Program-made: the position numbers and the translations under genes | Notes under the pieces: generated by a model | What the model was told of the DNA's origin: nothing | The model's database searches: none | The model's input: only the letters and a program-made list of their open reading frames with translations | From: Escherichia phage vB_EcoM_MM02 | DNA: 64,000 bases | Sequence record: MK373784.1 | Reading direction: 5' to 3' (one strand) | Shown: positions 1 to 64,000 of the stretch, one piece after another | How positions within the stretch are numbered: the stretch's first letter is position 1 | Layout: every line of letters begins with the position of its first letter

Positions 1-524
1 ACAAAAAATTGAGGACGAGCATTACCGCCGATGCAATATTTGCTTTTGCAACAATGTTGGACTGTTTTAATATGTACATTGTAAATCTTATCCATATCAG
101 GAGCTTTAATAGGCTCGTCAATTATATACAGAATACGAGAAAGCGTTAATCCACGGAATTTAGAACCTTCATTGCCAATAAAACTACGAACAGAATCGGT
201 AAATAAACGGAATCGAATATCGTCGCTAGAATATCGAGAAAATTCTTTTTCAATGTTGCCAGCAGAAATTTTAGCATAAGCTGAAGTATTAGAAAGAACA
301 ATAACTGTTCCGCCATCATACAGCCAATTAGCAGCAAAGTTAGTCACAGCAATTGATTTACCTGATTGTCGGCCGCCGTCTAAACGAAGTGTACAGTACT
401 GCTTGAGTACGTCTTCAAATGGTGGGACATAACCGTTCTTACAAATTTCTTCTACTCTAGCATCAGAATGGTGTGTAAAAGCATTCATCAGGGATAGATA
501 AGGTCCAGTTAAAAATGTTCTCAT
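1..524 (-). CDS. P-loop NTPase, N-terminal 174 codons; C-terminus lies beyond window start
   Basis: Own translation of minus strand from ATG at 524: MRTFLTGPYL...; Walker A LDGGRQSGKS and Walker B-like ILYIIDEP; SD AAGAGAAA upstream. Confidence 0.5.
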   Translation of the reverse strand, partial: MRTFLTGPYLSLMNAFTHHSDARVEEICKNGYVPPFEDVLKQYCTLRLDGGRQSGKSIAVTNFAANWLYDGGTVIVLSNTSAYAKISAGNIEKEFSRYSSDDIRFRLFTDSVRSFIGNEGSKFRGLTLSRILYIIDEPIKAPDMDKIYNVHIKTVQHCCKSKYCIGGNARPQFF

Positions 525-637
525 ATTATTTCTCTTAAGGTTGGGGCCATTCCGTGGCACATGAATTGTCCATTTCTGTATTTACCCCTCCAAGTAATTA
601 TGAATATACTATCACAATTCTAGGAGAAAGTAAACTG

Positions 638-940
638 TTATTTACCTTTAATTACTTTAGCTGCTTCGATAGCCGCTTGCTGAAGGTCATCCATAGACAT
701 ACCGAATTTAGAAGCAAAGTTATCAATTTTCTTTTCGACAGCATTCAAAGGCTTGGCCTGTTTACCTTCATTAGCGCCAGGAAGAGCGAGAATACGCTCT
801 TTGTCAATATAAAGGCTTACAAGTTTCTTACGGTCTTTATCGGACAAATCATGAAATGAATGAGCCTTTTTATTTATAGCGGCTTCTAATTTACCTGCAC
901 TCACTCGCGCTTCAGTAATAAATTCTTTATATGTTTTCAT
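638..940 (-). CDS. ipII: internal protein II-like, capsid-targeted
   Basis: 100 aa; N-terminus MKTYKEFITEA matches the T4 internal-protein capsid targeting sequence; same length as T4 IPII. Confidence 0.7.
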   Translation of the reverse strand: MKTYKEFITEARVSAGKLEAAINKKAHSFHDLSDKDRKKLVSLYIDKERILALPGANEGKQAKPLNAVEKKIDNFASKFGMSMDDLQQAAIEAAKVIKGK

Positions 941-971
941 TTTTTGTTTCCTTGTTTGTTTTGATAGAGTA

Positions 972-1001
972 ATTATACCATATTAATACTTAAGCGTAAA
1001 C
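972..1001 (-). promoter_or_regulatory. early-type promoter GTTTAC-N18-TGgTATAAT
   Basis: Minus strand reads GTTTACGCTTAAGTATTAATATGGTATAAT just upstream of ipII. Confidence 0.55.
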
Positions 1002-1004
1002 AAT

Positions 1005-1265
1005 TTAAGCTTTACCGCCAGAAATAATTCCGAAGTTGTTAAAATCGTATCCAATATCGTCAACATCTACTTTAGGATTTACTACAACATAAGCAATTTC
1101 ACTACGTTTTGCATAGGTGTTGATTTCTTTACCATCGCCACCTAAGAAAGAATACCCATTACGTTTTAATGAGCCAAAGTCTTCGGCATCACCAATGAAA
1201 GCTTTAACTTTAAATTTAGGACCTTTGGCATCTGCTTCAACGATAAATTCTTGATACATTTTCAT
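1005..1265 (-). CDS. internal protein-like, capsid targeting sequence
   Basis: 86 aa; N-terminus MKMYQEFIVEA; SD AGGAAAA before ATG. Confidence 0.55.
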   Translation of the reverse strand: MKMYQEFIVEADAKGPKFKVKAFIGDAEDFGSLKRNGYSFLGGDGKEINTYAKRSEIAYVVVNPKVDVDDIGYDFNNFGIISGGKA

Positions 1266-1271
1266 TTTTCC

Positions 1272-1685
1272 TTAGTAAATTGATTTACCATAGTATTTGT
1301 ACCAAGTCGGACGTTGAGCAATTTTTTCATCTAAGCGTGCTTGACTTATCGCAATGGACGCTTCGGACGGGACGTAATTATTACGAAATTCTACAGGAAT
1401 GTCGGAAATATCCTGGACAGTCGTGTCCTTGATTTTGAAACCACGTTTCAAGCATTCAGCGATTAGCTCGATTTGACGTAAACGTAAAAATTCGAGTTTG
1501 TCGTAAAAGAATGTTACGTGACCTGTGCCTAAGATAAATGTTGGAGAGATTTTAAAATCCTTTACACGTTTACCGTTTTGAACATGTTTACGGACTGCAC
1601 CAAATACGCGTGGTAATTCACGATACTCAGCCATAAGATGTTGGTCGGACAGTTCAGAAACAAGTGTTAAATTGATACGAGTCAT
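1272..1685 (-). CDS. denV: endonuclease V (pyrimidine dimer DNA glycosylase)
   Basis: [12 protein letters not shown]...[10 protein letters not shown] near-identical to T4 endoV as recalled; start set at MTRINL. Confidence 0.9.
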
Positions 1686-1743
1686 AATTTCCTCCAAGTA
1701 GTTGATGAATGTATAGTATCAAAACCCTTGGAGGAAGTAAACA

Positions 1744-2025
1744 CTATTTTTCTGAAGCGCCTGAAATATATTTTTCAAGACGTTGTTTCATCAGCGAGCC
1801 GTTCTTAGCGATTTCTTCTGGTTTATCGCACATACGCAACAAGGCTTCAAGCTTAGCGATATCGCTGGTACGTTCAAATTTGCGAGTATCTATCTTACTA
1901 GCAAGTTCAGAAATACGTGCTAATAGACTTTCAGCTTCAACCAAAGCTGCACCTAGCTTAGTTGCAAATGTGTCAGTAGCTTCGTTAAGAATAGATTCTG
2001 ATAAAAATTCACTATATGTTTTCAT
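1744..2025 (-). CDS. internal protein-like, capsid targeting sequence
   Basis: Start set at [10 protein letters not shown] (CTS motif); 93 aa; lies where T4 has ipIII but is shorter. Confidence 0.55.
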
Positions 2026-2510
2026 ATATACGCTTTCCAAGTTCCTGTTTTAAATGTTGAGATTACGCGTTTCGCGCGATTAGGTGTCTGACGATACCAT
2101 TTAGATTGGGCTAGATTTACTGCCGCTTCATCCCAACGTTTCTGTTGAAGCATACGAAGAGAATTAGTAAAACCGGCGACGCCTGATACACCCATTTGGA
2201 AGACCATATTGACCAATGCACACCGACGAACCGCATCTAAAGAATCATATACCGGTTTAAGTTTAGCATTACCCAAGATTCCGCGAACGGCTTTATCAAC
2301 GTCTTCATTAAATAGCTTTTCAGCCTCATCAAGGGTAATTGTACCGTTGCATTTACGTCCGATCATTCTGTCAAGTTCAGCTTTAGCTACGGCTAAAGAC
2401 GGGGTCTTTGTTACTAAATGGCCTATGCCAATAGTCCAAAAGCCTTCGGTGTCTTTGTATAAAGTCAGTCTAAGACCTTCGTCATTACGAAGCATTTCAA
2501 ATATATTCAT
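2022..2510 (-). CDS. e: lysozyme (endolysin)
   Basis: [15 protein letters not shown]...TGTWKAYI closely matches T4 lysozyme; start set at MNIFEM. Confidence 0.95.
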
Positions 2511-2538
2511 AATACCTCCCACGTTTATAGGAGGTATT
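2511..2538 (-). promoter_or_regulatory. RBS-sequestering hairpin with late-promoter-like loop upstream of e
   Basis: Perfect 9-bp inverted repeat AATACCTCC / GGAGGTATT; SD GGAGG sits in the 3' arm directly before ATG; loop has TATAAAC. Confidence 0.5.
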
Positions 2539-2544
2539 TATTAC

Positions 2545-3003
2545 TTATAGGAGTGTAGTGAGCACCTTATATAATGATTTGCCCATTACATATTCCCATT
2601 GAGAAGGTTTAATTAAAGCGAATGCATCAAATTCAGGAATCTGTCGTCCGTCCGGGAATGCATGATAGGAATTACAAACACTGTTTCTGAATTGCTCGTG
2701 CTCTACAGGGATGGTATATAGGAACAGATGAATATTCTTATTGTCTGAGTAATGATGTTCACCTAGGTCTTTCAGGAAGGCAGGGTCATATTGTGTAAAC
2801 CCAGTTTCTTCTTCGCATTCACGAATAGCGGCTTCAATAGGAGATTCGCCAGGTTCGACACGGCCTTTAGGAATATCCCACCGATGAGCTAATGCACCTT
2901 TAGGACGAGAACCAGTTACACGGCCCATGAATAACTCTTTATCTTTTGACATGAAGATAATACCGGCTGATAGCTCTTTCACTTTATTTTTCTTACTCAT
3001 CAT
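2545..3003 (-). CDS. nudE: Nudix hydrolase
   Basis: 152 aa; Nudix box GRVEPGESPIEAAIRECEEETG; position next to e as in T4 (e.1). Confidence 0.8.
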   Translation of the reverse strand: MMSKKNKVKELSAGIIFMSKDKELFMGRVTGSRPKGALAHRWDIPKGRVEPGESPIEAAIRECEEETGFTQYDPAFLKDLGEHHYSDNKNIHLFLYTIPVEHEQFRNSVCNSYHAFPDGRQIPEFDAFALIKPSQWEYVMGKSLYKVLTTLL

Positions 3004-3229
3004 CTCGGTCCCATGATTTGGCCATTAATTCGGACATAAATTCTTCAATACGCGTTTCTTTAGATGGACTTTCACTATTAGAGACCGCAAGTTTGTAATC
3101 TGCAATAGGACAGAACATATCAAGGTCCATATTAAAATCGTCTTTGATTTTTTCTTCTGACACATCTTTATCGTATGTGTACAGATAACTATCACATGAT
3201 TCTGATTTAATGTAAATTGCTATACTCAT
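2993..3229 (-). CDS. hypothetical protein
   Basis: ORF; start chosen at MSIAIYIK with SD AGGAA. Confidence 0.4.
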   Translation of the reverse strand: MSIAIYIKSESCDSYLYTYDKDVSEEKIKDDFNMDLDMFCPIADYKLAVSNSESPSKETRIEEFMSELMAKSWDRDDE

Positions 3230-3717
3230 CTCAAATTCCTGCATTCGGTAATAAAACGTTCAACTTCATTATTCTTGGCCTTTATCTTGTCTTTACGTTC
3301 CTGTAAACTACTTTTAACAAGATTAATAATGATGCCTACAGTACCGCCGCCAATGATGCCACCAACAACACTTATGATAATAGATGCTAATAAGATAGCA
3401 ATAATATCAACAAAACCGAAAGAACTCACCTTAGTACTAAAAAACCATACCGACGGTACAAATATAATCCATCCTGTTATCCATTGGCACTTATTGAAAA
3501 ACTTTTCAAGCTCAGCTTGAGTTGTTCGTATTACTTCATCGATAGGTTGATATCCATTAATGTATCTGTTCACGATAATACCTGCTGGCTGGTCGATTTT
3601 AAATTCTTGGCAAATATGTTTCACTAAGTAGGATGGACATCCTGTCCAATCTACTGAATAGTATGAAATACCTTCGTTGCCATCGTCTATATTAGACCAA
3701 TATGTTTTGTTAATCAT
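3226..3717 (-). CDS. membrane protein, C-terminal FITECR motif
   Basis: 163 aa; Gly-rich TM segments (VVGGIIGGGTVGIIINL); C-terminal ...ERFITECRNLR. Confidence 0.5.
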   Translation of the reverse strand: MINKTYWSNIDDGNEGISYYSVDWTGCPSYLVKHICQEFKIDQPAGIIVNRYINGYQPIDEVIRTTQAELEKFFNKCQWITGWIIFVPSVWFFSTKVSSFGFVDIIAILLASIIISVVGGIIGGGTVGIIINLVKSSLQERKDKIKAKNNEVERFITECRNLR

Positions 3718-4403
3718 TACCAGCCTTCCATAGGGAATTCCAGATAAACTTGAGCATTGACACGAATTTCATTGGTAATCTTTTTAACTCGGTCTGTATT
3801 ACGAGATACACGTCCGAACCAACGCCATCCGTTACTAATTGCACGAGAACCAGTGTGCCATGTTTGCCAATCAAACTGAAGAAGAGTACGATCTGGAGCT
3901 TCCCATTTCTCTAGTTCACCTTTTTCAATTTTTTCGAGGACTTCTTTGTGCCACTGGCGATAGATAAGTTCGCCATCAGGAATCTGACTGAACTCTGCAG
4001 TTCCTGTTGCAAAATGAGTAGGACACACGTCAGCGTTAACAAGACCAAGAATATGTTCAGAATGGTAACGAGGGTTGTCATAGTCAGGTTGTCCTGCAGT
4101 AATAAAGTGTTGACCAACTGGAATATCAGGGCGAGGAACATCGTCATGGTGGTATCCAGGAATAGCAGGATACCAACCAGGCATCAGCATATGAACCCGA
4201 GAATCAAATACAACATGTTGATTAGTCCAATCAATTGGGAGATTGGCAATAAAGCTACGAGTGATTGAGCCACCATTATCCCAAGCAAAACCCAAATCAC
4301 AATTAAAGAACATTGGTTCATTTTTGATTCGGTCATTTTGTACGTTATGTGCAAAACTACCAACTGCACGAGCTTGACTATTAAAAGTTTTAGAACTATT
4401 CAT
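3717..4403 (-). CDS. hypothetical protein
   Basis: 228 aa ORF with SD GAGGAAAA; His/Asp-rich stretch HHDDVPRPD; function not assigned. Confidence 0.5.
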   Translation of the reverse strand: MNSSKTFNSQARAVGSFAHNVQNDRIKNEPMFFNCDLGFAWDNGGSITRSFIANLPIDWTNQHVVFDSRVHMLMPGWYPAIPGYHHDDVPRPDIPVGQHFITAGQPDYDNPRYHSEHILGLVNADVCPTHFATGTAEFSQIPDGELIYRQWHKEVLEKIEKGELEKWEAPDRTLLQFDWQTWHTGSRAISNGWRWFGRVSRNTDRVKKITNEIRVNAQVYLEFPMEGW

Positions 4404-4404
4404 A

Positions 4405-4710
4405 TTATTTTCCTCGACATTCTTTAATGAAATTTTCTAGATTGGTAGATTCAATAGCTTTTTTACGAGCTTCTGCATGTTCTTCTTCAGACAATTTACA
4501 TTTATAATTAACCCAGACATTATGGTCGAAACTAGTCGTGGCATATAATAACAATGCTCCAACGAATAGCAAAAACGGCGATAAGAATACAAAACCAGGA
4601 ACACCATCCATACTGTAAGCCTTTTGTAATACTGCAACAGAAAGAGCTGCGTAAAAAAGTGATACAAATATTGTTAAAAGACCAATTCGGTTGGTTTCGC
4701 CTAATTTCAT
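4405..4710 (-). CDS. small membrane protein, C-terminal FIKECR motif
   Basis: 101 aa; two hydrophobic segments; C-terminal ...LENFIKECRGK. Confidence 0.5.
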   Translation of the reverse strand: MKLGETNRIGLLTIFVSLFYAALSVAVLQKAYSMDGVPGFVFLSPFLLFVGALLLYATTSFDHNVWVNYKCKLSEEEHAEARKKAIESTNLENFIKECRGK

Positions 4711-4768
4711 AATATTCTCCTCATGTTTTAATAGGACTACTATAACATAGTCCTATCAGTTTGTACAC

Positions 4769-4969
4769 TTATTTTGACATTTCTTCGATGTCACGACGAT
4801 ACCCATCACGAACTTCACGAAGAGCTTCAAGGCCACACATAGGCTCGATACCAGTAATGTGAACTTGATTAATCTGATACTCTACATCTTCTAACTGAGC
4901 GAAAACATAACGACGTTCTGCTGCACAACCAGGTTTAGCTTTACCGAAACGTTTATTCAAAGTAGTCAT
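4769..4969 (-). CDS. hypothetical protein
   Basis: Start chosen at MTTLNKRFGK with SD GGAGAT; early-type promoter upstream. Confidence 0.4.
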   Translation of the reverse strand: MTTLNKRFGKAKPGCAAERRYVFAQLEDVEYQINQVHITGIEPMCGLEALREVRDGYRRDIEEMSK

Positions 4970-5007
4970 TTTTATATCTCCATTCACTCATTTGTTTTGA
5001 TAGGTCT

Positions 5008-5037
5008 ATAGTATCAACAACTACAGACCTTGTAAAC
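5008..5037 (-). promoter_or_regulatory. early-type promoter GTTTAC-N18-TACTAT
   Basis: Minus strand GTTTACAAGGTCTGTAGTTGTTGATACTAT; near-palindrome AGGTCTATAGT/ACTACAGACCT overlaps the -10. Confidence 0.45.
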
Positions 5038-5049
5038 TGTTTTGCGAAA

Positions 5050-6006
5050 TTATTTGAAAGGTTTTACCATATGGAAATTTTGTTTGAAACGTTTGACGTA
5101 ATCGTCGTGTCCTAAGCTTTGGTACATACTTACTACTTTGCTATAATTTTCCCAAGCGAACTCACGGAACCATCCTGATGTGATTGATGTACAGACCTTT
5201 TCAAGGGCCATCATAAAACTATCACGTGGATGGATTTTAAAGTCGTTAGGAATCTGTGAACGTTCAAGAGCTAATACACAAGCTTCTTCATATACACCGG
5301 CTAATTTAACCATTTCTGGGAATGATTCGAACTTCTCGCGCGATGTCATAACTTCTGAGCCTTCTTTCATATAAAACTTATAAGCAGGCTGGTCAGTTAG
5401 TGCAATGGCTTCATGGATAGTATCATGGTCATACGTATAGATGTCATCTTTAAAGAACGCACTTTTAGAAGTGTCAAGAACTGGGTGAGCATAATTCAAG
5501 GTTTCTTTCTGGCGTTTCAGCATAATTTCAGTAAGTTCATCGTTCAGTGTAACACCTTTACCACGAAGATACTGAATATGGTTCATAGTCTTTAAAAAGA
5601 ATGGATTATTTTTCTTGAAACGATGAGACATCTTAATTGCAAGACATATCTCAGGAGTTGCCCAGTAAAACCCGTTCAAACGGTCTTTAGTCAAATTTTT
5701 CTTGGCGTATTTTAAAAGGTCATAAGAAGACGTGAAATCTTCAGGAGTGAGTTCACCGACTAGTTCGCGAACGTTAGTGATAGCCGGAACGATGTATGCT
5801 TCAAAATGAGTTTCGCGTCCATTATGGAAGCATTTGAAAACTTGGACATCAGGGTTATCTTGGTGAACATATACACCCATCATTTGATTTTTGAATGCAT
5901 TCCAAGAACCTTGGTCCGCAATAAAGTCCCAATCACTATTTTTAATAGCGCTAGAATCAATAAGACCGTGATAGTGAAGTGCACGAGAACCAATAACTAA
6001 CATCAT
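5050..6006 (-). CDS. hypothetical protein, possible pol-beta-type nucleotidyltransferase fold
   Basis: 318 aa; N-terminal IGSRALHYHG...(17 aa)...DWDF resembles the GS...DxD nucleotidyltransferase signature; weak. Confidence 0.45.
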   Translation of the reverse strand: MMLVIGSRALHYHGLIDSSAIKNSDWDFIADQGSWNAFKNQMMGVYVHQDNPDVQVFKCFHNGRETHFEAYIVPAITNVRELVGELTPEDFTSSYDLLKYAKKNLTKDRLNGFYWATPEICLAIKMSHRFKKNNPFFLKTMNHIQYLRGKGVTLNDELTEIMLKRQKETLNYAHPVLDTSKSAFFKDDIYTYDHDTIHEAIALTDQPAYKFYMKEGSEVMTSREKFESFPEMVKLAGVYEEACVLALERSQIPNDFKIHPRDSFMMALEKVCTSITSGWFREFAWENYSKVVSMYQSLGHDDYVKRFKQNFHMVKPFK

Positions 6007-6034
6007 AATATTTTCCTCGGATTAATTCATTAAC

Positions 6035-6286
6035 TTAAATTTCACGACATGCGATATTATATTCATCCCAGAGGTCATCATGTGAAGCCTCTACCAATGG
6101 AACGATTGTACCGTTTATGTCTTCATTATAAGGGCAAATTGTACAGTGCGCATCTTCGAATCGGATGCCTTTGTGTTCAGATTTTTTATAACGCATATCG
6201 AATATCTTTGCAAACTTTTCACGAGTAATGGTTTTACCAACCACTTTGGTTCCTATACTTTCGTAATAAATCATTGTGGACTCCAT
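6035..6286 (-). CDS. hypothetical protein
   Basis: 83 aa ORF; HCTICPYNED Cys/His pair; C-terminus ...NIACREI. Confidence 0.4.
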   Translation of the reverse strand: MESTMIYYESIGTKVVGKTITREKFAKIFDMRYKKSEHKGIRFEDAHCTICPYNEDINGTIVPLVEASHDDLWDEYNIACREI

Positions 6287-6302
6287 TTGTTTTGATAGGA
6301 CT

Positions 6303-6332
6303 ACTATAACATAGCCCTATCTTGTTGTAAAC
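6303..6332 (-). promoter_or_regulatory. early-type promoter GTTTAC-N18-TGtTATAGT
   Basis: Minus strand GTTTACAACAAGATAGGGCTATGTTATAGT; imperfect palindrome ATAGGACTA-N8-TAGCCCTAT overlaps the -10. Confidence 0.45.
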
Positions 6333-6336
6333 TGTT

Positions 6337-6534
6337 TTAGCAAGAATAACTAGATGATACCCAGCCTTGAACAGTGATACTATTGTGGGATAATGAGATC
6401 GCGTCCTGGAGATTCAGACCTGCGTTATCTTCAATCCATAATGTAACTTCTTCGCGTTCTTCTGTTGCAATTTGGAACAGGTTTTCCAGAGCAGCTACTG
6501 CCGTACGTACAGCACAATCTAATTCACGAGACAT
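6337..6534 (-). CDS. small protein, GWVxSSxxC C-terminal family
   Basis: 65 aa; C-terminus ...QGWVSSSYSC-stop. Confidence 0.45.
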   Translation of the reverse strand: MSRELDCAVRTAVAALENLFQIATEEREEVTLWIEDNAGLNLQDAISLSHNSITVQGWVSSSYSC

Positions 6535-6543
6535 ATTGTTTCC

Positions 6544-6816
6544 TTAGCAAGTGTGAGAAGATGCGACCCAACCACCGGTTTCGAGGCTCAGGTTGTAGTC
6601 GTATTGGTAAACGTCAGCCCATTCAGCATAGCCGTTTTTTGTACAACGTTCAAGATCGGCTTTAAGATGTCCGGGTGAATGATAGGTTCCACCCATACCA
6701 TAAGCTGGGTACAAGTTGAACGTTGTGTTTTGTTTATCAGCAATTTCTTTGGCAGCCTCAATAGCTGCATAGATTTTTGCTACAGCTTCAGCCAGTTCGG
6801 TTTGTTCTTTAGACAT
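6544..6816 (-). CDS. small protein, GWVxSSxxC C-terminal family
   Basis: 90 aa; N-terminal helix similar to next gene; C-terminus ...GGWVASSHTC-stop. Confidence 0.5.
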   Translation of the reverse strand: MSKEQTELAEAVAKIYAAIEAAKEIADKQNTTFNLYPAYGMGGTYHSPGHLKADLERCTKNGYAEWADVYQYDYNLSLETGGWVASSHTC

Positions 6817-6825
6817 AATGATTCC

Positions 6826-7131
6826 TTAGCACAACGCAGAAGACGAAACCCAAGCACCTTCAGTAATAACGTAACCATTACCTTCACGCTTAACATCGCC
6901 ACCATTATTTTCAATTTCATCTTTCATCCACTGGGATACGATTTCACCCTTAGGATAATAAGTACGACCGCTACCATAATCACCTACAGAAAATGATACG
7001 GCATATTGGTCTGCGATCTTTGTTGCTTCTTCTTCGATACGTTCAGCTTGATTCAGAAGTTTATAAATTGCATCTGAAGCGGATTTGGCATCATTAAACT
7101 CTGGTACTTTAATTTCAATAATCTTACTCAT
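6826..7131 (-). CDS. small protein, GWVxSSxxC C-terminal family
   Basis: 101 aa; C-terminus ...GAWVSSSALC-stop; stop overlaps SD of next gene. Confidence 0.5.
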   Translation of the reverse strand: MSKIIEIKVPEFNDAKSASDAIYKLLNQAERIEEEATKIADQYAVSFSVGDYGSGRTYYPKGEIVSQWMKDEIENNGGDVKREGNGYVITEGAWVSSSALC

Positions 7132-7487
7132 TTTCTACATTCCTTAATAAAGTTTTCGATTGTTTCATTTTCACGTCTAGCTAGGAGTTCATTATAACTA
7201 ATCATTTGAGAAGCGTAAACCTTTTTATTTTTCTTGTTGTGGTTTATAAAATCGTAGTAAAAATAGACTATAGTACAAAATGATGCGATGGATGCAAAGG
7301 CTTGGGTATACCGTAAGTCCTGCCATTGGTCTGTGAATCCACCAGTGTTCCCTATAAATCCTAACACAACGCCGTCAATAAGAAATCCAACTAATCCAAA
7401 GGCAAATCCCATGCCAATACTCATAATAAAAATTAGAATGTTCTCACCAAGAGAAGGCCATACGGTTAAGAGTTGAGGCTTTTGCAT
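7128..7487 (-). CDS. membrane protein, C-terminal FIKECR motif
   Basis: 119 aa; hydrophobic segments; C-terminal ...ENFIKECRK. Confidence 0.5.
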   Translation of the reverse strand: MQKPQLLTVWPSLGENILIFIMSIGMGFAFGLVGFLIDGVVLGFIGNTGGFTDQWQDLRYTQAFASIASFCTIVYFYYDFINHNKKNKKVYASQMISYNELLARRENETIENFIKECRK

Positions 7488-7891
7488 CTTATTTCCTTAA
7501 CGAATTCCATAGCTTCTTCATATTCATACTTTTTAACAGCTTCATCATACTGAGCTTGGGCTTTTGCGCACTGAACTCTCCATTCTCTTAATCGGGCTCT
7601 GTGATGACGGCCTTGGTGCCAATATCCTACCCAATTAATAGGCATTAATAAAAACGGTACAATAAGTGGTGCGACGAACATTAATGAAAATGCTGCATCA
7701 GACGATATAACTTCACTAGAATCTAAAACAGCTCCTATAATCATAAAGATTAAAAATGCTAAAGCTAAAATAGGGCCAAATAGTACTTCATTTGGGATTA
7801 ATTTACGCTTGTATTCATACGCCCAGGGCTTACTTGGCATGTATAGGGTTGGCTTTGACATATTCTCTACATTCCATAATAAATTGCTCAA
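7466..7891 (-). CDS. membrane protein
   Basis: 141 aa ORF (start uncertain, overlaps upstream gene); two hydrophobic segments; C-terminal ...EFVKEIRCKSLNS. Confidence 0.45.
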   Translation of the reverse strand: MSNLLWNVENMSKPTLYMPSKPWAYEYKRKLIPNEVLFGPILALAFLIFMIIGAVLDSSEVISSDAAFSLMFVAPLIVPFLLMPINWVGYWHQGRHHRARLREWRVQCAKAQAQYDEAVKKYEYEEAMEFVKEIRCKSLNS

Positions 7892-8432
7892 GGATTAAAT
7901 TGTTAGTGAAATTAGGACTAACAACCATAGTTTCATAAAGCGCATCAATAGCACTTAAAGCATCAACTCTTTTAAGCAAAGGCTTGCCTTCATACATAGT
8001 TTCAGAATCGATGATTAACGTAAAGTAATATTTTTTATTATCGACTAGAACTTCTGTATCGATATAAAACATATTAGACCTCAGAAGCTTATCTCTAAAA
8101 CCATAATAATCTTCAGAGCGTTCGCTGATATATTCCCATTCAGTGTTTAAACAACAAACAGACCATGTAGGAGCAACGAAATCAGTGAATCTAATATCAT
8201 GGTCTGCAACTAGTTTAGCAATAGCTCCGATATCATGAATCATAATACCTGGGGCTAATAAAGATTTTCTGCTATGGCTAGCCGTTTTCTCGGTGGTCTC
8301 ATAAGAAGACGACCAGTACCATTTACGTCCGGTTGCAACATATCGTAATGAATCAACTAAAGACGTAGGTGGATTTACCTTATCTCGGAACTCTTCGAAC
8401 ATTGAGTCAATATCATTATTTTGGTTTCGCAT
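7830..8432 (-). CDS. hypothetical protein
   Basis: Start chosen at MRNQNND with SD AAGGAG; C-terminal region ...EQFIMECREY... Confidence 0.5.
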   Translation of the reverse strand: MRNQNNDIDSMFEEFRDKVNPPTSLVDSLRYVATGRKWYWSSSYETTEKTASHSRKSLLAPGIMIHDIGAIAKLVADHDIRFTDFVAPTWSVCCLNTEWEYISERSEDYYGFRDKLLRSNMFYIDTEVLVDNKKYYFTLIIDSETMYEGKPLLKRVDALSAIDALYETMVVSPNFTNNLILEQFIMECREYVKANPIHAK

Positions 8433-8450
8433 GTTAACTCCTTTATTATC

Positions 8451-8473
8451 CAAAAGGAGGACCGGAGTCCTCC
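8451..8473 (-). terminator. intrinsic terminator-like hairpin
   Basis: GGAGGAC-CGGA-GTCCTCC 7-bp stem followed by T-run on minus strand. Confidence 0.45.
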
Positions 8474-8481
8474 GTATTATT

Positions 8482-9090
8482 TTATTTCAAAGAGTTAATA
8501 TATTCTTGTACATCAGCAGAAGTGGTTTCGACGCCGGCTGGAGTGCCATTGAACGTTTCAACACGAGTCAGAGTGTCTTCGATATCAACCTTAGTCAGTG
8601 CAGCTATTTCAATTACATCATCGGCCGTAGAGATACCAAGGGCATTGGCTGCTCGAGTTTCACGAATGTATTCGAGTTTGATTGCCAGGTTCTGACGAGC
8701 ATCGTCAAGTTCAACCACCTTACGAGCAATTTCAATTCGCATAGCGGCGTACCCGTCAGCTTTTGTATTAAGTTGTTCGGCAGTTCGACGATACAGAAGA
8801 CCAAGCTTAGCATGCATAGTAACATCTTGTCCTTCAGCCAGGAGCTTACGAATTTCACGTTCCTTAGAAGCGGCTTGCTTGTTCTTTTCATTAACAAGTT
8901 CGCGAATACGTTTTTCTTCATTAATAGATTTAACAGAAGCCGTTTTTAGTTCTTTGATTTGGGTAATCAACTTATCTGCAGCTGCGTTATACTGTTCTTC
9001 GACAGTCAGATTTTTAGCCATAGCAGTATCCAGTTTAGTGCGAATGAATTCAACAAGTTTCTTCAGTGTGTTCATATTATTACCTTTCAA
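8482..9090 (-). CDS. coiled-coil protein, unknown function
   Basis: 202 aa; heptad-like charged/hydrophobic periodicity throughout. Confidence 0.45.
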
Positions 9091-9145
9091 TTGGTGGTTT
9101 ATTATCCAACGAGAGCATTATACTCTGCTCTCAAGAGTTTGTAAA

Positions 9146-9373
9146 TTATTTTTTAATCAAATTGACATAAAACTTGGCGTCTTCGGGGTGCATGCCTTCG
9201 CAGTATTCTTCAACCATGAACTTCTTAACAGCTTCATAAGGACCACTCAGATTAAGCTCAGTTGTCCAGAACTTGGAATCTTGGACTGAATCGATACGAA
9301 CTTCAGGGTGGCGGTTGCGAATAACTTCTTCTGTGTATTCATAATCAACGACATCAATACTAACTTTAGCCAT
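9146..9373 (-). CDS. hypothetical protein
   Basis: 75 aa ORF; SD AAGAGGAAAA; early-type promoter upstream. Confidence 0.45.
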   Translation of the reverse strand: MAKVSIDVVDYEYTEEVIRNRHPEVRIDSVQDSKFWTTELNLSGPYEAVKKFMVEEYCEGMHPEDAKFYVNLIKK

Positions 9374-9400
9374 TTTGTTTTCCTCTTGATTTGATAGGAC

Positions 9401-9430
9401 TACTATAACATAAACTTACTTAGATGTAAA
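9401..9430 (-). promoter_or_regulatory. early-type promoter ATTTAC-N18-TGtTATAGT
   Basis: Minus strand ATTTACATCTAAGTAAGTTTATGTTATAGT followed by family-2 leader. Confidence 0.4.
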
Positions 9431-9584
9431 TTATTTCAACGTCACCTTTAGCTGCTTTATAACCTTCAGCCCAAGATACAACAGAGTTTTTATCCGAGGA
9501 TTCAAATTCAGGCATTGGACTTTCACCAATATTCACACAGTATGTTTCTTCATTTTCATCGAACCAAATAATTAAAGTAGTCAT
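9420..9584 (-). CDS. hypothetical small protein
   Basis: Start chosen at MTTLIIWFDE with SD GAGGAG; leader is a 42-bp exact copy of the leader at 45880-45921. Confidence 0.4.
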   Translation of the reverse strand: MTTLIIWFDENEETYCVNIGESPMPEFESSDKNSVVSWAEGYKAAKGDVEIIYI

Positions 9585-9643
9585 TTTGTTTACTCCTCTG
9601 TAGTTGATAAGTCTATAGTACCACCATCCTTGGCGTTTGTACA

Positions 9644-10147
9644 TCATTTATTTTTAATTTTGCAAATTTTTTCTGCTTCAGCAATTGCAGCGTCAATGAT
9701 GCTTTGTGCAATTTTATTACTAGTTGACCTGGCAATCACACTAAGAACAATTTCTTTTTCTTCACCACCCCAACCCCAAGTCCTTTGTTCGTGGGTACCT
9801 TTAACTACAGCTGAAACTTCAACAGAACGTCCACCATCAGAAGTTTTAACATCTACAACCCAATCACCATCTTTCTCTTCTACCCTTGATTTATCCCAAG
9901 AAATACTAATATATGATTCGCCGTCAATAGAAGTCGCCGGGTTTTTCTCTACCGTAAGACCTTCACTTTCCAGCCATTCAATAGTATTTGCGCATAAATC
10001 AGAAGAACACCTCATCGGAAACCGGCAAGATTTTTCACCTTTAGATGCTGCATCGTACATCTTTTCCAAAATACGCTTTTGCACGTTTTTAAAAATAGTT
10101 TCAGCAGATTCTTCAGATTTTTTATTCAGTTCAGTGTAAAGACTCAT
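9644..10147 (-). CDS. hypothetical protein
   Basis: 167 aa ORF; SD GAGGAAAA; promoter upstream at 10176-10204. Confidence 0.5.
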   Translation of the reverse strand: MSLYTELNKKSEESAETIFKNVQKRILEKMYDAASKGEKSCRFPMRCSSDLCANTIEWLESEGLTVEKNPATSIDGESYISISWDKSRVEEKDGDWVVDVKTSDGGRSVEVSAVVKGTHEQRTWGWGGEEKEIVLSVIARSTSNKIAQSIIDAAIAEAEKICKIKNK

Positions 10148-10175
10148 AACATTTTCCTCTATGGTTGATAAGTCT

Positions 10176-10204
10176 ATAGTATCATGTCCTTAGAAGAAGT
10201 AAAC
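10176..10204 (-). promoter_or_regulatory. early-type promoter GTTTAC-N17-TACTAT
   Basis: Minus strand GTTTACTTCTTCTAAGGACATGATACTAT followed by family-1 leader. Confidence 0.45.
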
Positions 10205-10235
10205 ATCTTTATGAAATATTTTTATGCCCTAGATA

Positions 10236-10264
10236 CCAAAAGGCCCCAACCATAAGGAAGGGGC
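10236..10264 (-). terminator. intrinsic terminator
   Basis: Interrupted stem GCCCC..CC / GG..GGGGC followed by T-run on minus strand, just downstream of the 10271-10735 gene. Confidence 0.5.
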
Positions 10265-10270
10265 ATTCTA

Positions 10271-10735
10271 TTATTTAATTTGTTTAGCAGACCAGATACG
10301 GTCTTTAATAAGTTTTTGGATATCTTCAACATACTCAAGGCTATGAGCGTGAGGATTATCTTTGAAGCTATGTGCTCGTGCCAGTTTCTGGCCTTCTGTT
10401 TTGATTACTAAAAGCTCTTTAAGAATTGCTTCATACTTAGAAATAATTCCTTTGGCGATATTTTTTTCTTGAGCTGCTTTAGGGTCTGTTTTTGGCGCAG
10501 GTGCTTTACCTGTAGCTTTCTGGAACAATTCACCTGATGCAGCTAGGCTTTTAAAAACTCGGCTAACAGTATTAGCATTAGTAAAACCTTCGGCTTTAAA
10601 ATCTCTAATAAAACGGAAACGTTCTTCATCAGAGGCGTCTTTGTAAGAATATTTACCTGCTTGAATTGCTGCAATCGCAGCGGCTTTTACATCTGAACTA
10701 GATTGTTCAGTCAAAAATTCAGCGTATGATTTCAT
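10271..10735 (-). CDS. internal protein-like, capsid targeting sequence
   Basis: 154 aa; N-terminus MKSYAEFLTE fits the CTS pattern; SD AGGAAAAG. Confidence 0.55.
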   Translation of the reverse strand: MKSYAEFLTEQSSSDVKAAAIAAIQAGKYSYKDASDEERFRFIRDFKAEGFTNANTVSRVFKSLAASGELFQKATGKAPAPKTDPKAAQEKNIAKGIISKYEAILKELLVIKTEGQKLARAHSFKDNPHAHSLEYVEDIQKLIKDRIWSAKQIK

Positions 10736-10775
10736 GTTGCTTTTCCTAAGTTAATTAACTTATCTATTTATTATG

Positions 10776-10804
10776 CCAAAAAGCCCCGACCTTTCGGAAG
10801 GGGC
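10776..10804 (-). terminator. intrinsic terminator
   Basis: Stem AGCCCC..CC-GAAA-GG..GGGGCT followed by TTTTT on minus strand. Confidence 0.5.
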
Positions 10805-10809
10805 TAAGC

Positions 10810-11116
10810 CTTGCGGCAACCTTGTCGGGGTTCCACCTGCTAAGGCAAGTGTTTGTACGAAACGCCGGGATTCGAACCCGGTTATTAAGCAGTTGACGCT
10901 ACTCAATATTTTTAAAAGGCCATATCTCGACCATATCCGAACGTTCCGTCAAAAACGCTACTCGGCTTACGGCAAAGATATTTCCTCGAATCGATAATTC
11001 GGTGCGCCGTTTCTGCTGTGATGTAAGGGGATATTAACAAATCGTAAAGATTTATTAAGACCAGTCCTTACTCAGGGAACATCAGTCCGACGACTTGCCG
11101 GTAGCGACCCGGCTTC
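10810..11116 (-). ncRNA. non-coding region with tRNA-like T-arm; possible small stable RNA or degenerate tRNA
   Basis: Minus strand contains CCGGGTTCGAATCCCGG (canonical T-arm) but I could not fold a complete cloverleaf by hand; no plausible ORF. Confidence 0.3.
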
Positions 11117-11461
11117 TTATTTTGGCATATCATCAATTTGCTCTCGACGCCGACGCCATAGATTAATCGCTTCATTAACACATTCAGCATTTGGTATATG
11201 ACGACAATAGTATAGTGATTCGCGTTTCTGGAACCGATGTTGTAATGGAATTTCGTTTAAAAGGTCTTTACGGTCAAAGTATTCAAAACTAGTTAACCCT
11301 GAACGGTTTTTAAGAAACTTCCAATGGCCAAATTCATTTTGGAAATAAACGTAATCAGCGTGTTGATATAACGAATTAATCAACCGGTCGGAAATAACTG
11401 TTTCACGTTCGTTAAAATAAAACGTTAAGTCATGAACTACCAGATAAATATTGCCTTTCAT
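11117..11461 (-). CDS. hypothetical protein between tRNA and small-RNA region
   Basis: Start chosen at MKGNIYLVV with SD GAGGAAAA; the longer ORF start would overlap tRNA-Arg. Confidence 0.45.
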   Translation of the reverse strand: MKGNIYLVVHDLTFYFNERETVISDRLINSLYQHADYVYFQNEFGHWKFLKNRSGLTSFEYFDRKDLLNEIPLQHRFQKRESLYYCRHIPNAECVNEAINLWRRRREQIDDMPK

Positions 11462-11479
11462 ATTTTCCTCACTTAAAGT

Positions 11480-11556
<77 letters not shown>

Positions 11557-11559
11557 GAT

Positions 11560-11634
11560 TGGTGACCCTGGCTGGTTTCGATCCAGCTACCTATCAGTTA
11601 TGAGCTGACAGCTCTCCCATTGAGCTACAGGGCC
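11560..11634 (-). tRNA. tRNA with CAT anticodon (Met or Ile-lysidine type)
   Basis: Hand-folded 75-nt cloverleaf: acceptor GGCCCTG/CAGGGTC, anticodon loop CTCATAA, T-arm GCTGG-ATCGAAA-CCAGC, encoded CCA. Confidence 0.65.
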
Positions 11635-11713
11635 TAAATAACTTTCTATTATGAAAGGCACTTTAGAGCACCTTTGGTAATAGAGGGTATGAATTAATAA
11701 TAACACATAATTC

Positions 11714-12229
11714 TTAAAGCAAATCAATCATTTTAACAGTCGGCAAAACGATTTCTTCTTCAATATAAGCAAATTCAACACATTCAACTACACGCAAGAA
11801 ATCATAATCATAATATTCAGAAGCATGGCCAAGAATATCAATGAGACCTTCTGATACTAAATATCCATTCTCATGGAACAGGTCGAATACACGCGATTCG
11901 TCTTCTTCAGATTTATTACCGAGGTCGACTTCAATATCAAAGACCTTTTTAATGAATTCTGGATAAAGCTGGTCTGAGAACAGTCCTTCAACCAAGTATT
12001 CATAGATTAAAAGCGAACAATCACTGAATAGTGTATTACCACAGTAACGTTCAGCTTTAGTGCTGGAATGACGGCTCTTAAATTTCTTTAAGAGATATTT
12101 AAACTGTTGGAGCTCATGCTCTTCTACACCAAATAATGTTTTGGTTTTATAGTTGTCGCCGTCATTTTCCCAAGTAGTGACATCAATTACGTAACCCTTA
12201 GGAATTGTACTGCCTAAACAAATATTCAT
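11714..12229 (-). CDS. hypothetical protein
   Basis: 171 aa ORF. Confidence 0.45.
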   Translation of the reverse strand: MNICLGSTIPKGYVIDVTTWENDGDNYKTKTLFGVEEHELQQFKYLLKKFKSRHSSTKAERYCGNTLFSDCSLLIYEYLVEGLFSDQLYPEFIKKVFDIEVDLGNKSEEDESRVFDLFHENGYLVSEGLIDILGHASEYYDYDFLRVVECVEFAYIEEEIVLPTVKMIDLL

Positions 12230-12233
12230 TTAC

Positions 12234-12524
12234 TCACCGTACCATATTAATGTAATTATATTCAATGCAACGTAATTTCAAAGGATTCTTGAAAATATCA
12301 TATTCAAGAGGGCCTTTTTCTGTTTCAATAAAGAAATCAAAGTTAACTGTGTTAAATTTATCGTCTTCACAGAGTAATTTAACTTGCGAAGATGAACGGT
12401 CGATATAAACCTTTTCAACCTCAAAGTTAGTCAGAATACCGTAGTCATCAACTAGTGCTTTAGCTGCACGTTGATCGCTTTCATATCCATTCTCAATGGA
12501 CGATACTTTAGCATAAAGAATCAT
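12234..12524 (-). CDS. hypothetical protein
   Basis: 96 aa ORF tightly packed with neighbours. Confidence 0.4.
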   Translation of the reverse strand: MILYAKVSSIENGYESDQRAAKALVDDYGILTNFEVEKVYIDRSSSQVKLLCEDDKFNTVNFDFFIETEKGPLEYDIFKNPLKLRCIEYNYINMVR

Positions 12525-12883
12525 GAATGTTCCACCATTTCAAAGGTATGAGCATCAACAATATGATACCAGTCAAAATTTTCTTCTGCGTTTTTATAAA
12601 TTTCGCGAAGAGCCTCAACAGTTTTTCCTGTAGCAACAAGGTCGTCAATACCACCAAGAGGATAACAGTCATAACCAGCAAACAGAAGGAAATTAATAGT
12701 TTCTGTAGGTTCTGGATGCAGTGTACCGTTGTCATCGACTACTTCAAAGAACATATAACCAGGCGATTTAGATTTAATCCAAGCCCATGCTTGAGCTGCT
12801 GAATCAAATGGTCTGCGTATCAAACGACAATCATGGTCTTTAGAAGGATTTGCTTCAAAATCCGCATATACGTGATATTTCAT
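12521..12883 (-). CDS. hypothetical protein
   Basis: Start chosen at MKYHVYADF with SD AAAGGTGAG. Confidence 0.4.
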   Translation of the reverse strand: MKYHVYADFEANPSKDHDCRLIRRPFDSAAQAWAWIKSKSPGYMFFEVVDDNGTLHPEPTETINFLLFAGYDCYPLGGIDDLVATGKTVEALREIYKNAEENFDWYHIVDAHTFEMVEHS

Positions 12884-12884
12884 T

Positions 12885-13091
12885 TTACTCACCTTTTGCA
12901 ATTTTATCCATAACAATAGCGATTAAACCGATTAGAAATGCTACTACCAATGAGATAGAATTTTCAGTTGTTGTCAGTAGTCCGCAAATGAATCCTACAA
13001 ACATCGAAAAACTAAAAGCCATTGAAGCAATTACTACAGCAACATTACGAATCAGTTCAGCGCGTTTCATTTTATTTCTCCATTTACTCAT
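12885..13091 (-). CDS. small membrane protein
   Basis: 68 aa, two hydrophobic segments. Confidence 0.4.
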   Translation of the reverse strand: MSKWRNKMKRAELIRNVAVVIASMAFSFSMFVGFICGLLTTTENSISLVVAFLIGLIAIVMDKIAKGE

Positions 13092-13107
13092 TTGTTTTGA
13101 TAGGACT

Positions 13108-13137
13108 ACTATAACATAGTCCTACCAAGATGTAAAC
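13108..13137 (-). promoter_or_regulatory. early-type promoter GTTTAC-N18-TGtTATAGT
   Basis: Minus strand GTTTACATCTTGGTAGGACTATGTTATAGT; palindrome ATAGGACTA-N8-TAGTCCTAc overlaps the -10. Confidence 0.45.
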
Positions 13138-13140
13138 TAC

Positions 13141-13428
13141 TTACAGAAGAGTTTTTGCAATAATTTTAAGCTGAGCTACAGAAATATGCTTAGCTTTAAA
13201 CAGTGCAGTCTCTTCGGCCGGAGAGATAACAATAGTAGCGCCGTCTTTCTTAGCAGACCATCCATCCCCTAAGTAAACAGTACCTTTTACTTCTTCGCCG
13301 TCAACCAGACTAATCATTGGTTTACCCTCACGTCCTTTATTTGCTTTAATAACTTCGGAAGTAAGGGTTGCTTCGGTCAGAGTAGAAACGTTAGCAACAG
13401 GTGATATAAATTCTTTATAGGTTTTCAT
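13141..13428 (-). CDS. ipI: internal protein I-like, capsid-targeted
   Basis: 95 aa (same length as T4 IPI); N-terminus MKTYKEFISP; sits next to 57B as in T4. Confidence 0.6.
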   Translation of the reverse strand: MKTYKEFISPVANVSTLTEATLTSEVIKANKGREGKPMISLVDGEEVKGTVYLGDGWSAKKDGATIVISPAEETALFKAKHISVAQLKIIAKTLL

Positions 13429-13462
13429 TTTATTTCCTTGAGGTTGTTTATTTGATAGGATG

Positions 13463-13492
13463 ATAGTAACACACCATCATCCTTATGTAAAC
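13463..13492 (-). promoter_or_regulatory. early-type promoter GTTTAC-N18-TACTAT
   Basis: Minus strand GTTTACATAAGGATGATGGTGTGTTACTAT; palindrome AGGATGAT-N11-ATCATCCT overlaps it. Confidence 0.45.
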
Positions 13493-13505
13493 TGTTTTGT
13501 GAAAA

Positions 13506-14191
<686 letters not shown>

Positions 14192-14195
14192 TTTA

Positions 14196-14930
14196 TTACC
14201 TTAAGATTGTTTCAATTTTAGAATAAAGCTCTTCTAAAGAGCCGTCGTTTGTAATAACTAAATCGCCTTCTTCAATAGGCAACCCAGCTTCTGTAATATG
14301 TTTATCGGTGGATTCCGTACCAGAGCGAACCACATGAATAACTGTAGCACCCATCGCTCTAGCGGTTTCCATTTCATGGACTTGGCGTGTATCGGTTACA
14401 ACATAGTAATCGAAATCACTTCCAATATAATCCATATAGTTTAATGCAAAAAGTTTAACCCAATACATACGGTCAAATAAATTAACGACAACATCCGTAC
14501 CGAGGGCTTGCATAAGACGGCGGACTGACCATGTGTCGTTGATATTATTTATAGCTTCACGCAGGGCTTCATATGGTTTAATATCTAGATACGAATATCC
14601 ACCTTCTAACGATGATAATACTTTAACATTATTAATCGGTAAATAATGACTTTGCAAATAAATTAGCGCTTCTTCCAATAATTCAATAACATCCAACTTA
14701 TTGAGATTTAATGGTGTTTCACGGTCGTATCCAATGCCTTCAAAGTATTCGTATTTCAACTCGGTGAATACATCAGGGTTTTCAGCATGTTTACGACCCC
14801 ATGCGATTGCCAATGCATCTTTAATTGGATATGCTAATTGATATTTTACAGATTTAAAGTTTGAATTGATATAATCAGCAGTAGTATCTTTGCCACTACG
14901 TTTGATGCCACTTAAAAAGATTAGCTCCAT
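14196..14930 (-). CDS. 1: deoxynucleoside monophosphate kinase
   Basis: MELIFLSGIKRSGKDTTADYI... closely matches T4 gp1 as recalled; P-loop GIKRSGKDT. Confidence 0.9.
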   Translation of the reverse strand: MELIFLSGIKRSGKDTTADYINSNFKSVKYQLAYPIKDALAIAWGRKHAENPDVFTELKYEYFEGIGYDRETPLNLNKLDVIELLEEALIYLQSHYLPINNVKVLSSLEGGYSYLDIKPYEALREAINNINDTWSVRRLMQALGTDVVVNLFDRMYWVKLFALNYMDYIGSDFDYYVVTDTRQVHEMETARAMGATVIHVVRSGTESTDKHITEAGLPIEEGDLVITNDGSLEELYSKIETILR

Positions 14931-14983
14931 AGGTTTTCCTCATATAATTTATGAGTGATTATAACATACGGAGCTAGAAGCGA

Positions 14984-15574
14984 TTAACGCAAGGAAGGGT
15001 GTCTAGAAATGGATTTAGATTCGACTGCTTGACGTGGTTGTTGAGATACAATGACTTCACCATCCTTTTCTATCGTCATATACGCATAGTGAATAGTTGC
15101 TACGCATGTAACGGCAGGGTCAGAGTCTTCAGTGTAACTAAATTCAATTTCACTCAAATCAGAAATCCATGGTTTATAGAAATTCGCCGTCAAAACTACT
15201 TCAGTCTTATTGTTGTTTAAAATGTGCAAAGTAACAAACTCAGGACCATCGGAGTGGGCTGTATTATGACCGGTTATATAGTTATTAGTGCTGAGCATCC
15301 ATTTATACATGTTCATCCAGGACGTCATGTCTTCATCAACTATAAATCGTACAACAAAAGGGTCATATTCAAATGTGGTGCCTGCACGCATTGCACGTCC
15401 TAGCCCCATCGTGCCTGTCACAGTTTCAACAACAGGAATTCTCACACCTGGCAATGGAGCCGTTTGGGCATTGAGCACAAAACCTGAAGTTCGTGTACTA
15501 TCTGGGATATCCACAACAAAGTTTGTTATATTTGTTTGGTTAAAAATCTGTCTCGCTGGACGAGTCATAAGCAC
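14984..15574 (-). CDS. 3: tail completion / sheath stabiliser
   Basis: 196 aa ORF in the T4 gene 3 position between genes 1 and 2; start uncertain. Confidence 0.65.
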   Translation of the reverse strand: MLMTRPARQIFNQTNITNFVVDIPDSTRTSGFVLNAQTAPLPGVRIPVVETVTGTMGLGRAMRAGTTFEYDPFVVRFIVDEDMTSWMNMYKWMLSTNNYITGHNTAHSDGPEFVTLHILNNNKTEVVLTANFYKPWISDLSEIEFSYTEDSDPAVTCVATIHYAYMTIEKDGEVIVSQQPRQAVESKSISRHPSLR

Positions 15575-15670
15575 CTCAAAAACGCTTTAATAAAAATGCA
15601 GTATAATGGTTTTAGGTCTCTTCCATTAATCCGGTTCAACAGAATATCAGAAGAACGGAAGAGAATAGAA

Positions 15671-16492
15671 TTAAGATTTCCAAACAGTATTCGCAGAGAA
15701 ACGTTTTCCTTTTGACATAAACTGCTGAGTAGGTAACATGATTATGTTAGCCCAGTCTTTAGGAGCTATTTCTGTTATTGTTCCTCTAATGTGGCCTGGC
15801 AGGTATGCTTTAATCATTTTGTCAGCACCTTGAAATCCTTTCACCTTGCTCCAGTCTATCTTCAACTTTGTGTTATTAGTAATAGTAGTTGTGCTAGCAT
15901 ATTGCTTCAGCAATTCTTCAAGAAACTGTTGTCGTGCTTTAGGTGGGATATAGTGCAAGTTTAACCCGTACATCAAATTATGTTTACCTAATCCTAAATA
16001 AATAATCAAAGGATATCTGTCCCAATACGGCAGAGTATCTTTATGTTTAGCATCATACACGTAAGTATAAATTTTGCCTGGCGTAGGCTTGACTACTTTA
16101 TGACCTTTTACACTTTTCTTAATTGTTTCAACAAACCACTTAGATGATTTATTGTTTACTGCTGCGCCTTCATTTCTAATCTTTTCTCGTATTGAACTGC
16201 GAAACGAGTTTATCATCAGAAGTTGACGTTCTTGCTTATTGAGTTTATTTTTAGGTTTAGATTCAAGCGTTTCAATTTTCTGTGCAGTCTTAATAGATGA
16301 TGCATATCTAGACATTGCAGATGTAAACGACGAGTATTTTATTCCTTTTGATTCTGCAAATGCTTTTGCAGTGATTCCTTTCTCTTTAGCTTTCTTGTAT
16401 TCTAATCCTATCTCAATCCATTTTCTTTCATTCATAGACTGAGCAATCTTAGGGGCTTGTACGCCTTCAGATATAATTTGGAATATGCTCAT
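15671..16492 (-). CDS. 2: DNA end protector protein
   Basis: 273 aa (T4 gp2 is 274) in conserved position between genes 3 and 4. Confidence 0.7.
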
Positions 16493-16494
16493 AA

Positions 16495-16944
16495 TTACCC
16501 CTTGTATCCGAGTTTCCTAAGTCCATCTTCGGTTAGAACTCGAAATTTTATATTTCTCTTTTCAGCAACAGCTGAGGCAGCTTTCCATTTGTCGCAGTTT
16601 ACAGACCAGGTATATATTTCATTCATATAACGTTTCTTTGCTGCGGTAGTAAGATTTGCAGGCTTAATAGGTGGTTGAGTTTCTTTCTTTGGTTTTATTT
16701 CTACAAAGAACTCTTGACCTGATGCATCTTTCATCCATATGTCCATATAGTATCGACGTTTCTTACCTTCTGCGTTACAGAAATATGGAATTACTGCTGT
16801 TTCACTACCCCATGCAATAATTTCTGGATTTTTATCCAACCATTCGAAAAAGAATTTTTCCCAGTTTGAACGATACGTTATTTTGGTATGGTCTCCACGG
16901 TATTTTTTTAAATTTTTTGGGACCCATTTACCAGAGTAGGCCAT
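16495..16944 (-). CDS. 4: head completion protein
   Basis: Start chosen at MAYSGKWVP with SD GGAGGA giving 149 aa (T4 gp4 is 150); synteny. Confidence 0.7.
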
Positions 16945-16955
16945 GTTGTCCTCCT

Positions 16956-16978
16956 TATAAATAGTATTATTATTTATA
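16956..16978. promoter_or_regulatory. divergent late promoters (TATAAATA on both strands)
   Basis: Plus-strand TATAAATA at 16956-16963 toward gene 53; minus-strand TATAAATA (plus TATTTATA) at 16971-16978 toward gene 4. Confidence 0.5.
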
Positions 16979-17005
16979 CCAATTTCATATTGGAAGGAGA
17001 CTATC

Positions 17006-17581
17006 TTGTTATTTACATTCTTCGACCCAATAGGATATAGTGCTAAAACAGTTGATAAGAATGCACCTACTATTCCTATGACAGACATATTTCGTAACTA
17101 TAAAGAGTACTTTAAGCGTGTTGCTGCCAATTATAGATTACGTTCTTATTATATTAAAGGCTCTCCGCGTCCTGAAGAACTAGCAAACATAATTTATGGC
17201 AACCCTCAATTATACTGGGTCCTTTTGATGTGTAATGACAACTACGACCCGTATTATGGTTGGATTACATCTCAGGAAGCAGCGTATCAAGCTTCTATTC
17301 AGAAATATGCTAATGCAGGCGGCGACCAAATTCTTTATCATATTAACGAGAACCGTGAGAAATTTTACAATTTAGTTTCATATCCAGACGAGCCTTTAGT
17401 GTGGTACGATAAAGGTGATGAAGCTCGTAAGTATCCGCAATATAAAGGACCTTTAGCTGCAGTAGATATTTATGAAGCGGCAGTATTAGATAATGAAAAA
17501 CTTCGTAAAATAAAAATTGTTGCAAAAGAAGATATAAACTCGTTTATTACTGATTTGATTCGTGAGATGGAGATTGCATAA
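17006..17581 (+). CDS. 53: baseplate wedge protein gp53
   Basis: MLFTFFDPIGYSAKTV... matches T4 gp53 as recalled; apparent TTG start 5 nt after SD GGAGA. Confidence 0.85.
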   Translation: MLFTFFDPIGYSAKTVDKNAPTIPMTDIFRNYKEYFKRVAANYRLRSYYIKGSPRPEELANIIYGNPQLYWVLLMCNDNYDPYYGWITSQEAAYQASIQKYANAGGDQILYHINENREKFYNLVSYPDEPLVWYDKGDEARKYPQYKGPLAAVDIYEAAVLDNEKLRKIKIVAKEDINSFITDLIREMEIA

Positions 17582-19314
17582 TGGAAATGATTAGCAGTAG
17601 CCTTAATTGGTTCGTGGGTGTTGTCGAGGACAGAATGGACCCATTAAAACAAGGGCGAGTTCGAGTTCGAGTCGTTGGTCTTCATCCAGCACAGAGAGCA
17701 CAAGGTGATGTACAAGGTATTCCTACAGAAAAACTTCCATGGATGACTGTTATTCAACCTATTACGTCTGCATCAATGTCAGGTATTGGTGGTTCTGTTA
17801 CAGGTCCTGTTGAAGGAACTCGAGTATATGGTCATTTCTTAGACAAATGGAAAACAAACGGGATCGTACTTGGTACATACGGCGGAATCGTACGTGAAAA
17901 GCCTAATAGACTTGAAGGTTTTTCAGACCCGACAGGCCAGTATCCGCGACGTTTAGGTAATGATACGAACGTATTAAACCAAGGTGGTGAAGCCGGTTAT
18001 TATTCAAACTCTAACGTAATTCAAGATAACAACTTGGATTATGGTATAAACCCAGACGATACAGATTTAGCAAATATTCCAGAAGATGATGACCCTAATT
18101 TTACAATAACAGAAATGTTACGTCGTGACGAAGGTCTTCGTGATAAAGTGTATTGGGACCATCTCGGGTATCCTACAGTAGGTATTGGACACCTTATCGT
18201 AATGGAAAAGACCCGAGATATGTCTCGAATTAATAAATTGTTATCTGATCAAGTAGGGCGTGAAGTAACAGGAAATCCAGGAACTATTACATTAGAAGAA
18301 GCAACAGCGTTATTTGAGAAAGACCTTGCTAAGATGCAGAAAGACATTCGTTCTAATTCTAAAGTAGGTCCTGTTTATGCTAAAATGAACAGGTCTCGTC
18401 AAATGGCATTAGAAAACATGTGCTTCCAAATGGGCGTTGGTGGTGTAGCAAAATTCAATACTATGCTTAAAGCAATGGCCACAGGCGATTGGAAAACTGC
18501 ATACAAATCTGGACGCGATTCATTATGGTTCCAACAGACTAAAGGACGCGCTTCGCGTGTAACAACAATTATTTTAACCGGTAACATGGAATCATACGGT
18601 GTTCCTGTTAAAACACCGCCTTCACCAGGAGTTGGTGCCGATTTAGTTACTAGAAATACCGATCCAGAAGACCCGGCCGGTCCTCCTGTTCCATTAGATT
18701 CACGCATCCTTTTTAAAGAACCGGAATCAAGTTATCGTGGTGAGTATCCATACGTTCATGCTATGGAAACAGAAAGTGGTCATATCCAAGAATTTGACGA
18801 TACTCCAGGTAATGAACGTTATCGCTTAGTTCATCCAACAGGGTCATATGAGGAAGTTTCTCCGTCTGGGCGTCGTACTCGTAAAACTGTAGAAGACCTT
18901 TTTGACATCACTAATGGCGATGGGAACTTTTTGATTTCTGGCGATAAGCTTGTTAACGTTGGTGCTAATGAAATATATTATAACATGGCAGACCGCCTCC
19001 ATCAAATAGACGGCAATGACACAATCTTTATTCGTGGTAACCAATCTAAAACTGTTGAAGGCGATGGAACTCTTTACGTTAAGGGTAATATCAAAATAGT
19101 TGTTGACGGAAATGCAGATATTCTTGTTAAAGGTGATGCTAAAACTCAGGTCGAAGGGAATCATGATTACACCGTCAACGGAAACGTTAAATGGACTGTT
19201 AATGGTAATGTTGATATGACTGTTGCCGGGGATTGGGCAGAAACAATGTCTACAATGAGCTCAGTAGCTTCAGGACAATACACTGTTGACGGATCTCGTA
19301 TTGATATTGGGTAA
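17581..19314 (+). CDS. 5: baseplate hub / tail-associated lysozyme (cell-puncturing device)
   Basis: 577 aa; internal lysozyme domain DEGLRDKVYWDHLGYPTVGIGHL; C-terminal VxGxxxx beta-helix repeats; T4 gp5 is 575 aa. Confidence 0.95.
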   Translation: MEMISSSLNWFVGVVEDRMDPLKQGRVRVRVVGLHPAQRAQGDVQGIPTEKLPWMTVIQPITSASMSGIGGSVTGPVEGTRVYGHFLDKWKTNGIVLGTYGGIVREKPNRLEGFSDPTGQYPRRLGNDTNVLNQGGEAGYYSNSNVIQDNNLDYGINPDDTDLANIPEDDDPNFTITEMLRRDEGLRDKVYWDHLGYPTVGIGHLIVMEKTRDMSRINKLLSDQVGREVTGNPGTITLEEATALFEKDLAKMQKDIRSNSKVGPVYAKMNRSRQMALENMCFQMGVGGVAKFNTMLKAMATGDWKTAYKSGRDSLWFQQTKGRASRVTTIILTGNMESYGVPVKTPPSPGVGADLVTRNTDPEDPAGPPVPLDSRILFKEPESSYRGEYPYVHAMETESGHIQEFDDTPGNERYRLVHPTGSYEEVSPSGRRTRKTVEDLFDITNGDGNFLISGDKLVNVGANEIYYNMADRLHQIDGNDTIFIRGNQSKTVEGDGTLYVKGNIKIVVDGNADILVKGDAKTQVEGNHDYTVNGNVKWTVNGNVDMTVAGDWAETMSTMSSVASGQYTVDGSRIDIG

Positions 19315-19317
19315 TAT

Positions 19318-19833
19318 ATGGCACAAATACTTCCTTTAAATACCGACTTAGGAGAAGACATGGAAGGGGCGTCTATTGACGTCCTTTTTACTCCACAGTT
19401 AGAAACAACCGAAACTTTAGTGTCAATAAATATAACAGATTATGAACCGACACAAGGCATTACGGTAGATGGTAATCGTTTATATGGAACATATGAAAGT
19501 GTGTTTAGCTTTTCTTCGGACGCATTGAAATACCGATTAAATGATGATTTTGAAACCGCATCTTCATGGGATGATTTACCAAAAGATGAGTCCACACAGT
19601 TATATTTGTGGAGAGCTCCTCAGAATCTTCGTAAAGTGTTTAGTTATACGGTTGAAATGATTTATAACTACCAAGAAGAAAGTTCATCAGGCGGTTCTAG
19701 AAGTGACTCTGGTGTAGAACCTCCACCAGCTCCAGTACAAAAAACTCTTACTAAGGTTTATACAAAAACTATAGTAGGAAATTGGAGCAAATGGGCTCAT
19801 CAATTACGAAACTATGTTTATGTGAGGCCGTGA
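19318..19833 (+). CDS. 5.1: gp5.1-like protein
   Basis: 171 aa ORF directly after gene 5; by synteny. Confidence 0.55.
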
Positions 19834-19835
19834 AA

Positions 19836-20129
19836 ATGTCTGGCTTAAGTTACGACAAGTGCGTTACAACAGGTCATGAAGCATGGCCTCCTACTGTAAT
19901 AAATGCTTCCCAATCTAAAGTGTTCACCGGCGGTATTCCTGTTCTTGTGGCAGGAGACCAAATAACACCTCATACAGAAATTAAAAAACCATACGAGACT
20001 CATGGAGGTGTTACTGAACCTCGTACATCTAAAGTATACGTCACCGGTAAAAAGGCCGTTCAAATGGCTGACCCAATTTCATGCGGGGATACTGTTTCTC
20101 AGGCCTCGTCAAAAGTCTTTATAAAATAG
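19836..20129 (+). CDS. 5.4: PAAR-repeat spike tip protein
   Basis: Start set at [19 protein letters not shown]; 97 aa, matches T4 gp5.4 as recalled. Confidence 0.85.
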
Positions 20130-20137
20130 GAATTAAA

Positions 20138-22111
20138 ATGGCAAACACTCCTGTAAATTATCAATTAACCCGAACAGCGAATGCTATTCCCGAGATTTTT
20201 ATCGGGGGCACATTTGCCGAAATCAAACAGAACATTATTGAATGGCTCAATGGGCAGAATGAATTTCTTGATTATGATTTTGAAGGTTCACGCTTAAACG
20301 TATTGTGCGACCTTTTAGCATATAACACTCTTTACATCCAACAGTTCAGTAATAGTGCAGTGTATGAAAGTTTTATGCGTACTGCAAACTTGCGTAGTTC
20401 TGTTGTACAAGCGGCTCAAGATAACGGATATCTGCCTTCATCTAAATCAGCAGCACAAACAGAAATTATGCTCACATGTACAGATGCATTAAATAGAAAC
20501 TATATCACCATTCCACGTGGCACTCGTTTCTTAGCATACGCTAAAGATACTTCTGTTAACCCGTATAACTTTGTTTCTACTGAAGATGTCATTGTAGTTA
20601 AAGACAAAAATAACCAATATTTTCCACGTCTTCGATTAGCTCAAGGACGTATTGTTCGCACTGAATTAACATTTGATAGATTAAAACCTATCATTATTCG
20701 TGATAAGAATATTGACCGTAATTTGGTTAAGTTGTATGTTGACGGAGCAGAATGGATTAACTGGACTCGTAAGTCGATGGTTCACGCTGGTTCTACGTCA
20801 ACAATCTATTATATGCGTGAAACAGTTGATGGGAACACCGAATTTTATTTTGGTGAAGGCGAAATCTCTATTAACACGTCAGAAGGTGCGTTAACATCTA
20901 ACTATATTGGTGGCCTTAAACCTGTTCAGGGTTCTAAAATCGTAATTGAGTATATTTCTACTAATGGCGCAGATGCTAACGGTGCTGTAGGATTTTCTTA
21001 TGCTGATACATTAGCTAATATCACGGTAATCGATATTAATGAGAACCCTAGCAATAACCCAGACTTTGTTGGGGCCGACGGCGGTGGTGACCCTGAAGAT
21101 ATTGAACGTATCCGCGAATTAGGCACAATTAAACGCGAAACTCAACAACGTTGTGTAACCGCTTCCGACTATGACACATTCGTTTCTGAGCGGTTTGGTT
21201 CTATTATTCAAGCGGTTCAAACATTTACAGATTCATCTAAACCAGGGTACGCCTATATTGCTGCTAAGCCTAAATCTGGATTGTATTTGACTTCTGTCCA
21301 ACGTGATGATATCAAAAACTATTTGAATGATTATAACTTAGGGACTATTACACCTGTTGTTATTTCGCCTGATTATTTGTTTATCAAAATGAATATCAAA
21401 GTTACATACGCGTTGAATAAACTCCAAGAATCAGAACAATATCTTGAAGGGCAGATTATTAATAAAATTGACCGTTATTATATTGAAGATGTAGAAATTT
21501 TTAACTCATCGTTTGCAAAATCTAAAATGCTAACTTATGTCGATGATGCAGATATTTCTATTATTGGTTCTTCAGCTACTATTCAAATGGTTCGCGAAGT
21601 ACAAAACTTCTATAAAACGCCTGAGGCCGGTATTAAATACAATAATCAGATTAAAGATAGATCGATGGAATCTAATATATTCTCGTTTGATTCGCACAGA
21701 CCTAATCCAGAAAATGCAAACGAAACTATTAAATATGGTGTTCGCATAGTATCTTCTGACCGTAATGACCGTGGCATAGGTCAAGTTATTATTGGTCCAT
21801 TTGCAGATGGCGATGTTGTTGAAAACGAAAATATACAACCTTATACAGGTAATGATTTTAATAAACTTACTGTTACTGACGGACGAAACAAATACTATTC
21901 AATTGGTGAAGTGAATTATCCTGCCGATTCGATTTATTGGAACATTGCTAAAATTGACCTCACTTCAGACCGTTTTGAAGTTCAAACAATTGAACTTTAT
22001 TCCGACCCTGCAGATGATATTATTTTTACAAAGGATGGTTCTTTAATCGTATTCGAAAATGACTTACGTCCTCAGTACTTAACTATAGATTTGGAGCCTA
22101 TTTCACAATGA
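20138..22111 (+). CDS. 6: baseplate wedge protein gp6
   Basis: Start set at MANTPVNYQLTR (T4 gp6 N-terminus); about 657 aa. Confidence 0.9.
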   Translation: MANTPVNYQLTRTANAIPEIFIGGTFAEIKQNIIEWLNGQNEFLDYDFEGSRLNVLCDLLAYNTLYIQQFSNSAVYESFMRTANLRSSVVQAAQDNGYLPSSKSAAQTEIMLTCTDALNRNYITIPRGTRFLAYAKDTSVNPYNFVSTEDVIVVKDKNNQYFPRLRLAQGRIVRTELTFDRLKPIIIRDKNIDRNLVKLYVDGAEWINWTRKSMVHAGSTSTIYYMRETVDGNTEFYFGEGEISINTSEGALTSNYIGGLKPVQGSKIVIEYISTNGADANGAVGFSYADTLANITVIDINENPSNNPDFVGADGGGDPEDIERIRELGTIKRETQQRCVTASDYDTFVSERFGSIIQAVQTFTDSSKPGYAYIAAKPKSGLYLTSVQRDDIKNYLNDYNLGTITPVVISPDYLFIKMNIKVTYALNKLQESEQYLEGQIINKIDRYYIEDVEIFNSSFAKSKMLTYVDDADISIIGSSATIQMVREVQNFYKTPEAGIKYNNQIKDRSMESNIFSFDSHRPNPENANETIKYGVRIVSSDRNDRGIGQVIIGPFADGDVVENENIQPYTGNDFNKLTVTDGRNKYYSIGEVNYPADSIYWNIAKIDLTSDRFEVQTIELYSDPADDIIFTKDGSLIVFENDLRPQYLTIDLEPISQ

Positions 22112-25100
22112 CAGTAAAAGCGCCAGCAGTCACAAGTCTCAGAATATCCAAGTTGTCCGCTAACCAAGTTCAAATACGCTGGGATGACGTTGGTGCTAAT
22201 TTCTACTATTTCGTAGAAATCGCTGAGACTAAAACGGCAGACGGTGAAATAATTCCCCCTGCCAGCTACAGATGGATAAATTTAGGATATACTCCTAATA
22301 GCAACTGGTTCGAAAGTAGCTTAGACCCATTAACTTCTTATATTATTCGTGTATCAACTGCCGCCGAAGGCTTCGAGAGATCTGATTGGGTATATACCGA
22401 AATATTTGAATCATTTCAGACTAACGCGTATACATTTCAACATATGATTGAAATGCAATTGGCTAACACTTTTATTAGAGAAAAATTTACAAATAACAAC
22501 ATGGCTTATGTCGATTTTAATAACGACACTATAATGGCAGCTCTAATGAATGAATCGTTCCAATTTAGCCCTGCTTATGCGGATATTTCATCTATTAAAA
22601 ATTTCATTATTGGCGAAAATGAGTATCATGAAATTCAAGGTTCGATTCAACAGGTGTGTCATGATATAAACCGTGTTTATTTGATGGAATCCGAAGGAAT
22701 TCTTTATTTGTTTGAACGGTATCAGCCTGTGGTTAAAGTCTCTAATGATAAGGGACAAACCTGGAAATCGGTTAAATTGTTTAATGACCGTGTAGGGTAC
22801 CCTGTATCAAGAACAGTGTATTACCAGACAGGTTATACCACGTATGTTCTTGGGTATGATAAATTATTTTACGGCCGTAAATCAACTGACGTTCGTTGGT
22901 CTGCTGATGATGTGAGATTTAGTTCTCAAGATATAACATTTGCTAAAATTGGTGACCAGTTAAATTTAGGATTTGATGTAGAAATATTTGGTAACTACGC
23001 ATCATTACCTGCTAACGTATCACGTATTGCAGAAGCTATCGTTTGCAACGACGATTATGTATACGTTGCTGCTCGAGATAAAGTTCGTTTTATTAAAACT
23101 AGTAATGCCCCTATTGATTCAGACCCGTTATCTCCGACATATTCCGAACGTTTGTTTGAACAAGAAACATTTAACATCACAGGTAACCCTAAGGCAGTTT
23201 GCTATAAAATGGATTCTGTTGGCGGTAAAATATTTGCACTGATTATCGGCGAAGTTGTTAATCTTAATGACGACCCGAGGACCACTCCTATTGTTGATTC
23301 TGCTGATAAGGGCGTTTACGTTCTAGACCATGATGCTGGCACATTTAAACGTGTGTTTGGTAATACTGAAGAAGAACGCCGTCGTATTGAACCTGGGTAC
23401 ACCAGTATGTCTACTGATGGTGTTGAGTTATCTATTTCATCTAGTAATTTTAAATTTCTAGAATCGGATATTGTTGATGACCCAAAAACACAAATCAAGT
23501 ACGGTTTAATCGGTGCTGTTAAATATGAGTATCCTCGCGAATGGTTGGCTGATAAACATTATCATATGATGGCATTTATTTCAACTGAAGACTCTCAATG
23601 GGAATCGTTCACTCCTCAACCGATGGAATACTATGCTGAGCCATTCTTTAGTTATTCTAGAAAGTCCGGTACTCGATGTTGGATTAATAACTCAGACAAG
23701 GCTGTTGTAATTTATTCTGATTTACTTTACACTAAGGTTATTGAGAATCATCCACTTAGTTCTTCAGACCGTGAAGTTCATGAATATTGGAAGGACGGTG
23801 ACTGTACAATAGTGATGCCTAACGTAGATTTCACCGGATTTAAAAAATATGCATCCGGCATGATTTTCTATAAATCATCAGGTGAGATTATTTCTTATTA
23901 TGATTTTAGTTATCGTGTTAGAGATAATGTTTCTATAATTTGGAAGCCTACTAATATATTCTTAACAGCATCGTTACAAAACCAAGAAAAAGATACCACA
24001 TGGACTCCTGTAGAAGAGAATGGTATTGCAGACCCAGATTTACGACCATTGCTCACTACAATGATGCCGGAGTCTTATCTTTTAGATAATACAAACTTCG
24101 AAGCATTCTGCGAGGCTTATATTCAGTATCTTTCTGACGGTTATGGGACCCATTATAACAACCTTTTGAATCTTATTAAAAATCAATATCCGCGCGAAGA
24201 ACATGCGTGGGAATATTTATGGTCTGAGATTTATAAACGAAACATTTACTTAAACGCCGAAAAACGCGATTTAGTGTCTCGTTTCTTTGAATCAAGAAGT
24301 TATGACTTCTATTCAACTAAAGGAACTGAAGCGTCATATAAATTCTTGTTTAAAGTGCTTTATAACGAAGATGTTGAAATTGAAATTGAATCTAGTTCCG
24401 GGACCGAATATGATATCATCATTGAATCTGATTCGTTGACAGAAGATTTGGTCGGACAAACCATATACACCGCTACAGGACGTTGTAATGTGACGTATAT
24501 CGAGAGAAGTTACTCTAAAGGTAAATTACAATGGACTGTAACAATTCACAACCTCTTAGGTCGTTTAATCCAAGGGCAGGAAGTTAAAGCTGAAAGACTC
24601 CCTGGTTTTGAAGGTGAAATTGTTCGTGGTATTAAAGGTAAAGAGCTTTCTCAGAACAACATCGATTACATAAATCGTGGTAGAGCATACTACGTAATGA
24701 AGATTAAATCTAAACTTCCATCATCTCGTTGGAAATCAGACGTATTACGTTTTGTTCATCCGGTTGGATTTGGATTTATCGCAATTACCCTTCTCACAAT
24801 GTTTATTAACACCGGATTAACACTTAAACATGTTGAAACCATTATTAATAAATACAAAAACTATAAGTGGGATTCTGGATTACCGACTAAATATGCAGAC
24901 CGAGTGGCTAAATTAGACCCACAAGGAAATGTTGAGTTTGACCCTATTACAGGTAAAGCGATATATGAAATAGGCCCTATGGCTGGTCAAGATTATCCAT
25001 TGCCTGAAGATTATAACGCTGAAAACAATAACTCCATATTTCAAGGTCAACTTCCATCGGAACGACGTAAACTGATGAGCCCATTATTTGATGCGTCCGG

Positions 25101-25206
25101 AACAACATTCTCTAGATTTAGAGATTTGGTTGAACAACGGTTAATCGATAATGTAGGAAATCCAAGAGACCCCGTGAATCCACCACAGGTTAAATTAGAT
25201 GAATGA
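22108..25206 (+). CDS. 7: baseplate wedge protein gp7
   Basis: 1032 aa, same length as T4 gp7; conserved position. Confidence 0.9.
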   Translation: MTVKAPAVTSLRISKLSANQVQIRWDDVGANFYYFVEIAETKTADGEIIPPASYRWINLGYTPNSNWFESSLDPLTSYIIRVSTAAEGFERSDWVYTEIFESFQTNAYTFQHMIEMQLANTFIREKFTNNNMAYVDFNNDTIMAALMNESFQFSPAYADISSIKNFIIGENEYHEIQGSIQQVCHDINRVYLMESEGILYLFERYQPVVKVSNDKGQTWKSVKLFNDRVGYPVSRTVYYQTGYTTYVLGYDKLFYGRKSTDVRWSADDVRFSSQDITFAKIGDQLNLGFDVEIFGNYASLPANVSRIAEAIVCNDDYVYVAARDKVRFIKTSNAPIDSDPLSPTYSERLFEQETFNITGNPKAVCYKMDSVGGKIFALIIGEVVNLNDDPRTTPIVDSADKGVYVLDHDAGTFKRVFGNTEEERRRIEPGYTSMSTDGVELSISSSNFKFLESDIVDDPKTQIKYGLIGAVKYEYPREWLADKHYHMMAFISTEDSQWESFTPQPMEYYAEPFFSYSRKSGTRCWINNSDKAVVIYSDLLYTKVIENHPLSSSDREVHEYWKDGDCTIVMPNVDFTGFKKYASGMIFYKSSGEIISYYDFSYRVRDNVSIIWKPTNIFLTASLQNQEKDTTWTPVEENGIADPDLRPLLTTMMPESYLLDNTNFEAFCEAYIQYLSDGYGTHYNNLLNLIKNQYPREEHAWEYLWSEIYKRNIYLNAEKRDLVSRFFESRSYDFYSTKGTEASYKFLFKVLYNEDVEIEIESSSGTEYDIIIESDSLTEDLVGQTIYTATGRCNVTYIERSYSKGKLQWTVTIHNLLGRLIQGQEVKAERLPGFEGEIVRGIKGKELSQNNIDYINRGRAYYVMKIKSKLPSSRWKSDVLRFVHPVGFGFIAITLLTMFINTGLTLKHVETIINKYKNYKWDSGLPTKYADRVAKLDPQGNVEFDPITGKAIYEIGPMAGQDYPLPEDYNAENNNSIFQGQLPSERRKLMSPLFDASGTTFSRFRDLVEQRLIDNVGNPRDPVNPPQVKLDE

Positions 25207-26203
25207 TTCAAGTGTTATCTATCGTGCAATAGTTACATCAAAATTTAGAACAGAGAAAATGCTGAATTTTTATAATTCAGTTGGGGATGGAGATGATAAG
25301 AACTCCATTTATATTACGTTTGGACGTTCAGAGCCTTGGGCGTCAAATGAAAATGAGGTGGGCTTCGCCCCACCTTATCCTACAGATTCTGTTCTTGGTG
25401 TTACTGATATGTGGACCCATATGATGGGTACCGTTAAAGTTTTACCTTCAATGTTAGATTCTGTTATTCCTAGACGTGATTGGGGAGATGTGCGATATCC
25501 AGACCCTTACACGTTTAGAATTAACGATATAGTCGCATGTAATACTGCTCCGTACAACGCGACAGAAGTTGGAGCTGGTTGGTTAATTTACCGTTGTTTA
25601 GATGTCCCTGACGTAGGGCTCTGTTCAATAGAATCTTTAGATAATAAAGATGAATGTCTTAAATTGGGTGGTAAATGGACTCCGTCTGTTCGTTCTATGT
25701 CTCCTCCTGAAGGCAGAGGCGATGCTAATGGGGTTATCGAAACCGGTGATGGATATATTTGGGAATATCTTTATGAGATTCCTGCTGATGTGTCAATTAA
25801 CCGTTGCACTAACGAATATCTTGTAGTTCCATGGCCGGAAGAAATTAAAGAAGACCCCACCCGTTGGGGATATGAAAATAACTTAACTTGGCAACAAGAT
25901 GACTACGGTTTGATTTACCGTGTTAAAGCTAATACGATGCGGTTTAAAGCATATTTTGATTCTGTTTATTTCCCTGAGGCAGCTTTGCCTGGTAACAAGG
26001 GTTTTAGACAGATATCAATTATCGCAAACCCGTTAGAAGCTAAGAAAAATCCAAATGACCCTAATATTAAAGCAGAAAAGGATTATTACGACCCTAGAGA
26101 CCTGCAACGTCATTCCGGTGAAATGATTTATATGGAAAACCGACCACCTGTTATTATGGCAATGGACCAAACAGAAGAAATTAACATTTTGTTTATGTTT
26201 TAA
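25199..26203 (+). CDS. 8: baseplate wedge protein gp8
   Basis: 334 aa, same as T4 gp8; synteny. Confidence 0.9.
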   Translation: MNDSSVIYRAIVTSKFRTEKMLNFYNSVGDGDDKNSIYITFGRSEPWASNENEVGFAPPYPTDSVLGVTDMWTHMMGTVKVLPSMLDSVIPRRDWGDVRYPDPYTFRINDIVACNTAPYNATEVGAGWLIYRCLDVPDVGLCSIESLDNKDECLKLGGKWTPSVRSMSPPEGRGDANGVIETGDGYIWEYLYEIPADVSINRCTNEYLVVPWPEEIKEDPTRWGYENNLTWQQDDYGLIYRVKANTMRFKAYFDSVYFPEAALPGNKGFRQISIIANPLEAKKNPNDPNIKAEKDYYDPRDLQRHSGEMIYMENRPPVIMAMDQTEEINILFMF

Positions 26204-26206
26204 TTA

Positions 26207-26231
26207 GGGAGCCTTCGGGCTCCCATTTTTG
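26207..26231 (+). terminator. intrinsic terminator after gene 8
   Basis: GGGAGCC-TTCG-GGCTCCC 7-bp stem, UUCG loop, then ATTTTTG. Confidence 0.7.
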
Positions 26232-26235
26232 TATC

Positions 26236-26243
26236 TATAAATA
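26236..26243 (+). promoter_or_regulatory. late promoter TATAAATA
   Basis: Exact TATAAATA 33 nt upstream of gene 9 start. Confidence 0.6.
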
Positions 26244-26275
26244 GAATATAATATCGGACAACAAAAGGCAGAATT

Positions 26276-27148
26276 ATGGCATTTTTTAAGCAAACTCCTA
26301 AACAATTAATCGATACCGGCGAAATTGGTAATGCCTCAACAGGTGATATCTTATTCGACGGTGGTAATAAAATAAATGACGATATCAACGCTATTTACAA
26401 TGCATTTGGCGATCAACGTAAAATGGCCGTAGCAGATGGAACCGGACCTACAGGTCAAACTATTCATGCCACAGGTTATTATCAAAAAGGAAAGGCGGTC
26501 GATTATCAAACTCCTATTAAACCAGGCACCATGCATGATATTGATGCTTCTGATGGTGGTGTGATTGTTATTATCGACCGTCCTGAATTAGGTGACTCTG
26601 TAGAATTCATAAACTCTAATGGGTCTATTTCTGTTAACAATCCTTTAAGTATCCAAGTAACCGATGGTTCGATTAAAGGTGTTCTTAATAATCTTGTTAT
26701 TTCAACCCCTTATACCCATGTTGTTCTTCGTTGTGTTGAACTTAACGGGCCAACTTCAGTATGGAATTATTCTACTGATAGCATGTTTGGGCAGAAAGAA
26801 TCTCCTGTCGATGGGACTTGGAGTCTTACAGGAAACTCAGTTTCTATTCCTCTGTTTTATCGCACAGATTATAACATGGCTAAATTGCTTGTTACATGCC
26901 AATCCGCAGACGGTAGAAAAATAAAAACATGCGAAATAAATATTCTAATAGATACAATTAACTCGGAAGTTCTTTCTACCGAATTTGCAGTAATGCGAGT
27001 TGGTAATGTAGATGAAACCGACGAGATTGCTAATATTAGCTTTAGTATTATTAACAACTTTGCTACTATGACGATTACATCCGATATTATTGGATTACGT
27101 TCGGCAGTTAAAATTATCTCAACTCAGAAAATTGGGGTCGCTCAATAA
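26276..27148 (+). CDS. 9: baseplate protein gp9 (long tail fibre socket)
   Basis: 290 aa (T4 gp9 is 288); synteny. Confidence 0.85.
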   Translation: MAFFKQTPKQLIDTGEIGNASTGDILFDGGNKINDDINAIYNAFGDQRKMAVADGTGPTGQTIHATGYYQKGKAVDYQTPIKPGTMHDIDASDGGVIVIIDRPELGDSVEFINSNGSISVNNPLSIQVTDGSIKGVLNNLVISTPYTHVVLRCVELNGPTSVWNYSTDSMFGQKESPVDGTWSLTGNSVSIPLFYRTDYNMAKLLVTCQSADGRKIKTCEINILIDTINSEVLSTEFAVMRVGNVDETDEIANISFSIINNFATMTITSDIIGLRSAVKIISTQKIGVAQ

Positions 27149-28953
27149 TGAAACAAAATATTAAAATTGGTAACGTCGTTGATGACGGACAAGGCGATTA
27201 CCTTCGTCGAGGTGGTGAAAAAATAAATGAGAACTTTGACGAAATCTATTATGAATTAGGTGATGGTGAAGTTCCTTATGCCGCTGGCGCATGGAAGACT
27301 TATGATGCGGCTGATGGTCTTAATCTTAAGGCTGCTTGGGGTAAATCTTATGCAATTAATACTACTTCTGGGCGAGTTTCGGTAAATCTTCCTAAAGGGA
27401 CAATTGCAGACTATAATAAAGTTATTCGTGCTCGTGACGTATTTGCAACTTGGAACATTAACCCTGTTACTTTAATTCCGGCAAACGGAGACACGATTAA
27501 AGGTTCTTCATCTCCGGTAGAAATTAACGTTCAGTTCTCTGATTTAGAATTAGTTTATTGTGCTCCTGGACGTTGGGAATACATCAAGAACAAACAAATT
27601 GATAAAATAGTTAGCTCTGACATTAGTAATGTTGCTCGTAGAGAATATCTGGTTGAAACCCAAGGTCAGACCGATTTCATGGATGTTTTTAACGGTACCT
27701 CTTATAACGTTAACAACATTCGCGTAAAACATCGTGGCAACGAATTGTATTATGGTGATGTATTCAGTGATAATAGTGATTTTGGTTCTCCAGGCGCTAA
27801 TCCTGGTGAACTGGTTGCACTTGATGGATTTAATATTAGATTACGCCAACCATGTAATGTTGGAGACACTGTACAAATTGAGACATTCCTAGATGGTGTT
27901 TCTCAGTGGCGTAGTTCATATACTCGTCGCCAAGTTCGCATTTTAGATAGTAAATTGACTGCTAAAAAGTCTATTGACGGAAGTATTTACGTCACTGATT
28001 TGAGTACATTCAGGTCTATTCCATTTACAGCATTTGGTATTAATCCTACAGAACCACCTAACCCGAATTCATTAGAAGTTCGCTTCAATGGTATTCTCCA
28101 AGAATTAGCGGGTACTGTTGGAACTCCTATTTTCCGTTGTGAAGGTGTGGATGCTGATTCTGAAGAGTCATGCGCTAATCTCGGTGGGACATGGACTCAA
28201 TCGTATACAGATTATGCGATTGAATATACTGATAATATCCCTAGCGCAATTCTGTTTGACCGTCAATTTGAAGACCAAGACATTATTACCATCACATGGT
28301 TTAATAACGATTTAGGAACTCTTCTTGAAATGGAAGAAATTCTTGATGTCGCTGATGAGAAATATGTTTCTCAAGGGTCTAACATTGAAATTACTGGTGA
28401 CGTTGCATTAACCGATTTCGATAAAATTGGATGGCCTAATGTAGAACCTGTTCCTAAGTATGAACGTGAATTCTCGACTATCTCAGCAATATTTGATACA
28501 ATTTATCCTGTCGGGACTATTTACGAAAATGCGGTTAACCCTAATAATCCGGCCACTTATTTAGGTTTTGGTTCATGGAAAATTTGGGGACAAGGCAAAG
28601 TATTAGCAGGTTGGAATGACGACGCGTCGGATCCTAATTTTGCATTAAATAATAATGACCTTGACGTCAATGGTAACCCTACTCATACCGCAGGTGGTAC
28701 CGTTGGTGTAACAACCATCACATTAGAAAATGCTGATTTACCGGCTACACAAACCGATGAAAAGGTTCTTATTTCTGATGATAATGGTACAGTAATTATA
28801 GGCGGTTGCCAATACGACCCGGATGAAGAAGGTCCTATTTACACTAAATATCGTGAAGACCATGCAAAGACTAATGGATCTCATGTTCCAGCGCGTTCTA
28901 TAACTAATATTCAGCCATCTATAACTGTATACCGTTGGGTAAGGATTGCATAA
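27148..28953 (+). CDS. 10: baseplate wedge / tail pin protein gp10
   Basis: 601 aa (T4 gp10 is 602); synteny. Confidence 0.9.
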
Positions 28954-29612
28954 TGACTGTACTTAATACAAAGGCGGGAGTTATTTCCCGTCATGCTGAT
29001 TTTTTGAATTACAGAAAAAATCCAGATCAAATTGATGTTTTAAACAACCAAGCTGTAGGTTCCGTGACTATTTCTCAGTTAGCTCGCGGTTTTTATGATG
29101 CTAACGTAGAATCTGCAATAAATGATGTCCATAATATGGCACGAGCTGATATTGGTACTGTTGTCACAAACACTTCAGGCGTATCGCCTGAAGGTACAGC
29201 ACAAGTTGATTATTGGACTTTTTCTGGTGATGTTCTCGACGATACTTTGGCCCCTGGAACGCCGGTCGTTATTAACGTATTTGGACTTGCTGTTAAAGCA
29301 ACAATCGGTATGACTGATAACGAATTAACGGCACAAGTTCGTATAGCTTTACAAGAAGCCATTGCTAATCAAATCGCTATTTCTTCTTATAAAGACCATC
29401 CGTCCGAAGGTAATAAACTTCAGGTGACATATTTAGATAACCAACGTCATGTGTTGCCAACATATGCTTCGTTTGGTGTAACAATTTCGCAAGAAATTTT
29501 GTCTGAAGCAAAATCCGGATACGGAACATGGAATTTATTGGGTGCCCAAACGGTTACTCTTGATAACCATGATACTCCTACCGTTTTCTACCACTTTGTG
29601 AGAGCCTCATGA
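28953..29612 (+). CDS. 11: baseplate wedge / short tail fibre attachment gp11
   Basis: Start set at [12 protein letters not shown] (TAATG overlap with gene 10 stop); 219 aa as in T4. Confidence 0.9.
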
Positions 29613-31192
29613 GTAATAACAATACATACCAACACGTTTCAAATGAATCTATTTACGTTGAATTCGACCCTACGGGGTCGAATTTTCCAGACACGGTCAC
29701 TAATGTCCAAGCCGCATTAGCTGCTATTTCTCCTTCAGGTGTTAATGGCGTACCGGAAGCAACAACTACTACACCTGGAATTATTCAAATAGCTACTCCA
29801 CAAGAAGTTATTGATGGATTAGATAATAGTAAAGCTGTTACTCCGGCAACACTGAATGCTCGACTACAATATCCTAATGCAACCGAAACTCAATATGGCT
29901 TAACTCGTTATGCTACTGAAGATGAAGCAGTAACAGGAACTATTGACGATGCATCAATTACTCCGCTTAAATTGAATCAAAAAATAGACAATGTATTTCA
30001 GACAAAAGTGTCAACAGAAGCAACAAATGGTGTAATTAAAATTTCAACTTCTGCTGCGGCATTAGCCGGTTCTGACGATACGACGGCAATGACTCCGTTA
30101 AAAACGCAACAATTAGCAATTAAACTTATTTCGCAAATTGCTCCAAATAATGGTGACGCAACCGAATCTATTACTGGTGTTGTTCGTTTGGCTACAGTTG
30201 CTCAAGCGCAACAAGGCACCCTTCGTGAAGGCTATGCAATTTCACCTTATACCTTTATGAATTCAGTAGCATCAGAAACTAATAAAGGTGTCGTTAAACT
30301 AGGGACACAGACCGAAGTAAATAGTAACAACTCTTCAGTTGTAGTGACCGGCGCAACATTAAACGGGCGTGGGGCTACAACTTCTTTACGTGGAGTTGTT
30401 CGTTTAACTACACAAGCGGGTAGCCAATCAGGTGGTGATGGTTCTTCTGCCCTTGCTTGGAATGCTGATGTTATCCACCAACGAGGCGGACAAACTATTA
30501 ATGGCACGCTTCGCATTAATAATACGTTGACGGTTGGTTCTGGTGGCGCTAATATAACGGGTAATGTCAATATGACCGGTGGTTATATTCAAGGCAATCG
30601 TATTGTGACTCAAAATGAATTGGACCGAATTCTTCCAGTTGGCGCTATTACAATGTGGGCTGCAGATAGTTTACCGAGTTCTGACTGGCGCTTCTGTCAT
30701 GGTGGGACCGTTTCTGCTTCAGAATGTCCTGTATATGCTTCCAGAATTGGGACACGATATGGTGGTAGTTCTTCTAACCCAGGCTTGCCTGATATGCGTG
30801 GATTATTTGTTCGCGGCTCAGGTCGTGGTAACCATTTAACTAACCCTAATGTTAATGGTAATGACCAATTCGGTAAGCCTCGTCTGGCGGTAGGTTGTAC
30901 CGGTGGATATGTCGGTGAAGTGCAAAAACAACAGATGTCGTATCATAAGCATGCTGGTGGTTTTGGCGAACATGACGATTCCGGTGCATTTGGTAATACT
31001 CGTCGTTCAAACTTTGTTGGTACTCGTAAAGGACTTGACTGGGATAACCGTTCATATTTTACTAACGAAGGATATGAAATTGATCCAGCGTCTCAGCGTA
31101 ACTCTAAATATACCATGAATCGCCCAGAATTAATTGGAAATGAAACTCGTCCATGGAATATTTCTTTAAACTATATCATTAAGGTAAAATAA
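29609..31192 (+). CDS. 12: short tail fibre protein gp12
   Basis: 527 aa, same as T4 gp12; synteny. Confidence 0.9.
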
Positions 31193-32640
31193 TGGCTGAT
31201 ATAACTCTGGTAGATTTACCATATGTTGACGGCCCGCCAGACGCGGGTCAGAGTCGTATTGAATGGATTAAAAACGATGAAGAAATAACAGGTGCTGACA
31301 CAAAATACGGTTCTGAAGGTGTAATGAACCGTCCTATTGTTGAAGTTCAACGTAACGTAGAAGCGTTAGATGTTAATATTAAAACTATAGCATCTTCTTT
31401 GAATACGGCCAATGAAGATATCAAAGTTATTCAAGGTATTTTAGATGTTTCTGGGGATGTTGATGCTCTTGCACAGATAGGCCAGAACACCCAAGATATT
31501 GATGTCATTAAAGTCACAGTTCAAACCCATGCTAGTGAATTGAATGATTTGAATGAACATATTGATGCGAATACTGATGATATTGGTGTTTATAATCAGG
31601 AAACAGATTCAGTTTATAGAACGGTTCGTAACGACCTGCTTTGGATTAAAAATGAATTAGGACAATATACTGGTCAAGATATTAATGGGGTTCCTACTCC
31701 AGGAAATGATAGCACTGGTATGAAACGCCGTATTATGACTAATAGCTCCGTAATTGTTGACCACGGTGTTCGATTAACTGATCTAGAAACTAAATTTGCT
31801 GATTCTGACGTCGGCTCTTTAACTATTGAAGTTGAACACTTGCGCGAAGAAATGGGACCTCGCACTTCTTTCACTACTCCGGTGTTTAGTCGTCTTTCCA
31901 GTATTGATTTAACTTTGTCGCGTCAAAATGCTGACTTGGACGGCATTAAACAGTCTATTGGGTATCCTAATACGACTTCTATTATTACTACCACTAATGC
32001 AAATAGTTCAGCAATAAATGACATTAATCTTGAGCTCAATCAATCCGGTGGTATTAAACCTCGTTTGACTACAGTAGAAACTGCCATTGGCGCTGATGAT
32101 TTGCCTACTACAATCCAAGGACGTATTAAACTCAATACTGATGCTATCGGAGCATTGAACACTGTTGTCGGCTCTGATTCTTCGTCAGGACTGCGTTTTA
32201 ATGTGTCATGGTTAAATAACGTAGTAGGTGTTGACGCTTCAGGTGGGAAACCGGAACCAGACGGCTCTTTGCTTTATCGTACTCGAGAGCTTGAAGGAAC
32301 TATCAGTGGGATGAGTAATGACATCCAGAACATTCAAACTGATGTTGGGACTAATTCCACAGGAATTAAGGGTTCTGTAAACACATTAAATACTCTTATA
32401 AACGGCACCAACCCAAATGGTTCGACTGTTGAAGAACGCGGTATATTGCCTACAGTTAAAAGTCATGATACGACAATTAATGGTTTAACTTCTAGAATTG
32501 CTACTCTTGAAACTGATTTGGCCGCTGCAGAAGCTGAAATCCAAACTCTTAAGGACGCTGGATATATTGAAGATGCTCCTTCAGACGGTAAATTCTATGT
32601 TCGCAAAGATGGTGCATGGGTTGAACTTCCTACAGCTTAA
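31192..32640 (+). CDS. wac: fibritin (whisker / neck protein)
   Basis: 482 aa coiled-coil protein; C-terminal foldon-like GYIEDAPSDGKFYVRKDGAWVELP. Confidence 0.9.
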   Translation: MADITLVDLPYVDGPPDAGQSRIEWIKNDEEITGADTKYGSEGVMNRPIVEVQRNVEALDVNIKTIASSLNTANEDIKVIQGILDVSGDVDALAQIGQNTQDIDVIKVTVQTHASELNDLNEHIDANTDDIGVYNQETDSVYRTVRNDLLWIKNELGQYTGQDINGVPTPGNDSTGMKRRIMTNSSVIVDHGVRLTDLETKFADSDVGSLTIEVEHLREEMGPRTSFTTPVFSRLSSIDLTLSRQNADLDGIKQSIGYPNTTSIITTTNANSSAINDINLELNQSGGIKPRLTTVETAIGADDLPTTIQGRIKLNTDAIGALNTVVGSDSSSGLRFNVSWLNNVVGVDASGGKPEPDGSLLYRTRELEGTISGMSNDIQNIQTDVGTNSTGIKGSVNTLNTLINGTNPNGSTVEERGILPTVKSHDTTINGLTSRIATLETDLAAAEAEIQTLKDAGYIEDAPSDGKFYVRKDGAWVELPTA

Positions 32641-32672
32641 TGAAAAGGGCCTTCGGGCCCTAAAGGATTTAT

Positions 32673-33599
32673 ATGTCAGGTTATAATGCACAAAACCCTA
32701 AAGAATTAAAGGATGTAATATTACGTCGTTTAGGCGCTCCTATTGTAAATGTTGAATTAACTACAGACCAAATTTATGATTGTATTTCACGAGCGTTAGA
32801 ACTTTATGGCGAATACCATTTTGACGGGTTGAATAAAGGTTTCCATGTATTTTTTGTTGACGACGAAGAAAAATACCGTCACGGCATATTTGATATGCGT
32901 GGTTCTAATGTATTTGCTGTAACAAGAATTATAAGAACAAACGTTGGCTCTATTACTTCAATGGATGGTAATGCAACTTATCCATGGTTCACTGATTTCC
33001 TTTTAGGAATGGCAGGTGTTTCAGGTGGTATGGGTAGTAATTGTGGTAAATTCTACGGTCCGAACGCTTTTGGCGCTGACCTCGGGTATTATTCTCAATT
33101 AGTATCTTATATGGGTATGCTTCAAGATATGATTGCTCCTCTTCCAGATTTTTGGTTTAACTCTGCAAACGAGCAATTAAAAGTAATGGGTAACTTTAGA
33201 CAGAAAGATGTCATTATCGTTGAATCGTATGTTCGCTCTTATATCGAGACCCATAAGATGGTAGGAAATACAGTAGGGTACGGTCAGGTTGGTCCTCGTG
33301 ATTCATGGTCTATTTCTGAACGTTATGATAATCCAGACCATAATTTGGTAGGACGTCGAGTTGGTGAAGACCCTGCAACTAAACAAGGCGCATATAACAA
33401 CCGCTGGGTTAAAGATTATGCAACTGCATTAGCTAAAGAGCTTAATGGACAAATTCTTGCTAAACATCAAGGTATGATGTTACCTGGTGGCGTCACTGTT
33501 GATGGTGTTCGATTAATTGAAGAAGCTCGTTTAGAGAAAGAAGCTTTACGAGAAGAGTTATATTTACTGGACCCTCCTGCAGGTATTTTGGTAGGTTAA
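32673..33599 (+). CDS. 13: neck protein gp13
   Basis: 308 aa (T4 gp13 is 309); synteny. Confidence 0.85.
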
Positions 33600-33600
33600 T

Positions 33601-34365
33601 ATGGCAACTTATGATAAAAATCTTTTCGCCAAGCTAGAAAATCGTGGTGGGTATTCTCAGACAAATGAGACCGAAATCCTCAATCCATTTGTCAATTTTA
33701 ATAATTATGAGAATAGTCAGACATTAGCCGATGTTCTAGTGGCAGAAAGCATACAGATGCGCGGTATTGAATGTTTTTATGTTCCACGTGAATATGTTGC
33801 CGTGGACCTTATCTTTGGTGAGGACCTTAAAAATAAATTTACTAAAGCATGGAAATTTGCTGCATATCTGAACTCTTTTGAAGGTTATGAAGGAGCGAAA
33901 TCGTTCTTCAGCAACTTCGGAATGCAAGTTCAAGACGAAGTTACATTATCTATTAACCCAGGTCTTTTCAAACACCAGGTCAACAATCAGGAGCCTAAGG
34001 AAGGTGATTTAATATACTTCCCAATGGACAACAGTTTGTTTGAGATTAACTGGGTTGAACCATATGACCCATTCTATCAAGTAGGTAAAAATGCGATTCG
34101 TAAAATTACTGCAGGCAAGTTTATTTACTCTGGCGAAGAAATCAATCCGGTGCTTCAGAAAAATGAAGGTATCAATATACCTGAATTTAGTGACTTGGAA
34201 CTTAACCCTGTTAGAAATCTTGACGGTATCCATGACATTAATATCGATGAATATTCTGAAGTTGAGCAAATCAATTCAGAGGCAAGTGAATACGTTGAAC
34301 CGTATGTAGTAGTTAACAACCGTGGTAGACAAAATTCACCATTTGACGATGGGTTTATGAATTAA
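33601..34365 (+). CDS. 14: neck protein gp14
   Basis: 254 aa (T4 gp14 is 256); synteny. Confidence 0.85.
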
Positions 34366-34417
34366 TAAATAGATAAGATAAAGCAAACACCGGTCGAAAG
34401 GCCGGTTAGGAGAAATG

Positions 34418-35239
34418 ATGTTTGGTTATTTTTACAACTCGTCGTTCAGGCGATATATCACAATGATGGGCGATTTGTTTTCAAATATCCAAGTTAACCG
34501 TCAATTGTCTACAGGCAATAAATTAATTAGAGTTCCTATTACGTATGCATCTAAAGAGCACTTTATGATGAAACTTAATAAATGGACCTCTATAAACTCA
34601 CAAGAAGATGTGGCTAAAGTCGAAACTATTCTACCACGTATAAATCTCCAAATGGTAGATTTCGTTTATAACCCAACGTTTAAAACGAATATATTGAATA
34701 ACTCTCTTTTGAGTAAATCGACTAAGGATATTGTAGACCAATACAACCCATCACCAATTAAAATGATTTTTGAACTGAGCATCTTTACTCGTTATGAAGA
34801 TGATATGTTCCAAATCGTTGAGCAAATTATTCCATATTTTCAGCCGCATTTTAATACGACTATGATTGAGCAATATGGGCAGGATATTCCATTTGAAAGG
34901 GATATTAAAGTCGTATGGATGGCAGCAGCAATGGATGAACAAATAGACGGTGATAATTTATCTCGTCGACGTTTAGAGTGGTCATTAACATTTGAAGTAA
35001 ATGGATGGATGTATCCTCCGGTAGGCGCAGCTGAAGGCCTTATTAAAACGACTTATCTTGATTTTCATGCTAATGAACGAGACCTTCAAACAGCCGCCAG
35101 TGTTTTTGAATCAGTTGATACAGAAATTAAACCGAGAGACGTTGAAGCACAAGATTGGAATGGCGAAGTTGAACAAACTTATACTCATGATATTCCAATC
35201 CCGACTCCACCAACCCCTCCTGGTCCTAGAAAACAATAA
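34418..35239 (+). CDS. 15: tail sheath stabiliser / tail completion gp15
   Basis: MFGYFYNSSFRRY... matches T4 gp15 N-terminus; about 273 aa. Confidence 0.9.
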   Translation: MFGYFYNSSFRRYITMMGDLFSNIQVNRQLSTGNKLIRVPITYASKEHFMMKLNKWTSINSQEDVAKVETILPRINLQMVDFVYNPTFKTNILNNSLLSKSTKDIVDQYNPSPIKMIFELSIFTRYEDDMFQIVEQIIPYFQPHFNTTMIEQYGQDIPFERDIKVVWMAAAMDEQIDGDNLSRRRLEWSLTFEVNGWMYPPVGAAEGLIKTTYLDFHANERDLQTAASVFESVDTEIKPRDVEAQDWNGEVEQTYTHDIPIPTPPTPPGPRKQ

Positions 35240-35248
35240 GAGGTAAAT

Positions 35249-37565
<2,317 letters not shown>

Positions 37566-37592
37566 AAATAAAGCAAATTAAGAGGAATTAAA

Positions 37593-39575
37593 ATGTCACT
37601 TCTCTCTCCGGGCGTTGAGCTCAAAGAAACTACCGTACAGAGTACTGTAGTTAATAACTCCACTGGTACTGCTGCCCTGGCCGGAAAATTCCAATGGGGA
37701 CCTGCATTCCAGATTAAACAAATCACTGATGAAGTTGCATTAGTTGATATGTTTGGTACTCCTAATACGGATACAGCAGATTATTTCATGTCTGCTATGA
37801 ACTTCCTTCAATATGGTAATGACCTTCGTGTTGTACGCGCAGTTGACCGTGATACTGCTAAGAACTCATCTCCTGTAGCAGGCAATATTGAATTCACAAT
37901 CTCTGCTGCTGGTAGTAACTATGCAGTTGGTGATAAAATTATCGTTAAGTATTTGACCGAAACTGTTGAAGCAGATGGTTATGTCACTTCGGTTGATGTC
38001 GATGGTAAAATTCTTAACATTTATATCCCAACCGGTAAAATTATTGCTCGTGCAAAAGAAATTAATGAATATCCGGCATTGGGTTCTAACTGGACCGCCG
38101 AAGTTGCCAGTTCTTCTTCTGGACTTTCTGGCGTTATTACAATTGGTTCTATCGTAACCGATTCGGGTATTCTGTTAACTGAAGTTGAAACTTCTGAAGA
38201 AGCTATTACTTCTCTAACTTTCCAAGAATCTATTAAAAAATATGGTGTCCCAGGCGTAGTTGCTCTTTATCCTGGTGAACTTGGCGACCAGCTCGAAATT
38301 GAAATCGTATCTAAAGCAGACTACGACAAAGGTGCTTCAGCCCAGTTAAAAATTTATCCTGATGGTGGTACTCGTGCATCTACTGCTAAAGCAATCTTTG
38401 GGTACGGCCCACAAACTGATGACCAATATGCAATTATCGTTCGTCGTAACGATGCTGTAGTCCAGAGTGTGGTTCTTTCTACTAAACGTGGTGAACGCGA
38501 TATTTATGGTAGTAATATCTTTATTGATGATTTCTTTGCTAAAGGCGCAAGCAATTATATTTTCGCTACTGCACAAGGTTGGCCAAAAGGTTTCTCTGGC
38601 GTAATCAAACTGGGTGGCGGCTTATCATCTAATGAAACGGTTGACGCTGGTGATTTAATGGAAGCTTGGGATTTGTTTGCTGACCGCGAATCTGTTAATG
38701 CGCAGTTGTTTATTGCCGGTTCTTGTGCAGGTGAATCTTTAGAAGTTGCTTCTACAGTTCAGAAACATGTTGTAGCAATTGGTGATTCTCGCCAAGATTG
38801 CTTGGTTCTTTGCTCACCGCCACGTGCAACTATAGTCGGTATTCCTGTTAATCGTGCAGTTGATAATCTGGTTGATTGGCGTACTGCGTCAGGAACTTAC
38901 ACTGATAATAACTTTAATGTAAGTTCTACTTATGCCGCTATTGACGGTAACTATAAATATCAATATGATAAATATAATGATGTGAATCGTTGGGTTCCGT
39001 TAGCTGCCGATATCGCCGGTCTTTGTGCTCGCACAGACAATATTTCTCAGCCTTGGATGTCTCCTGCTGGTTATAATCGTGGACAAATTCTTAACGTTAT
39101 TAAGCTTGCAATTGAAACTCGTCAACCACAGCGTGATCGTTTGTATCAGGAAGCTATTAACCCTGTTACTGGTACCGGTGGTGATGGGTATGTTCTGTAC
39201 GGTGATAAAACTGCCACTTCTGTTCCTTCACCATTTGACCGTATTAACGTTCGTCGTTTGTTCAATATGGTTAAAACGAACATTGGTTCAGCATCCAAAT
39301 ATCGCCTGTTTGAATTGAACAACGCATTTACCCGTTCTTCTTTCCGTACAGAGACTTCTCAATATCTACAGGGTATTAAAGCTCTCGGTGGTGTATATAA
39401 CTTTAAAGTTGTTTGTGATACTACCAATAACACCCCAGCAGTTATCGACCGTAATGAATTTGTAGCTACTTTCTACTTACAACCTGCCCGCTCGATAAAT
39501 TATATTACGTTGAACTTTGTAGCAACAGCAACTGGTGCCGATTTCGACGAACTGATTGGTGCTGTAGGTGGTTAA
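37593..39575 (+). CDS. 18: tail sheath protein
   Basis: 660 aa (T4 gp18 is 659); MSLLSPGVELKETTVQST... Confidence 0.95.
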   Translation: MSLLSPGVELKETTVQSTVVNNSTGTAALAGKFQWGPAFQIKQITDEVALVDMFGTPNTDTADYFMSAMNFLQYGNDLRVVRAVDRDTAKNSSPVAGNIEFTISAAGSNYAVGDKIIVKYLTETVEADGYVTSVDVDGKILNIYIPTGKIIARAKEINEYPALGSNWTAEVASSSSGLSGVITIGSIVTDSGILLTEVETSEEAITSLTFQESIKKYGVPGVVALYPGELGDQLEIEIVSKADYDKGASAQLKIYPDGGTRASTAKAIFGYGPQTDDQYAIIVRRNDAVVQSVVLSTKRGERDIYGSNIFIDDFFAKGASNYIFATAQGWPKGFSGVIKLGGGLSSNETVDAGDLMEAWDLFADRESVNAQLFIAGSCAGESLEVASTVQKHVVAIGDSRQDCLVLCSPPRATIVGIPVNRAVDNLVDWRTASGTYTDNNFNVSSTYAAIDGNYKYQYDKYNDVNRWVPLAADIAGLCARTDNISQPWMSPAGYNRGQILNVIKLAIETRQPQRDRLYQEAINPVTGTGGDGYVLYGDKTATSVPSPFDRINVRRLFNMVKTNIGSASKYRLFELNNAFTRSSFRTETSQYLQGIKALGGVYNFKVVCDTTNNTPAVIDRNEFVATFYLQPARSINYITLNFVATATGADFDELIGAVGG

Positions 39576-39607
39576 TAAGACGCCTGATGGGCTATTTCGG
39601 TAGCCCA

Positions 39608-39615
39608 TATAAATA
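39608..39615 (+). promoter_or_regulatory. late promoter TATAAATA
   Basis: Exact TATAAATA immediately after UUCG hairpin GGGCTAT-TTCG-GTAGCCC (39589-39606); upstream of gene 19. Confidence 0.6.
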
Positions 39616-39687
39616 TACTATATCGTTTAAAAATTAATTCTATGGGCATCCGGTTAATCCTAAGCCCATATTACTACAGAGGCTAAT

Positions 39688-40179
39688 ATGTTTGTAGATG
39701 ACGTAACTCGTGCCTTCGAATCAGGTGATTTCGCTCGCCCTAACCTGTTCGAAGTAGAAATCTCTTATCTTGGGCAAAACTTTAGCTTCCAGTGTCGTGC
39801 TACGGCTCTTCCTGCTGCGATCGTTGAAAAGGTTCCTGTTTCTTATATGAACCGTAAAATTAACGTGGCCGGTGATCGTACATTCGATGATTGGACTATT
39901 ACAGTAATGAACGATGATGCTCATAGCATTCGTCAGAAATTTGTTGATTGGCAAGGTATTGCAGCAGGACAAGGTAATGAAATTACCGGTGGTAAACCTG
40001 CTGAATATAAAAAGTCTGCTATCGTTCGTCAATTTGCCCGTGATGCTAAAACGGTCACTAAAGAAGTTGAAATTGTCGGCTTGTGGCCTACTAACGTTGG
40101 CGAAGTATCTCTTGACTGGGACAGCAATAACGAGATTGAAACGTTCGAAGTAACTCTTGCTCTTGATTGGTGGGAATAA
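39688..40179 (+). CDS. 19: tail tube protein
   Basis: 163 aa, same as T4 gp19. Confidence 0.95.
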   Translation: MFVDDVTRAFESGDFARPNLFEVEISYLGQNFSFQCRATALPAAIVEKVPVSYMNRKINVAGDRTFDDWTITVMNDDAHSIRQKFVDWQGIAAGQGNEITGGKPAEYKKSAIVRQFARDAKTVTKEVEIVGLWPTNVGEVSLDWDSNNEIETFEVTLALDWWE

Positions 40180-40227
40180 TCTGGTTGGGGAGAAATCCCC
40201 AACCTCCCGTGATGACGGAGAAGTCCA

Positions 40228-40235
40228 TATAAATA
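40228..40235 (+). promoter_or_regulatory. late promoter TATAAATA
   Basis: Exact TATAAATA after GAAA-tetraloop hairpin GGTTGGGGA-GAAA-TCCCCAACC (40183-40204); upstream of gene 20. Confidence 0.6.
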
Positions 40236-40263
40236 TAACTATAATTCCCATTCGGAGAATACA

Positions 40264-41835
40264 ATGAAATTTAATATCTTAAGTTTGTTTGCTCCATGGG
40301 CAAAAATGGACGAACGTGATTACAAAGACCAAGAAAAAGAAAATTTAGAATCTATCACCGCACCAAAATTAGACGACGGCGCTAAAGAATACGAAGTATC
40401 TGAAAATGAAGCACAGCAAACATATAATGCTATGTTTCAGAGAATGTTCGGTAGTCAAGAACCAGGGCTCAAATCAACCCGTGAATTAATCGATACGTAT
40501 CGAAATTTGATGACGAACTATGAAGTGGATAATGCAGTCTCTGAAATAGTTTCCGATGCTATCGTGTATGAAGATGATACAGAAGTCGTTTCTATAAATT
40601 TAGACAACACAAAATTTAGTCCAAATATCAAATCAATGATGTTGGATGAATTTAACGAAGTGTTAAATCATTTATCTTTCCAACGTAAAGGTTCAGACCA
40701 TTTTAGGCGTTGGTATGTAGATTCTCGAATTTTCTTCCATAAAATTATTGACCCTAAACGCCCTAAAGAAGGTATTAAAGAGCTTCGTCGTTTAGATCCA
40801 CGTCAAGTTCAATATGTCCGTGAAGTTATTACAACCACTGAAGCCGGTGTTAAAATAGTCAAGGGTTATAAAGAATATTTCATTTATGACACATCACACG
40901 AATCTTACGCTTGTGATGGTCGCATATATGAAGCTGGCACAAAAATAAAAATCCCTAAAGCCGCGATTGTTTATGCCCATTCTGGTTTAGTTGATTGTTG
41001 TGGTAAAAATATCATTGGTTATTTGCATCGGGCTATTAAGCCGGCGAACCAATTAAAACTTCTTGAAGATGCCGTCGTAATTTATCGTATTACTCGTGCT
41101 CCTGATCGTCGTGTATGGTACGTTGATACAGGTAATATGCCTTCAAGAAAAGCAGCAGAACATATGCAACATGTTATGAATACGATGAAAAACCGTATTG
41201 CATATGATGCTACTACAGGCAAGATTAAAAACCAGCAGCATATTATGTCGATGACCGAAGATTATTGGTTACAACGACGTGATGGTAAAGCAGTAACAGA
41301 AGTTGATACATTACCAGGTGCAGATAATACCGGAAATATGGAAGATGTACGTTGGTTCCGTAATGCGCTTTATATGGCTTTACGTATTCCTATTACCCGT
41401 ATTCCAAGTGACCAAGGTGGTATACAGTTTGATGCTGGTACTTCTATTACACGAGATGAATTATCATTTGGTAAATTTATTCGTGAGCTGCAACATAAAT
41501 TTGAAGAGATATTCCTAGACCCGCTTAAAACTAATTTAATTCTTAAAGGAATTATTACAGAAGATGAGTGGAATGATGAAATAAATAATATTAAGATAAA
41601 ATTTCATCGGGATAGTTATTTCTCGGAATTAAAGGATGCTGAGATTCTGGAGCGTCGCATTAATATGCTTCAGATGGCCGAACCATTTATTGGTAAATAT
41701 ATTTCTCACAGAACAGCTATGAAAGATATTCTTCAGATGTCTGACGAGGAAATTGAACAAGAGGCTAAGCAAATTGAAGAAGAGTCGAAAGAGGCTCGTT
41801 TCCAAGACCCCGACCAAGAACAAGAGGATTTTTAA
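40264..41835 (+). CDS. 20: portal vertex protein
   Basis: 523 aa; [18 protein letters not shown]... matches T4 gp20 as recalled. Confidence 0.95.
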
Positions 41836-42065
41836 TGGACGATTTAATTCAAGCTATTAAATCAAACGACCTCGTTGCTACTCGAAAGTTTTTTGAAAGT
41901 GCAATGGCAGAAAAAACGGTTCGTTTGATTGAAGCACGCAAAGCAGAAATCGCTTCTCAATTTTTGATTGAAGGCGAAGAACCTGAAGAAGAAAAGAAAG
42001 CTTCGGAAGACGACGCTGATGAAGGCGATGACGACGAAGACGAAGATGATGAGGACGACGAATAA
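41835..42065 (+). CDS. 67: prohead core protein gp67
   Basis: 76 aa with poly-acidic C-terminus; position 20-67-68-21 as in T4. Confidence 0.8.
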
Positions 42066-42490
42066 TGTATCTTATCCCTGAATCTTATGAATTGGTACTC
42101 GAAAATGTCGAAGCACTTATTCCTGAAGCACAGGGCCGAATCGATGCATTGTCTTCTGCTCTCGATATTGACGATATAAATACTATTATCGAGAACATGC
42201 TTGAAACTGAAACGGATTTAGCTGTTGCAATGGCTTCCATTATTAATGAAGAACAGTTAAATGAGTTTATCGTTAAACATGTTTCTTCTCGTGGTGAAGT
42301 CACCCGCACTAAAGACCGTAAAACTCGTGAACGTAACGCGTTCCAAACAACTGGTCTTTCTAAAGCAAAACGTAGACAAATCGCTCGTAAGGTCGTTAAA
42401 GCTAAAAAAGCTAACCCTTCAGGCCAAGTTAAAGGCTTGCGTAAGCGTAAAAAAGCTCTTAAACGTCGTAAAGCATTAGGATTAAGCTAA
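42065..42490 (+). CDS. 68: prohead core protein gp68
   Basis: 141 aa; basic C-terminus; synteny. Confidence 0.8.
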
Positions 42491-43131
42491 TGAATAAACC
42501 CGAGTTACTTATTGAAACTTGGGGTCAACCCGGTGAGATTATTGATGGCGTTCCAATGTTGGAATCTCATGATGGAAAAGATTCTGGCTTAAAACCAGGG
42601 CTTTATATAGAAGGTATTTTTCTTCAGGCAGAGGTTGTTAACCGAAATAAACGTTTATATCCTAAACGCGTTTTGGAAAAAGCAGTAAGTGACTATATTA
42701 AAGAACAAGTCGCAACCAAACAAGCCCTTGGAGAATTAAACCATCCACCTCGTGCAAATGTTGACCCTATGCAAGCCGCTATCATTATTGAAGATATGTG
42801 GTGGAAAGGAAACGATGTATATGGACGTGCTAGAATTATTGAAGGCGACCATGGTCCCGGTGATAAATTAGCTGCTAATATACGAGCTGGTTGGATTCCA
42901 GGTGTTTCCTCTCGTGGTCTTGGTTCTTTAACCGACACCAATAAAGGGTACCGTATCGTGAACGAAGGATTTAAATTAACCGTCGGTGTAGATGCCGTAT
43001 GGGGACCTTCTGCTCCAGATGCTTGGGTTACTCCTAAACAAATATCAGAATCAGAAAATTCGGTGGAAATCACCAAAAACAGTGCTGATGAAGCATTTAA
43101 AGCTCTCGCAGAGAGTTTAAAAGCATTATAA
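42490..43131 (+). CDS. 21: prohead core protease
   Basis: 213 aa (T4 gp21 is 212); synteny. Confidence 0.9.
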   Translation: MNKPELLIETWGQPGEIIDGVPMLESHDGKDSGLKPGLYIEGIFLQAEVVNRNKRLYPKRVLEKAVSDYIKEQVATKQALGELNHPPRANVDPMQAAIIIEDMWWKGNDVYGRARIIEGDHGPGDKLAANIRAGWIPGVSSRGLGSLTDTNKGYRIVNEGFKLTVGVDAVWGPSAPDAWVTPKQISESENSVEITKNSADEAFKALAESLKAL

Positions 43132-43134
43132 ATA
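43127..43134 (+). promoter_or_regulatory. late promoter TATAAATA
   Basis: Exact TATAAATA 31 nt upstream of gene 22 start. Confidence 0.55.
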
Positions 43135-43164
43135 ATAATGTAATCTAAACCACAGGACACTAAA

Positions 43165-43977
43165 ATGATCAAAGAACAACTTTTGAAAGAAGCTCAGAAC
43201 ATCGAGACTTCAGTTGCTCTTAATAGTGTTTTCGAATCAGTAGAACTGTCTCCGGACGTTAAAGCTAATTTCAGCACTGTATTCGAAGCCACCGTTAAGC
43301 AGGAAGCAGTCAAACTGGCTGAATCTCATATCAAAGCCATCGCCGAAAAAGCCGAAGAAGAAGTTGAAAAGGCTAAAGAAGATGCTGAAGAGAAAGCTGA
43401 TAAAAAATTGGCTGAACAAGCTTCTAAATTCCTAGACCATCTTGCAAAAGAATGGCTCGCAGAAAACCAAATCGCAGTTGATAAAGGCATTAAAGCTGAT
43501 TTGTTCGAATCCATGCTTGGTGGTCTGAAAGAACTGTTTGTTGAACATAACGTTGTTGTTCCAGAAGAATCTGTAGATGTTGTAGCAGAAATGGAAGAAG
43601 AGCTGGCCGAACATAAAGAAGAAACCGCTCGTTTGTTCGAAGAAGTTACCAAACGTGATGCATATATCAATTACGTTCAGCGTGAAACCGCTATTAATGA
43701 AAGCGTAAAAGACCTGACTGAATCTCAGAAAGAAAAAGTTATTGGCCTGGTTGAAGGTATGGATTATTCTGACGCATTTGGTACTAAGTTAACTGCTATT
43801 GTAGAAATGGTTAAAGGTTCTACTAAAGAAGAAGCCGCTATTACCGAAAGTATAAATACAGTTGACAATGACGCTGCCGGTCTTAATTTTATTGCCGAAG
43901 CAGTTGACACTACCACAACTCAGGTAGAACAGAATTCTAATGTAAGTTTATATGCGAAAGTCGCATCTCGTTTCTAA
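43165..43977 (+). CDS. 22: prohead core scaffolding protein
   Basis: 270 aa acidic, helix-rich protein (T4 gp22 is 269). Confidence 0.9.
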   Translation: MIKEQLLKEAQNIETSVALNSVFESVELSPDVKANFSTVFEATVKQEAVKLAESHIKAIAEKAEEEVEKAKEDAEEKADKKLAEQASKFLDHLAKEWLAENQIAVDKGIKADLFESMLGGLKELFVEHNVVVPEESVDVVAEMEEELAEHKEETARLFEEVTKRDAYINYVQRETAINESVKDLTESQKEKVIGLVEGMDYSDAFGTKLTAIVEMVKGSTKEEAAITESINTVDNDAAGLNFIAEAVDTTTTQVEQNSNVSLYAKVASRF

Positions 43978-43994
43978 TTTAAAGGTTAACACAA

Positions 43995-45563
43995 ATGACT
44001 ACTATCAAAACTAAAGCTCAGCTCGTAGACAAATGGAAAGAACTGCTGGAAGGTGAAGGCCTGCCGGAAATCGCTAATAGCAAGCAGGCTATTATCGCTA
44101 AAATCTTCGAAAACCAGGAAAAAGATTTCGAAGTATCCCCTGAATATAAAGACGAGAAAATCGCTCAGGCATTTGGTTCTTTCTTGACCGAAGCTGAAAT
44201 TGGTGGTGACCATGGTTATAATGCTCAGAACATCGCAGCAGGTCAAACCTCTGGTGCAGTAACCCAAATTGGGCCGGCAGTTATGGGTATGGTTCGTCGT
44301 GCTATTCCTAATCTGATCGCTTTTGATACTTGTGGTGTTCAGCCTATGAACAGCCCGACCGGTCAGGTATTTGCTCTCCGTGCAGTATATGGTAAAGACC
44401 CTATCGCTGCTGGCGCTAAAGAAGCTTTCCATCCGATGTATGCTCCAGATGCGATGTTCTCTGGTCAGGGTGCTGCTAAGAAATTCCCAGCTCTGGCTGC
44501 TGACACTACTACTGTTGTAGGTGATATCTATACTCACTTCTTCCAAGAAACTGGTACTGTATATCTGCAAGCTTCTGCTGTCGTAACACTTGATTCTGGT
44601 GCAACTGATGCAGCTAAATTAGATGCAGAAGTTAAGAAACAAATGGAAGCTGGTGCACTGGTAGAAATCGCTGAAGGTATGGCTACTTCTATCGCTGAAC
44701 TCCAGGAAGGTTTCAACGGTTCTACCGATAACCCATGGAATGAAATGGGCTTCCGTATCGATAAACAAGTTATCGAAGCTAAATCTCGCCAGCTGAAAGC
44801 TGCTTACTCTATCGAATTAGCACAAGACCTCCGTGCAGTACACGGTATGGATGCTGATGCTGAACTGAGCGGTATTCTGGCTACAGAAATTATGCTAGAA
44901 ATCAACCGTGAAGTTGTTGATTGGATTAACTACTCTGCACAGGTTGGTAAATCTGGTATGACCCTGACTCCGGGTTCTAAAGCTGGTGTATTTGACTTCC
45001 AGGACCCGATTGATATCCGTGGTGCTCGTTGGGCCGGTGAAAGCTTTAAATCTCTGTTGTTCCAGATTGATAAAGAAGCAGTTGAAATTGCTCGTCAAAC
45101 CGGTCGTGGTGAAGGTAACTTCATTATCGCTTCCCGTAACGTAGTTAACGTACTGGCTTCAGTTGATACTGGTATTTCTTACGCTGCACAGGGTCTGGCT
45201 TCTGGTTTTAATACCGACACTACTAAGTCTGTATTTGCCGGTGTACTTGGTGGTAAATACCGCGTATACATCGACCAGTATGCTAAACAGGATTACTTCA
45301 CCGTTGGTTACAAAGGCGCTAACGAAATGGATGCAGGTATTTACTATGCTCCTTACGTTGCACTTACCCCGCTGCGTGGTTCCGATCCTAAGAACTTCCA
45401 GCCGGTAATGGGCTTTAAAACTCGTTACGGTATCGGTGTTAACCCGTTTGCTGAAAGTTCCCTGCAGGCTCCAGGTGCTCGCATCCAGTCCGGTATGCCA
45501 TCTATCCTGAACAGCCTTGGTAAGAACGCTTACTTCCGCCGTGTATATGTAAAAGGCATCTAA
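43995..45563 (+). CDS. 23: major capsid protein
   Basis: 522 aa (T4 gp23 is 521); MTTIKTKAQL...; highly conserved. Confidence 0.95.
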   Translation: MTTIKTKAQLVDKWKELLEGEGLPEIANSKQAIIAKIFENQEKDFEVSPEYKDEKIAQAFGSFLTEAEIGGDHGYNAQNIAAGQTSGAVTQIGPAVMGMVRRAIPNLIAFDTCGVQPMNSPTGQVFALRAVYGKDPIAAGAKEAFHPMYAPDAMFSGQGAAKKFPALAADTTTVVGDIYTHFFQETGTVYLQASAVVTLDSGATDAAKLDAEVKKQMEAGALVEIAEGMATSIAELQEGFNGSTDNPWNEMGFRIDKQVIEAKSRQLKAAYSIELAQDLRAVHGMDADAELSGILATEIMLEINREVVDWINYSAQVGKSGMTLTPGSKAGVFDFQDPIDIRGARWAGESFKSLLFQIDKEAVEIARQTGRGEGNFIIASRNVVNVLASVDTGISYAAQGLASGFNTDTTKSVFAGVLGGKYRVYIDQYAKQDYFTVGYKGANEMDAGIYYAPYVALTPLRGSDPKNFQPVMGFKTRYGIGVNPFAESSLQAPGARIQSGMPSILNSLGKNAYFRRVYVKGI

Positions 45564-45587
45564 TCTTAATTGATTAAATCTTATTTT

Positions 45588-45615
45588 GGGAGACTTCGGT
45601 CTCCCATTTTTGGTT
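45588..45615 (+). terminator. intrinsic terminator after gene 23
   Basis: GGGAGAC-TTCG-GTCTCCC followed by ATTTTTGGTTTT. Confidence 0.75.
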
Positions 45616-45885
45616 TTATTTCTGTGCAATTTCGATGTAAGTTTTCAAAATATTTTGCCAATTAGGCATACCTTCTTGGACATATGCCGGAGAACCGTCT
45701 TTGTTTTTGAATGATGCAAGTTTATCAGTGGCCCAATAGCCTTTAGCTCGAGCTTCAGAATCAATTTTCATCCATACTTTGTTGAAGGCATTACCATTAA
45801 CTTTTGCACCATATTTTTCTACTAACTTAACTGCTTCAGCTTCCAGAACTTTTAAAGTATCTCGTAAGAAACGTGCTTTAGTCAT
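45616..45885 (-). CDS. hypothetical protein between genes 23 and 24
   Basis: 89 aa ORF with SD GAGGAG and early-type promoter; occupies the position where T4 has segD. Confidence 0.5.
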   Translation of the reverse strand: MTKARFLRDTLKVLEAEAVKLVEKYGAKVNGNAFNKVWMKIDSEARAKGYWATDKLASFKNKDGSPAYVQEGMPNWQNILKTYIEIAQK

Positions 45886-45915
45886 TTTGTTTACTCCTCT
45901 GTAGTTGATAAGTCT

Positions 45916-45945
45916 ATAGTATCACATACCAAATACGTTGTAAAC
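45916..45945 (-). promoter_or_regulatory. early-type promoter GTTTAC-N18-TGaTACTAT
   Basis: Minus strand GTTTACAACGTATTTGGTATGTGATACTAT followed by family-1 leader. Confidence 0.5.
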
Positions 45946-45951
45946 AATCTT

Positions 45952-45959
45952 TATAAATA
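45952..45959 (+). promoter_or_regulatory. late promoter TATAAATA
   Basis: Exact TATAAATA 28 nt upstream of gene 24 start. Confidence 0.55.
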
Positions 45960-45986
45960 ATCTATATCACATAAGGAAAAAATGCA

Positions 45987-47270
45987 ATGAGTAAAATCCA
46001 AAAATTATTGCGTGAATCTACAACGTCTACTAGCAACTCAATCGGTCGCCCAAATCTCGTTGCTTTGACTCGCGCTACGACTAAATTAATATATTCTGAC
46101 ATTGTAGCAACACAAAGAACTAATCAACCTGTTGCTGCTTTTTATGGTATCAAATATCTTAACCCAGATAACGAATTCACATTTAAAACCGGTGCTACTT
46201 ATGCTGGCGAAGTTGGATATGTAGACCGAGAAAAAATTACTGAACTCACAGAAGAATCAAAAGTCACACTAAATAAAGGTGATTTTTTCAAATATAATAA
46301 TATCGTCTATAAAGTGTTAGAAGATACACCATTTGCAGATATTCAAGAAAGTGATCTAGAATTAGCTCTTCAGATTGCAGTCGTTCATTTAAAGGTACGG
46401 TTATTTTCAGATGCAGCGGTAACAAGCAAATTTGAAAGCTCTGATAGCGAAATTTCTGATGCAAGATTCCAGATTAATAAATGGCAAACTTCAGTCAAAT
46501 CTCGTAAACTTAAAACTGGCCTCACGGTTGAATTAGCGCAAGATTTGGAAGCGAATGGATTTGATGCCCCTAACTTCTTAGAAGATTTGCTTGCTACTGA
46601 AATGGCTGATGAAATTAATAAAGATATTCTTCAGTCTTTAATTACTGTATCGAAACGTTATAAAGTTACTGGAATTACTGACACCGGATTTATTGACTTG
46701 AGCTATGCATCCGCTCCAGAAGCAGGTCGTTCATTATATCGAATGGTGTGTGAAATGGTATCACACATTCAAAAAGAGACAACTTATACTGCAACGTTTT
46801 GTGTAGCCTCAGCTCGTGCAGCTGCTATTCTTGCTGCTTCTGGTTGGTTAAAACATAAGCCAGAAGATGACAAGTATCTTTCACAAAATGCTTATGGATT
46901 CTTGGCAAATGGATTACCTCTTTACTGCGATACCAACAGTCCGTTAGATTATGTTATTGTGGGTGTTGTAGAAAATATCGGCGAAAAAGAAATTGTAGGG
47001 TCCATCTTTTATGCTCCATACACTGAAGGAGTAGATTTAGATGACCCGGAACATGTTGGTGCATTTAAAGTTGTAGTTGATCCAGAAAGCTTGCAACCGT
47101 CTATCGGATTATTGGTTAGATATGCTTTATCAGCAAATCCTTACACAGTAGCAAAAGACGAAAAAGAAGCGAGAATAATTGATGGTGGGGACATGGATAA
47201 AATGGCAGGACGTTCAGACTTGTCTGTTTTACTCGGTGTTAAATTGCCTAAAATTATTATAGATGAATAA
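45987..47270 (+). CDS. 24: capsid vertex protein
   Basis: 427 aa, same as T4 gp24. Confidence 0.9.
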   Translation: MSKIQKLLRESTTSTSNSIGRPNLVALTRATTKLIYSDIVATQRTNQPVAAFYGIKYLNPDNEFTFKTGATYAGEVGYVDREKITELTEESKVTLNKGDFFKYNNIVYKVLEDTPFADIQESDLELALQIAVVHLKVRLFSDAAVTSKFESSDSEISDARFQINKWQTSVKSRKLKTGLTVELAQDLEANGFDAPNFLEDLLATEMADEINKDILQSLITVSKRYKVTGITDTGFIDLSYASAPEAGRSLYRMVCEMVSHIQKETTYTATFCVASARAAAILAASGWLKHKPEDDKYLSQNAYGFLANGLPLYCDTNSPLDYVIVGVVENIGEKEIVGSIFYAPYTEGVDLDDPEHVGAFKVVVDPESLQPSIGLLVRYALSANPYTVAKDEKEARIIDGGDMDKMAGRSDLSVLLGVKLPKIIIDE

Positions 47271-47271
47271 A

Positions 47272-47302
47272 CAAAAAAAAAGGGACCTTACGGTCCCTTT
47301 TT
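47272..47302. terminator. bidirectional intrinsic terminator
   Basis: AAAAAAAAA-GGGACC-TTAC-GGTCCC-TTTTT between convergent genes 24 and rnlB. Confidence 0.75.
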
Positions 47303-47304
47303 CG

Positions 47305-48303
47305 TTATGATACTAATTCAATCCATGCAGGACGCAGAACATCTTGCACCATTCGGACTAATTCTTTCTTAACAAGATTCGGATTATCGGATGATGTTAA
47401 TACAATACCTTCACGAGAAGTTTCTTCCAGAATATCTTGAACAGTCAATCCCATCACTTTGCCAAAATCTTTTGGCGTTACAGTCCCAATCTTAGAAATC
47501 ACATTATTAACACGGTTTAATGTAACATAACAAGCTAGGACATCAAGCAAGTTTTTGTCAATTTCGGTTAATGGAACCTGAGTTTTAATAGGCTTATCAG
47601 ACTTTTTCTTTTCACTGAATTTAGAGTTCTTACACTTAATAGCTACACGAGTACCGTTTGGCAGCCATTTAGGGAAACAAGGCTTCAGAACATAACCTTC
47701 TGCCGTATTATCGCCAATAACATTAGCATCAAATACGCAATTATTTGCTTCGACAAGGTCTTCCGATGCCGTGGCGTTATAAGCGGCTAAGACAGAATCA
47801 AGGTCGTTTGGAATCATGATAAGAGCATCAAATGTGCCACGACCAAGCATTGGTGCCATTTTAAAACCGAATTCATTACAGAAATCTTGCATTTCGTAAT
47901 CGGTCAAATACGTATTATCACCACTTTCTGTATTGATAAGGATATCGAACACATAAAAATCTTTTTCACCGTAGTCAACACCTTTCTGGATTCCACCACC
48001 AGCGAATTCACCAAAGACCTGATATGATACAGCTCGAGAACTACCCATTACTTCTTGAACGTTTTTAATAGCTTTATCATACTTCTTGAGTACAATTTCA
48101 TAACCATAAAAATCTTCTGCTGGAAGAATAGGGCCTGTGCGCTTGGCGCATGTGACGTTGTCACGTTCAATTATTAACGAGAAGTTAGTCCCATGGATTT
48201 TCTCACGTGCTACCCAAACACCAGTAGTCAAACCATTAGTGTAGAGTTTTTCAATAAACTTAGAGTTGTAGTGGTTTTCAAGACTGCTGTATTTCTTAAA
48301 CAT
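47305..48303 (-). CDS. rnlB: RNA ligase 2
   Basis: 332 aa; nucleotidyltransferase motif I KIHGTN; position after gene 24 as in T4. Confidence 0.85.
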
Positions 48304-48422
48304 AAATCACCATTATAAATAATAATATCAAAATAATTAGCAGAGACTCTGTCTCTGACCAGATGTTTAATTTGAATGGATAGAACCTAGATTCATTATA
48401 CCATCAAAAAATGTAAAGCATA

Positions 48423-48674
48423 TTAGAACTTGATTTCTATCCAATGACCATCACGCTGGTCGTGATTAATTTTGTACTGAAAGCCGTTATCACGAAGCCA
48501 TTGACCGACTTGTTCAGTTATAGTTAAATCGTTCTTTGACGGGTAGTATGTGAATTGTGTCTGGCCTTTGTCAGCGGCTTTCTCTGCCATCACAGAGAAG
48601 TTAGTAATAAAATCACTCAACAAATTAGCTTTAGTGGCCAGTGCCCTTTCTCTTAATTCCTGTGCAAAACTCAT
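48423..48674 (-). CDS. hypothetical protein
   Basis: 83 aa ORF. Confidence 0.45.
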   Translation of the reverse strand: MSFAQELRERALATKANLLSDFITNFSVMAEKAADKGQTQFTYYPSKNDLTITEQVGQWLRDNGFQYKINHDQRDGHWIEIKF

Positions 48675-48871
48675 TTCTTCACCTTTTTGTTAATCAAACG
48701 TTTACGGTATACAACTTTTTCTTTTGCTTTAAACTTTGACCGAGCTGTCTCGGCTTTAGTCCATAGTAATCCAACTTCTTTAGGTTGTAAACCAATTTTT
48801 TGAGCAATTTCTACGAATGAAAATCCCGCCTCATGTAATGTATAAACTTCAACTTCAGCTCTCATAATCAA
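48671..48871 (-). CDS. hypothetical small basic protein, possible helix-turn-helix
   Basis: 66 aa; segment FSFVEIAQKIGLQPKEVGLLW looks HTH-like; Lys-rich C-terminus. Confidence 0.4.
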   Translation of the reverse strand: MIMRAEVEVYTLHEAGFSFVEIAQKIGLQPKEVGLLWTKAETARSKFKAKEKVVYRKRLINKKVKK

Positions 48872-48966
48872 TCCCGTATTATTTGGTTTGTGCCATTATA
48901 TACATCAATCTCAAGTTGTGTTTTGTATGCTTTAAAAACGAAGAAAGGGGCCGAAGCCCCTTACGA

Positions 48967-50097
48967 TTATGGATATGTATAGATGATACCAGTTTCCAAA
49001 GCAGTTTTATGGATGATGTATCCATTACGTGATTCTTGAACATCAACTTCCGGATAGTCTTTCATCATCTTCTGAAGAGTGTAACGATGCAGGTAGTATT
49101 TACTATCTGGATCTTCAGTTTTCCAATCTTTACCTTCTTCAGTCATTTTTTGGATTTCATCCATAACCCACCAACCGCACCAGATGTAAGCCGAAGTACG
49201 ATGTGGAAGAGGATGAACATAAGGTAGTTCACCTTCTGGTTCTGGAGCAACTTTATCAGTCACTTGGACTTGACCTTCTGCTGTAATAGTTTTGCTATCA
49301 TAATCAGTAGCAGTAACAGTTGCAGTAACTTCAATAGTTTGACTTCCAATAGATGAGGTATCAACGGTATATACATTAGTTGACCCTTCTACAGGAGAAG
49401 AATCTTTCTTCCATGAATACGCAATTTGCGCTTCTTCTGGAGCATCCGTAACATTAGCCGTAAATGTAGCCGAAGCATCTTGCTGAACGTTAATAGAAGG
49501 AGGAGTCAATGTAACCTGTGGATTCATTGTCTTCTTATTAACCGTTAATGATACTTCATTCGAAGTAACTTCCTTTGCATCATAATCTGTCGCAGTTACT
49601 TGGGCTACACATTTAATTCTTTTTACTCCACTTGTAGTTGGAGTATAGCTAAATGTAGAGTTAGTTTCTCCACCAACCTGTGAATCATCTACATACCACT
49701 GATACGTAGCAGACGCTCCAGCTGGTTGAGAAGCTAAGGCAGCAGTAAATTGAACTGGGGTTCCAATTACTCCAGCTGAAGGACTAGCAGGAGTTACGGC
49801 TAAGGTAGTCGTCTGTGTCTTATTTTGAACTGTGATAGTTGTAGTAGCTTCTGCTGTTTCAGCGTCAGTATCAGGAATAGTATTTGTTGCAACAACTTTA
49901 ATTGTTTTTGTTCCAGCAGGTCCTTTTAACACGTAATCAAAAGTTTCTGCTGATCCTTCTTGGGGAGCATCGTCTACACTCCATGCATAGGTAATAGTTC
50001 CACCTCCAGTTTCACCACTGGGAGTAGCAGTAAACTGCTTAGTCTCATCTATAACTCCAGTAGATGTTTTAGGAGTTATATCAACTGTAAAAGCCAT
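48967..50097 (-). CDS. hoc: highly immunogenic outer capsid protein
   Basis: 376 aa (same as T4 Hoc); repeated Ig-like segments rich in T/V/S. Confidence 0.85.
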   Translation of the reverse strand: MAFTVDITPKTSTGVIDETKQFTATPSGETGGGTITYAWSVDDAPQEGSAETFDYVLKGPAGTKTIKVVATNTIPDTDAETAEATTTITVQNKTQTTTLAVTPASPSAGVIGTPVQFTAALASQPAGASATYQWYVDDSQVGGETNSTFSYTPTTSGVKRIKCVAQVTATDYDAKEVTSNEVSLTVNKKTMNPQVTLTPPSINVQQDASATFTANVTDAPEEAQIAYSWKKDSSPVEGSTNVYTVDTSSIGSQTIEVTATVTATDYDSKTITAEGQVQVTDKVAPEPEGELPYVHPLPHRTSAYIWCGWWVMDEIQKMTEEGKDWKTEDPDSKYYLHRYTLQKMMKDYPEVDVQESRNGYIIHKTALETGIIYTYP

Positions 50098-50106
50098 AAG
50101 TTATCC

Positions 50107-50775
50107 TTATTTTAATGTTACGAAAGAAGAATTACGAGTTTCACGAATTAGAACTGATCCATCGCGATTAATATAATAAATTAAGCTAAATAATGTTTGG
50201 TGAGCAGAAGCGTGAACAAAACTGGTTGGACGAGATTTCCAATCTGGGGTTTCGGCTATCCATTGATAAATCCACCAAGGAACAGTAACATATCCTGGGG
50301 CTTTGCCTAATTTAATGAGTGTAGGACTAAAATTTTCAGGCAGAACAAATTTTACTTCTTTATTTACCTCTGGATCAGGCTCTTTTTCAGATTCAACAAC
50401 CTGAGTAATTGCTTCTTCGAATTTATCATGGTCGAATTCTTTTTCTTGTTCGACAACTTCTAATACTTCAACTTGTTCTGTTGGAGAATCAAACAACAGA
50501 ATAGCTTCTTCTTTAACTTCTTCGTTGGTGAAATTAACACCGTCCGCATCATCTGCGGCAGTAATTAAATCGGTGATAGATAATCCATCGGTTTCAGGTA
50601 ATGGTTCATCAGCCAGTGCGTTAAGAGCTTCTTCGATATCAATAACAATATTATCGAATGATTTTGTTTTCTTAACACTAATGCCAAATTGTTCCGCATA
50701 TTCAAACAGTTTAGCTTTGGCTTCCTTTTTATCAGAAAGAGCACGTAACTCTTCAATATAGTCTTTATCGATCAT
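50107..50775 (-). CDS. inh: inhibitor of prohead protease
   Basis: 222 aa; position between hoc and uvsW as in T4. Confidence 0.75.
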   Translation of the reverse strand: MIDKDYIEELRALSDKKEAKAKLFEYAEQFGISVKKTKSFDNIVIDIEEALNALADEPLPETDGLSITDLITAADDADGVNFTNEEVKEEAILLFDSPTEQVEVLEVVEQEKEFDHDKFEEAITQVVESEKEPDPEVNKEVKFVLPENFSPTLIKLGKAPGYVTVPWWIYQWIAETPDWKSRPTSFVHASAHQTLFSLIYYINRDGSVLIRETRNSSFVTLK

Positions 50776-50788
50776 GATATTTCCTCAT

Positions 50789-50796
50789 TATAAATA
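50789..50796 (+). promoter_or_regulatory. late promoter TATAAATA
   Basis: Exact TATAAATA 30 nt upstream of uvsW in the divergent inh-uvsW intergenic region. Confidence 0.5.
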
Positions 50797-50825
50797 TAAC
50801 TATATTTATTACATGGTAATTTGAC

Positions 50826-52340
50826 ATGACTGACATTAAAGTACATTTTTATGATTTTAGTCACGTGCGCATTGAATGCGACGAAAGTACGTTTTACGAA
50901 CTTCGTGACTTTTTTAGCTTTGAAGCCGATGGGTACAAATTCAACCCTCGTTACAAATATGGGCAATGGGATGGTAGAATTCGACTTTTAGATTACAACC
51001 GTTTGTTACCATATGGACTTGTAGGACAAATAAAAAAGTTCTGTAACAATATGAGTTATTCTGTATGGATTGACCCTAAAATCTTTGAGACTGAAGACCT
51101 TACCAGGGAAGATTTTGACGCATGGCTTTCTAAACAAGAAATTTATTCAGGCAACGCCAAAATCGAACCACATTGGTATCAAAAAGATGCAGTATATGAA
51201 GGACTAGTTAATCGTCGTCGAATTTTAAACCTTCCGACATCAGCAGGTAAATCACTAATCCAAGCACTTTTAGCTCGGTATTATCTAGAGAACTATGAAG
51301 GTAAAATTCTCATTATCGTCCCTACAACAGCATTGACAACCCAGATGGCTAATGATTTTGTTGATTATCGCTTGTTTAGTCATTCGATGATTAAGAAAAT
51401 TGGCGGTGGTGCCGATAAAGCGGACAGAGCTAAAAACGACGCTCCAATTATTGTTGGCACATGGCAAACGGTAGTTAAGCAGCCTAAAGAATGGTTCTCT
51501 CAGTTCGGTATGATGATGAACGATGAATGCCACTTAGCAACAGGCAAAAGTATTTCTTCAATCATCTCAGGATTAAATAATTGCATGTTCAAATTTGGTT
51601 TATCTGGCTCATTAAGAGACGGAAAAGCCAATGTAATGCAGTACGTAGGTATGTTCGGCGAAATCTTCCGTCCTGTTAGCACGTCTAAATTAATGGAAGA
51701 TGGACAGGTAACTGAGCTTAAGATTAATAGTATTTTCCTTCGTTATCCAGACGAATTCGCCACCAAATTAAAAGGTAAAACATACCAAGAAGAAGTTAAA
51801 ATTATTACTGGACTAAAACGACGTACAAAGTGGATTGCTCAACTTTCAGTCAAATTGGCTAAGAAAGACGAGAACGCCTTTGTAATGTTTAAACACGTTA
51901 CACACGGTAAAGAAATATTTGAAGCTATTAAAGAGCTTGGATACGAAAAAGTTTATTACGTATCAGGTGAAGTTGATACTGAAACACGTAACGCGCTTAA
52001 AGTCATGGCAGAAAATGGTAAAGGCATTATTATTGTCGCATCATATGGAGTATTCTCTACTGGTATTTCAGTCAAGAATCTTCATCATGTTATTTTTGCC
52101 CATGGTGTTAAATCAAAAATTATCGTACTTCAAACCGTAGGTCGTGTGCTTCGCAAGCATGGTTCTAAATCTGTTGCTACAGTTTGGGATCTCATCGACG
52201 ATGCAGGTGTAAAACCTAAATCATTAAATACTAAAAAGAAGTATACTCATCTTAATTACTTGTTAAAACACGGTATTGATCGTATCCAACGTTACGCTGA
52301 TGAGAAATTTAACTATGTAATGAAAACAATTAATTTATAA
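50826..52340 (+). CDS. uvsW: SF2 DNA helicase UvsW
   Basis: 504 aa; Walker A PTSAGKS, motif II DECH; T4 UvsW is about 502 aa. Confidence 0.9.
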   Translation: MTDIKVHFYDFSHVRIECDESTFYELRDFFSFEADGYKFNPRYKYGQWDGRIRLLDYNRLLPYGLVGQIKKFCNNMSYSVWIDPKIFETEDLTREDFDAWLSKQEIYSGNAKIEPHWYQKDAVYEGLVNRRRILNLPTSAGKSLIQALLARYYLENYEGKILIIVPTTALTTQMANDFVDYRLFSHSMIKKIGGGADKADRAKNDAPIIVGTWQTVVKQPKEWFSQFGMMMNDECHLATGKSISSIISGLNNCMFKFGLSGSLRDGKANVMQYVGMFGEIFRPVSTSKLMEDGQVTELKINSIFLRYPDEFATKLKGKTYQEEVKIITGLKRRTKWIAQLSVKLAKKDENAFVMFKHVTHGKEIFEAIKELGYEKVYYVSGEVDTETRNALKVMAENGKGIIIVASYGVFSTGISVKNLHHVIFAHGVKSKIIVLQTVGRVLRKHGSKSVATVWDLIDDAGVKPKSLNTKKKYTHLNYLLKHGIDRIQRYADEKFNYVMKTINL

Positions 52341-52365
52341 GGGCTTCGGCCCTTAGGAGATAAAA

Positions 52366-52596
52366 ATGGTACTTGAATTTAAACAATTTTTATACGAAGC
52401 ATCTATTGACGAATTCATGGGTAAAATTGCTAGTTGTCATACCCTAGAAGGGCTTGAAGAATTGGAAGCTTATTATAAGAAACGTATAAAAGAAACGGAA
52501 TTAAAAGATACAGATGATATTTCTGTCAGGGATGCCTTAGCAGGTAAGCGTGCCGAACTTGAAGGCGATGATGAGGATGTGGAAGAAGACTTCTAA
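52366..52596 (+). CDS. uvsW.1: UvsW.1-like small acidic protein
   Basis: 76 aa, same length and position as T4 UvsW.1. Confidence 0.75.
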   Translation: MVLEFKQFLYEASIDEFMGKIASCHTLEGLEELEAYYKKRIKETELKDTDDISVRDALAGKRAELEGDDEDVEEDF

Positions 52597-52655
52597 TTAA
52601 AAAAAAGGGCCCTTCCAAAAAGGTTGGGCCAAAAACCATAGGCAAAAAAGGTAAC

Positions 52656-52824
52656 ACTATAGTAAAAGTTGGGTTTCGTTCAATTGCTCTTCTGAACTTT
52701 CTGAAACCGGCAATTGTTGGACATAATTATAACAAGGACCAGGATGTGCTGGACCTTTGTCTGTTTCAACAACCAATGCAGAATCGATTGGAGTTTTACA
52801 GACAACACAAATCTTATCTGACAT
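52656..52824 (-). CDS. small Cys-containing protein, not in the supplied ORF track
   Basis: Own translation: MSDKICVVCKTPIDSALVVETDKGPAHPGPCYNYVQQLPVSESSEEQLNETQLLL; SD GGAGG 5 nt before ATG. Confidence 0.5.
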
Positions 52825-52856
52825 GATTGCCTCCTAAGTTGAAATTACATATCTAT

Positions 52857-53081
52857 TTATACAACTCTCATATGCATATCAATGCCCATATCTTTAGAAT
52901 AAAAATATTCATCAAGATATCCGGCAAATTTTCCTTTAATATAAAGGACGTCTTCACCACACGGGTGGTCTGCCAGGATACGAATATCCTGACGACGTAG
53001 ACGATACTTTTCCATTAAGAATTTAATTTCAGTTTCAAATTCTTCGTCATTATTAAAGGCATCTTCAATTGAATAACGCAT
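52857..53081 (-). CDS. hypothetical protein (uvsY.-2 position)
   Basis: 74 aa ORF immediately downstream of uvsY. Confidence 0.5.
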   Translation of the reverse strand: MRYSIEDAFNNDEEFETEIKFLMEKYRLRRQDIRILADHPCGEDVLYIKGKFAGYLDEYFYSKDMGIDMHMRVV

Positions 53082-53494
53082 TATTGCCCCGCTTCAAATT
53101 CTCGCATATCCTGGATATGTTTAAGTGCAAAACTACGAGACTTAACTGCGTCAAGTGCACCACTACAGAACTCAAGTAAAATTCCCCAGTATTGTAAAGT
53201 AGTCTCTATTTTAAGCACATCTTTATCTGCAGCCAGGACAGTTTTCATTTCAGATTTCTCGTATCGGTCCATACTGAATTCATCACCGTCACCTCGTCCC
53301 GAGTAGTAGTCTAATCTTGCTTTTAGAGCAGTTTTCTTCTGAGTCTCTATACGCAACATTTCTTTACGAATAAATGAGTGCTTACGTAGCCATTTGCTGT
53401 ATAACTTAACATTATTCGCCGTCTCATATTGCAACTTTGTCATATCAATAGCTAAGTCTGCGTCTAACTCTTCCTGTAAATCTTCCAGCTTCAT
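53081..53494 (-). CDS. uvsY: recombination mediator protein UvsY
   Basis: 137 aa, same as T4 UvsY; synteny. Confidence 0.85.
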   Translation of the reverse strand: MKLEDLQEELDADLAIDMTKLQYETANNVKLYSKWLRKHSFIRKEMLRIETQKKTALKARLDYYSGRGDGDEFSMDRYEKSEMKTVLAADKDVLKIETTLQYWGILLEFCSGALDAVKSRSFALKHIQDMREFEAGQ

Positions 53495-53573
53495 AATATT
53501 CTCTCTTTAACTAATAATCTCCCGGCTGTATCGGAAGGACCTAAAACCATTATACATAGGTCGCCTTGAAGCA

Positions 53574-53972
53574 TTACACTCTATTGCTTGACGCTAACTG
53601 AAGTTTAATTTGTTCAATATCGTCAGGGTTGTCTACGACCGAAAATCTAATCTCTACTATAACCGTATAGTCATCATATACTGGCGTTACACTTACAGAA
53701 AGTTTGTCGATGCGTGGCTCATAGTTACGAACAGCTGCCTGGATATTACGCTCAATCGTATCGGCTGTAAGTGGTGTCATGTTCTCGAAAAGTTCATCGA
53801 CCAAATCACATCCAAATTCAGGGTCGAAGGGGCGTGAGCCTTTTCTAGTTGTCACTATACCAAGAAGACTATTTTTAATAGAACGAAGTCCTACAGAACG
53901 AGCAACGTCCTTGTTCCAATCCATACGCATTTCTGGATCGATATCTGAATAAAGTTTATTGATATTAGACAT
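53574..53972 (-). CDS. 25: baseplate wedge protein gp25
   Basis: 132 aa, same as T4 gp25; synteny. Confidence 0.9.
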   Translation of the reverse strand: MSNINKLYSDIDPEMRMDWNKDVARSVGLRSIKNSLLGIVTTRKGSRPFDPEFGCDLVDELFENMTPLTADTIERNIQAAVRNYEPRIDKLSVSVTPVYDDYTVIVEIRFSVVDNPDDIEQIKLQLASSNRV

Positions 53973-54598
53973 TATAGTAACTCAAAGAATTCTTTGAGGC
54001 CTCGTATTGTGTGAACGTGTGACGCCCCACATTTGGGACATTTAATAGGGGTTGCCAGATAAATTGACGGCGATACTAAAAGATTTTTAATATTGATCAT
54101 GTCATCTTCTGTTATAAGGCCGTAAAGGTCGTTTATTTCTGCTTCAGTTAAATCTTCAACAGGGATGGACTCTCCATTGACAAAAACGGCCTCAATACAT
54201 GAAGCAATCATTAATGCGATATTTTTATCGTCAAATAATTTAGGTTGACGGAACTTAATTTTAATACCGCTGAACGAATACCAGGGATCGGCCTGTTCAT
54301 CTAATTGAGTGTGCAATAAATTCATATAGACTTGAAATGAATGCCCACAGGAACAATTCCAGGTGTGTTCTTGATTCACTTCACCTAATGAATGGGCCCA
54401 CAGATTTACCAACAATAGCTCGGCTTCTTGTTTAGTCAAGTTTTTAGCGTTAGAGCAATTAGTGATAATATTGTTCACTGCTGATTCAATAGTACCGGTA
54501 GCCCGTGCACCTATGAGTCCTAAATATTCTTTTAAAGTAAAGGCTCTACAATTCACTTCTTTATCGCCTAAACGTACGGTAAACGTATATTTGTACAT
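53972..54598 (-). CDS. 26: baseplate hub protein gp26
   Basis: 208 aa, same as T4 gp26; synteny. Confidence 0.85.
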   Translation of the reverse strand: MYKYTFTVRLGDKEVNCRAFTLKEYLGLIGARATGTIESAVNNIITNCSNAKNLTKQEAELLLVNLWAHSLGEVNQEHTWNCSCGHSFQVYMNLLHTQLDEQADPWYSFSGIKIKFRQPKLFDDKNIALMIASCIEAVFVNGESIPVEDLTEAEINDLYGLITEDDMINIKNLLVSPSIYLATPIKCPKCGASHVHTIRGLKEFFELL

Positions 54599-54616
54599 GT
54601 TAACTCCTTTATTGTG

Positions 54617-54628
54617 TATTTATAAATA
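54617..54628. promoter_or_regulatory. palindromic bidirectional late promoter TATTTATAAATA
   Basis: 12-bp perfect palindrome; reads TATAAATA toward gene 51 (+) and toward gene 26 (-). Confidence 0.55.
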
Positions 54629-54645
54629 ATAGAAAAGGAGTAATT

Positions 54646-55398
54646 ATGGCTAATATAATTCGTTGTAAATTACCGGATGGTGTTCATCGTTTTAAGCCGT
54701 TCACCGTAGCGGATTATAGAGACTTTTTACTAGTTAGAAATGATATCGAACATCGTTCGCCGCAAGAACAAAAAGAAATAATTGCCGATCTGATTGATGA
54801 TTATTTTGGCGAGTACCCTAAAACATGGCAACCATTTATATTCCTGCAAGTTTTTGCAGGCTCTATAGGCAAAACAAAAGTTCCCGTTATTTTCACTTGC
54901 CCTAAATGCTCTAAAGAAAAAACTGCACCATTTGAGATATATCAAAAAGAACTAGTCGAACCTGAACTTGATGTTGCTGGTATAAAAATACGTTTTTCTT
55001 TCCCTGAAAAGTTTTATGACAACAAGGCATTAATGATAAGTGAAAACATAAAAGAAATATATTATAATGATGAATGGTACCCATGGAATGATTTGACTGA
55101 AGAGAACCAAATCCAAGTAATAGAAGCAATAGACATTGACTCGCTCGAGAAGGTTATTGCTTCTATGAATCCTATTAATTTGACCCTTAGATTAGGTTGT
55201 TGTGAACGACATGTTAAAACATATACTGATATCTTAGAGGTTTTTAAATTGTTAGTTAACCCTGATGAGATTTTTACATTCTATCAGATAAACCATTCAC
55301 TGGTAAAGAGTCAATACACATTGGATTCTATTATGCAAATGATTCCTGTTGAACGTGGTATTGCTTTAACATTAGTAGAAAAGGACCATAAAAAATGA
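54646..55398 (+). CDS. 51: baseplate hub assembly protein gp51
   Basis: 250 aa (T4 gp51 is 249); synteny. Confidence 0.85.
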
Positions 55399-56567
55399 AA
55401 GTATTCCAACGTCCAGGATATCCTAACTTAAGCGTTAAATTATACCAAGATTATTCGGCTTGGCAAGAAAATAGATACGTTGAACTCGCGGCAACAATAA
55501 CAACTTTAACCATGCGAGATTCGTTATATGGAAGAAATGAAGGGATTCTTCAATTTTATGACACTAAAAACATCCACACTAAAATGGATGGTAGACAGAT
55601 AGTCCAAATCTCTGTTTCAAATTCAAACACACCTCTCCAAGTTAGAACTCGAATTTACGGATGCAGACATTATTCTGTGTCTGTGGACTCAAAAGGTGAC
55701 AATATTATTGCAATTGAGCTTGGAACAATACATTCTATAGAGAACCTTAAATTTGGGCGTCCATTCTTCCCGGATGCAGGCGAATCTATACGTGAAATGT
55801 TAGGTGTCATATACAAAGACCGTGCGTTAATTACTCCGCCAATAAACACTATTAATGCTTATGTTCCTGATATCCCTTGGACAAGCACATTTGATGATTA
55901 TTTGGCATATGTCAGAGAATTAGGACTTGCTACAGCGAGTGATAAGTTCGTATTCGTATGGCAAGATATTTTAGGCGTAAACATGATTGACTACGATACT
56001 CTTATTGGTCAGGAAGGCATTAAGATGATTGTAGGTGAGCCAAATACTGTAGGTCAGTATATTCAAGAGCTTGAGTATCCATTAGTATGGGATTTTACCT
56101 GGATGACTAAAGCCAACCAATTTACAAGAGACCCTATTAAAAACGCCACAATATTCGCCCATTCATTTTTAGATACATCTATTCCGGTTATTGTTACAGG
56201 TGATGGTGATAATGCTATTCTTGTGTCAAGATCCGGCGGATATTCCGAAATGACCTATCGTAATGGATTTGAAGAAGCAAGTCGTCTTCAGACAATGGCT
56301 CAATATGACGGATATACTAAATGCACTACTACAGGCAATTTTAACATAACGCCTGCTACTAAAATTATATTTGTTGACCAAAAGAACCAATTCAAATCCG
56401 AATTTTACGTAGATGAAGTTATTCATGAGTTATCAAATAACAACTCACAAACTCATCTGTACATGTTTACCAACTCAATGGTGTTAGAACCTGTTAACCC
56501 AGTTAAGGTTAAAAATGAACTTAAATCTGATTCTACCTCTAAAGAAAATAATTCTACCACAATCTAA
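55395..56567 (+). CDS. 27: baseplate hub protein gp27
   Basis: 390 aa (T4 gp27 is 391); synteny. Confidence 0.9.
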
Positions 56568-57048
56568 TAAAAAGGTAATGATTCCCAAATTAGGGCTCAA
56601 ACATTATAATCTTTTAAAGGACGTTAAAGGCCCTGATGAAAACATGAAAATCTTAGCTGATTCTATTTGTAAAAATATGAGTCCCGCAGATTTTGATTTT
56701 GCATGTCTACACATATTGGAATTTAATAACAAACTTAAGTCTGAAGTTGAAAAAGACGGATTCACTTATAAACTAGATGACGTCTATGTATGCCAACGAA
56801 CAGAATTCCAATTCCAAGGTAATACTTTTTATTTTAGACCCCCAGGCAAATTTGAACAATTCGCTACAATCAGTGAAATGCTATCAAATTGCTTAATAAA
56901 AGTTAATGACGAAGAGAAAGAAATTTCTTTCCTTGAGATGCCTGCTTTTGTAATCAAATGGGCAGAAGACCTTTCGACAACTATTGCTATTCCAGGCCCT
57001 AATGGTCCTATTAAGGGTGTAGCAGAAATTATTGGATTGCTTGAATGA
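56515..57048 (+). CDS. 28: baseplate distal hub protein gp28
   Basis: 177 aa, same as T4 gp28; overlaps gene 27 end. Confidence 0.85.
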
Positions 57049-58872
57049 AACCTGAAGAAATGAAATCCATGCGTAGAAATAAGGTCATTGCCGATAATAA
57101 ACCACAAAAAGTAGCTGCAACAGCAGCTACCGATTCATTAGAAGCATTGAATGACATTTCATCAAAACTAGACGATGTCCAAGCCGCGTCTGAACTCACA
57201 TCACAAAGTGTAGAAGATAAAGGCAATGGAATCATTGAATCAATTGGAGACTTAAAGAATTCGACAGATAATACAAGGCAATGGAATCATTGAATCAATT
57301 GGAGACTTAAAGAATTCGACAGATAATACTGCTGAAGGCACAGAGCTTATCGCAGAAGTTATTGAAAAACAAACTGAAGTCACTAAAAGTATAAACGAAG
57401 TTTCTAGTGCAATAAGCTCTAAGTTAGACCGATTAGCTACATTATTAGAGCAAAAATTACAAACATCTACCGCTATTCAAAATACAGGAGGCACCTCTCT
57501 TGAAGTAATTGAGAACGCAATACCTGTTAAAGTGGTTGAGAATGAAACTTCTGATGAGTTGTTTAAAGCATTCCCTACACCTGAAAAGATTGATAATAAG
57601 CCAGACGAAGATTTCTTCCCAGCACCGGTTCAAGAAAGTGCTAATTCTACTTCCGATTCTAAAGGCGGAATTAGCTTTAAATTGAGCGATAAAATTGCAA
57701 TGCTCACCAAAACAGTTCAAACCGGGTTTAATAAATCAATATCAATTTCAGACAGAATTGCTGGAATGCTTTTCAAATACACTATAACGGCTGCTATTGA
57801 AGCAGCAAAAATGGCCGCACTTATTCTTGGTATTGTTATCGGTATTGATTTATTGATAGTCCATTTCAAATATTGGACAGACAAGTTCACTTCTGCCTGG
57901 GATTTATTTGATGAAAACTTTACTAAATTCTCTGACGAAGCTAAAGAGTGGGGTAAATTCTTAAGTGATATATTCACTTCTATTGACTCTATAAAACAAT
58001 TGTGGGAAGCTGGAGACTGGGGTGGTTTAACCGTTGCTATTGTCAAAGGTGTAGGAACAGCATTAATGAATTTAGGTGAACTAATTCAATTAGGAATGGC
58101 TAAACTCTCCGCGTCTATATTGCGTGCTATAGGTTTTGGTGATACCGCTGACGAAATAGAAGGACGTGCTTTGGAAGGATTCCAAGAAACTACTGGGAAC
58201 AAATTAAAGAAAGAAGACCAAGAGAAAGTCGCTAAATATCAAATGAAGCGTGACGATGGGGAATTAGGAACCGTTTCTAAAGGCCTTGATATGTTACAAC
58301 GTGGCAAAACATTCGTTACTAACTGGGTTCGTGGTAATGACAATAAAGAAGAGTTTAGTACAAGCGATGAGCGTGCTGCGGAATCAGCAAAATTAAAAGA
58401 GTTACCTGAAGAGGAGCGTAAAGAGGCGTATATAAAAGCTAATGAAACTCGTGCGGCACTGGTTAGATTTGAGGATTATATCGATAAAATCGATATGACT
58501 AATCCAGAAAATGCTAAAAACGTCGAGAAGTCTTATGCTGATTTAAGTAAACTTATTAAAGACCCTGAACTTAATAAAACTCCTGTTGTTAAAAAGGAAT
58601 TAGATGCTAGATTTGAAAAGCTAAATAATAAAATGGCTGAAGCCAAAAAGGCTCAGACCACAGTTAAGCCTGAATCTTCGTCTAAATCTCCGGAAGCAAA
58701 ACAAGTTCAGTCAATAGAGAAAGGACGTGCTTCTGAATCTAAACAACAGCAACCGGTAGCGGCGATTAGTAACACAAATAATGTCGTCAAAAAGAATACC
58801 GTAGTCCAGAATATGACCCCTGTAACAAGTACAACGGCTCCTGGAATTTTCCATGCCACCGGTGTTAATTAA
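57045..58872 (+). pseudogene. 29: gene 29 (tail tape-measure / baseplate hub) interrupted by a frameshifting 55-bp tandem duplication
   Basis: Frame from 57045 stops at 57291-57293 inside the second repeat copy; the rest of the gene continues in the +1 frame to 58872; removing one copy gives a single 590-codon ORF, the T4 gp29 length. Confidence 0.8.
57221..57330 (+). repeat. perfect 55-bp direct tandem duplication (2 copies)
   Basis: AAGGCAATGGAATCATTGAATCAATTGGAGACTTAAAGAATTCGACAGATAATAC at 57221-57275 and again at 57276-57330. Confidence 0.95.
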
Positions 58873-58880
58873 GGATTATT

Positions 58881-59990
58881 ATGATTAGTGTAAAAGAAAT
58901 AGTAGTAGATGCAAAGGATTTAAATAAAGCAATCCCAGTCACAGAAAGTGCTGGGCAAAGCACTAAAACCGAAACAACTACTAAAACTTATGTTGCTCAA
59001 TTTCCTACAGGAAGAGCAGCCGGAAATGACTCCACAGGAGACTTCCAGGTAACAGACCTTTATAAGAATGGATTATTATTTACCGCGTACAATATGTCTG
59101 CACGCGATTCAGGATCCCTCAGGAATTTACGTCCGGCATACGCCGGGACTTCATCTAACGGTATCATATCAGATTTAACTGATAATGTGAAAGATGCAGT
59201 GACTAAATTCTCTAATGGGTTGCTTCCTGCTGGAGCTAATAAATCAACCATAAATAAAACTCCTGTTGCTAATATACTTTTGCCACGTTCCAAATCTGAC
59301 GTTGATACAACTTCACATCGTTTTAATGATATCGGTGATAGTCTTATTACTAAAGGTGGAGGTACTGCTACGGGTGTTTTAAGTAACATTGCTTCTACTG
59401 CAGTCTTTGGTGCATTAGATTCTATTACCCAAGGGCTTATGGCCGATAATAACGAACAGATTTATACGACTTCTCGTAGTATGTATGGCGGTGCTGAGAA
59501 CCGTACTAAAGTCTTTACATGGGATTTAACTCCGCGTTCAACTGAAGACCTTATGGCTATTATAAACATTTACCAGTATTTTAACTATTTCTCATATGGT
59601 GAGACCGGTAAATCACAGTACGCCCAAGAGATTAAAAGTTATTTAGACGAATGGTACCGTTCAACGTTTATTGAGCCTATGACGCCAGATGATGCAGTAA
59701 AAAATAAGACATTGTTTGAAAAGATTACTGCGTCATTAACAAATGTATTAGTTGTAAGCAACCCTACAATTTGGATGGTTAAAAACTTTGGTTATACGTC
59801 TAAATTTGATGGATTAACTGACGTATTTGGTCCATGTCAAATTCAAAGCGTACGTTTTGATAAAACTCCAAATGGACAATTTAATGGTCTCGCTGTTGCT
59901 CCTAACTTACCATCAACATTTACGTTAGAGATAACAATGCGAGAAATTATTACATTAAACCGTTCTTCACTTTATGCGGGGACTTTCTAA
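58881..59990 (+). CDS. 48: baseplate-tail tube junction protein gp48
   Basis: 369 aa (T4 gp48 is 364); synteny. Confidence 0.85.
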   Translation: MISVKEIVVDAKDLNKAIPVTESAGQSTKTETTTKTYVAQFPTGRAAGNDSTGDFQVTDLYKNGLLFTAYNMSARDSGSLRNLRPAYAGTSSNGIISDLTDNVKDAVTKFSNGLLPAGANKSTINKTPVANILLPRSKSDVDTTSHRFNDIGDSLITKGGGTATGVLSNIASTAVFGALDSITQGLMADNNEQIYTTSRSMYGGAENRTKVFTWDLTPRSTEDLMAIINIYQYFNYFSYGETGKSQYAQEIKSYLDEWYRSTFIEPMTPDDAVKNKTLFEKITASLTNVLVVSNPTIWMVKNFGYTSKFDGLTDVFGPCQIQSVRFDKTPNGQFNGLAVAPNLPSTFTLEITMREIITLNRSSLYAGTF

Positions 59991-60952
59991 TGTACTCTTT
60001 AGAAGAATTTAATAACCAAGCTATAAATGCAGATTTCCAACGAAACAATATGTTTAGTTGTGTATTTGCTACTACACCGTCGACCAAATCGTCTTCACTA
60101 ATTTCGTCAATTGGTAGTTTTGCTTATAATAACTTAGGGTTGGATTCAGATTGGCTAGGATTGTCTCAAGGTGATATCAATCAGGGCGTAACAACCCTGA
60201 TTACAGCAGGAACACAGAAATTAATTCGAAAATCAGGTATAAGTAAATACCTGATTGGAGCAATGAGTCAACGTACGGTACAAAGCTTGTTAGGTGAGTT
60301 CACAGTAGGAGCTTATCTGATAGACTTCTTCAATATGGCATATAATAATACAGGTTTAATGATTTATTCTGTAAAAATGCCTGAGAACCGATTATCTTAT
60401 GAAACGGATTTCAACTATAACTCACCGAACATCCGAATTACCGGCCGTGAAATGGACCCGTTAGTAATAAGCTTTAGAATGGATTCTGAAGCATCTAACT
60501 TTAGAGCAATGCAAGACTGGGTAAACTCGGTCCAAGACCCTGTAACAGGTCTTCGCGCTTTACCACAAGACGTCGAAGCAGATATTCAGGTTAATTTACA
60601 CGCACGAAATGGTTTACCACATACCGCTGTCATGTTCACCGGATGTATTCCTGTTAGTGTCTCTTCTCCTGAGTTAACGTATGATGGTGATAATCAGATA
60701 ACAGTTTTTGATGTAACATTTGCTTATCGCGTTATGCAATCAGGTGCTGTAAATAGACAGGCTGCTTTAGAATGGCTGGAATCAGGACTTATTAGTAGTG
60801 TTTCAGGAATGTTTGGAAATAATCAGAATGATTCTGGACTAGGAAGTGCAGTATCAAGACTTTCTAGATTAGGTGGGACTGCTGGTGGTGTGTCTAATAT
60901 AAACACATTGACAGGTGTGGTGAATTCTGCGTCAAGAGTTTTAGGACTATAA
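59990..60952 (+). CDS. 54: baseplate-tail tube initiator gp54
   Basis: 320 aa, same as T4 gp54. Confidence 0.9.
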   Translation: MYSLEEFNNQAINADFQRNNMFSCVFATTPSTKSSSLISSIGSFAYNNLGLDSDWLGLSQGDINQGVTTLITAGTQKLIRKSGISKYLIGAMSQRTVQSLLGEFTVGAYLIDFFNMAYNNTGLMIYSVKMPENRLSYETDFNYNSPNIRITGREMDPLVISFRMDSEASNFRAMQDWVNSVQDPVTGLRALPQDVEADIQVNLHARNGLPHTAVMFTGCIPVSVSSPELTYDGDNQITVFDVTFAYRVMQSGAVNRQAALEWLESGLISSVSGMFGNNQNDSGLGSAVSRLSRLGGTAGGVSNINTLTGVVNSASRVLGL

Positions 60953-60981
60953 GAAAAAGGGAGACGTTGTCTCCCTTTAGG
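60953..60981. terminator. bidirectional terminator hairpin
   Basis: AAAAA-GGGAGAC-GTT-GTCTCCC-TTT between convergent gene 54 and the 60985-61278 gene. Confidence 0.6.
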
Positions 60982-60984
60982 GGT

Positions 60985-61278
60985 TTATTTACGGAATGAA
61001 AGGAATGCTGGTGCTCGGAACGGAGTATCATCTTTAGAGTATTTAACTAATACGACCATTGGTACCTCTGTTTCTAAATGACCTGTCACTACACCGATAA
61101 AAATTTGATCAGTGTGCTCAGGGTCACGAAAGTTTTTAAGAGGTTCCATAGCAATATGGAATGCACCTGGGAATACTCGATTCAATTCGTCAATCACAGC
61201 TTCGTTAAAAACATCATCCGCTGGGATAGCATCTTCAACTACTAGTTCTTGACCATTAAAGCGAAGCATAGATTTCAT
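60985..61278 (-). CDS. hypothetical protein (alt.-3 position)
   Basis: Start chosen at MKSMLRFNGQ with SD GAGGAAAA; early-type promoter upstream. Confidence 0.5.
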   Translation of the reverse strand: MKSMLRFNGQELVVEDAIPADDVFNEAVIDELNRVFPGAFHIAMEPLKNFRDPEHTDQIFIGVVTGHLETEVPMVVLVKYSKDDTPFRAPAFLSFRK

Positions 61279-61307
61279 AACGTTTTCCTCATGTTGTTGA
61301 TGGGATG

Positions 61308-61337
61308 ATAGTATCACACATCCATGTGTTTGTAAAC
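61308..61337 (-). promoter_or_regulatory. early-type promoter GTTTAC-N18-TACTAT
   Basis: Minus strand GTTTACAAACACATGGATGTGTGATACTAT, overlapping the 3' end of alt. Confidence 0.45.
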
Positions 61338-63424
61338 TATCCTTGGACAAATTTAAACGGAACTGATTCTAAATCCATTAAAGATGCTAACAATTTCAAA
61401 CCTTTAGGTGCACTAGTTTTTTCTACAAATGAGGCAAAAGATACCGGCTCATCCGATTCGATTTCACCCGTCATAGCAACCACCTCGCCTGTTTCCATGA
61501 GAACATCACCATCATAAATGACGGCTTCATCCAACTGGTCTGAGGACATGACTTCAGCTTGAATAAATTTAAGGTTGGATTCTAAACCTGCACCGGTGTC
61601 AGATGACGCATCTGTAATTTTATTTATCTGCAAGAGAATGCCTCTAGGCAAAATAATTTCTTGCTCATTAGGGTGATTACTCAACTGTCCTGGATAAATC
61701 ACGTTAACTTTATGGGCGCCATCGATAGCCCATCCAACGTTAACACGGATTTGTTCTGGTGCATGCATAGCTGTTCTTACTTGACTAGGAGAAATAGTAA
61801 CACCTTCGTCATTATTGTCAATGTTAAGCTCTTTGCGAACTTCTTCAGGAGCAAGTCCAAGGGCAACGTTCTCTTTAAACCCACCGAAAATAATAGGAGC
61901 TAGTGAAGTGGAAACATAGTTTCTGAAGTAGAATACCTTATTTTTAACCATTGCTTCGTAAATAGGCATTCTGATAGACTGAGCTCTATATAACGTTAGT
62001 CCTTCAGGTAAACGGTCTCCATTTAAAAACGCCGAATCAAGACCATCAATAGCGCGTTTAACTTCATCTTCATCCGCAACATCGTAAAAATCTGGTTTAT
62101 AACGACCTAACAACATATTATTGATATCTGTATATGCAGAAGAGGCATATTCACGAATAGCTCGTTTTTCAGCAACAGAGTATTGTTTAGGGTCCCGATT
62201 CATTGTTATATTAAAGGTGCCTCTAGCCGATTCTCGGGCATAAGTATACATCACATTAGACAAGAACGCTGATTTACTTTGTTTCCAAGTTCTTTCAGAT
62301 ACTTCAGCTAAAACGTCGTCAGGCAGTTGGAAATTATCACGTCTAAAATCTTCAAACCATTCGTCTTTAATAGAGTCTGCAATTTCATTTGCAGTTTCAA
62401 CAAAAGCAGCTAATGCTTTAACAGATGTTGTTTTTTCAGTTTTAATTTTCTTAGCAAACTTTTCTAAAGTCGGCTTAATAACACTACCATAAGAAACTTC
62501 ATCGGCAAATTTAAAGGATTCATCAATACGATTATAAATCTTATTTTCGATATCAGCAACTAAAGTGCCTTTTGCTGTGGATGATGCTTGGGCTAGTACG
62601 ATTTCATATGCTTCAGGAAGTAATTCGGCTGTAGCTGGGCCGCTAACTTCTTTAGCAGAATTTTCGTATTTCTGGAATAACTCACCTTCTTGTCGGTCAG
62701 CTTCTAAAGATTGACTTGCTGCAATAGCACGACGAGAAATTTTGGTGCGAGCAATAACAGGCTTATCTTTACGTTTTTCTTCTACCGCGGCAATAGAACC
62801 AGCGATAGCAGTTTCTTTGGTAACCGTTTCGCCAGTCTTTTTACTCACATAAACTTCGCCAACATCAGAATCTACTTTCGTGTACAACTCTGTGTTAATG
62901 TTAGGGATGCCTTTAATATCTTCAATGTTGGCATTTTTACGAACCATCATCACATAGGTGTGTTTACCTGTGAATTGATACATTGCCGACAATACTTTAA
63001 AACGACCACCGGTTTTAGTAGAAACTAAACGAGCAAGAAGAGTTTGAAGCTGTTGTCCACGTCCTTTCAATTTCTTGGTAGGGAATCGGAACAGAACTGC
63101 ATCCATACGAAGAGCTTTAACTTGTTCATATACTGTATTGAAAATGGTGTTGATTGCATCAATAGGAGCAGGACCAAGGCCATTTTTCAATTCAGCGAGA
63201 TTACCCTTTTCAGACAGACTCATAATAACAACATGAGCGTATTTGTCGCCAAGTTTAACTTGTTTTACAGCGTCGCCTTCGGAAAGGTAAGAGAATAAAC
63301 GAACTACAATATTTGTATCGATATCACCAATTTTCCAGACTTGTGGAACTTTAGCTTTAGGGTTCAAATTGACGACAGGAAGACTGCCTTCAGATTCAAA
63401 CACTTCATTTAATTGTTCAGACAT
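61337..63424 (-). CDS. alt: ADP-ribosyltransferase Alt (packaged, injected)
   Basis: 695 aa (T4 Alt is 682); position after gene 54; ART-like motifs YRAQS and NYVSTSLAP. Confidence 0.8.
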   Translation of the reverse strand: MSEQLNEVFESEGSLPVVNLNPKAKVPQVWKIGDIDTNIVVRLFSYLSEGDAVKQVKLGDKYAHVVIMSLSEKGNLAELKNGLGPAPIDAINTIFNTVYEQVKALRMDAVLFRFPTKKLKGRGQQLQTLLARLVSTKTGGRFKVLSAMYQFTGKHTYVMMVRKNANIEDIKGIPNINTELYTKVDSDVGEVYVSKKTGETVTKETAIAGSIAAVEEKRKDKPVIARTKISRRAIAASQSLEADRQEGELFQKYENSAKEVSGPATAELLPEAYEIVLAQASSTAKGTLVADIENKIYNRIDESFKFADEVSYGSVIKPTLEKFAKKIKTEKTTSVKALAAFVETANEIADSIKDEWFEDFRRDNFQLPDDVLAEVSERTWKQSKSAFLSNVMYTYARESARGTFNITMNRDPKQYSVAEKRAIREYASSAYTDINNMLLGRYKPDFYDVADEDEVKRAIDGLDSAFLNGDRLPEGLTLYRAQSIRMPIYEAMVKNKVFYFRNYVSTSLAPIIFGGFKENVALGLAPEEVRKELNIDNNDEGVTISPSQVRTAMHAPEQIRVNVGWAIDGAHKVNVIYPGQLSNHPNEQEIILPRGILLQINKITDASSDTGAGLESNLKFIQAEVMSSDQLDEAVIYDGDVLMETGEVVAMTGEIESDEPVSFASFVEKTSAPKGLKLLASLMDLESVPFKFVQG

Positions 63425-63458
63425 AGTGTTTTCCTTTTAGTAATAATTTATATTTATG

Positions 63459-63480
63459 CCAAAAAGAGCCCGAAGGCTCT
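63459..63480 (-). terminator. intrinsic terminator
   Basis: AGAGCC-CGAA-GGCTCT (63465-63480) followed by T-run on minus strand (A-run 63461-63465 on plus). Confidence 0.5.
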
Positions 63481-63668
63481 TAATCCACAATCGGAAGCAA
63501 AGTACGATAAACTTCAAAATTATAGCCTTTTTCGTACTTATCGAAATTGTCCATAAAAATATGATAGGAATCGTTATTAGGAAAATCTAATATAATCTGA
63601 GAGCAAGAGGTGGAAACATCTCCACCATCCTTCTTAGCTACAATAACTGTTTCTAAATAAGCTTTCAT
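63480..63668 (-). CDS. hypothetical small protein
   Basis: Start chosen at MKAYLETVIV; ATG overlaps ligase stop (TAATG). Confidence 0.4.
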   Translation of the reverse strand: MKAYLETVIVAKKDGGDVSTSCSQIILDFPNNDSYHIFMDNFDKYEKGYNFEVYRTLLPIVD

Positions 63669-64000
63669 TATAAACCTGTCTGGGACCACGGTCCAAATAC
63701 GTCTTCAAACGAATCCGCTTCTGTTTTATCAAAACGGAACCCTTTAATAATTGGGAGGAAAATACCTACAGTACCTTCACGGCCTTTAGAATGAACCCAA
63801 CCATTACATTCACAATCAGCGATACGTCCAATTAATTTACCTTCACGAGCTTCGGTCATTAATCGTTCACGGTCTAAATCATGACGCTCGTCTAAAGGAA
63901 TAAGAACCTTTACACCGTCAACTGTTTTATGAGTTGTATCTTTAAAACCTGAACCGCAATCGGTTGTAATACGACGACAACGTGATACGAGTTCGACACC
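63668..64000 (-). CDS. 30: ATP-dependent DNA ligase, C-terminal part (gene continues beyond window end)
   Basis: C-terminus ...CECNGWVHSKGREG...DKTEADSFEDVFGPWSQTGL matches the T4 DNA ligase C-terminus as recalled. Confidence 0.8.
   Translation of the reverse strand, partial: GVELVSRCRRITTDCGSGFKDTTHKTVDGVKVLIPLDERHDLDRERLMTEAREGKLIGRIADCECNGWVHSKGREGTVGIFLPIIKGFRFDKTEADSFEDVFGPWSQTGL

Follow-up and report, generated by a model that had tools for sequence, protein, structure and literature searches.

Three tagged small genes around denV in a Mosigvirus: known internal-protein families with a plausible anti-defence role

What are the three small genes that flank denV in an RB69-like T-even phage of the genus Mosigvirus, and could their products be carried in the head and injected with the DNA as counter-measures against host defence? 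The window (the whole stretch of DNA analysed here, 64 kb in length) shares 97% identity across its first 4.5 kb with Shigella phage Shf125875 and likewise with many E. coli phages. Genes in this part of the window run on the minus strand in the order nudE, e, a 93-aa ORF, denV, an 86-aa ORF, a 100-aa ORF and vs.8. The preliminary description of this DNA had delimited a locus, 638-2025, that extends exactly from the stop codon of the 100-aa gene to the start codon of the 93-aa gene, and the three tagged genes it placed around denV are indeed found there, on the minus strand, at precisely 638-940, 1005-1265 and 1744-2025. The features that enter the argument are the following (arrows mark predicted cleavage).

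2545-3003, minus strand: nudE, upstream of e
2022-2510, minus strand: e, lysozyme (Pfam Phage_lysozyme, 5.8e-14; annotated in relatives), the upstream border of the locus
1744-2025, minus strand: 93-aa internal protein of the Ip5 family by sequence, RB69ORF127c (phrog_3499, 2e-46)
1981-2025, minus strand: predicted propeptide of the 93-aa protein; two sites of the gp21 type, LSE10↓S and LNE15↓A (from the sequence)
1272-1685, minus strand: denV, endonuclease V, the conserved gene flanked by the cassettes (Pyr_excise PF03013, 4.8e-14; phrog_1183, 5e-62)
1005-1265, minus strand: 86-aa internal-protein candidate of the RB69ORF125c family (phrog_2667, 'internal head protein')
1236-1265, minus strand: capsid targeting sequence of the 86-aa protein, MKMYQEFIVE followed by A (from the sequence)
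972-1000, minus strand: promoter-like site of the early/middle type, upstream of ipII (TTTACG, 17 nt, TGgTATAAT; part of GTTTAC...)
638-940, minus strand: ipII orthologue, 100 aa (phrog_7857, 1.2e-54, full length)
911-940, minus strand: capsid targeting sequence of the 100-aa protein, MKTYKEFITE followed by A (from the sequence)
42490-43131, plus strand: gp21 prohead protease, which would be expected to cut off the tags (PF03420 Peptidase_S77, 2.9e-107)
43165-43977, plus strand: gp22 scaffolding core protein, expected to take in the tagged proteins (PF25623 T4_CASP, 1.4e-89)

The ORF list and the sequence agree that all three proteins begin MK[T/M]YxEF[I/L]xE (MKTYKEFITEA... in the 100-aa protein, MKMYQEFIVEA... 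in the 86-aa protein), which bears out both the N-termini quoted in the preliminary description and their assignment to the capsid targeting tag of T4: Tyr4, Phe7, [I/L]8 and Glu10 are present in 3/3 proteins. According to the work of Mullaney & Black (1996), as summarised in PMC9026906, targeting is set by residues 4 and 7 and processing by residues 8 and 10; in T4 the first 10 residues alone are enough for the packaging of foreign proteins (PMC9026906). The [L/I]-x-Glu motif typical of gp21 sites stands at the end of each tag, as ITE10↓A in the 100-aa protein, as IVE10↓A in the 86-aa protein and as the two sites of the 93-aa propeptide. The frequency of the tag motif is far above chance: a six-frame scan with the pattern M[KR]x[YF]x[ED][FYW][ILVM], controlled by 200 shuffles, gave 5 matches in the 64 kb, 5/5 at the starts of minus-strand ORFs, compared with a mean of 0.03 and a maximum of 1 in the shuffles, and the strict form, MKxYxEF[IL]xE, gave 4 matches vs none. 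The prohead protease and the scaffolding core on which the tag depends are encoded by the same phage, and the portal gp20 as well as gp21, gp22, gp23 and gp24 all lie within the window. We also considered codon identity of the tag-coding DNA across the five genes as evidence of recombination and found it uninformative because the shared codons are merely the preferred, AT-rich ones.

The two remaining matches of the scan lie outside the locus. One is a true IPI orthologue (13141-13428, minus strand; Pfam IPI_T4, 1.3e-50; phrog_4363), encoded by a phage of a genus whose DNA is arabinosylated, not glucosylated; Pro at position 10 means that its first cleavage site is lost, and it keeps only the site LTE19↓A, which would give the same mature N-terminus as that of T4 IPI*. 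The other is a 154-aa tagged ORF (10271-10735, minus strand; MKSYAEFLTE↓QSS...) with a predicted mature pI of 9.6 and no Pfam match, which PHROGs does not annotate as an internal protein because the family to which it belongs, phrog_2280, is labelled 'unknown function'.

The 100-aa protein is IPII. Its resemblance to T4 IPII, already proposed in the preliminary description, amounts to 93% identity, the match to phrog_7857 ('internal virion protein') spans positions 1-100/100, and the homologue carries the annotation IpII in NC_025437 and OL960576. Cleavage after ITE10↓A is predicted to leave a mature protein of 90 aa that is basic (pI 9.7). The T4 protein has been reported to inhibit the fused GmrSD/BrxU type IV restriction enzyme and to abolish defence by the fused GmrSD of ECOR21, which IpI and Ocr did not (2023 preprint, 10.1101/2023.04.06.535777). 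By orthology, the 100-aa protein most likely inhibits type IV enzymes of the fused GmrSD/BrxU type, and we regard an anti-defence role for it as probable. Mosigvirus DNA contains mono- and di-arabinosylated 5-hydroxy-dC, and BrxU, a member of the GmrSD family, cuts this arabinosylated DNA and restricts a Mosigvirus (PMC13390438), so that an anti-GmrSD protein is relevant to this genus too; by the same token, since that Mosigvirus is still sensitive to BrxU, any protection by IPII would not be universal, provided that the phage in question carries ipII.

Alignment of the 93-aa protein with T2 Ip5, Bas37_0261 and others yields 48-52% identity (48% for Bas37_0261) and 32 invariant columns, and UniRef names the relatives Ip5; judged by sequence, then, the protein is a member of the Ip5 family, which is named for T2 and RB70 and is present in 496 sequenced phage records. 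Glu15, the residue at the second predicted site, does not vary in the first alignment of the family and hardly varies in the second; position 10, by contrast, is Glu in the 93-aa protein but Lys in T2 Ip5. AlphaFold2 predicts a bundle of three helices (pLDDT 77), and the mature protein is near neutral (pI 6.3, with equal numbers of acidic and basic residues). An Ocr/ArdA-type DNA mimic was ruled out as the identity of the Ip5 family by charge, the protein being not strongly acidic.

A host-specific phenotype is on record for this family. According to the HIDEN-SEQ tables (10.1101/2025.11.20.689424), transposon insertions in bas37_0261 became about four times rarer on CFT073 (log2FC -2.09, adjusted p 0) and showed no depletion on CFE299 or CFE303 (-0.01 each). 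The effect is thus limited to CFT073 among the three clinical strains, and the authors neither discussed it nor followed it up. Polarity may account for part of it, given the score of -1.56 that the same tables list on CFT073 for 57B, the gene upstream. The gene bas37_0261 (Bas37/KarlGJung, MZ501089, 1364-1621) is annotated 'internal head protein ipI', yet its product belongs by sequence to the Ip5 family and not to IPI. An Ip5-family protein identical to Bas37_0261, orf160, was within the 200-gene counter-defence screen on ECOR strains and is absent from the genes reported there with a phenotype; the list of that screen also contains Ip7, IpII and IpIII, and no member of the 86-aa family (10.1101/2023.04.06.535777).

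The 86-aa protein corresponds to RB69ORF125c, with phrog_2667 ('internal head protein') as its family, and cleavage after IVE10↓A is predicted to leave 76 aa that are near neutral (pI 6.4, acidic and basic residues again equal in number). From the sequence searches, the protein appears to have very few relatives: a word-indexed homologue search returned 12 clusters, all from T-even phages, and an exhaustive HMMER search with the mature region against 1.84 billion representatives gave 6 matches. A new relative (P0025), 43% identical and also tagged, is encoded on a 521-bp contig without useful context. A WG-repeat protein (P0027, PF14903; match E 4e-4) was rejected as a relative because the 86-aa protein has no Pfam match at E<=1 and its predicted model has an alpha/beta fold, not one of repeated beta-hairpins. 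The fold search with this model found no match to a solved fold, and the solved structure of IPI* was absent among the top 60.

The RB69ORF125c family is represented in 217 sequenced phage records. The first ATG is supported as the start of the gene because the homologues begin MKTYQEF or MKTYPEF. Several GenBank records nevertheless start it at the second ATG (MYQEF...; mogra 3124-3378, SA79RD 1844-2098), an annotation in which the tag loses its first two residues and the internal-protein character of the gene is concealed, and the vB_EQ1 record (H40) labels it endonuclease V. An in-frame deletion allele of 36-38 aa has a PHROG of its own, phrog_35655, and frameshifted copies exist as well. 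In the recurrent deletion (P0011, P0026 and phage JS09, H69), about 48 codons that lie between GPK(F) and PK(V)DVDD are missing, a loss that may be mediated by the short CCTAAA microhomology at the two ends. About 14 of the 217 records fall below 60% identity, and the two that were inspected (H68, H69) cover only 114 nt, as would fit the deletion allele.

So could the bodies of the 86- and 93-aa proteins be related to the classical T4 internal proteins? The searches speak against this. In BLASTP against T4 IPIII, both proteins align over residues 1-11 only, and homology to IPIII was rejected since it is the tag alone that aligns; Pfam IPI_T4 (PF11634) matches none of the three proteins of the locus, on which ground homology of the two to T4 IPI was rejected too; and neither of the two matches phrog_7857, the IPII family. 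The McrBC inhibitor Bas37_0260 was dismissed as a homologue of either protein, again because only the tag aligns. NCBIfam gave no matches, sequence search against solved structures gave nothing significant (best E-values 0.047 and 0.037), and domain, fold and structure searches detected no enzymatic domain or motif in either body. A DNA mimic of the Ocr/ArdA kind would be a strongly acidic protein with a DNA-like surface, and neither of the two is of this type.

The view of the preliminary description that these two bodies are unrelated to T4 IPI, IPII and IPIII is therefore upheld. The clear orthology to IPII or IPIII that it had named as contrary evidence holds for the 100-aa protein, as IPII, but not for the other two, which have nothing in common with IPIII beyond the tag. 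The profile searches that it had proposed matched all three full proteins (phrog_7857, phrog_2667, phrog_3499); the mature region of the 86-aa protein gave the 6 matches mentioned above. What does not survive is the label 'novel': by sequence, the 93-aa protein falls into the Ip5 family and the 86-aa protein is RB69ORF125c, and the RefSeq records of near-identical phages already annotate all three as internal virion or head proteins. The three genes belong to already known internal-protein families, for which the textbook interpretation is the ordinary one, and they do not make up a new kind of system; the Ip5 family was named in the 1990s and has already been screened, and the 100-aa protein is the orthologue of a characterised inhibitor. 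T-even internal proteins have been described as highly diverse, with only the tag in common, and in the reviews concerned the tagged internal proteins are taken to counter restriction that depends on DNA modification (PMC3012670, citing Repoila 1994; PMC9026906). An injected anti-defence role for the 86- and 93-aa proteins is plausible, with no contrary evidence in the present data, but the idea is not new.

The genomic context is informative in its own right. Tagged genes occupy two slots, one between e and denV and the other between denV and vs.8, the contents of which differ between the T-even genera. T4 has the order e, ipIII, ipII, denV; the Gaprivervirus P896 has e, IPII, denV, an 86-aa homologue and a different, 99-aa tagged gene; and the Gelderlandvirus STP4-a has e, a 110-aa tagged gene, denV, a 158-aa tagged gene, an 86-aa homologue and an IPIII-like gene. 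Even within Mosigvirus, what lies between ipII and the 86-aa gene varies: nothing in the present phage, an IPIII orthologue in mogra, and in SA79RD (as well as in RB69, according to its annotation) the 104-aa tagged gene RB69ORF124c. Tagged genes on both sides of denV are thus not peculiar to this phage, and given that their contents vary, both slots together can be seen as a second variable internal-protein locus beside the classical ipI locus. The deletion and frameshift alleles indicate that the 86-aa gene behaves as a dispensable accessory gene, and the tagged genes in general look accessory and cassette-like.

Expression of these genes appears to be tied to that of their neighbours. There is no TATAAATA late promoter directly upstream of the 100-, 86- or 93-aa gene, the sole one in the region being located inside ipII, and for this reason the timing of all three has to be deduced from the adjacent genes. 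The 86-aa gene starts 6 nt after denV, and e and the 93-aa gene share an ATGA in which the stop of the former overlaps the start of the latter, so that the expression of these two would follow that of denV and e, respectively; e and the 93-aa gene are probably co-transcribed. The best promoter consensus match in the region is the site upstream of ipII (10/12, with an extended -10), which is to be read as a consensus match only. The denV leader (1680-1745, minus strand) folds into a predicted hairpin of -19.3 kcal/mol (z -3.5), in which the GGAGG ribosome-binding site pairs with an upstream UUCCUCCAAG and inside which a GTTTAC...TACTAT early-promoter-like element is found. In T4 gene e, the leader hides the ribosome-binding site in read-through transcripts, and the site is exposed in locally initiated ones; the denV leader would work in the same manner, its ribosome-binding site being hidden in read-through transcripts and exposed in those initiated locally. 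A similar CTCCTAG/CTTGGAGG arrangement is seen upstream of vs.8, at about 545-630.

How can all these observations be accommodated in a single scenario? The reading that we favour, and consider rather likely, is that the three genes encode internal head proteins of Mosigvirus which are packaged, injected and bind host defence factors stoichiometrically. If T4 is a valid guide, the tag would bring each of the three proteins into the prohead core, gp21 would cut after Glu10 and, in the 93-aa protein, probably also after Glu15, and the mature proteins of about 8-10 kDa would remain inside the head, each in many copies, until they are delivered into the host along with the DNA. By analogy, each of them might then bind and block one host factor that attacks the incoming sugar-modified DNA, the 93-aa (Ip5) and 86-aa (RB69ORF125c) proteins most likely inhibiting other strain-specific first-line defences. 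Both of these are small, single-domain proteins whose predicted folds are non-enzymatic. Several precedents are available: IPI* inhibits GmrS/GmrD (PMC3012670), ECOR17 is a host on which IPIII is required, and host-expressed IPIII functions even when the tag is missing (PMC9391042), and the tagged Bas37_0260 counters McrBC (preprint 10.1101/2025.11.20.689424). The packaging step is, in our view, highly probable, although a literature search recovered no virion proteomics for any Mosigvirus internal protein, nor any named studies or virion proteomics of RB69ORF124c, 125c or 127c; for the 86- and 93-aa proteins, packaging is predicted from the sequence. For the anti-defence role of each of these two proteins, we arrive at a roughly even judgement. 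Points that weigh against the favoured reading are the lack of a late promoter directly upstream of the three genes, the absence of orf160 from the genes with a reported phenotype, the possible polarity of the CFT073 effect and the BrxU sensitivity of a Mosigvirus.

A mainly structural or physical role in the head, where the proteins would neutralise DNA charge or aid core and head assembly or DNA ejection with no specific host target, can be contrasted with this reading. The internal proteins of T4 are described as basic, with an affinity for DNA when salt is low, and without IPIII heads are assembled at half the normal rate and bursts are smaller (PMC9026906); lysine residues in internal proteins make contact with the phosphates of DNA (PMC3012670); and the IPII orthologue, with its mature pI of 9.7, would fit such a role. 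The near-neutral mature 86- and 93-aa proteins (pI 6.4 and 6.3), however, do not, and T4 ipI, ipII and ipIII are non-essential on K-12 (PMC9026906), and IpII, as well as IPIII deprived of its tag, act in the host in the absence of any virion (10.1101/2023.04.06.535777; PMC9391042). Moreover, a generic physical role leaves unexplained the cassette-like turnover between phages and the deletion alleles, and we therefore consider it unlikely.

We find it similarly unlikely that the three proteins are injected factors of host takeover, reprogramming transcription, metabolism or the envelope early in infection in the manner of Alt: all small tagged proteins with a function assigned so far counter restriction or defence, the lack of any enzymatic domain or motif in the 86- and 93-aa bodies argues against such activities, and the phenotype of the Ip5 family is confined to one host strain rather than being general. 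To be sure, Alt itself serves takeover and is packaged, processed and injected (PMC9026906), and any effector that acts early would benefit from entering the cell before genes are expressed. Finally, the 86-aa protein, the 93-aa protein or both might not be packaged at all, the tag-like N-terminus being a gene-start module spread by recombination, and might act only inside the cell that produces them. This would agree with the lack of a late-promoter consensus directly upstream, with the dependence of the two genes on denV and e for expression, and with the records in which the 86-aa gene is annotated from the second ATG, without the first two tag residues. We deem it very unlikely, given that residues 4, 7, 8 and 10 are exactly those required for targeting and processing, that ten such residues suffice in T4 to package a foreign protein (PMC9026906), and that distant homologues retain the tag although their bodies diverge to 36-48% identity, a pattern indicative of selection on the tag itself.

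Returning to the reading of the three proteins as injected binders of defence factors, a more far-reaching form can be contemplated, if only tentatively. Here, the 86-aa protein would be an injected inhibitor with a fold new to solved structures, directed perhaps at a type IV nuclease variant or at a DNA glycosylase that attacks sugar-modified T-even DNA; the 93-aa protein would be directed against a separate system carried by strains such as CFT073; and the injected anti-defence set would have five members, namely the 86-aa, 93-aa, IPII and IPI proteins and the 154-aa tagged protein. Internal proteins act before phage gene expression and so would help decide which wild strains a T-even phage infects. 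Host range matters for the choice of therapeutic phages, a group in which Mosigvirus and Tequatrovirus isolates are numerous. Each of IPI, IPII, IPIII and Bas37_0260 has by now been given a target or a host-specific phenotype, in contrast to the Ip5 and RB69ORF125c families. In practical terms, the analysis yields a short list of testable proteins with predicted mature N-termini, and CFT073 as a lead host for the Ip5 family.

It remains to compare the locus with the known systems. The 100-aa protein has the same tag, cleavage site and size of 100 aa as T4 IPII, but its gene lies on the opposite side of denV: the order is e-ipIII-ipII-denV in T4 and e-ip93-denV-ip86-ipII here. T4 DNA is glucosylated, whereas that of the genus to which this phage belongs is arabinosylated (PMC13390438), and because of this difference the relevant enzyme variants might not be those of T4. 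With Ip5 of T2, RB70, PP01 and Bas37 (phrog_3499), the 93-aa protein shows identity across the whole mature region, common blocks (KLGxALxEAExLxxRIxEL and EIAKNG), an invariant or nearly invariant Cys66, and the same kind of tag with the conserved [I/L]-x-Glu15 site; it differs in a C-terminus that is 8 residues longer and in the extra Glu10 site, and also in position, given that the Tequatrovirus Ip5 genes lie at the ipI locus beside 57B whereas the 93-aa gene is located between e and denV and is translationally coupled to e. Bas37_0260, which has been shown genetically to counter the type IV system McrBC (HIDEN-SEQ preprint, 10.1101/2025.11.20.689424), is a small (77 aa), tagged T-even protein encoded at the ipI locus, with a body unrelated to IPI, IPII and IPIII; it is homologous to none of the three proteins described here and has only the first 10-15 residues in common with the 86-aa protein. 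T4 IPI* (PF11634), the GmrS/GmrD inhibitor, has no sequence similarity to the 86- or the 93-aa protein but is similar to them in mature size (76 aa) and in the kind of delivery, that is, a tag, processing by gp21 and injection, and would thus serve as the model for the action of both.

Follow-up and report, generated by a model that had tools for sequence, protein, structure and literature searches.

A conserved C-terminal tail on dissimilar proteins of the nudE-to-e.6 gene cluster in T4-like phages

Several otherwise dissimilar proteins encoded in one gene cluster of T4-like phages end, or nearly end, in the same short peptide; this motif is genuine, under protein-level selection, confined to the cluster and predicted to be helical. 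The window that was analysed, a stretch of 64,000 nucleotides, is Mosigvirus DNA (from an RB69-like T4-type phage). A first-pass annotation of it had listed four such tails, and all four are present on the minus strand, in the genes at 3226-3717, 4405-4710, 7128-7487 and 7830-8432. The strict pattern, E-x-F-[IV]-x-E-C-R, was matched four times in the six-frame translation of the window and never in 200 shuffles, and all four matches lie in the reading frame of real genes, close to their ends (the e.2 homologue, a short paralogue termed gene B, e.3 and e.5). The core pattern, placed no more than 12 residues before the stop in long ORFs, also gave four matches, against a shuffle mean of 0.04. 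However, the flanking Glu residues of the motif as first described, E-x-F-I-x-E-C-R, lie outside the core that is invariant across genera, [F/W]-[I/V]-x-x-C-R, in which position -3 is hydrophobic (L, F, V, I or M in 21 of 22 tails); the tail consensus is [L/F]-[E/N/D]-x-[F/W]-[I/V]-K-[E/G]-C-R-[K/N].

Gene A (3226-3717, minus strand) is an intact homologue of T4 e.2 (Pfam PF26896, Phage_T4_Y06M; phrog_2203) and ends in ...VERFITECRNLR, a strict and predictedly cytoplasmic tail with motif codons at 3238-3255. It comprises a soluble N-terminal domain followed by two predicted membrane helices, and its membership of the e.2 family is given by a full-length match that includes the N-terminal W..LDD...G......DW..C domain: residues 1-161 match phrog_2203 (E 3e-55), and ten e.2 representatives align with it from end to end at 26-36% identity. 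PF26896 is present in the precomputed annotation of the e.2 representatives that were looked up, and gene A has the position that e.2 has in T4, upstream of nudE and e. Gene B (4405-4710, minus strand; 101 aa, two membrane helices; phrog_9798) matches positions 79-165 of phrog_2203 (E 1.2e-4), is thereby paralogous to the C-terminal half of e.2-family proteins and ends in the strict tail ...LENFIKECRGK (motif codons 4414-4431).

The remaining carriers, all on the minus strand, are identified as e.3 (gene C), e.4 (gene E) and e.5 (gene D) by similarity to the T4 proteins (36%, 52% and 47% identity, respectively) and by the T4 gene order e.6-e.5-e.4-e.3. PHROGs 2330, 2604 and 2607 match the e.3/e.4/e.5 genes, and the ATK47 annotation cites T4 accessions for e.3, e.4 and two upstream neighbours that correspond to T4 e.5 and e.6. 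Gene C (7128-7487) encodes a small membrane protein with the strict tail ...IENFIKECRK (motif codons 7134-7151). Gene E (7466-7861, ATG start at 7861) encodes a protein with two membrane helices that ends in ...MEFVKEIRCKSLNS (7487-7504), in which the core Cys is replaced by Ile; this had been put forward as a weaker variant and is a true degenerate copy, the cytoplasmic region of e.4 aligning with that of e.3 over 41 columns. The e.3 start codon falls within the Arg-Cys codons just after the Ile of the e.4 tail, and the final 32 nt of e.5 overlap the start of e.4. Gene D (7830-8432; precomputed Pfam PF26876) encodes a soluble protein of 200 aa that ends in ...LEQFIMECREYVKANPIHAK, with its strict motif ...LEQFIMECREYVKA... 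(codons 7866-7883) 11 residues before the stop. A second proposed variant, at 6035-6286 (...NIACREI), is discarded: it has neither F-[IV] nor a membrane segment (Kyte-Doolittle maximum 0.38), and its Q7622 homologue ends in ...YCYEI. The carriers had all been described as membrane proteins, which holds for A, B, C and E, with 19-residue Kyte-Doolittle maxima of 2.3-2.8 under a hydropathy-only criterion of at least one hydrophobic stretch of about 19 residues, but not for e.5, which has no hydrophobic membrane segment by hydropathy (1.56).

Our searches of Pfam, NCBIfam and PADLOC returned nothing meaningful for any tail carrier. Some GenBank records label e.4 as a rhodanese, a domain of about 100 aa with the active-site loop C-x-x-x-x-R; this rhodanese-type sulfurtransferase annotation, seen for e.4 in JK42, was rejected, e.4 being a protein of 131 aa with two membrane helices and no Pfam or NCBIfam match.

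The tail is the best-conserved stretch in both families for which this was assessed, e.2 and e.5. Among 12 e.2-family proteins (25-31% identity), I156, C159 and R160 account for three of the eight invariant columns, and the tail hexamer ranks as the most conserved of 158 six-residue windows; among seven e.5-family proteins (20-47% identity), F184, C188, R189 and K193 account for four of eight. The bodies were said to be otherwise dissimilar, and profile alignments between carrier families are indeed confined to the last 14-19 residues: 19 columns for e.3/e.4 with B and the e.2 C-terminal half (hhalign, E 9e-8), 14 columns for e.5 with B and the e.2 C-terminal half (E 1e-4) and 16 columns for e.5 with e.3 (E 2e-3). 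The e.2 body consists of an N-terminal domain and two membrane helices, e.3, e.4 and B are two-helix mini-proteins, and the soluble carriers comprise e.5 and, in other genera, the gp142-like and orf118-like families. In word-indexed protein searches, e.3, e.5 and an alignment of 22 tails retrieved near-identical proteins only.

The underlying codons differ, as had been noted. In the four strict tails of the window, Arg is encoded by AGG, CGA, AGA and AGA, Cys by TGC or TGT and Phe by TTT or TTC; across 24 tails from five lineages, Arg is encoded by AGA, AGG, CGA, CGC or CGT, Cys by TGT or TGC and Phe by TTT or TTC. The use of five Arg and two Cys codons thus places selection at the protein level. 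The apparent conservation at +2, +3 and +6 is inflated because K-E (AAG GAA) or R-x (AGG AAx / CGA GGA) also provides the next gene with its Shine-Dalgarno sequence. In e.4, Ile or Ser takes the place of the core Cys, as do Val, Leu and Val in the e.3-like genes of Q7622, L073 and L081, respectively, and the motif is therefore not essential to every carrier.

The tail-bearing genes had been called dispersed, yet all of those in the window sit in a single 5-kb cluster, and in T4 and a Mosigvirus gene ends with the motif occur in the nudE-to-e.6 cluster only. Searching C-termini of related phages did recover the motif at the ends of T4 e.5, e.3 and the e.2 remnant, which hold the only core matches in real frames of the whole T4 genome, but the other 98 kb of Mosigvirus mobillu contain no gene-end match; the motif belongs to a single cluster and does not mark the proteome at large. 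A scan of IMG/VR for F-I-K-x-C-R-K-stop gave 56 matches, four of them in ORFs of at least 60 aa that end there, and all four are T4-like e.2 or e.3; a related-locus search in IMG/VR found few T4-like loci. A literature search, with the 2003 T4 genome review outside its reach, turned up neither e.2-e.6 nor the motif.

The C-terminal segments beyond the last membrane helix contain 8-11 Lys and Arg residues, and hydropathy together with the positive-inside rule suggests that the tails of the membrane carriers face the cytoplasm. An AlphaFold2 model of gene A contains a single helix, residues 102-162, that spans the tail (pLDDT about 76-81); a Foldseek search of BFVD with this model returned uncharacterised orthologues only, and the e.5 model, built from near-identical sequences, was unusable (pLDDT 37). 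The tails have a hydrophobic moment of 0.5-0.8 and a negative mean hydrophobicity.

Taken together, the shared tail most likely marks these uncharacterised early proteins as parts of one module. The explanation that we favour, and to which we give about an even chance, is that the tail is an amphipathic docking or oligomerisation helix on the cytoplasmic side, common to the cluster products at the face of the inner membrane. The tail, a predicted short amphipathic alpha-helix, closes, or nearly closes, at least five dissimilar families of early proteins, all encoded in the variable nudE-e.6 cluster of enterobacterial T4-like phages. In e.2, B, e.3 and e.4 the tail would prolong the last membrane helix into the cytoplasm past a Lys/Arg-rich stretch, whereas in e.5 and the gp142-like and orf118-like proteins it terminates a soluble protein. 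Its narrow hydrophobic stripe (-3, 0, +1 and the invariant Cys at +4), beside the invariant Arg, may form a helix-helix docking surface, through which the cluster products would bind each other or one common partner, and docking would thereby bring the soluble carriers to the membrane-anchored ones. It counts against this explanation that single carriers can be lost and that the core Cys is not kept in all of them. The docking function and the role of Cys-Arg are inferred; the targeting or partner-binding role proposed by the first-pass annotation is plausible. We hold only tentatively a bolder version, which may be correct but is doubtful: the tail would be a dedicated tag that assembles membrane (e.2, B, e.3, e.4) and soluble (e.5, gp142-like, orf118-like) proteins into one unrecognised early complex of the inner membrane, or onto one host or phage hub, with Cys-Arg as an intermolecular thiol, metal or modification site and with junction repeats by which phages could gain, exchange or lose subunits through recombination and still keep the tag and the next start intact.

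The strongest competing explanation, which we regard as rather unlikely, is that the tail is a family resemblance: one ancestral small membrane protein would have spread by tandem duplication and junction recombination, and the tail would have been kept for internal structure, as a topology anchor or stabiliser of the last helix, with no common partner. Gene duplication does account for some tail copies. The similarity of gene B to the e.2 family covers the C-terminal half of the latter; e.3 and e.4 are neighbours that look alike, with the same architecture, a common N-terminus (M-x-K-P-x-L) and the 41-column cytoplasmic alignment, and Dhaka- and Kanagawaviruses have one gene in place of the two; Q7622 gp135 has 'DKIKAK' and a Gly-rich membrane helix in common with gene A, and its tail, FVKGCRNGR, is that of gp136; and L081 has four consecutive membrane proteins with the tail. 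Under the favoured explanation, too, tail copies spread partly by tandem duplication (e.3/e.4; e.2/B/gp135), and the first-pass view that a shared tag, rather than simple duplication, explains the motif agrees with the different bodies but not with B/e.2 and e.3/e.4; on the whole, its observation is partly confirmed and its interpretation partly supported. What family resemblance leaves unexplained is that the soluble e.5, gp142-like and orf118-like proteins, with unrelated bodies, carry the same tail, for which a membrane-topology role makes no sense; moreover, similarity between families ends at the tail, and the tail rather than the body is most conserved.

It is improbable that the conserved entity is instead a DNA or RNA junction element, serving as the following gene's translation initiation region and/or as a recombination linker for cassette swapping, with the peptide as a by-product. 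In every case the following gene does have its Shine-Dalgarno sequence and start codon inside the Cys-Arg codons or no more than 16 nt past them. In L010, a crossover in the 9-nt repeat TGCAGGAAA, common to the e.3 and e.2 tails, removed 485 bp (the whole of e.2) and left the tail and the nudE start region intact, a concrete natural case of how repeated junction coding sequence lets T4-like phages delete genes cleanly; with e.2 frameshifted in T4, it also shows that carriers can be lost singly. The same junction, '...ECRxL[KR]-stop / MQE[IF]xM', precedes nudE in T4 and ORF130c here. Since the following gene's ribosome-binding site or start codon is also contained in the tail codons, it is likely, under the favoured explanation, that tail copies have spread by recombination at gene junctions as well. 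However, variation is concentrated at synonymous sites, with Arg codons of both families in use but F/W, I/V, C and R constant as amino acids; the next ATG follows the Cys codon at a spacing of 8 to more than 30 nt, and the motif positions covered by the Shine-Dalgarno sequence differ; tight junctions and overlapping starts are the rule across T4; and the e.2 tail is retained before different downstream genes, namely nudE (T4, L074), an ORF130c-like gene (here), gp135 (Q7622) and an 80-aa ORF (L072).

It is very improbable that the tail directs carriers to the prohead, either as a C-terminal form of the capsid targeting sequence found on T4 internal proteins (MKTYQEFIAEA...) or as a prohead protease site ([L/I]-x-E). 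Prohead assembly begins at the membrane in T4, one of the internal-protein genes in the window starts MKSYAEFLTEQS, and 'EFITEAR' resembles 'RFITECR' and 'EFVKEIR'. The link to the targeting sequence is rejected, as the two motifs hardly overlap in their invariant residues (M-K-x-Y-x-E-F-[IL]-x-E, with no Cys-Arg, against [FW]-[IV]-x-x-C-R); in addition, the tail is C-terminal and has no M-K-x-Y, many e.2-family members have Gly, Met, Gln or Arg in place of its Glu at +3, and the carriers include small integral membrane proteins that are early by their T4 homologues. A nascent-peptide stalling or termination signal was rejected on account of the variable spacing between Cys-Arg and the stop (1 to 13 residues), and a C-terminal degron is unlikely because the position of the tail varies and the ends are basic.

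To our knowledge, about half of the T4 genes still lack a function, the e.2-e.8 block among them. A common tail under strong selection ties at least five orphan families into one testable unit, in which one peptide is available as bait and two residues (Cys and Arg) are open to mutation. The prediction is that the membrane carriers recruit soluble e.5, or that a single partner is common to all.

Among known groupings, PF26896 (e.2), PF26876 (e.5) and PHROGs 2203, 9798, 2330, 2604 and 2607 contain the carriers, but as separate families, and the annotations seen do not describe a common tail. MinD and FtsA have C-terminal amphipathic membrane-targeting helices, and PspB/PspC recruit PspA; the likeness lies in a short amphipathic helix that ends the protein on the cytoplasmic face of the inner membrane and in small two-helix membrane proteins that may recruit a soluble one. 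Unlike the MinD and FtsA helices, the tail is too polar for membrane insertion, given its negative mean hydrophobicity and narrow stripe. The neighbouring conserved e.6 was considered as a PspA/IM30/Vipp1-like hub, which is not supported: it has no significant similarity to PspA or Vipp1, with Vipp1/sll0617 reached by a PDB-sequence profile at E 2-4 only and an hhalign probability of 0.3% against E. coli PspA. The capsid targeting sequence of IPI, IPII and IPIII, found in four genes of the window (638-940, 1005-1265, 1744-2040 and 10271-10735), resembles the tail as an F-[IL]-x-E peptide on unrelated small proteins of the same variable region, and differs from it in being N-terminal and cleaved by gp21. 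The closest parallel to the proposed model is in T4 itself, where gp43, gp33, gp55 and RNase H bind the sliding clamp gp45 by C-terminal peptides, so that unrelated proteins of the same phage are docked on one hub. By contrast, the clamp peptides, rich in Leu/Phe, are hydrophobic and acidic, lack Cys-Arg and occur on proteins of DNA metabolism and transcription, whereas the present tail has another consensus and is carried by membrane and soluble proteins of one variable cluster.

The genes discussed here all lie on the minus strand. Over 2500-9200, the window is 97-99% identical to Mosigvirus (RB69-like T4-type) phages. With gene order taken from the annotation of close relatives and T4, the cluster reads e.6 (8482-9075), the e.5 homologue (gene D, 7830-8432), the e.4 homologue (gene E, 7466-7861), e.3 (gene C, 7128-7487), three small paralogues (6826-7131, 6544-6816 and 6337-6534), the gene of a protein ending in NIACREI (6035-6286), a gene for a DUF7275/DUF7277 protein (5050-6006), an ORF (4769-4987), gene B (4405-4710), a second ORF (3717-4403), gene A, which is an intact e.2 homologue (3226-3717), a third ORF (2993-3244), nudE (2545-3003) and then the lysozyme gene e. 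The starts of D (8432) and E (7861) were set from PHROG matches.

The first-pass annotation had described at least four proteins ending in E-x-F-I-x-E-C-R, together with two weaker variants. Translated in six frames, the window contains the pattern E.F[IV].ECR four times, and 200 shuffles never produce it, which confirms the four tails; the matches all fall in the reading frames of real genes, at 1, 2, 3 and 11 residues from the stop. With the core [FW][IV]..CR, long ORFs likewise give four matches no more than 12 residues from their stop, against a shuffle mean of 0.04. One of the weaker variants also stands, since the C-terminus of e.4 (...MEFVKEIRCKSLNS) is a degenerate copy of the motif, and the other, the NIACREI protein (6035-6286), was rejected because it lacks F-[IV], is not hydrophobic and has a homologue in the Kanagawavirus Q7622 that ends in ...YCYEI. 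If the F/W is numbered 0, the consensus of 22 tails is [LF](-3)-[END]-x-[FW](0)-[IV]-K-[EG]-C(+4)-R-[KN]. This consensus has no fixed Glu; thus both Glu residues of the motif as originally written are lineage-specific and fall outside the cross-family core. The core Cys is not universal either, being Ile or Ser in e.4 and replaced in the e.3-like genes of Q7622 (Val) and of two related loci, L073 (Leu) and L081 (Val).

In the e.2 and e.5 families, no part is better conserved than the tail. An exhaustive HMMER search of 1.84 billion representatives placed only 14 proteins in the family of gene A (E ≤0.001); the ten full-length ones share 26-36% identity with A, and in 10/10 the sequence [FW]-I-x-x-C-R stands 1-4 residues from the C-terminus. 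In the e.2 alignment (12 sequences), the invariant columns are I2, W7, D11, G16, W24, I156, C159 and R160, and the tail hexamer ranks first in conservation among 158 windows. In the e.5 alignment (seven sequences, 20-47% identity), F184, C188, R189 and K193 make up four of the eight invariant columns.

The motif is a real protein-level feature confined to one gene cluster; the carriers, as we call the proteins that end in it, had been described as dispersed, a term that does not hold, because they form a single cluster and the rest of T4 and of Mosigvirus mobillu is devoid of the motif at gene ends. Across the whole of T4, the core is found in a real frame at just three places, e.5 (...EKFVKECREYVKAITIPSK), e.3 (...KEFVIDCRKIK) and 67484-67501 (...NNFITECRKLK), the last being an orphaned e.2 end that now terminates an unannotated ORF. 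The annotated T4 e.2 (102 aa; NC_000866, 67484-67960) is frameshifted, whereas other Tequatroviruses keep the gene intact: compared with an intact 162-aa orthologue (related locus L007, 9302-9790), it has lost 1 nt and, 77 nt further on, gained 1 nt. The remaining 98 kb of mobillu contain no C-terminal match, even to a looser pattern. An IMG/VR scan for DNA encoding F-I-K-x-C-R-K-stop gave 56 matches, about the chance expectation, of which only four end an ORF of at least 60 aa; all four are T4-like e.2 or e.3.

The carriers had all been taken for membrane proteins, which agrees with the Kyte-Doolittle 19-residue maxima of A, B, C and E (2.3-2.8) and fails for e.5, whose maximum of 1.56 indicates no membrane-like segment. 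Modelled with AlphaFold2 from a 12-sequence alignment (mean pLDDT 74.6), A has a small domain at its N-terminus and two long helices; helix 2 (102-162) continues from the membrane through the tail at a pLDDT of about 76-81. The tails have a hydrophobic moment of 0.5-0.8 and a negative mean hydrophobicity, and their hydrophobic residues (-3, 0, +1 and +4) form a narrow stripe of the kind usual in helix-helix packing, not in helices that insert into the membrane. The C-terminal segments beyond the last membrane helix contain 8-11 Lys+Arg; by the positive-inside rule, the tails of the membrane carriers would face the cytoplasm. The best-supported reading, which we hold with moderate confidence, is that the tail serves these proteins as a common helix for protein-protein docking or oligomerisation; at the cytoplasmic face of the membrane, it would join the products of the cluster to each other or to a single partner.

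The main rival, plain paralogy in which the tail has an internal structural role, is appreciably less probable. Duplication does account for part of the recurrence. Gene B matches the e.2 PHROG over its C-terminal half; gp135 and gp136 of Q7622 share the same tail and resemble each other in a Gly-rich helix; and e.3 and e.4 have in common the N-terminus M-x-K-P-x-L and cytoplasmic parts that align over 41 residues (E 1e-4, probability 58%), with one gene in the Dhakavirus IME08 and in Q7622 at the site of these two in T4 and the window. At L081 56-1634 (metagenomic contig, Logan SRR8048112), the four small membrane proteins encoded one after another upstream of nudE all end in the tail or a variant (NFVKECRGQ, QFIREVRNAKTR, KFIDDCKNWR and NFIKMCRNS). 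The earlier proposal of a tag instead of simple duplication is partly supported, in that the families resemble each other over the last 14-19 columns only: by hhalign, the e.3/e.4 profile matches that of the e.2 C-terminal half, B and gp135 over the last 19 columns only (E 9e-8), and e.5 aligns with e.2C/B over 14 columns (E 1e-4) and with e.3 over 16 (E 2e-3). Paralogy also leaves the tail on soluble proteins unexplained. Two further soluble carriers occur in the same cluster of other genera, one represented by Q7622 gp142 (...SFIQMCRGNQNVS) and L073 6685-6981 (...TFIKMCRGNQNVT), the other by IME08 orf118 (...LFLEYCRSDVQL) and L073 7143-7523 (...LFSQWCRQR...).

A nucleotide-level element is very unlikely, being contradicted by synonymous variation. 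In 24 tails from the window, T4, two other Tequatroviruses, IME08 and Q7622, the amino acids are fixed and Arg uses five codons (AGA, AGG, CGA, CGC and CGT), Cys two (TGT and TGC) and Phe two (TTT and TTC), so the claim that differing codons denote protein-level conservation is borne out; judged by codon usage, the tail is conserved as protein, not as nucleotide sequence. The tail codons do have a second role. At all junctions, the Shine-Dalgarno sequence and ATG of the next gene lie inside or just past the tail: K-E (AAG GAA) precedes the starts of 6826-7131, e.3 and e.4, R-G (CGA GGA) that of 3717-4403 and C-R-N (TGC AGG AAT) that of 2993-3244, and the e.3 start is contained in the Arg-Cys codons of e.4 (AG ATG C). 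Part of the preference at +2, +3 and +6 thus arises because these codons double as translation start signals. Such signals cannot account for the invariant F/W, I/V, C and R, because the ATG spacing varies from 8 to >30 nt, the Shine-Dalgarno sequence sits at differing motif positions, and the tail of e.2 persists even though the downstream genes differ. The listed start of 2993-3244 (3244, MQEFEM...) is an ATG within the Glu-Cys codons of the upstream tail (GA ATG C), as is the annotated start of T4 nudE (67490, MQEIKM...); 2993-3244 matches its PHROG from residue 6 onwards, and therefore a second ATG (3229, after AGGAA) is the likelier start. The tail repeats do matter for genome dynamics: a complete Tequatrovirus genome (IMGVR_UViG_2974787500_000001, about 9240-9340) carries a natural 485-bp deletion of all of e.2, with the crossover within TGCAGGAAA, a repeat common to the e.3 and e.2 tails, and its e.3 now ends in ...EFVIDCRKLK, joined directly to the nudE start region.

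Other genes of the cluster have features of their own. The three tandem paralogues are small soluble proteins ending in W-[VI]-[SA]-S-S-x-x-C (GWVSSSYSC at 6337-6534, GGWVASSHTC at 6544-6816 and GAWVSSSALC at 6826-7131), which is a second, distinct recurrent C-terminal motif; the family is multiplied in Q7622 (gp141, gp143-146), IME08 (orf120, orf123) and L073. The e.6 protein is 61-88% identical across genera, against 20-47% for e.2 and e.5; searches of Pfam, NCBIfam and PDB gave no match for it, and its long alignments with Vipp1/IM30 are non-significant (E 2-4), with none to PspA. On the minus strand, a near-consensus sigma-70-type promoter (TTTACA-17-TATAAT, 9117-9145) precedes e.6, and a terminator-like GC-rich hairpin with a T run (8456-8473) separates it from e.5, both annotated likewise in relatives. 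Some GenBank records (JK42, QEG06254.1) name e.4 a 'sulfurtransferase', which looks spurious, since no rhodanese or other domain is detectable in this 131-aa protein with two predicted membrane helices.

Four genes flanking the e cluster on either side (638-940, 1005-1265, 1744-2040 and 10271-10735) encode the N-terminus M-K-x-Y-x-E-F-[IL]-x-E, which resembles the capsid targeting sequence that marks internal head proteins. A relation of the tail to this sequence (MKTYKEFITEAR...) can scarcely be credited: the two motifs resemble each other only superficially, since their invariant residues are not the same. The carriers fall in functionally uncharacterised Pfam and PHROG families (PF26896 and PF26876; phrogs 2203, 9798, 2330, 2604 and 2607), no library searched returned a functional match for them, and literature searches found no publication naming these genes or the motif, which, as far as could be found, is apparently undescribed. 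It provides a useful entry point to a set of orphan T4-type genes and, on present evidence, does not represent a novel type of system. C-terminal clamp-binding tails occur on unrelated T4 proteins of replication and transcription; these tails differ from the present tail in sequence, carriers and hub, but they offer the closest functional analogy, and the two may follow a common principle.

Follow-up and report, generated by a model that had tools for sequence, protein, structure and literature searches.

Two distant predicted early promoters of an RB69-like phage share an identical leader, a probable short-patch copy within a family of T-even promoter modules

Early-promoter cassettes of T4-type phages

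The closest described systems are the promoter-early stem-loop (PeSL) cassettes of T4-type phages (Arbiol, Comeau, Krisch et al. 2010, PMC2839356; Comeau et al. 2014, PMC4122927). In T4/PST the PeSL consensus is TTTACW-N17-TAYWAT, with a Shine-Dalgarno sequence (SD) and ATG at the 3' end, and degraded '1/2' PeSLs have also been described (PMC4122927). According to the PeSL authors, the commonest position of the hairpin overlaps the -10. Crossover points in PeSLs have been located to the interval from the -10 to the ATG or SD (PMC2839356), and PeSLs and modular shuffling are published for RB49/phi1, T4/PST and KVP40/nt-1 (PMC2839356, PMC4122927). Repeats of ~70 bp that flank T-even internal-protein genes (Repoila et al. 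1994, as summarised in PMC4122927) foreshadowed this shuffling. The RB69/Mosigvirus group lies outside the analysis of the PeSL papers (PMC2839356 contains zero mentions of RB69), and we found no literature that joins RB69 or Mosigvirus with PeSLs. Among the early promoters of RB69 predicted with an HMM are Pe:72567 (score 33.0) and Pe:109605 (score 29.9; Nolan et al. 2006, PMC1524935), the orthologues of the two promoters considered here, at locus 1 and locus 2 respectively.

We analysed 64,000 nt of Escherichia phage vB_EcoM_MM02 (MK373784.1; hereafter the window). The phage belongs to Mosigvirus, the RB69-like branch of T4-type phages, and is ~99.6% identical to moha, JK36 and APCEc01. Locus 1 is part of the variable early region that separates nudE/e.x from the tRNA genes; the gene order there is 167-aa ORF, 54-aa ORF (RB69ORF145c), frd.3. 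The promoters on either side of the 54-aa ORF are separated by 213 bp. Locus 2 is a lone minus-strand ORF, antisense between late genes 23 and 24. We predict that these are two resident early promoters, that one leader was copied onto the other as a short patch in a Mosigvirus ancestor, and that modules of the same family act as crossover points for small ORFs; taken as a whole, we regard this explanation as probable. The 54-aa and 89-aa ORFs belong to phage-only families, and Pfam gave nothing significant for either of them.

A repeat of -10, leader and start codon

The original prediction of a 42-bp exact repeat at two distant loci was borne out. The 42-mer occurs exactly twice in the window (9579-9620 and 45880-45921) and was matched in none of 100 dinucleotide-preserving shuffles; the true exact length is 43 nt, and with one mismatch allowed the repeat spans 47 nt (9578-9624 and 45879-45925). 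The copies lie 36 kb from each other in direct orientation. Their minus-strand sequence is TACTAT-AGACTT-ATCAACTACAGAGGAGTAAACAAA-ATG-ACT-A, which agrees with the proposed content of -10, leader, SD and first two codons. The leader shared by the two Mosigvirus loci is 24 nt long and carries ATCAACTACAGAGGAG, and the distance from GAGGAG to ATG is 8 nt at both. The coordinates given for the two downstream ORFs are correct, and the genes are indeed unrelated, with no BLASTP alignment between their proteins. Both promoters are on the minus strand directly 5' of their ORFs (Table 1).

Table 1. Features at the two repeat loci and at neighbouring modules of the window
Feature	Position	Strand	Remarks
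Locus-1 repeat copy	9578-9620	-	-10 TACTAT 9615-9620; predicted +1 A 9608; SD GAGGAG 9593-9598; ATG 9582-9584, then ACT A
Locus-1 promoter, upstream half	9621-9673	-	-35 TGTACA 9638-9643; 17-nt spacer; differs from locus 2
54-aa ORF	9420-9584	-	homologue of RB69ORF145c / PST ORF130; phrog_5461, family of unknown function
frd.3 promoter and leader	9374-9430	-	TTTACA-17-TATAGT; partner module in the G53/ATK47 deletion of the 54-aa ORF
Third, partial family member: promoter and leader of the 167-aa ORF	10148-10203	-	includes the 18-nt copy 10164-10181
Locus-2 repeat copy	45879-45921	-	-10 TACTAT 45916-45921; predicted +1 A 45909; SD GAGGAG 45894-45899; ATG 45883-45885
Locus-2 promoter, upstream half	45922-45974	-	-35 TTTACA 45939-45944; 17-nt spacer
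89-aa ORF	45616-45885	-	gap between late genes 23 and 24; phrog_6003, family of unknown function
Hairpin TGGGAGACTTCGGTCTCCCA	45587-45606	.	plus strand: gene 23 terminator; minus strand: end of the locus-2 cassette; z = -5.5
Late-promoter motif TATAAATA of gene 24	45952-45959	+	T4-type; within the AT-rich upstream region of the opposite-strand locus-2 early promoter

Among the exact repeats of the window the 43-nt pair ranks second in length, behind an unrelated 55-bp perfect tandem duplication at 57220-57329 within gene 29 (baseplate hub / tail-length determinator). This duplication breaks the frame (an 82-aa ORF stops at 57293; reading resumes at 57532 with an ORF of 446 aa). In each of the 12 best-matching relatives the 55-bp unit is present once (351 nt of query correspond to 296 nt), and the duplication is thus private to MK373784.1, as an assembly or sequencing artefact or as the mark of a defective genome. 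The sequence is therefore not flawless, and the 43-nt repeat might be suspected of being a duplication artefact as well. However, the 47-mer, which is confined to Mosigvirus, recurs in 141 independent records at 225 places, once or twice per genome and always in distinct flanks, and in many of these independently sequenced genomes both copies are present. We conclude that the repeat is not an assembly duplication, a possibility to which we give practically no credence.

No Mosigvirus genome among the 141 records has more than two copies of the 47-mer. An exact scan of IMG/VR with the 28-nt leader as query returned zero matches, and thus gave no example of the module preceding ORFs other than those at the two loci. 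Terminal inverted repeats and target-site duplications were not seen in the flanking sequence of both loci, and given these flanks, the limit of two copies per genome and the empty IMG/VR scan, the repeat does not look like a transposable or MITE-like element.

About 14 minus-strand promoters in the window have a common layout: TTTAC(A), N17, TACTAT/TATAGT/TATAAT, N6, ATCAA, a short A-rich leader, SD and ATG. Over the 30 nt that precede the -35, the A+T content is 87% at locus 1, where the TGA stop of the 167-aa ORF abuts the -35, and 83% at locus 2. A generic sigma-70 scan picks up locus 2 (TTTACA-17-TACTAT, 45944-45916) and misses locus 1 (TGTACA-17-TACTAT), which scores 8/12 matches to the sigma-70 consensus. 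The locus-1 -35, one deviation from TTTACW, is conserved in the Tequatrovirus orthologues. From the spacing and the conservation within the family, we infer that transcription starts at the A of ATCAAC at both loci. A candidate antisense promoter inside the repeat was rejected: the palindromic ACTATAGT makes the plus strand read TTTACT-N19-TATAGT, but a spacer of 19 nt exceeds the 16-18 range, and the scan left this candidate unreported.

The shorter copy announced at 10164-10181 is exact, and the match of this third module to locus 2 extends to 21 identical nt. It belongs to the promoter of the 167-aa ORF (9644-10147, minus strand), and the module as a whole is preceded by a terminator-like hairpin at ~10240-10262. 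The 167-aa ORF itself resembles a fusion of two families (residues 1-92, phrog_18312; residues 92-167, phrog_8232); the versions in RB69 (RB69ORF146c), O157tp3 and SA79RD have the N-terminal part only. Another likeness within the window involves the 66-aa ORF (start 4969, promoter at 5036) and the 54-aa ORF (start 9584), whose first 11 coding bases are common (ATGACTACTTT, MTTL) and which are also alike in part of the preceding region (repeat family D12).

The identity of the two leaders goes beyond the family consensus. When the -10 block and the 22 nt before the ATG were compared pairwise among the 14 promoters, the median identity was 51% and the next best pair reached 79%, with loci 1 and 2 identical. 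The longest exact run is 43 nt between these two, 31 nt in the next pair and 9 nt at the median. A full match by two independent draws from the column frequencies of the family has a probability of ~7e-17 (about 1e-16), by which shared consensus as the sole cause of the identity is rejected.

Lacking in the two copies is the stem-loop. For the segment from -35 to +8, z is -0.5 at locus 1 and -1.1 at locus 2, and the 66-77 nt upstream of each -35 contain no significant structure. In six other promoters of the window (-35 at 13491, 13136, 9145, 6331, 5036 and 4767, minus strand), the spacer and the -10-to-+1 segment form the two arms of a strong hairpin (z -3.4 to -6.8). The stem sequences are not the same (AGGATGAT/ATCATCCT, TAGGACTA/TAGTCCTA, AGGTCTgTAG/CTAtAGACCT, GAGAGC/GCTCTC), and pairing is thus kept via compensatory differences. 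As judged from sequence, the hairpin of these six promoters is the PeSL stem-loop overlapping the -10. The two repeat copies are, by the same test, promoter-leader modules without a stem-loop.

The leaders are also unstructured as RNA. Folding of 64 nt from the predicted start is no better than that of shuffled sequences (z = +0.7 and +0.9), which fits an open translation-initiation region. A functional RNA in the leader was rejected on the basis of this folding and of an Rfam search over the whole window, which found two tRNAs only and nothing at the repeat copies. The GGAG of both leaders is predicted to be unpaired, and its 3' context, UAAACAA, matches four of seven positions of the consensus for strong RegB sites, GG*AGRAYARAA (PMC3014915). 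This GGAG is a plausible candidate for RegB cleavage in early shut-off.

The two loci in related phages

In Tequatrovirus phages PST, G28, PhiZZ23, GRNsp7 and HZ_ZJUN4 the 54-aa ORF occurs behind the same -35 and spacer (TGTACAAACACCAAGGACGGTGT). In these five phages the -10 is TATTAT and the 30-nt leader is different (ATCAAAACAA..ACAGAAACGGAGAAATAA-ATG); the ancestral-type leader before this ORF can be written ATCAAAACAA...GGAGAAATAA. Thus, the Mosigvirus leader at locus 1 is derived. Its simplest source, and on the sequences compared the most likely one, is locus 2. The leader of JS10, the outgroup for locus 2, is also different, which leaves room for copying from locus 1 to locus 2 or from an unsampled third donor. 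The start of the copied patch falls somewhere from position -13 to the third base of the -10 hexamer, and its end is at ATGACTA.

The 54-aa ORF is absent from G53, ATK47 and at least six other isolates. G53 and ATK47 have a single hybrid promoter, in which the -35, spacer (TGTACAAACACCAAGGACGGTGT) and -10 of locus 1 are joined to the frd.3 leader. The same deletion junction is found as one unbroken match in NHEP29, phage 55, ATK48, SHSML-52-1, phiE142, PECP20 and LH01. The G53 hybrid includes 'TACTATAGACC', which is in neither present-day parent; its history thus involved more than one event, or patchy mismatch repair. In a comparison of PST with window positions 9075-9584, the 54-aa ORF has 90-92% nucleotide identity between Mosigvirus and Tequatrovirus and the adjacent e.6 has 79%. 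This hints at a more recent exchange of the 54-aa cassette between the genera, or at unusually strong constraint.

At locus 2 the upstream half of the promoter is kept in RB69, G53, JM17 and LF82-2 and partly in JS10 and T4. The original prediction had proposed to look in related phages for ORFs swapped behind the same module, and Mosigvirus LF82-2 provides such a case. Its locus 2 is that of the window up to ...CTACAGAGGAG, followed by the Dhakavirus (JS10) type, attaaaaATGAACAA..., with one crossover in the SD and the right-hand one in the shared terminator (the hairpin at 45587-45606). The product of the LF82-2 allele has 31% protein identity, and next to it is a SegD-like homing endonuclease that is 57% identical to T4 SegD. 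In T4, segD itself is in the gene 23-24 gap behind an early promoter, with only the upstream tatttataaag..TTTACA in common. The gap thus holds different cargo by lineage: T4 has segD, Mosigvirus, Dhakavirus and Gaprivervirus have a small ORF, and LF82-2 has both a small ORF and an endonuclease.

Two further features of this gap were noted. The gene 24 late-promoter motif, recognised with the consensus quoted in PMC1524935, and the early promoter share a block that is conserved in Mosigvirus, JS10 and T4, with everything downstream of the -35 variable. The terminator hairpins at 26189-26238 and 45570-45619 have 78% identity over 50 nt (GGGAGCCTTCGGGCTCCC and GGGAGACTTCGGTCTCCC; each loop is of the UUCG type) and are a second kind of repeated regulatory element, the locus-2 one being that used as crossover site in LF82-2.

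The identity of the leaders could also be due to co-regulation, with the leader serving as a specific operator (for RegB, RegA or another early translational regulator) that is held identical by purifying selection or continuing conversion. Many independent isolates keep the 47-mer unchanged at both loci, and the unpaired GGAG with its A-rich tract, a partial match to the RegB consensus, would suit such a role. However, GGAG SDs are common, being present in about half of the early leaders of the window, the Tequatrovirus 54-aa ORF works behind a quite different leader, and the 3' half of the leader is replaced in LF82-2. RB69 has three private leader substitutions at locus 2, where the ORF is frameshifted, and the window has a private A-to-G at locus 1. 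Such changes, private to each locus, show that the copies drift independently and that homogenisation is not ongoing. Mosigvirus genomes are 95-99% identical overall, so that an unchanged stretch of 43 nt needs no special selection. We consider co-regulation an unlikely cause of the identity.

We identified junctions at other modules of the family by BLAST alignment of window positions 3000-14500 with RB69, G53, ATK47, O157tp3 and SA79RD. Nine of the 15 alignment endpoints fall inside promoter-module footprints, which make up 8.5% of the region (binomial P = 7e-7). The segment 4769-5030, a 66-aa ORF cassette missing in RB69, extends between the promoters at 5036 and 4767. SA79RD carries an inserted additional ORF at the 9145 promoter, the promoters at 13136 and 13491 are insertion sites of internal-protein genes, and the limits of the frd.3 cassette relative to PST are two -35 hexamers. 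Not all junctions are at modules, since the breakpoint pair 9669/9887 falls within the 167-aa ORF. At the internal-protein locus (13065-13521), gene content varies among RB69, G53, ATK47 and O157tp3; additional ORFs of 87-108 aa, beginning MKTY(K/Q)EFI..., are inserted at the 13136 and 13491 modules, and the annotators of ATK47 record a 43-bp direct repeat flanking Ip7 and Ip9.

The earlier idea of a portable promoter-leader module that captures small ORFs is thus correct in one part and not in another. Modules of the family are the junctions at which ORFs are lost (G53/ATK47), swapped (LF82-2) and inserted (SA79RD, RB69 and the internal-protein locus). However, each of the two ORFs is behind its own resident promoter, with -35 and spacer orthologous across genera, and only the -10-to-ATG patch is shared. 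The same evidence bears on the possibility that promoter, leader and ORF form a discrete mobile cassette that was transposed to, or captured at, both sites. Mini-circles of PeSL plus ORF have been shown experimentally for RB49 and phi1 (PMC2839356), the higher similarity of the 54-aa ORF than of e.6 between genera is compatible with lateral exchange, and the cargo of the gene 23-24 gap differs by lineage. Yet the -35, the spacer and both ORFs past codon 2 are outside the shared segment, the upstream half at each locus is orthologous to that of the same locus in other genera, and the repeat is limited to two copies per genome, with no exact IMG/VR copy. A mobile cassette is, in our estimation, improbable.

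Proposed history and comparison with known systems

We return to the short-patch copy between resident promoters. The -35 and spacer differ between the loci and only the -10-to-ATG segment is common, which argues for a short-patch copy of one leader onto the other. There would be two separate sigma-70-type early promoters, of which the repeat copies are the downstream halves, from the -10 to the second codon. Host RNA polymerase would initiate at the predicted start right after infection, and the short, unstructured, A-rich leader with GAGGAG would allow efficient translation. In a Mosigvirus ancestor, ectopic recombination over a short patch (gene conversion) may then have overwritten one leader, most likely that of locus 1 by that of locus 2. 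The patch would have been delimited by stretches that were already homologous, the -10/start-site motif TAyTATAGACTTATCAA on one side and ATGACTA on the other. The perfect identity would accordingly be historical, not functional. Modules of the same family would serve as homologous linkers through which small ORF cassettes are deleted, inserted and replaced between related phages.

The genes between the two copies are annotated as baseplate, tail and head structural genes, and these are essential in T4. A crossover between the copies would delete 36 kb with these genes, and only patch transfer is therefore plausible for the pair. Thus, the suggestion that the copies are useful recombination substrates did not hold; the pair is better viewed as the footprint of a past event. 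The homology reported for T4 recombination is <50 bp (Singer 1982, as cited in PMC2839356), and 43-47 nt is at the low end of what is quoted.

A more general possibility is that PeSL-type modules undergo long-range, non-crossover patch conversion and not only local crossovers, with a leader of a gene within the capsid block having overwritten one 36 kb away, in a hyperplastic region. We hold this to be an evenly balanced proposition. If it is true, a translation start and putative RegB control were rewired without moving any gene. If it holds widely, concerted evolution would extend to the early regulatory cassettes throughout T4-type genomes, and leaders could be exchanged independently of promoter cores and ORFs.

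The kind of element, its role in shuffling and both RB69 promoters (as predictions) are already known, and no new element type or mechanism is revealed. The specific leader shared by the two loci appears to be previously undescribed, and the modestly novel part is the probable copying of a leader over a 36-kb range. The phages provide a clean, sequence-resolved RB69/Mosigvirus case for the PeSL model of gain, loss and swap of small accessory genes, including a hybrid-promoter deletion junction and an ORF swap with crossovers in SD and terminator, in addition to the probable long-range leader copy. For annotators and phage engineers, such repeats are genuine and mark recombination-prone joints, and the small ORFs behind them differ among Mosigvirus isolates that are therapeutic candidates.

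Several known systems are similar in part. The T-even internal-protein repeats reportedly contain an early promoter and an overlapping inverted repeat. The likeness is in early-promoter repeats around small early ORFs, with proposed shuffling, and the internal-protein locus of the window shows such insertions. Unlike those repeats, the pair studied here is outside the internal-protein locus, does not flank one cassette and lacks an inverted repeat. Nolan et al. (2006, PMC1524935) list the RB69 orthologues of both promoters, and what they write on repeats and recombination makes no mention of an identical leader or of recombination at the two promoters. Co-conversion by a segD-type homing endonuclease has points in common with locus 2, namely T4 segD at the same position, with its promoter anchored on the same upstream sequence, and the SegD homologue next to a foreign allele in LF82-2. 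However, the window has no endonuclease gene at locus 2; co-conversion could explain the LF82-2 swap, not the identity of loci 1 and 2. Locus 2 is like the morons of lambdoid phages (a gene that is inserted between two others and has a promoter and terminator of its own) in being a single ORF with promoter and terminal hairpin. Morons are inserted independently of conserved flanking regulatory sequences, according to the PeSL authors, whereas the junctions here are in the promoter-leader and the terminator.

The similarity to PeSLs is the most extensive. Both loci have an AT-rich region, a T-even sigma-70-like early promoter, an SD and an ATG; both are intergenic, beside variable small ORFs of unknown function, and the indel and replacement junctions of relatives are inside the cassette, between the -10 and the SD/ATG. 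They differ in that the two repeat copies are without a stem-loop, that locus 2 is in the capsid-gene block instead of a hyperplastic region, and that the pair points to a non-crossover patch copy over a 36-kb range, whereas the published exchanges are between neighbouring cassettes 1-4 kb apart. From their sequence features, the two are most aptly described as members of the T-even PeSL / early-promoter family that have no stem-loop.

Follow-up and report, generated by a model that had tools for sequence, protein, structure and literature searches.

Internal proteins (IPs) are, to our knowledge, the only T4 proteins delivered along with the DNA. Cassettes at the IP loci, described by Repoila and colleagues in 1994, reportedly shuffle in a modular manner through repeated flanks made of a promoter and a stem-loop. 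Such modular shuffling via repeated promoter/stem-loop flanks has been described for the PeSL cassettes (Arbiol et al. 2010, PMC2839356; Comeau et al. 2014). Arbiol et al. (2010) place the IP genes in two loci only (PMC2839356) and PMC12373910 also names two; IPs are not discussed in Nolan 2006 or Petrov 2010. Experiments on the capsid targeting sequence (CTS) of IPIII have assigned targeting to an aromatic residue at position 4 and Phe at position 7, and processing by gp21 to Leu or Ile at position 8 and Glu at position 10, residues 1–10 alone being enough to package foreign proteins in T4 (PMC9026906). Work published in 2025 reports that each of the three T4 IPs specifically inhibits a different type IV restriction enzyme (PMC12373910).

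Here, a 154-codon gene (ORF154) of Escherichia phage vB_EcoM_MM02, a Mosigvirus (T4-like, RB69 group), is compared with these systems. The window, meaning the whole stretch of DNA that was analysed, spans 64,000 nucleotides, and the features discussed are collected in Table 1. It is likely, on balance, that ORF154 encodes a T4-type internal, head-packaged protein that follows the course set out below. Judged by its sequence, it appears to be a previously unannotated internal-protein gene and a new member of its class; no concept is overturned by it, because this kind of element is already well known.

Table 1. Features at and around ORF154 and head genes of the window
Feature	Position	Strand	Basis or remark
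ORF154	10271-10735	minus	154 aa; ATG start; MKSYAEFLTEQSSS...; leader MKSYAEFLTE
Predicted CTS/propeptide of ORF154	10706-10735	minus	codons 1-10, MKSYAEFLTE; predicted gp21 site L-T-E then Q
Predicted mature ORF154 protein	10274-10705	minus	residues 11-154; 16.0 kDa; pI 9.6
Shine-Dalgarno-like AGGAAAAG	10740-10747	minus	read from sequence
Late promoter of ORF154 (predicted)	10765-10772	minus	AATAAATA, 7/8 vs T4 late TATAAATA; ends 29 nt before ATG
Upstream hairpin and U-run	10776-10804 (stem-loop 10783-10804)	minus	terminator of tRNA-rnaD-rnaC unit; left cassette boundary
Downstream hairpin and U-run	10236-10264 (stem-loop 10243-10264)	minus	terminator of ORF154; right cassette boundary; direct repeat of upstream hairpin
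T4-early-type promoter GTTTAC-N17-TACTAT	10176-10204	minus	serves next gene (10147-9644); early transcription resumes
rnaC	10856-10994	minus	blastn vs T4 rnaC, 98.6%
rnaD	11001-11120	minus	blastn vs T4 rnaD, 86.8%
tRNA-Arg(UCU) and tRNA-Met(CAU)	11480-11634	minus	ARAGORN, Rfam
ipI orthologue	13141-13428	minus	Pfam IPI_T4, E = 1.3e-50; phrog_4363; mature domain from residue 20; classical IP locus beside 57B
gp21 prohead protease	42490-43131	plus	Pfam Peptidase_S77, E = 2.9e-107; predicted remover of ORF154 propeptide
gp22 scaffolding core	43165-43977	plus	Pfam T4_CASP, E = 1.4e-89; recruits CTS-bearing proteins

The leader and the family that carries it

A sequence-only reading of the window had pointed to an M-K-x-Y-x-E-F-type start in ORF154, and this is upheld: set against the leader of T4 IPIII and IPII, Tyr4, Phe7, Leu8 and Glu10 all fit, these being the four experimentally important positions. 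The gp21-type motif L/I-x-E is present as Leu8-Thr9-Glu10, with a cut predicted before Gln11 that would give QSSSDVK... as the predicted new N-terminus. A regular expression for the leader, run in six frames over the window, retrieved four ORFs of at least 40 aa and no spurious match; ORF154 is accompanied by three ORFs of the denV/ip cluster (638-940, 1005-1265 and 1744-2025), and all four are candidate IP genes.

ORF154 matches phrog_2280 at E = 1.4e-53 (residues 1–154 against profile positions 1–172 of 178, PHROGs v4), a family labelled 'unknown function' and carrying no functional annotation there. Copies in Mosigvirus are 100% identical and those in Tequatrovirus (~400 records) about 73% identical; the annotation in both is 'hypothetical' throughout, and the CTS, late-promoter and locus features of the family are absent from any database annotation found. 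When divergent members served as tblastn queries, three overlapping searches returned 511, 165 and 144 phage records. Full-length matches to phrog_2280 comprise the locus occupants of CrRp10 (gp089, the intact form of RB69ORF149c, for which a text search of the literature found no paper), LF82-1, JS98 and Mineola, together with the profile-search relatives P0053 and P0058. The members examined start M-x-x-[YF]-x-[EQ]-F-[LV], mostly with L/I-x-E at positions 8–10, and many ORF154 homologues have a second L/I-x-E site five residues further on. With cut points marked by slashes, the leaders are MKSYxQFLNE/AVLNE/A in RB68 and CrRp10, MKTYAEFLTE/A in CrRp10 gp089 and RB69ORF149c, MYTFNEFLAE/TEVITE/A in LF82-1, MKTYNEFLNE/SVLNE/A in JS98, MKFKEFLAE/A in Mineola, MLKFNEFLAE/G in P0053 and MISFNEFVDGNLITE/S in P0058. 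The leader is thus not strictly invariant: position 6 is occupied by Gln in many Tequatrovirus copies, Mineola has a leader one residue shorter, and P0058 has Val8 and Gly10.

Comparison with RB68 gives a dN/dS of 0.07 with synonymous sites near saturation (dS ~1.9), which marks ORF154 as a real gene. Pfam returned sub-threshold noise alone (GemA, MerR_1 and BKRF4, E ~0.1) and no family, and these three assignments were rejected at that level. No T4 orthologue was found by tblastn, the alignments to T4 being confined to the leaders of ipII and ipIII (E = 0.045 and 0.8); the search was blank at e.7, e.8 and the 285-bp rnaC-e.8 spacer of T4, and ORF154 is thus neither of these genes nor represented by a remnant in the spacer. 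Identity with the 'IpIV' of PST and fD1 (157 aa) was likewise rejected, for in a comparison by eye the leader alone is held in common and the PST protein has no evident similarity past it. The AV110 preprint contains no expression data for ORF154.

Terminators, late promoter and variation of the locus

The hairpins on either side of ORF154 are near-identical, each reading GCCCCTTCC-N4-GGNNGGGGC followed by a U-run and folding into five GC pairs, a 2x2 internal loop, two GC pairs and a tetraloop. Their energies are -17.0 and -16.7 kcal/mol with z-scores of only -1.1 and -1.5, so that fold stability on its own is unexceptional. The string GCCCCTTCCNNNNGGNNGGGGC occurs at exactly these two minus-strand places in the window where 100 shuffles gave an expectation of 0, and the annotation of phage SA79RD, which is 99.3% identical, lists both hairpins as rho-independent terminators. 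The upstream hairpin is orthologous to the single hairpin that follows rnaC in T4, and the downstream one also matches that hairpin plus 'TTTTTGGTATCTA'. Two terminator hairpins of like type around the gene, and a site with the tRNA region on one side and the early gene block on the other, were both part of the sequence-only reading and both are borne out: these are the only two copies in the window, with the tRNAs, rnaD and rnaC lying upstream and a gene with an early promoter downstream. Over positions 9500-13500, Rfam recovered the two tRNAs only, with no family for rnaC, rnaD or the hairpins.

The predicted promoter box of ORF154 is a one-base variant of the late consensus, and it stands as far from its start codon as the late promoters of gp18, gp20, gp22 and gp24 in the window do from theirs (26–32 nt). 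A perfect TATAAATA stands at the homologous position, straight after the terminator, in RB68, CrRp10, LF82-1, JS98 and Mineola (five loci in four genera), and each of the phrog_2280 members examined is preceded by a terminator and a late promoter. No early promoter was found upstream of ORF154, where the late box alone adjoins the upstream hairpin; the neighbouring genes have early-type promoters, and ORF154 bears its late-type box within an early/middle region.

In T4, T2 and PST a single hairpin is present and the ORF154 gene is missing, whereas RB68 and CrRp10 show the order hairpin, TATAAATA, gene, hairpin, which indicates that the repeat bounds an insertion or deletion. The cassette junction, taken from T4 and T2 against RB68, CrRp10 and the window, lies within '...GGGGCTTTTTGGTAT/'. 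Megablast breakpoints fall at the hairpins as well, homology with T2 and RB59 ending at window positions 10773-10778 and homology with the ORF-bearing Tequatroviruses beginning at 10228. Members of phrog_2280 follow the terminator of the tRNA unit in at least four genera of Tevenvirinae (Tequatrovirus, Mosigvirus, Dhakavirus and Jiaodavirus), the site holding 0, 1 or 2 of them depending on the phage: two tandem paralogues occupy it in CrRp10, and different members occur at it within Mosigvirus. Frameshifted or truncated copies are found in RB69 and several other genomes, the RB69 copy being 97% identical to Tequatrovirus copies over residues 1–104. The 208-aa ORF of LF82-1 and RB69ORF149c were considered as unrelated cassettes, an idea dropped in view of weak collinear BLASTP similarity and full-length matches to the same PHROG.

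Among close relatives, ORF154 is thus non-essential and polymorphic, as seen in absences, broken copies and alternative occupants. The locus is not invariant, its breakpoints coincide with both hairpins, and it has no T4 orthologue. The proposal that ORF154 forms an independently inserted cassette holds in so far as the unit is polymorphic and bounded by hairpins; it fails as to an insertion peculiar to the source phage, since the same family sits at the same position in at least four genera. T4, T2 and PST look like deletion derivatives by parsimony, and long residence of the cassette, with loss in T4 and exchange among phages, describes its history better than recent insertion does.

Proposed course from transcript to host, and its alternatives

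Transcription of the tRNA-rnaD-rnaC unit ends at the hairpin at 10804-10783, a step backed by the structure of this hairpin and by its orthology with the T4 post-rnaC hairpin. Late in infection, gp55-RNA polymerase would transcribe from the (A/T)ATAAATA box, directly behind that hairpin, to the second hairpin and so produce a late mRNA with a single cistron, a step suggested by the sequence and spacing of the box, which is conserved in five other phages. The match to the IPIII CTS suggests that MKSYAEFLTE would recruit the precursor to the gp22 core of the prohead, and gp21 would cut after Leu-Thr-Glu10 to leave a 144-residue, 16-kDa, basic (pI 9.6), all-helical protein kept with the packaged DNA. 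The phage encodes the means for both steps, gp20 and gp23 lying in the window along with gp21 and gp22. Packaging, processing and injection are steps that we infer. The protein would finally enter the host with the DNA and, on a slender analogy with Ip1, Ip2 and Ip3, would probably neutralise a host defence. Recombination between the terminator repeats would account for the absence of the gene in T4, T2 and PST and for the 0, 1 or 2 members found elsewhere.

The AlphaFold2 (AF2) model of ORF154 (mean pLDDT 74) is disordered over residues 1–8 and helical in the remainder, as expected of a propeptide followed by a basic, DNA-embedded protein. It comprises a three-helix N domain (12–66, pLDDT 82–91), a Pro/Lys/Ala linker (67–83) and a long helical hairpin (84–150). 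Purifying selection on the C-terminal domain is very strong (omega 0.03); the N-terminal domain diverges fast (dN 0.28). The fold offers no lead on function, for a PDB sequence profile search gave no match (E > 0.7), Foldseek against the PDB gave none below E = 0.47 (ferritin-like helical bundles, rmsd >20 Å), and a BFVD fold search found the protein's own family and one weak uncharacterised match, in Serratia phage PS2 (E = 0.043).

A homologue of ORF154 has been recovered with virions. Gp140 (g140) of Yersinia phage fD1/phiD1, with 157 aa and 73.6% identity to ORF154, carries the mark PPAP, at the strict threshold, in an LC-MS/MS dataset of low specificity obtained from purified virions, and the neighbouring g138 and g139 are not so marked (PMC8309999 Table S3). 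Since 113 of the 277 gene products in that dataset were counted as particle-associated, among them the non-structural proteins DenV, lysozyme e and NudE (PMC8309999), the detection of Gp140 shows expression and co-purification and not internal location. Given an N-terminus of the RB68 type, the new N-terminus of Gp140 is expected to be ASSTEIQAVAK.

One alternative shares every step of the proposed course up to and including processing and retention with the DNA, and differs solely in the final function: the injected protein would play a physical part, as a DNA-bound charge neutraliser or an aid to the DNA end or to ejection, in place of inhibiting a specific defence. The basic character of the mature protein, the highly conserved C domain and the occurrence of the family in the four genera named above speak for such a role, but T4, T2 and PST do without the gene, and the fast divergence of the N domain, the tandem paralogues and the 97% identity of the RB69 copy with Tequatrovirus copies over residues 1–104 fit host-range or counter-defence genes better; the idea is possible, if rather doubtful.

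It is unlikely that ORF154 is a late cytoplasmic protein which is not packaged at all and whose CTS-like start was inherited, for instance through old recombination with an ip gene, and now has no targeting role. Strong purifying selection and synteny across genera are unusual among IPs and would suit such a protein, as would the clearly non-structural enzymes that the fD1 proteome counts as particle-associated. Yet relatives of less than 35% identity keep the amino acids of the leader though their codons vary, complete with L/I-x-E and often the second site, and at a dS of ~1.9 a functionless leader ought to have decayed. Since residues 1–10 of IPIII suffice in T4 (PMC9026906), a protein bearing such a leader in a phage with gp21 and gp22 is expected to be packaged.

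Least plausible of all is an accessory part in the prohead core or in assembly, of the kind played by gp67 and gp68, for a protein targeted to the scaffold, fragmented by gp21 and largely expelled, and so no injected effector: a further [LI]-x-E site, ILKE/L at residues 103–106, is invariant in the close family and might also be cut to yield a degraded core component, P0053 and P0058 have an L-N-E at the equivalent place near their C-termini, as read by eye, the helical, coiled-coil-like C-terminal half resembles scaffold-type proteins and cross-genus conservation fits, but the internal site lies within a long helix of the AF2 model and lacks conservation in both the LF82-1/JS98 and the Mineola branches, the fD1 homologue is found in mature virions at the strict threshold, and the absence of the gene from T4, T2 and PST and its breakage in RB69 and several other genomes show that it is dispensable for head assembly.

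Against the internal-protein reading, the very strong selection on the C-terminal domain and the synteny of the family across genera are unlike the hypervariable, lineage-specific pattern of the classical IPs, and a more general role may lie behind them. A tentative and rather speculative synthesis would make phrog_2280 a third IP locus, anchored on the tRNA/rnaC terminator, with a dedicated late promoter, unlike the classical IP genes of the window with their early-type promoters, and a two-domain injected effector, the conserved C-terminal hairpin doing a common job (multimerisation, or association with DNA or ejection) and the fast-evolving N domain giving specificity against a host defence other than the GmrSD variants that Ip1-3 target. 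Were this so, the tandem paralogues of CrRp10 and the exchange between RB69 and Tequatrovirus would reflect an ongoing arms race. Confirmation of ORF154 as an internal protein would add to the injected proteins that can be screened against the defences of wild strains, and would provide a natural CTS gene under late-only control as well as a clean case of gene gain and loss through recombination between duplicated terminators. As matters stand, a 'hypothetical' family has a packaging leader, a late promoter and, at a third locus, one virion-proteome match, that of a homologue in a dataset of low specificity.

Likeness to internal proteins and PeSL cassettes

T4 IPIII and IPII (CTS MKTYQEFIAE) are processed by gp21 and injected, Ip2 and Ip3 inhibiting distinct GmrSD enzymes. 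ORF154 is like them in the pattern of its leader, its small basic predicted mature protein, its non-essential polymorphic gene and the presence of gp21 and gp22 in the phage. It is unlike them in having no sequence similarity past the leader, in lying after the rnaC terminator and not beside denV/e or 57B, in its flanks, which are a GC-rich terminator and a late promoter in place of an early promoter with an overlapping palindrome, and in belonging to a family that is conserved and syntenic across genera. Inhibition of the GmrSD family by ORF154 would be a functional analogy, drawn solely from PMC12373910.

With T4 IPI/IPI* (PF11634, an inhibitor of GmrS/GmrD), ORF154 shares a CTS-type leader and predicted gp21 processing, but IPI, with a propeptide of 19 residues, has a compact alpha/beta structure, in contrast to the two-domain, all-helical architecture predicted for ORF154; PF11634 gave no match in ORF154, and neither Pfam nor Foldseek against the PDB revealed a likeness to IPI* in sequence or structure. 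The gene at 13141-13428, which the sequence-only reading took for a further member alongside ORF154, is a genuine IPI orthologue and so indeed another internal protein, but it represents a separate family with different flanks, namely an early promoter with an overlapping palindrome.

ORF154 lies outside both classical IP loci (57B-trna.4 and denV-e), between rnaC and the early genes on the e.8 side. The known IPs habitually lie at those loci, though their mechanism does not require it; that PMC2839356 and PMC12373910 name no more than two IP loci either reflects incomplete knowledge or counsels caution. Like the cassettes of Repoila and colleagues and the PeSL cassettes, the locus consists of a single accessory gene between repeated stem-loops, with insertions or deletions ending at the repeats and 0, 1 or 2 cassettes present. 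The PeSL element, however, has an early sigma-70-like promoter along with a stem-loop in each of its flanks; stem-loops stand on both sides of ORF154, but the early promoter is absent, and the repeat at ORF154 is the intrinsic terminator of the rnaC unit, accompanied by the late TATAAATA box. The ORF154 cassette works like a PeSL, as a repeat-bounded insertion or deletion, without being one.

Gene neighbourhood and limits of the cassette

The window comes from a Mosigvirus, a T-even phage of the RB69 group, and the 701 bases around ORF154, the gene of a candidate head-packaged internal protein (IP), are 99.6% identical to those of APCEc01, O157 typing phage 3, and others. An annotated, 99.3%-identical relative has the T4 order 1-57A-57B-ipI-trna.4/.3/.2-tRNAs, the whole set lying on the minus strand. 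The coordinates and length of ORF154 are exactly those of the sequence-only reading. Between tRNA-Arg and rnaD lies an ORF of phrog_3355 (unknown function), the true start of which is probably Met17, because the longest frame runs into tRNA-Arg. Homologues are present in RB68 and T2, T4 has rnaD directly adjoining tRNA-Arg, and the ORF is a further indel of the tRNA region.

Features of the ORF154 region and related elements of the window
Feature	Position	Strand	Remarks
Gene 3' of ORF154	10147-9644		T4-early-type promoter GTTTAC-N17-TACTAT ahead
Hairpin	10243-10264		interrupted stem
ORF154	10271-10735	minus	154 aa; sequence begins MKSYAEFLTEQSSS...
Hairpin	10783-10804		interrupted stem
rnaC	10856-10994		5' of ORF154; 98.6% to T4
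rnaD	11001-11120		5' of ORF154; 86.8% to T4
phrog_3355 ORF	11117-11461	minus	~114 aa
tRNA-Met, tRNA-Arg			5' of ORF154 in transcription direction
ipI orthologue	13141-13428		longer, 19-residue leader
denV/e-region CTS ORFs	638-940, 1005-1265, 1744-2025	minus	leaders MKTYKEFITE (IPII-like), MKMYQEFIVE, third ending |SILNE; last two without Pfam family
Late-promoter variants	2510-2542	minus	one-base variant
Late-promoter variants	34364	plus	one-base variant
Late-promoter variants	50810	minus	one-base variant
Late-promoter variants	63458	minus	one-base variant

The two interrupted-stem hairpins flanking ORF154 fold as had been described and are labelled terminators by the annotators of the 99.3%-identical relative. 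In each, a stem of five and then two G-C pairs, broken by a 2x2 internal loop, is capped by a tetraloop, and a U-run follows the stem; folding energies are -17.0 and -16.7 kcal/mol. Against shuffled sequence these energies reach z-scores of only -1.1 and -1.5, and stability by itself is thus not exceptional. The pattern GCCCCTTCC-N4-GGNNGGGGC is found at these two sites only in the 64 kb and in none of 100 shuffles. In T4 (locus L002) and RB68 (L003), the terminator stem is unbroken (GCCCCGACC/GGTTGGGGC, with G-U and A-U pairs), and both window copies have the common 5' arm GCCCCTTCC, which produces the internal loop. Since TTCC is also present in the terminators of LF82-1 and JS98, the break in the stem may be characteristic of the lineage and not have arisen by conversion between the two copies.

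T4 and T2 have one hairpin about 50 nt past rnaC (AGCCCCGACCGAAAGGTTGGGGCTTTTTGGTATCTAGGCC...), leading straight into the e.8 spacer and early promoter, and PST is likewise empty at this site. In the Tequatroviruses RB68 and CrRp10, hairpin copy 1 is followed by a 157-aa ORF154 homologue and hairpin copy 2; at copy 1, 'AAATA' joins at '...TTTTTGGTAT', creating TATAAATA, and after copy 2 comes 'CTAGGCC...', identical to the sequence after the single hairpin of T4. The 83 nt after rnaC in T4 align to 10773-10855 of the window, their hairpin portion aligning also to 10230-10264, and megablast homology ends at 10773-10778 with gene-less phages and starts at 10228 with gene-bearing Tequatroviruses. 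The presence/absence polymorphism that had been proposed as a check is therefore found, and its limits are precisely the direct repeat of the tRNA-unit terminator, because locus alignments and megablast breakpoints coincide with the hairpins. Homologous recombination between the terminator repeats would lead to loss of the gene, and integration of the excised circle to its gain, the same logic having been proposed for promoter-early stem-loop (PeSL) cassettes and the classical IP loci (PMC2839356).

Distribution of the phrog_2280 family

The ORF154 position is occupied by a different-looking 208-aa ORF in LF82-1, HX01, and related Mosigviruses, by RB69ORF149c in RB69, and by gp090 (ORF154 type) and gp089 in tandem, with a hairpin for each, in CrRp10 (L007, 695-1857), while in JS98 (Dhakavirus) and Mineola (Jiaodavirus) a related gene follows the tRNA cluster and terminator and precedes the e.8/e.6 genes. 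All these occupants match the PHROGs family phrog_2280 ('unknown function') full-length (E 1e-16 to 1e-59), as do remote relatives found by profile search in a 1.8-billion-protein set, and the family copies inspected are uniformly annotated 'hypothetical protein'. In RB69, a frameshift splits a gp089-type gene into RB69ORF149c and ORF148c (L006, 11429-11991), and the gene is intact in CrRp10. The tandem paralogues gp090/gp089, seen in some Tequatroviruses, have their own capsid targeting sequence (CTS) and late-type box apiece. Three overlapping tblastn searches returned 511 phage records for the ORF154 type (about 70 Mosigvirus records at at least 95% identity and about 400 Tequatrovirus records at about 73%, matches in Klebsiella phages covering the N-domain only), 165 for the gp089 type, and 144 for the 208-aa type.

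Because one family fills the same locus across genera, the gene is a long-standing resident, not a fresh insertion in vB_EcoM_MM02, and by parsimony it was lost from T4, T2, and PST. Of the sequence-only reading, IP candidacy and the cassette structure are supported, and independent insertion is not. The RB69 copy is 97% identical to Tequatrovirus copies over residues 1-104, which exceeds the usual similarity between RB69 and Tequatrovirus genera, as judged from general T4-RB69 divergence, and suggests recent cross-genus exchange. Several phage genomes and contigs contain truncated or frameshifted copies (database proteins P0006, P0007, and P0008), in keeping with the gene being dispensable and decaying in some lineages. 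Two chimeras may have arisen by recombination or may be artefacts of assembly: P0009 has a Trna.3-like N-terminus and ends in the final 30 residues of the ORF154 family, and P0056 couples the family's first ~55 residues to unrelated C-terminal sequence (phrog_3720/13919).

Leader, late promoter, and predicted protein

The T4 CTS has been defined by experiment and consists of residues 1-10 of IPIII, MKTYQEFIAE, with residues 4 and 7 acting in targeting and 8 and 10 in processing by the prohead protease gp21, which cuts after L/I-x-E (PMC9026906). With Tyr4, Phe7, Leu8, and Glu10, the ORF154 leader matches at each critical position, in agreement with its earlier designation as CTS-type. Every family member examined starts with this pattern, even at below 35% identity, and many members have a second L/I-x-E five residues downstream. 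The leader is kept by selection on the peptide, because the pattern persists with codon usage differing among leaders and synonymous sites near saturation (dS ~1.9). In a six-frame scan of the window, the motif occurs at four ORF starts only, the other three lying in the denV/ip cluster; the window also codes for gp20, gp21 (Peptidase_S77), gp22, and gp23.

A perfect late promoter, TATAAATA, comes right after the terminator in RB68, CrRp10, LF82-1, JS98, and Mineola. Its window counterpart is AATAAATA, ending 29 nt ahead of the ORF154 ATG, a spacing that agrees with the gp18, gp20, gp22, and gp24 late promoters of the window. AATAAATA also precedes a 162-aa ORF, probably lysozyme e, and one-base variants (AATAAATA, CATAAATA) stand at normal late spacing before other ORFs, so that the ORF154 variant is not unique in the genome. 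Late-only expression within an early/middle region would suit a head component.

In an AlphaFold model built on a 6-sequence alignment (mean pLDDT 74), residues 1-8 are disordered, 12-66 form a confident three-helix domain (block pLDDT 82-91), and a Pro/Lys/Ala linker leads to a long helical hairpin (84-150), the invariant internal ILKE|L motif sitting within a long helix. The mature protein predicted after cleavage has 144 residues, 16.0 kDa, and a pI of 9.6. Structure and profile searches gave no resemblance to a structure of known function, solved or predicted, and no Pfam family matched. Compared with RB68, overall dN/dS is 0.07, with the C-terminal half nearly frozen (0.03) and the N domain far faster (dN 0.28).

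The 157-aa product of g140 in Yersinia phage fD1 (= phiD1) is 73.6% identical to ORF154. LC-MS/MS of ultracentrifuge-purified fD1 virions marked Gp140, and not the neighbours g138 and g139, as particle-associated at the strict threshold (PMC8309999 Table S3), a result that bears on association only and carries no information on N-terminal processing. The same list includes DenV, lysozyme, and NudE, so the specificity of the dataset is limited.

Function and relation to known internal proteins

ORF154 is probably a packaged, gp21-processed internal protein; inference gives good support to the steps as far as packaging, and not to a role after injection. Ip1, Ip2, and Ip3 inhibit one distinct GmrSD-type restriction enzyme apiece (PMC12373910), and counter-defence is therefore the default guess. 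By this analogy, a specific anti-defence function is possible for a packaged ORF154, if somewhat doubtful, and room is left for a more general DNA-associated role because the family is basic and kept across several T4-related genera. The literature searched made no mention of the phrog_2280 family, which could be among the 'more than 30 variants' reportedly described by Repoila 1994 and Comeau 2007.

ORF154 is like the T4 internal proteins in its predicted mode of packaging, and its locus is like the IP/PeSL cassettes in being repeat-bounded. By sequence it nonetheless belongs to none of the IPI, IPII, IPIII, or IpIV families, and it lies outside both classical IP loci ('the two Ip loci' of the 2025 Ip paper, PMC12373910; two loci likewise in Arbiol et al., PMC2839356). 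The ipI orthologue of the window has, on both sides (13100-13500), T4-early-type promoters overlapping short palindromes (upstream AGGATGAT/ATCATCCT, downstream TAGGACTA/TAGTCCTA), the kind of flank ascribed to the classical IP loci, whereas ORF154 is flanked by a terminator and a late promoter.

Follow-up and report, generated by a model that had tools for sequence, protein, structure and literature searches.

Gene 29 of Escherichia phage vB_EcoM_MM02, as it stands in sequence record MK373784.1, is interrupted by a perfect 55-bp tandem duplication which, with a probability of about 97%, is an assembly artefact derived from the end overlap of a contig built by SPAdes at k = 55, and not a product of phage biology. 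Assembly error had been one of several options listed in an earlier note on this DNA, and it is the one supported here, by the match of the repeat length to k = 55, by the presence of duplications in sibling genomes, and by the single copy in relatives. The DNA analysed, referred to below as the window, is a stretch of 64,000 nucleotides of the MM02 record and represents a genome segment of a Mosigvirus (RB69-like, Tevenvirinae). Positions are those of the window unless a record is named. Copy number was judged at the sequence level, from assembled records and contigs.

The sole array called by Tandem Repeats Finder was located at 57220-57329, with a period of 55, 2.0 copies, 100% matches and no indels. 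A base-by-base check of its borders placed copy 1 of the unit (AAGGCAATGG...GATAATAC) at 57220-57274 on the plus strand, and copy 2, of the same sequence, at 57275-57329 on the same strand; the identical run is exactly 55 bases long, and the copies are directly adjacent. The earlier note had likewise described two identical adjacent copies of 55 bp, but its register (57221-57275 and 57276-57330) was one base too far to the right, because position 57275 is an A and position 57330 is a T. No other perfect tandem duplication with a period of 20-300 was found in the 64-kb window. A perfect tandem repeat of 55 bp cannot have arisen by chance. A microhomology-mediated duplication was ruled out as well, as the 55-bp unit and its flanks (left ...AGATA, right TGCTG...) have zero bases in common at the borders.

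A duplication of this length shifts the reading frame of any gene that it hits, because 55 = 3 × 18 + 1. The sequence as given does not contain a single intact gene 29 open reading frame (ORF). Instead, it contains an 82-aa ORF (57045-57293, plus strand), which corresponds to positions 2-74 of phrog_1283, and the remainder of the gene in the +1 frame (57256-58872, plus strand), which corresponds to positions 146-584 of phrog_1283. As had been proposed from the sequence before, the N-terminal frame terminates with ...DNTRQWNH at the TGA at 57291-57293, inside copy 2, and the gene continues in the +1 frame, which is open from 57256, up to the stop codon at 58870-58872. The first canonical start codon in the +1 frame is GTG at 57532, and no ATG, GTG or TTG precedes it. 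The region from this GTG to 58872 is deposited as MM02_00205 (QBQ79253.1, 446 aa), and the 82-aa ORF is deposited as MM02_00204 (QBQ79252.1), a hypothetical protein; an exact-sequence look-up confirmed that the two products are exactly these proteins. Re-initiation of translation downstream was considered and rejected, since with the first start codon of the downstream frame so far inside the gene it would cost about 144 N-terminal residues.

The deletion of one copy in silico restored a single ORF of 590 aa, in agreement with the 590 codons that had been anticipated for the single-copy version. The product of the repaired ORF matched Pfam family PF25671 (T4_Tape_measure) over 2-590 of 590, with a score of 752 bits for positions 3-590, and this end-to-end match confirmed the earlier assignment of the gene as gene 29. 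Moreover, the alignment of the repaired product to gp29 of phage AV115 was gapless with one mismatch, and those to other 590-aa relatives had no gaps either. In matching phage records this region is annotated as 'baseplate hub subunit, tail length determinator'. The assembly of the T4 baseplate hub and tail depends on gene 29, which also determines tail length. Both neighbours of the split gene, the upstream homologue of gene 28 (baseplate hub distal subunit, 56515-57048, plus strand) and the downstream homologue of gene 48 (baseplate tail tube cap, 58881-59990, plus strand), are intact. Owing to a different choice of start codon, the gene 28 homologue is 177 aa long here and in many records but is called as 156 aa in other genomes, RB69 and APCEc01 among them; in its long form it shares 53 nt with the end of gene 27.

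About 150 phage records matched the gene 29 region at 95-99% identity. An alignment to gene 29 of related phages, which had been suggested as a check, revealed a single copy: the listed related records, of which 150 cover the region, aligned in two pieces that together span 55 bp less than the window, and none of the 150 covering records in the phage record search gave a one-piece 100% match. Compared with mar005P1, the 25 kb at 39001-64000 differ by no indel other than that of 55 bp. The window and APCEc01 are collinear, with an identity of 98.6%, and 81 of the 84 CDSs annotated in the compared part of APCEc01 are intact and full-length in the window, while 2 fall in a replaced variable stretch. 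Thus, among the 82 CDSs common to both, gene 29 alone is split. Independent sequences gave the same picture. Contigs from Logan, ENA and NCBI that encode an identical gp48 all carried a 590-aa gene 29 and lacked the junction (10/10). A 36-mer representing the junction had zero matches in viral_contigs, metagenome_contigs and genome_contigs, the gene 29 region had no match whatever in E. coli genomes or plasmids, and the only match in a search with a 100-base pattern was a single-copy IMG/VR contig, 98% identical.

The same comparisons revealed a few other differences. The stretch 564-916 of the window could not be aligned to APCEc01, which has there about 780 bp (record positions 121264-122043), including two small hypothetical genes, APCEc01_180 and APCEc01_181, without a counterpart in the window; this looks like the replacement of a gene cassette typical of the hypervariable regions of T4-like phages. 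Small clustered indels relative to APCEc01 were seen at 4217-4222, 4343-4345, 11614-11617 and 47272-47303; some of them compensate each other in pairs, some are intergenic, and none breaks a shared CDS. A metagenome contig of 8,335 bp from ENA has a 446-aa gene call that begins from the same internal GTG (MVENETSD...) and differs by 3 mismatches from the MM02 fragment, while the other ENA members of the cluster of this fragment start at later internal Met codons. These calls likely represent gene 29 cut by contig ends or by local assembly errors, and the 8,335-bp contig may have an independent upstream frame break of its own.

When a de Bruijn assembler meets a circular sequence, it writes out a linear contig in which the last k bases are the same as the first k bases. 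If this end overlap is not trimmed when the circle is re-opened, a perfect k-bp tandem duplication is formed where the old ends join. The MM02 record is 169,201 bp long. According to Korf et al. 2019, Illumina data were assembled with SPAdes 3.12.0 '(55kmer)', and the contigs of circularly permuted T4-like phages were re-arranged afterwards to match published relatives; Table S4 of the same paper lists MM02 under accession MK373784 with a coding density of 95.0% and a coverage of 272.9x. The length of the repeat, 55 bp, is equal to the k stated for SPAdes. The text and supplementary tables of Korf et al. 2019 do not assign individual phages to Illumina or PacBio sequencing, and we infer from the 55-bp signature that MM02 itself passed through Illumina and SPAdes.

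The most plausible course of events would be as follows. The circularly permuted MM02 genome would have been assembled from Illumina reads by SPAdes with k = 55 into one 'circular' contig that ended with a repeat of its first 55 bases, and the ends of this contig would have landed by chance inside gene 29. The contig would then have been re-ordered by the depositors to start at rIIA, like the published relatives, with the old ends joined untrimmed, and the outcome would be a perfect tandem duplication of 55 bp at about 121 kb in the MM02 record. On this reading, copy 1 would be genuine gene 29 sequence, with which the original SPAdes contig ended on its 3' side, and copy 2 would be the 5' end of that contig, namely the untrimmed k = 55 overlap. 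The old contig ends would meet at 57274/57275, the choice of the redundant copy being arbitrary. In the actual phage, the unit should be present once, and the tape-measure protein should be intact at 590 aa. As coding density is 95%, a junction of this kind would nearly always fall inside a gene.

The window would look no different if its cutting had itself brought together the two ends of a linear record that still carried the k-mer overlap, in which case the deposit would be free of an internal duplication. However, the two gene 29 products, MM02_00204 and MM02_00205, are held in GenBank as consecutive CDSs, and therefore the split lies inside the deposited record. In addition, sibling records open with rIIA, as RB69 does, and have gene 29 near 120 kb, and their 55-bp duplications are internal. 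An origin of the duplication in the cutting of the window is thus extremely improbable.

If the duplication in MM02 came from the assembler, other T4-like genomes of the study should bear 55-bp duplications of their own at unrelated sites. We tested this prediction with two siblings, scanning vB_EcoM_KAW3E185 (MK373782) outside 99901-123999 and vB_EcoM_G53 (MK327943) outside 149701-167834. In the KAW3E185 record, a perfect tandem duplication of 55 bp occupies 10974-11028 and 11029-11083 (unit CAATACGGCC...GCATCTAG). It is situated at the 3' end of a small gene that lies just before the gene for a dda-like helicase, and it alters the C-terminus of KAW3E185_00015. Among the best 8-12 matches to this site, KAW3E185 was the only one-piece match, and the others, including G53 and G2469, spanned 55 bp less. 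A perfect tandem duplication of 55 bp is likewise present in the G53 record, at 133379-133433 and 133434-133488, and here a DAHP-synthase-like gene is interrupted, which was deposited as misc_feature G53_00221 of 1048 nt, that is 993 + 55. The removal of one copy regained an ORF of 330 aa. Again, among the best 8-12 matches to the site, only G53 itself matched in one piece, and the remaining listed records spanned 55 bp less. The annotation of G53_00221 as a misc_feature of 993 + 55 nt indicates that the depositors of G53 saw the frameshift; they missed its cause.

Thus, all three Mosigvirus genomes of the study that were examined (the siblings in the parts scanned) bear exactly one private perfect duplication of 55 bp, each at a different site. 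Independent mutations are not expected to measure exactly 55 bp in every genome. No 55-bp tandem duplication was present in a 64.6-kb stretch of APCEc01, which comes from a different study. Within the same study, no duplication was found in small siphoviruses (MM01 and WFI in whole, PTXU06 at 1-42321 of 45,904 bp). This means that the 55-bp error is not universal in the study; otherwise the absence is uninformative, as these genomes may have been sequenced with PacBio or trimmed.

Tandem duplications are known to be produced in T4-type phages, and the deposited sequence itself holds the duplication, so it has to be considered whether the sequenced lysate contained a real one, either as a lethal or defective allele of gene 29 or as a mixture of duplication and revertant genomes of the kind seen in T4. 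Several observations speak against both possibilities, which had been raised in the earlier note next to that of an assembly error. MM02 (DSM 29475) is supplied by a culture collection and is a viable lytic phage. It was propagated and titred on E. coli BW25113 in one laboratory, and in another it served as a model lytic phage that lysed MG1655 cultures at an MOI of 1e-3 and 1e-5. Because gene 29 is required in T4 tail assembly, a majority frameshift allele is incompatible with the growth of MM02: with two copies the protein is truncated, yet the phage was grown in independent laboratories, and a phage that was sequenced at about 273x coverage and used elsewhere as a lytic model could not have had a frameshifted gene 29 as its consensus. 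A defective genome was therefore not borne out. The idea of heteroplasmy did not hold either, since the length of the duplication is exactly the k of the assembler, and since KAW3E185 and G53, which went through the same pipeline, have private duplications of identical length at unrelated sites. Moreover, the duplication is absent from the relatives listed, about 150 of which cover the region, and from the ten independent contigs. We regard a genuine duplication in the lysate as very unlikely.

A viable phage with exactly this sequence would need recoding to make full-length gp29, and recoding was considered for this reason. Two routes can be drawn for a real duplication. In one of them, ribosomes would shift by +1 within the 35 nt that the two frames share (57256-57290), which would yield a protein with an insertion of 18 aa; in the other, they would leave a codon of copy 1 and land on its counterpart in copy 2, a hop of 55 nt of the type known from T4 gene 60. 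The geometry allows for both, as the frames do overlap at 57256-57290 and the sequence offers, for each codon of copy 1, an identical one to land on 55 nt further downstream, and there is a rare AGG codon at 57276-57278. However, the signals that would be expected to accompany such events were absent. The predicted RNA fold at the site was no better than that of shuffled sequence (z = -0.33). Inspection revealed no stop codon after any possible take-off codon in copy 1 and no slippery +1 motif in 57256-57290; in particular, ACA-AGG-C does not qualify as such a motif, and for CAU-UGA there is no in-frame CAY landing site. Nothing is conserved at the site, because the insert is missing from all listed relatives, and the same 55-bp lesion occurs in non-structural genes of KAW3E185 and G53. 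With both signals and conservation absent, the suggestion that the site might need recoding was not borne out, and a real duplication read through by frameshifting or hopping is the least probable of the explanations considered here. That the two-copy allele is real in the stock and that a full-length or 18-aa-longer gp29 is made by unprogrammed or novel recoding (+1 at ACA-AGG-C or a 55-nt hop) is scarcely more credible. Adjacent genes for tRNA-Arg(tct) and tRNA-Met(cat) are present in the window at 11480-11634 on the minus strand, as in other Mosigvirus genomes; a phage-encoded reader of AGA and AGG codons bears on the idea of frameshifting at a hungry AGG codon.

The sole value of the untrimmed overlap lies in data quality, that is in the correction of database records. 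MK373784 is probably 55 bp too long, and the true unique length of MM02 DNA is likely 169,146 bp. At present, MM02 gp29 is stored as two 'hypothetical proteins', each of which also has a UniProt entry of its own (A0A482N180 and A0A482N100). The same kind of error is present in at least two sibling records, MK373782 and MK327943, and in MK327943 it turns the DAHP-synthase-like gene into an apparent pseudogene; the remaining T4-like genomes of the study may be affected too. Such records can mislead pseudogene calls, core-gene counts, the design of guides and primers, and searches for recoding. A correction notice is warranted for MK373784, MK373782 and MK327943. When a perfect 55-bp tandem duplication is encountered in a circularly permuted phage genome, the signature of an assembler should be the first reading, and by the same logic this rule would extend to other k sizes of SPAdes, e.g., 77 or 127.

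Three known systems resemble the MM02 case in part. T4 gp29 (PF25671) belongs to the same gene family, and the repaired MM02 product spans its 590-position profile. Engineered duplications within gene 29, on which Abuladze and colleagues reportedly worked in 1994, are said to lengthen the tail. In contrast to these duplications, which are in frame, that of MM02 has a length of 3n + 1 and destroys the frame, and it resides in a database record and apparently not in the phage. The bypass of a 50-nt coding gap in T4 gene 60 is similar in that an insert of about 50 nt of non-coding sequence lies in an essential gene of a T4-type phage between identical flanking codons, but the signals of gene 60, namely a stop codon at the take-off site, a take-off stem-loop and conservation, are missing in MM02. 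The third likeness is to the k-mer overlap of circular SPAdes contigs: the length of the repeat is equal to k, the copies are identical and adjacent, and the genome is circularly permuted, was assembled as a single contig and was re-opened. Terminal repeats and frameshift errors are among the common problems listed for phage genome submissions. An overlap of likewise 55 bp was noticed in the T4-like phage 132 and trimmed there (PMC8483715). Unlike that of phage 132, the overlap in MM02 was left untrimmed, and so it lies inside an essential structural gene, which came to be annotated as two hypothetical proteins.
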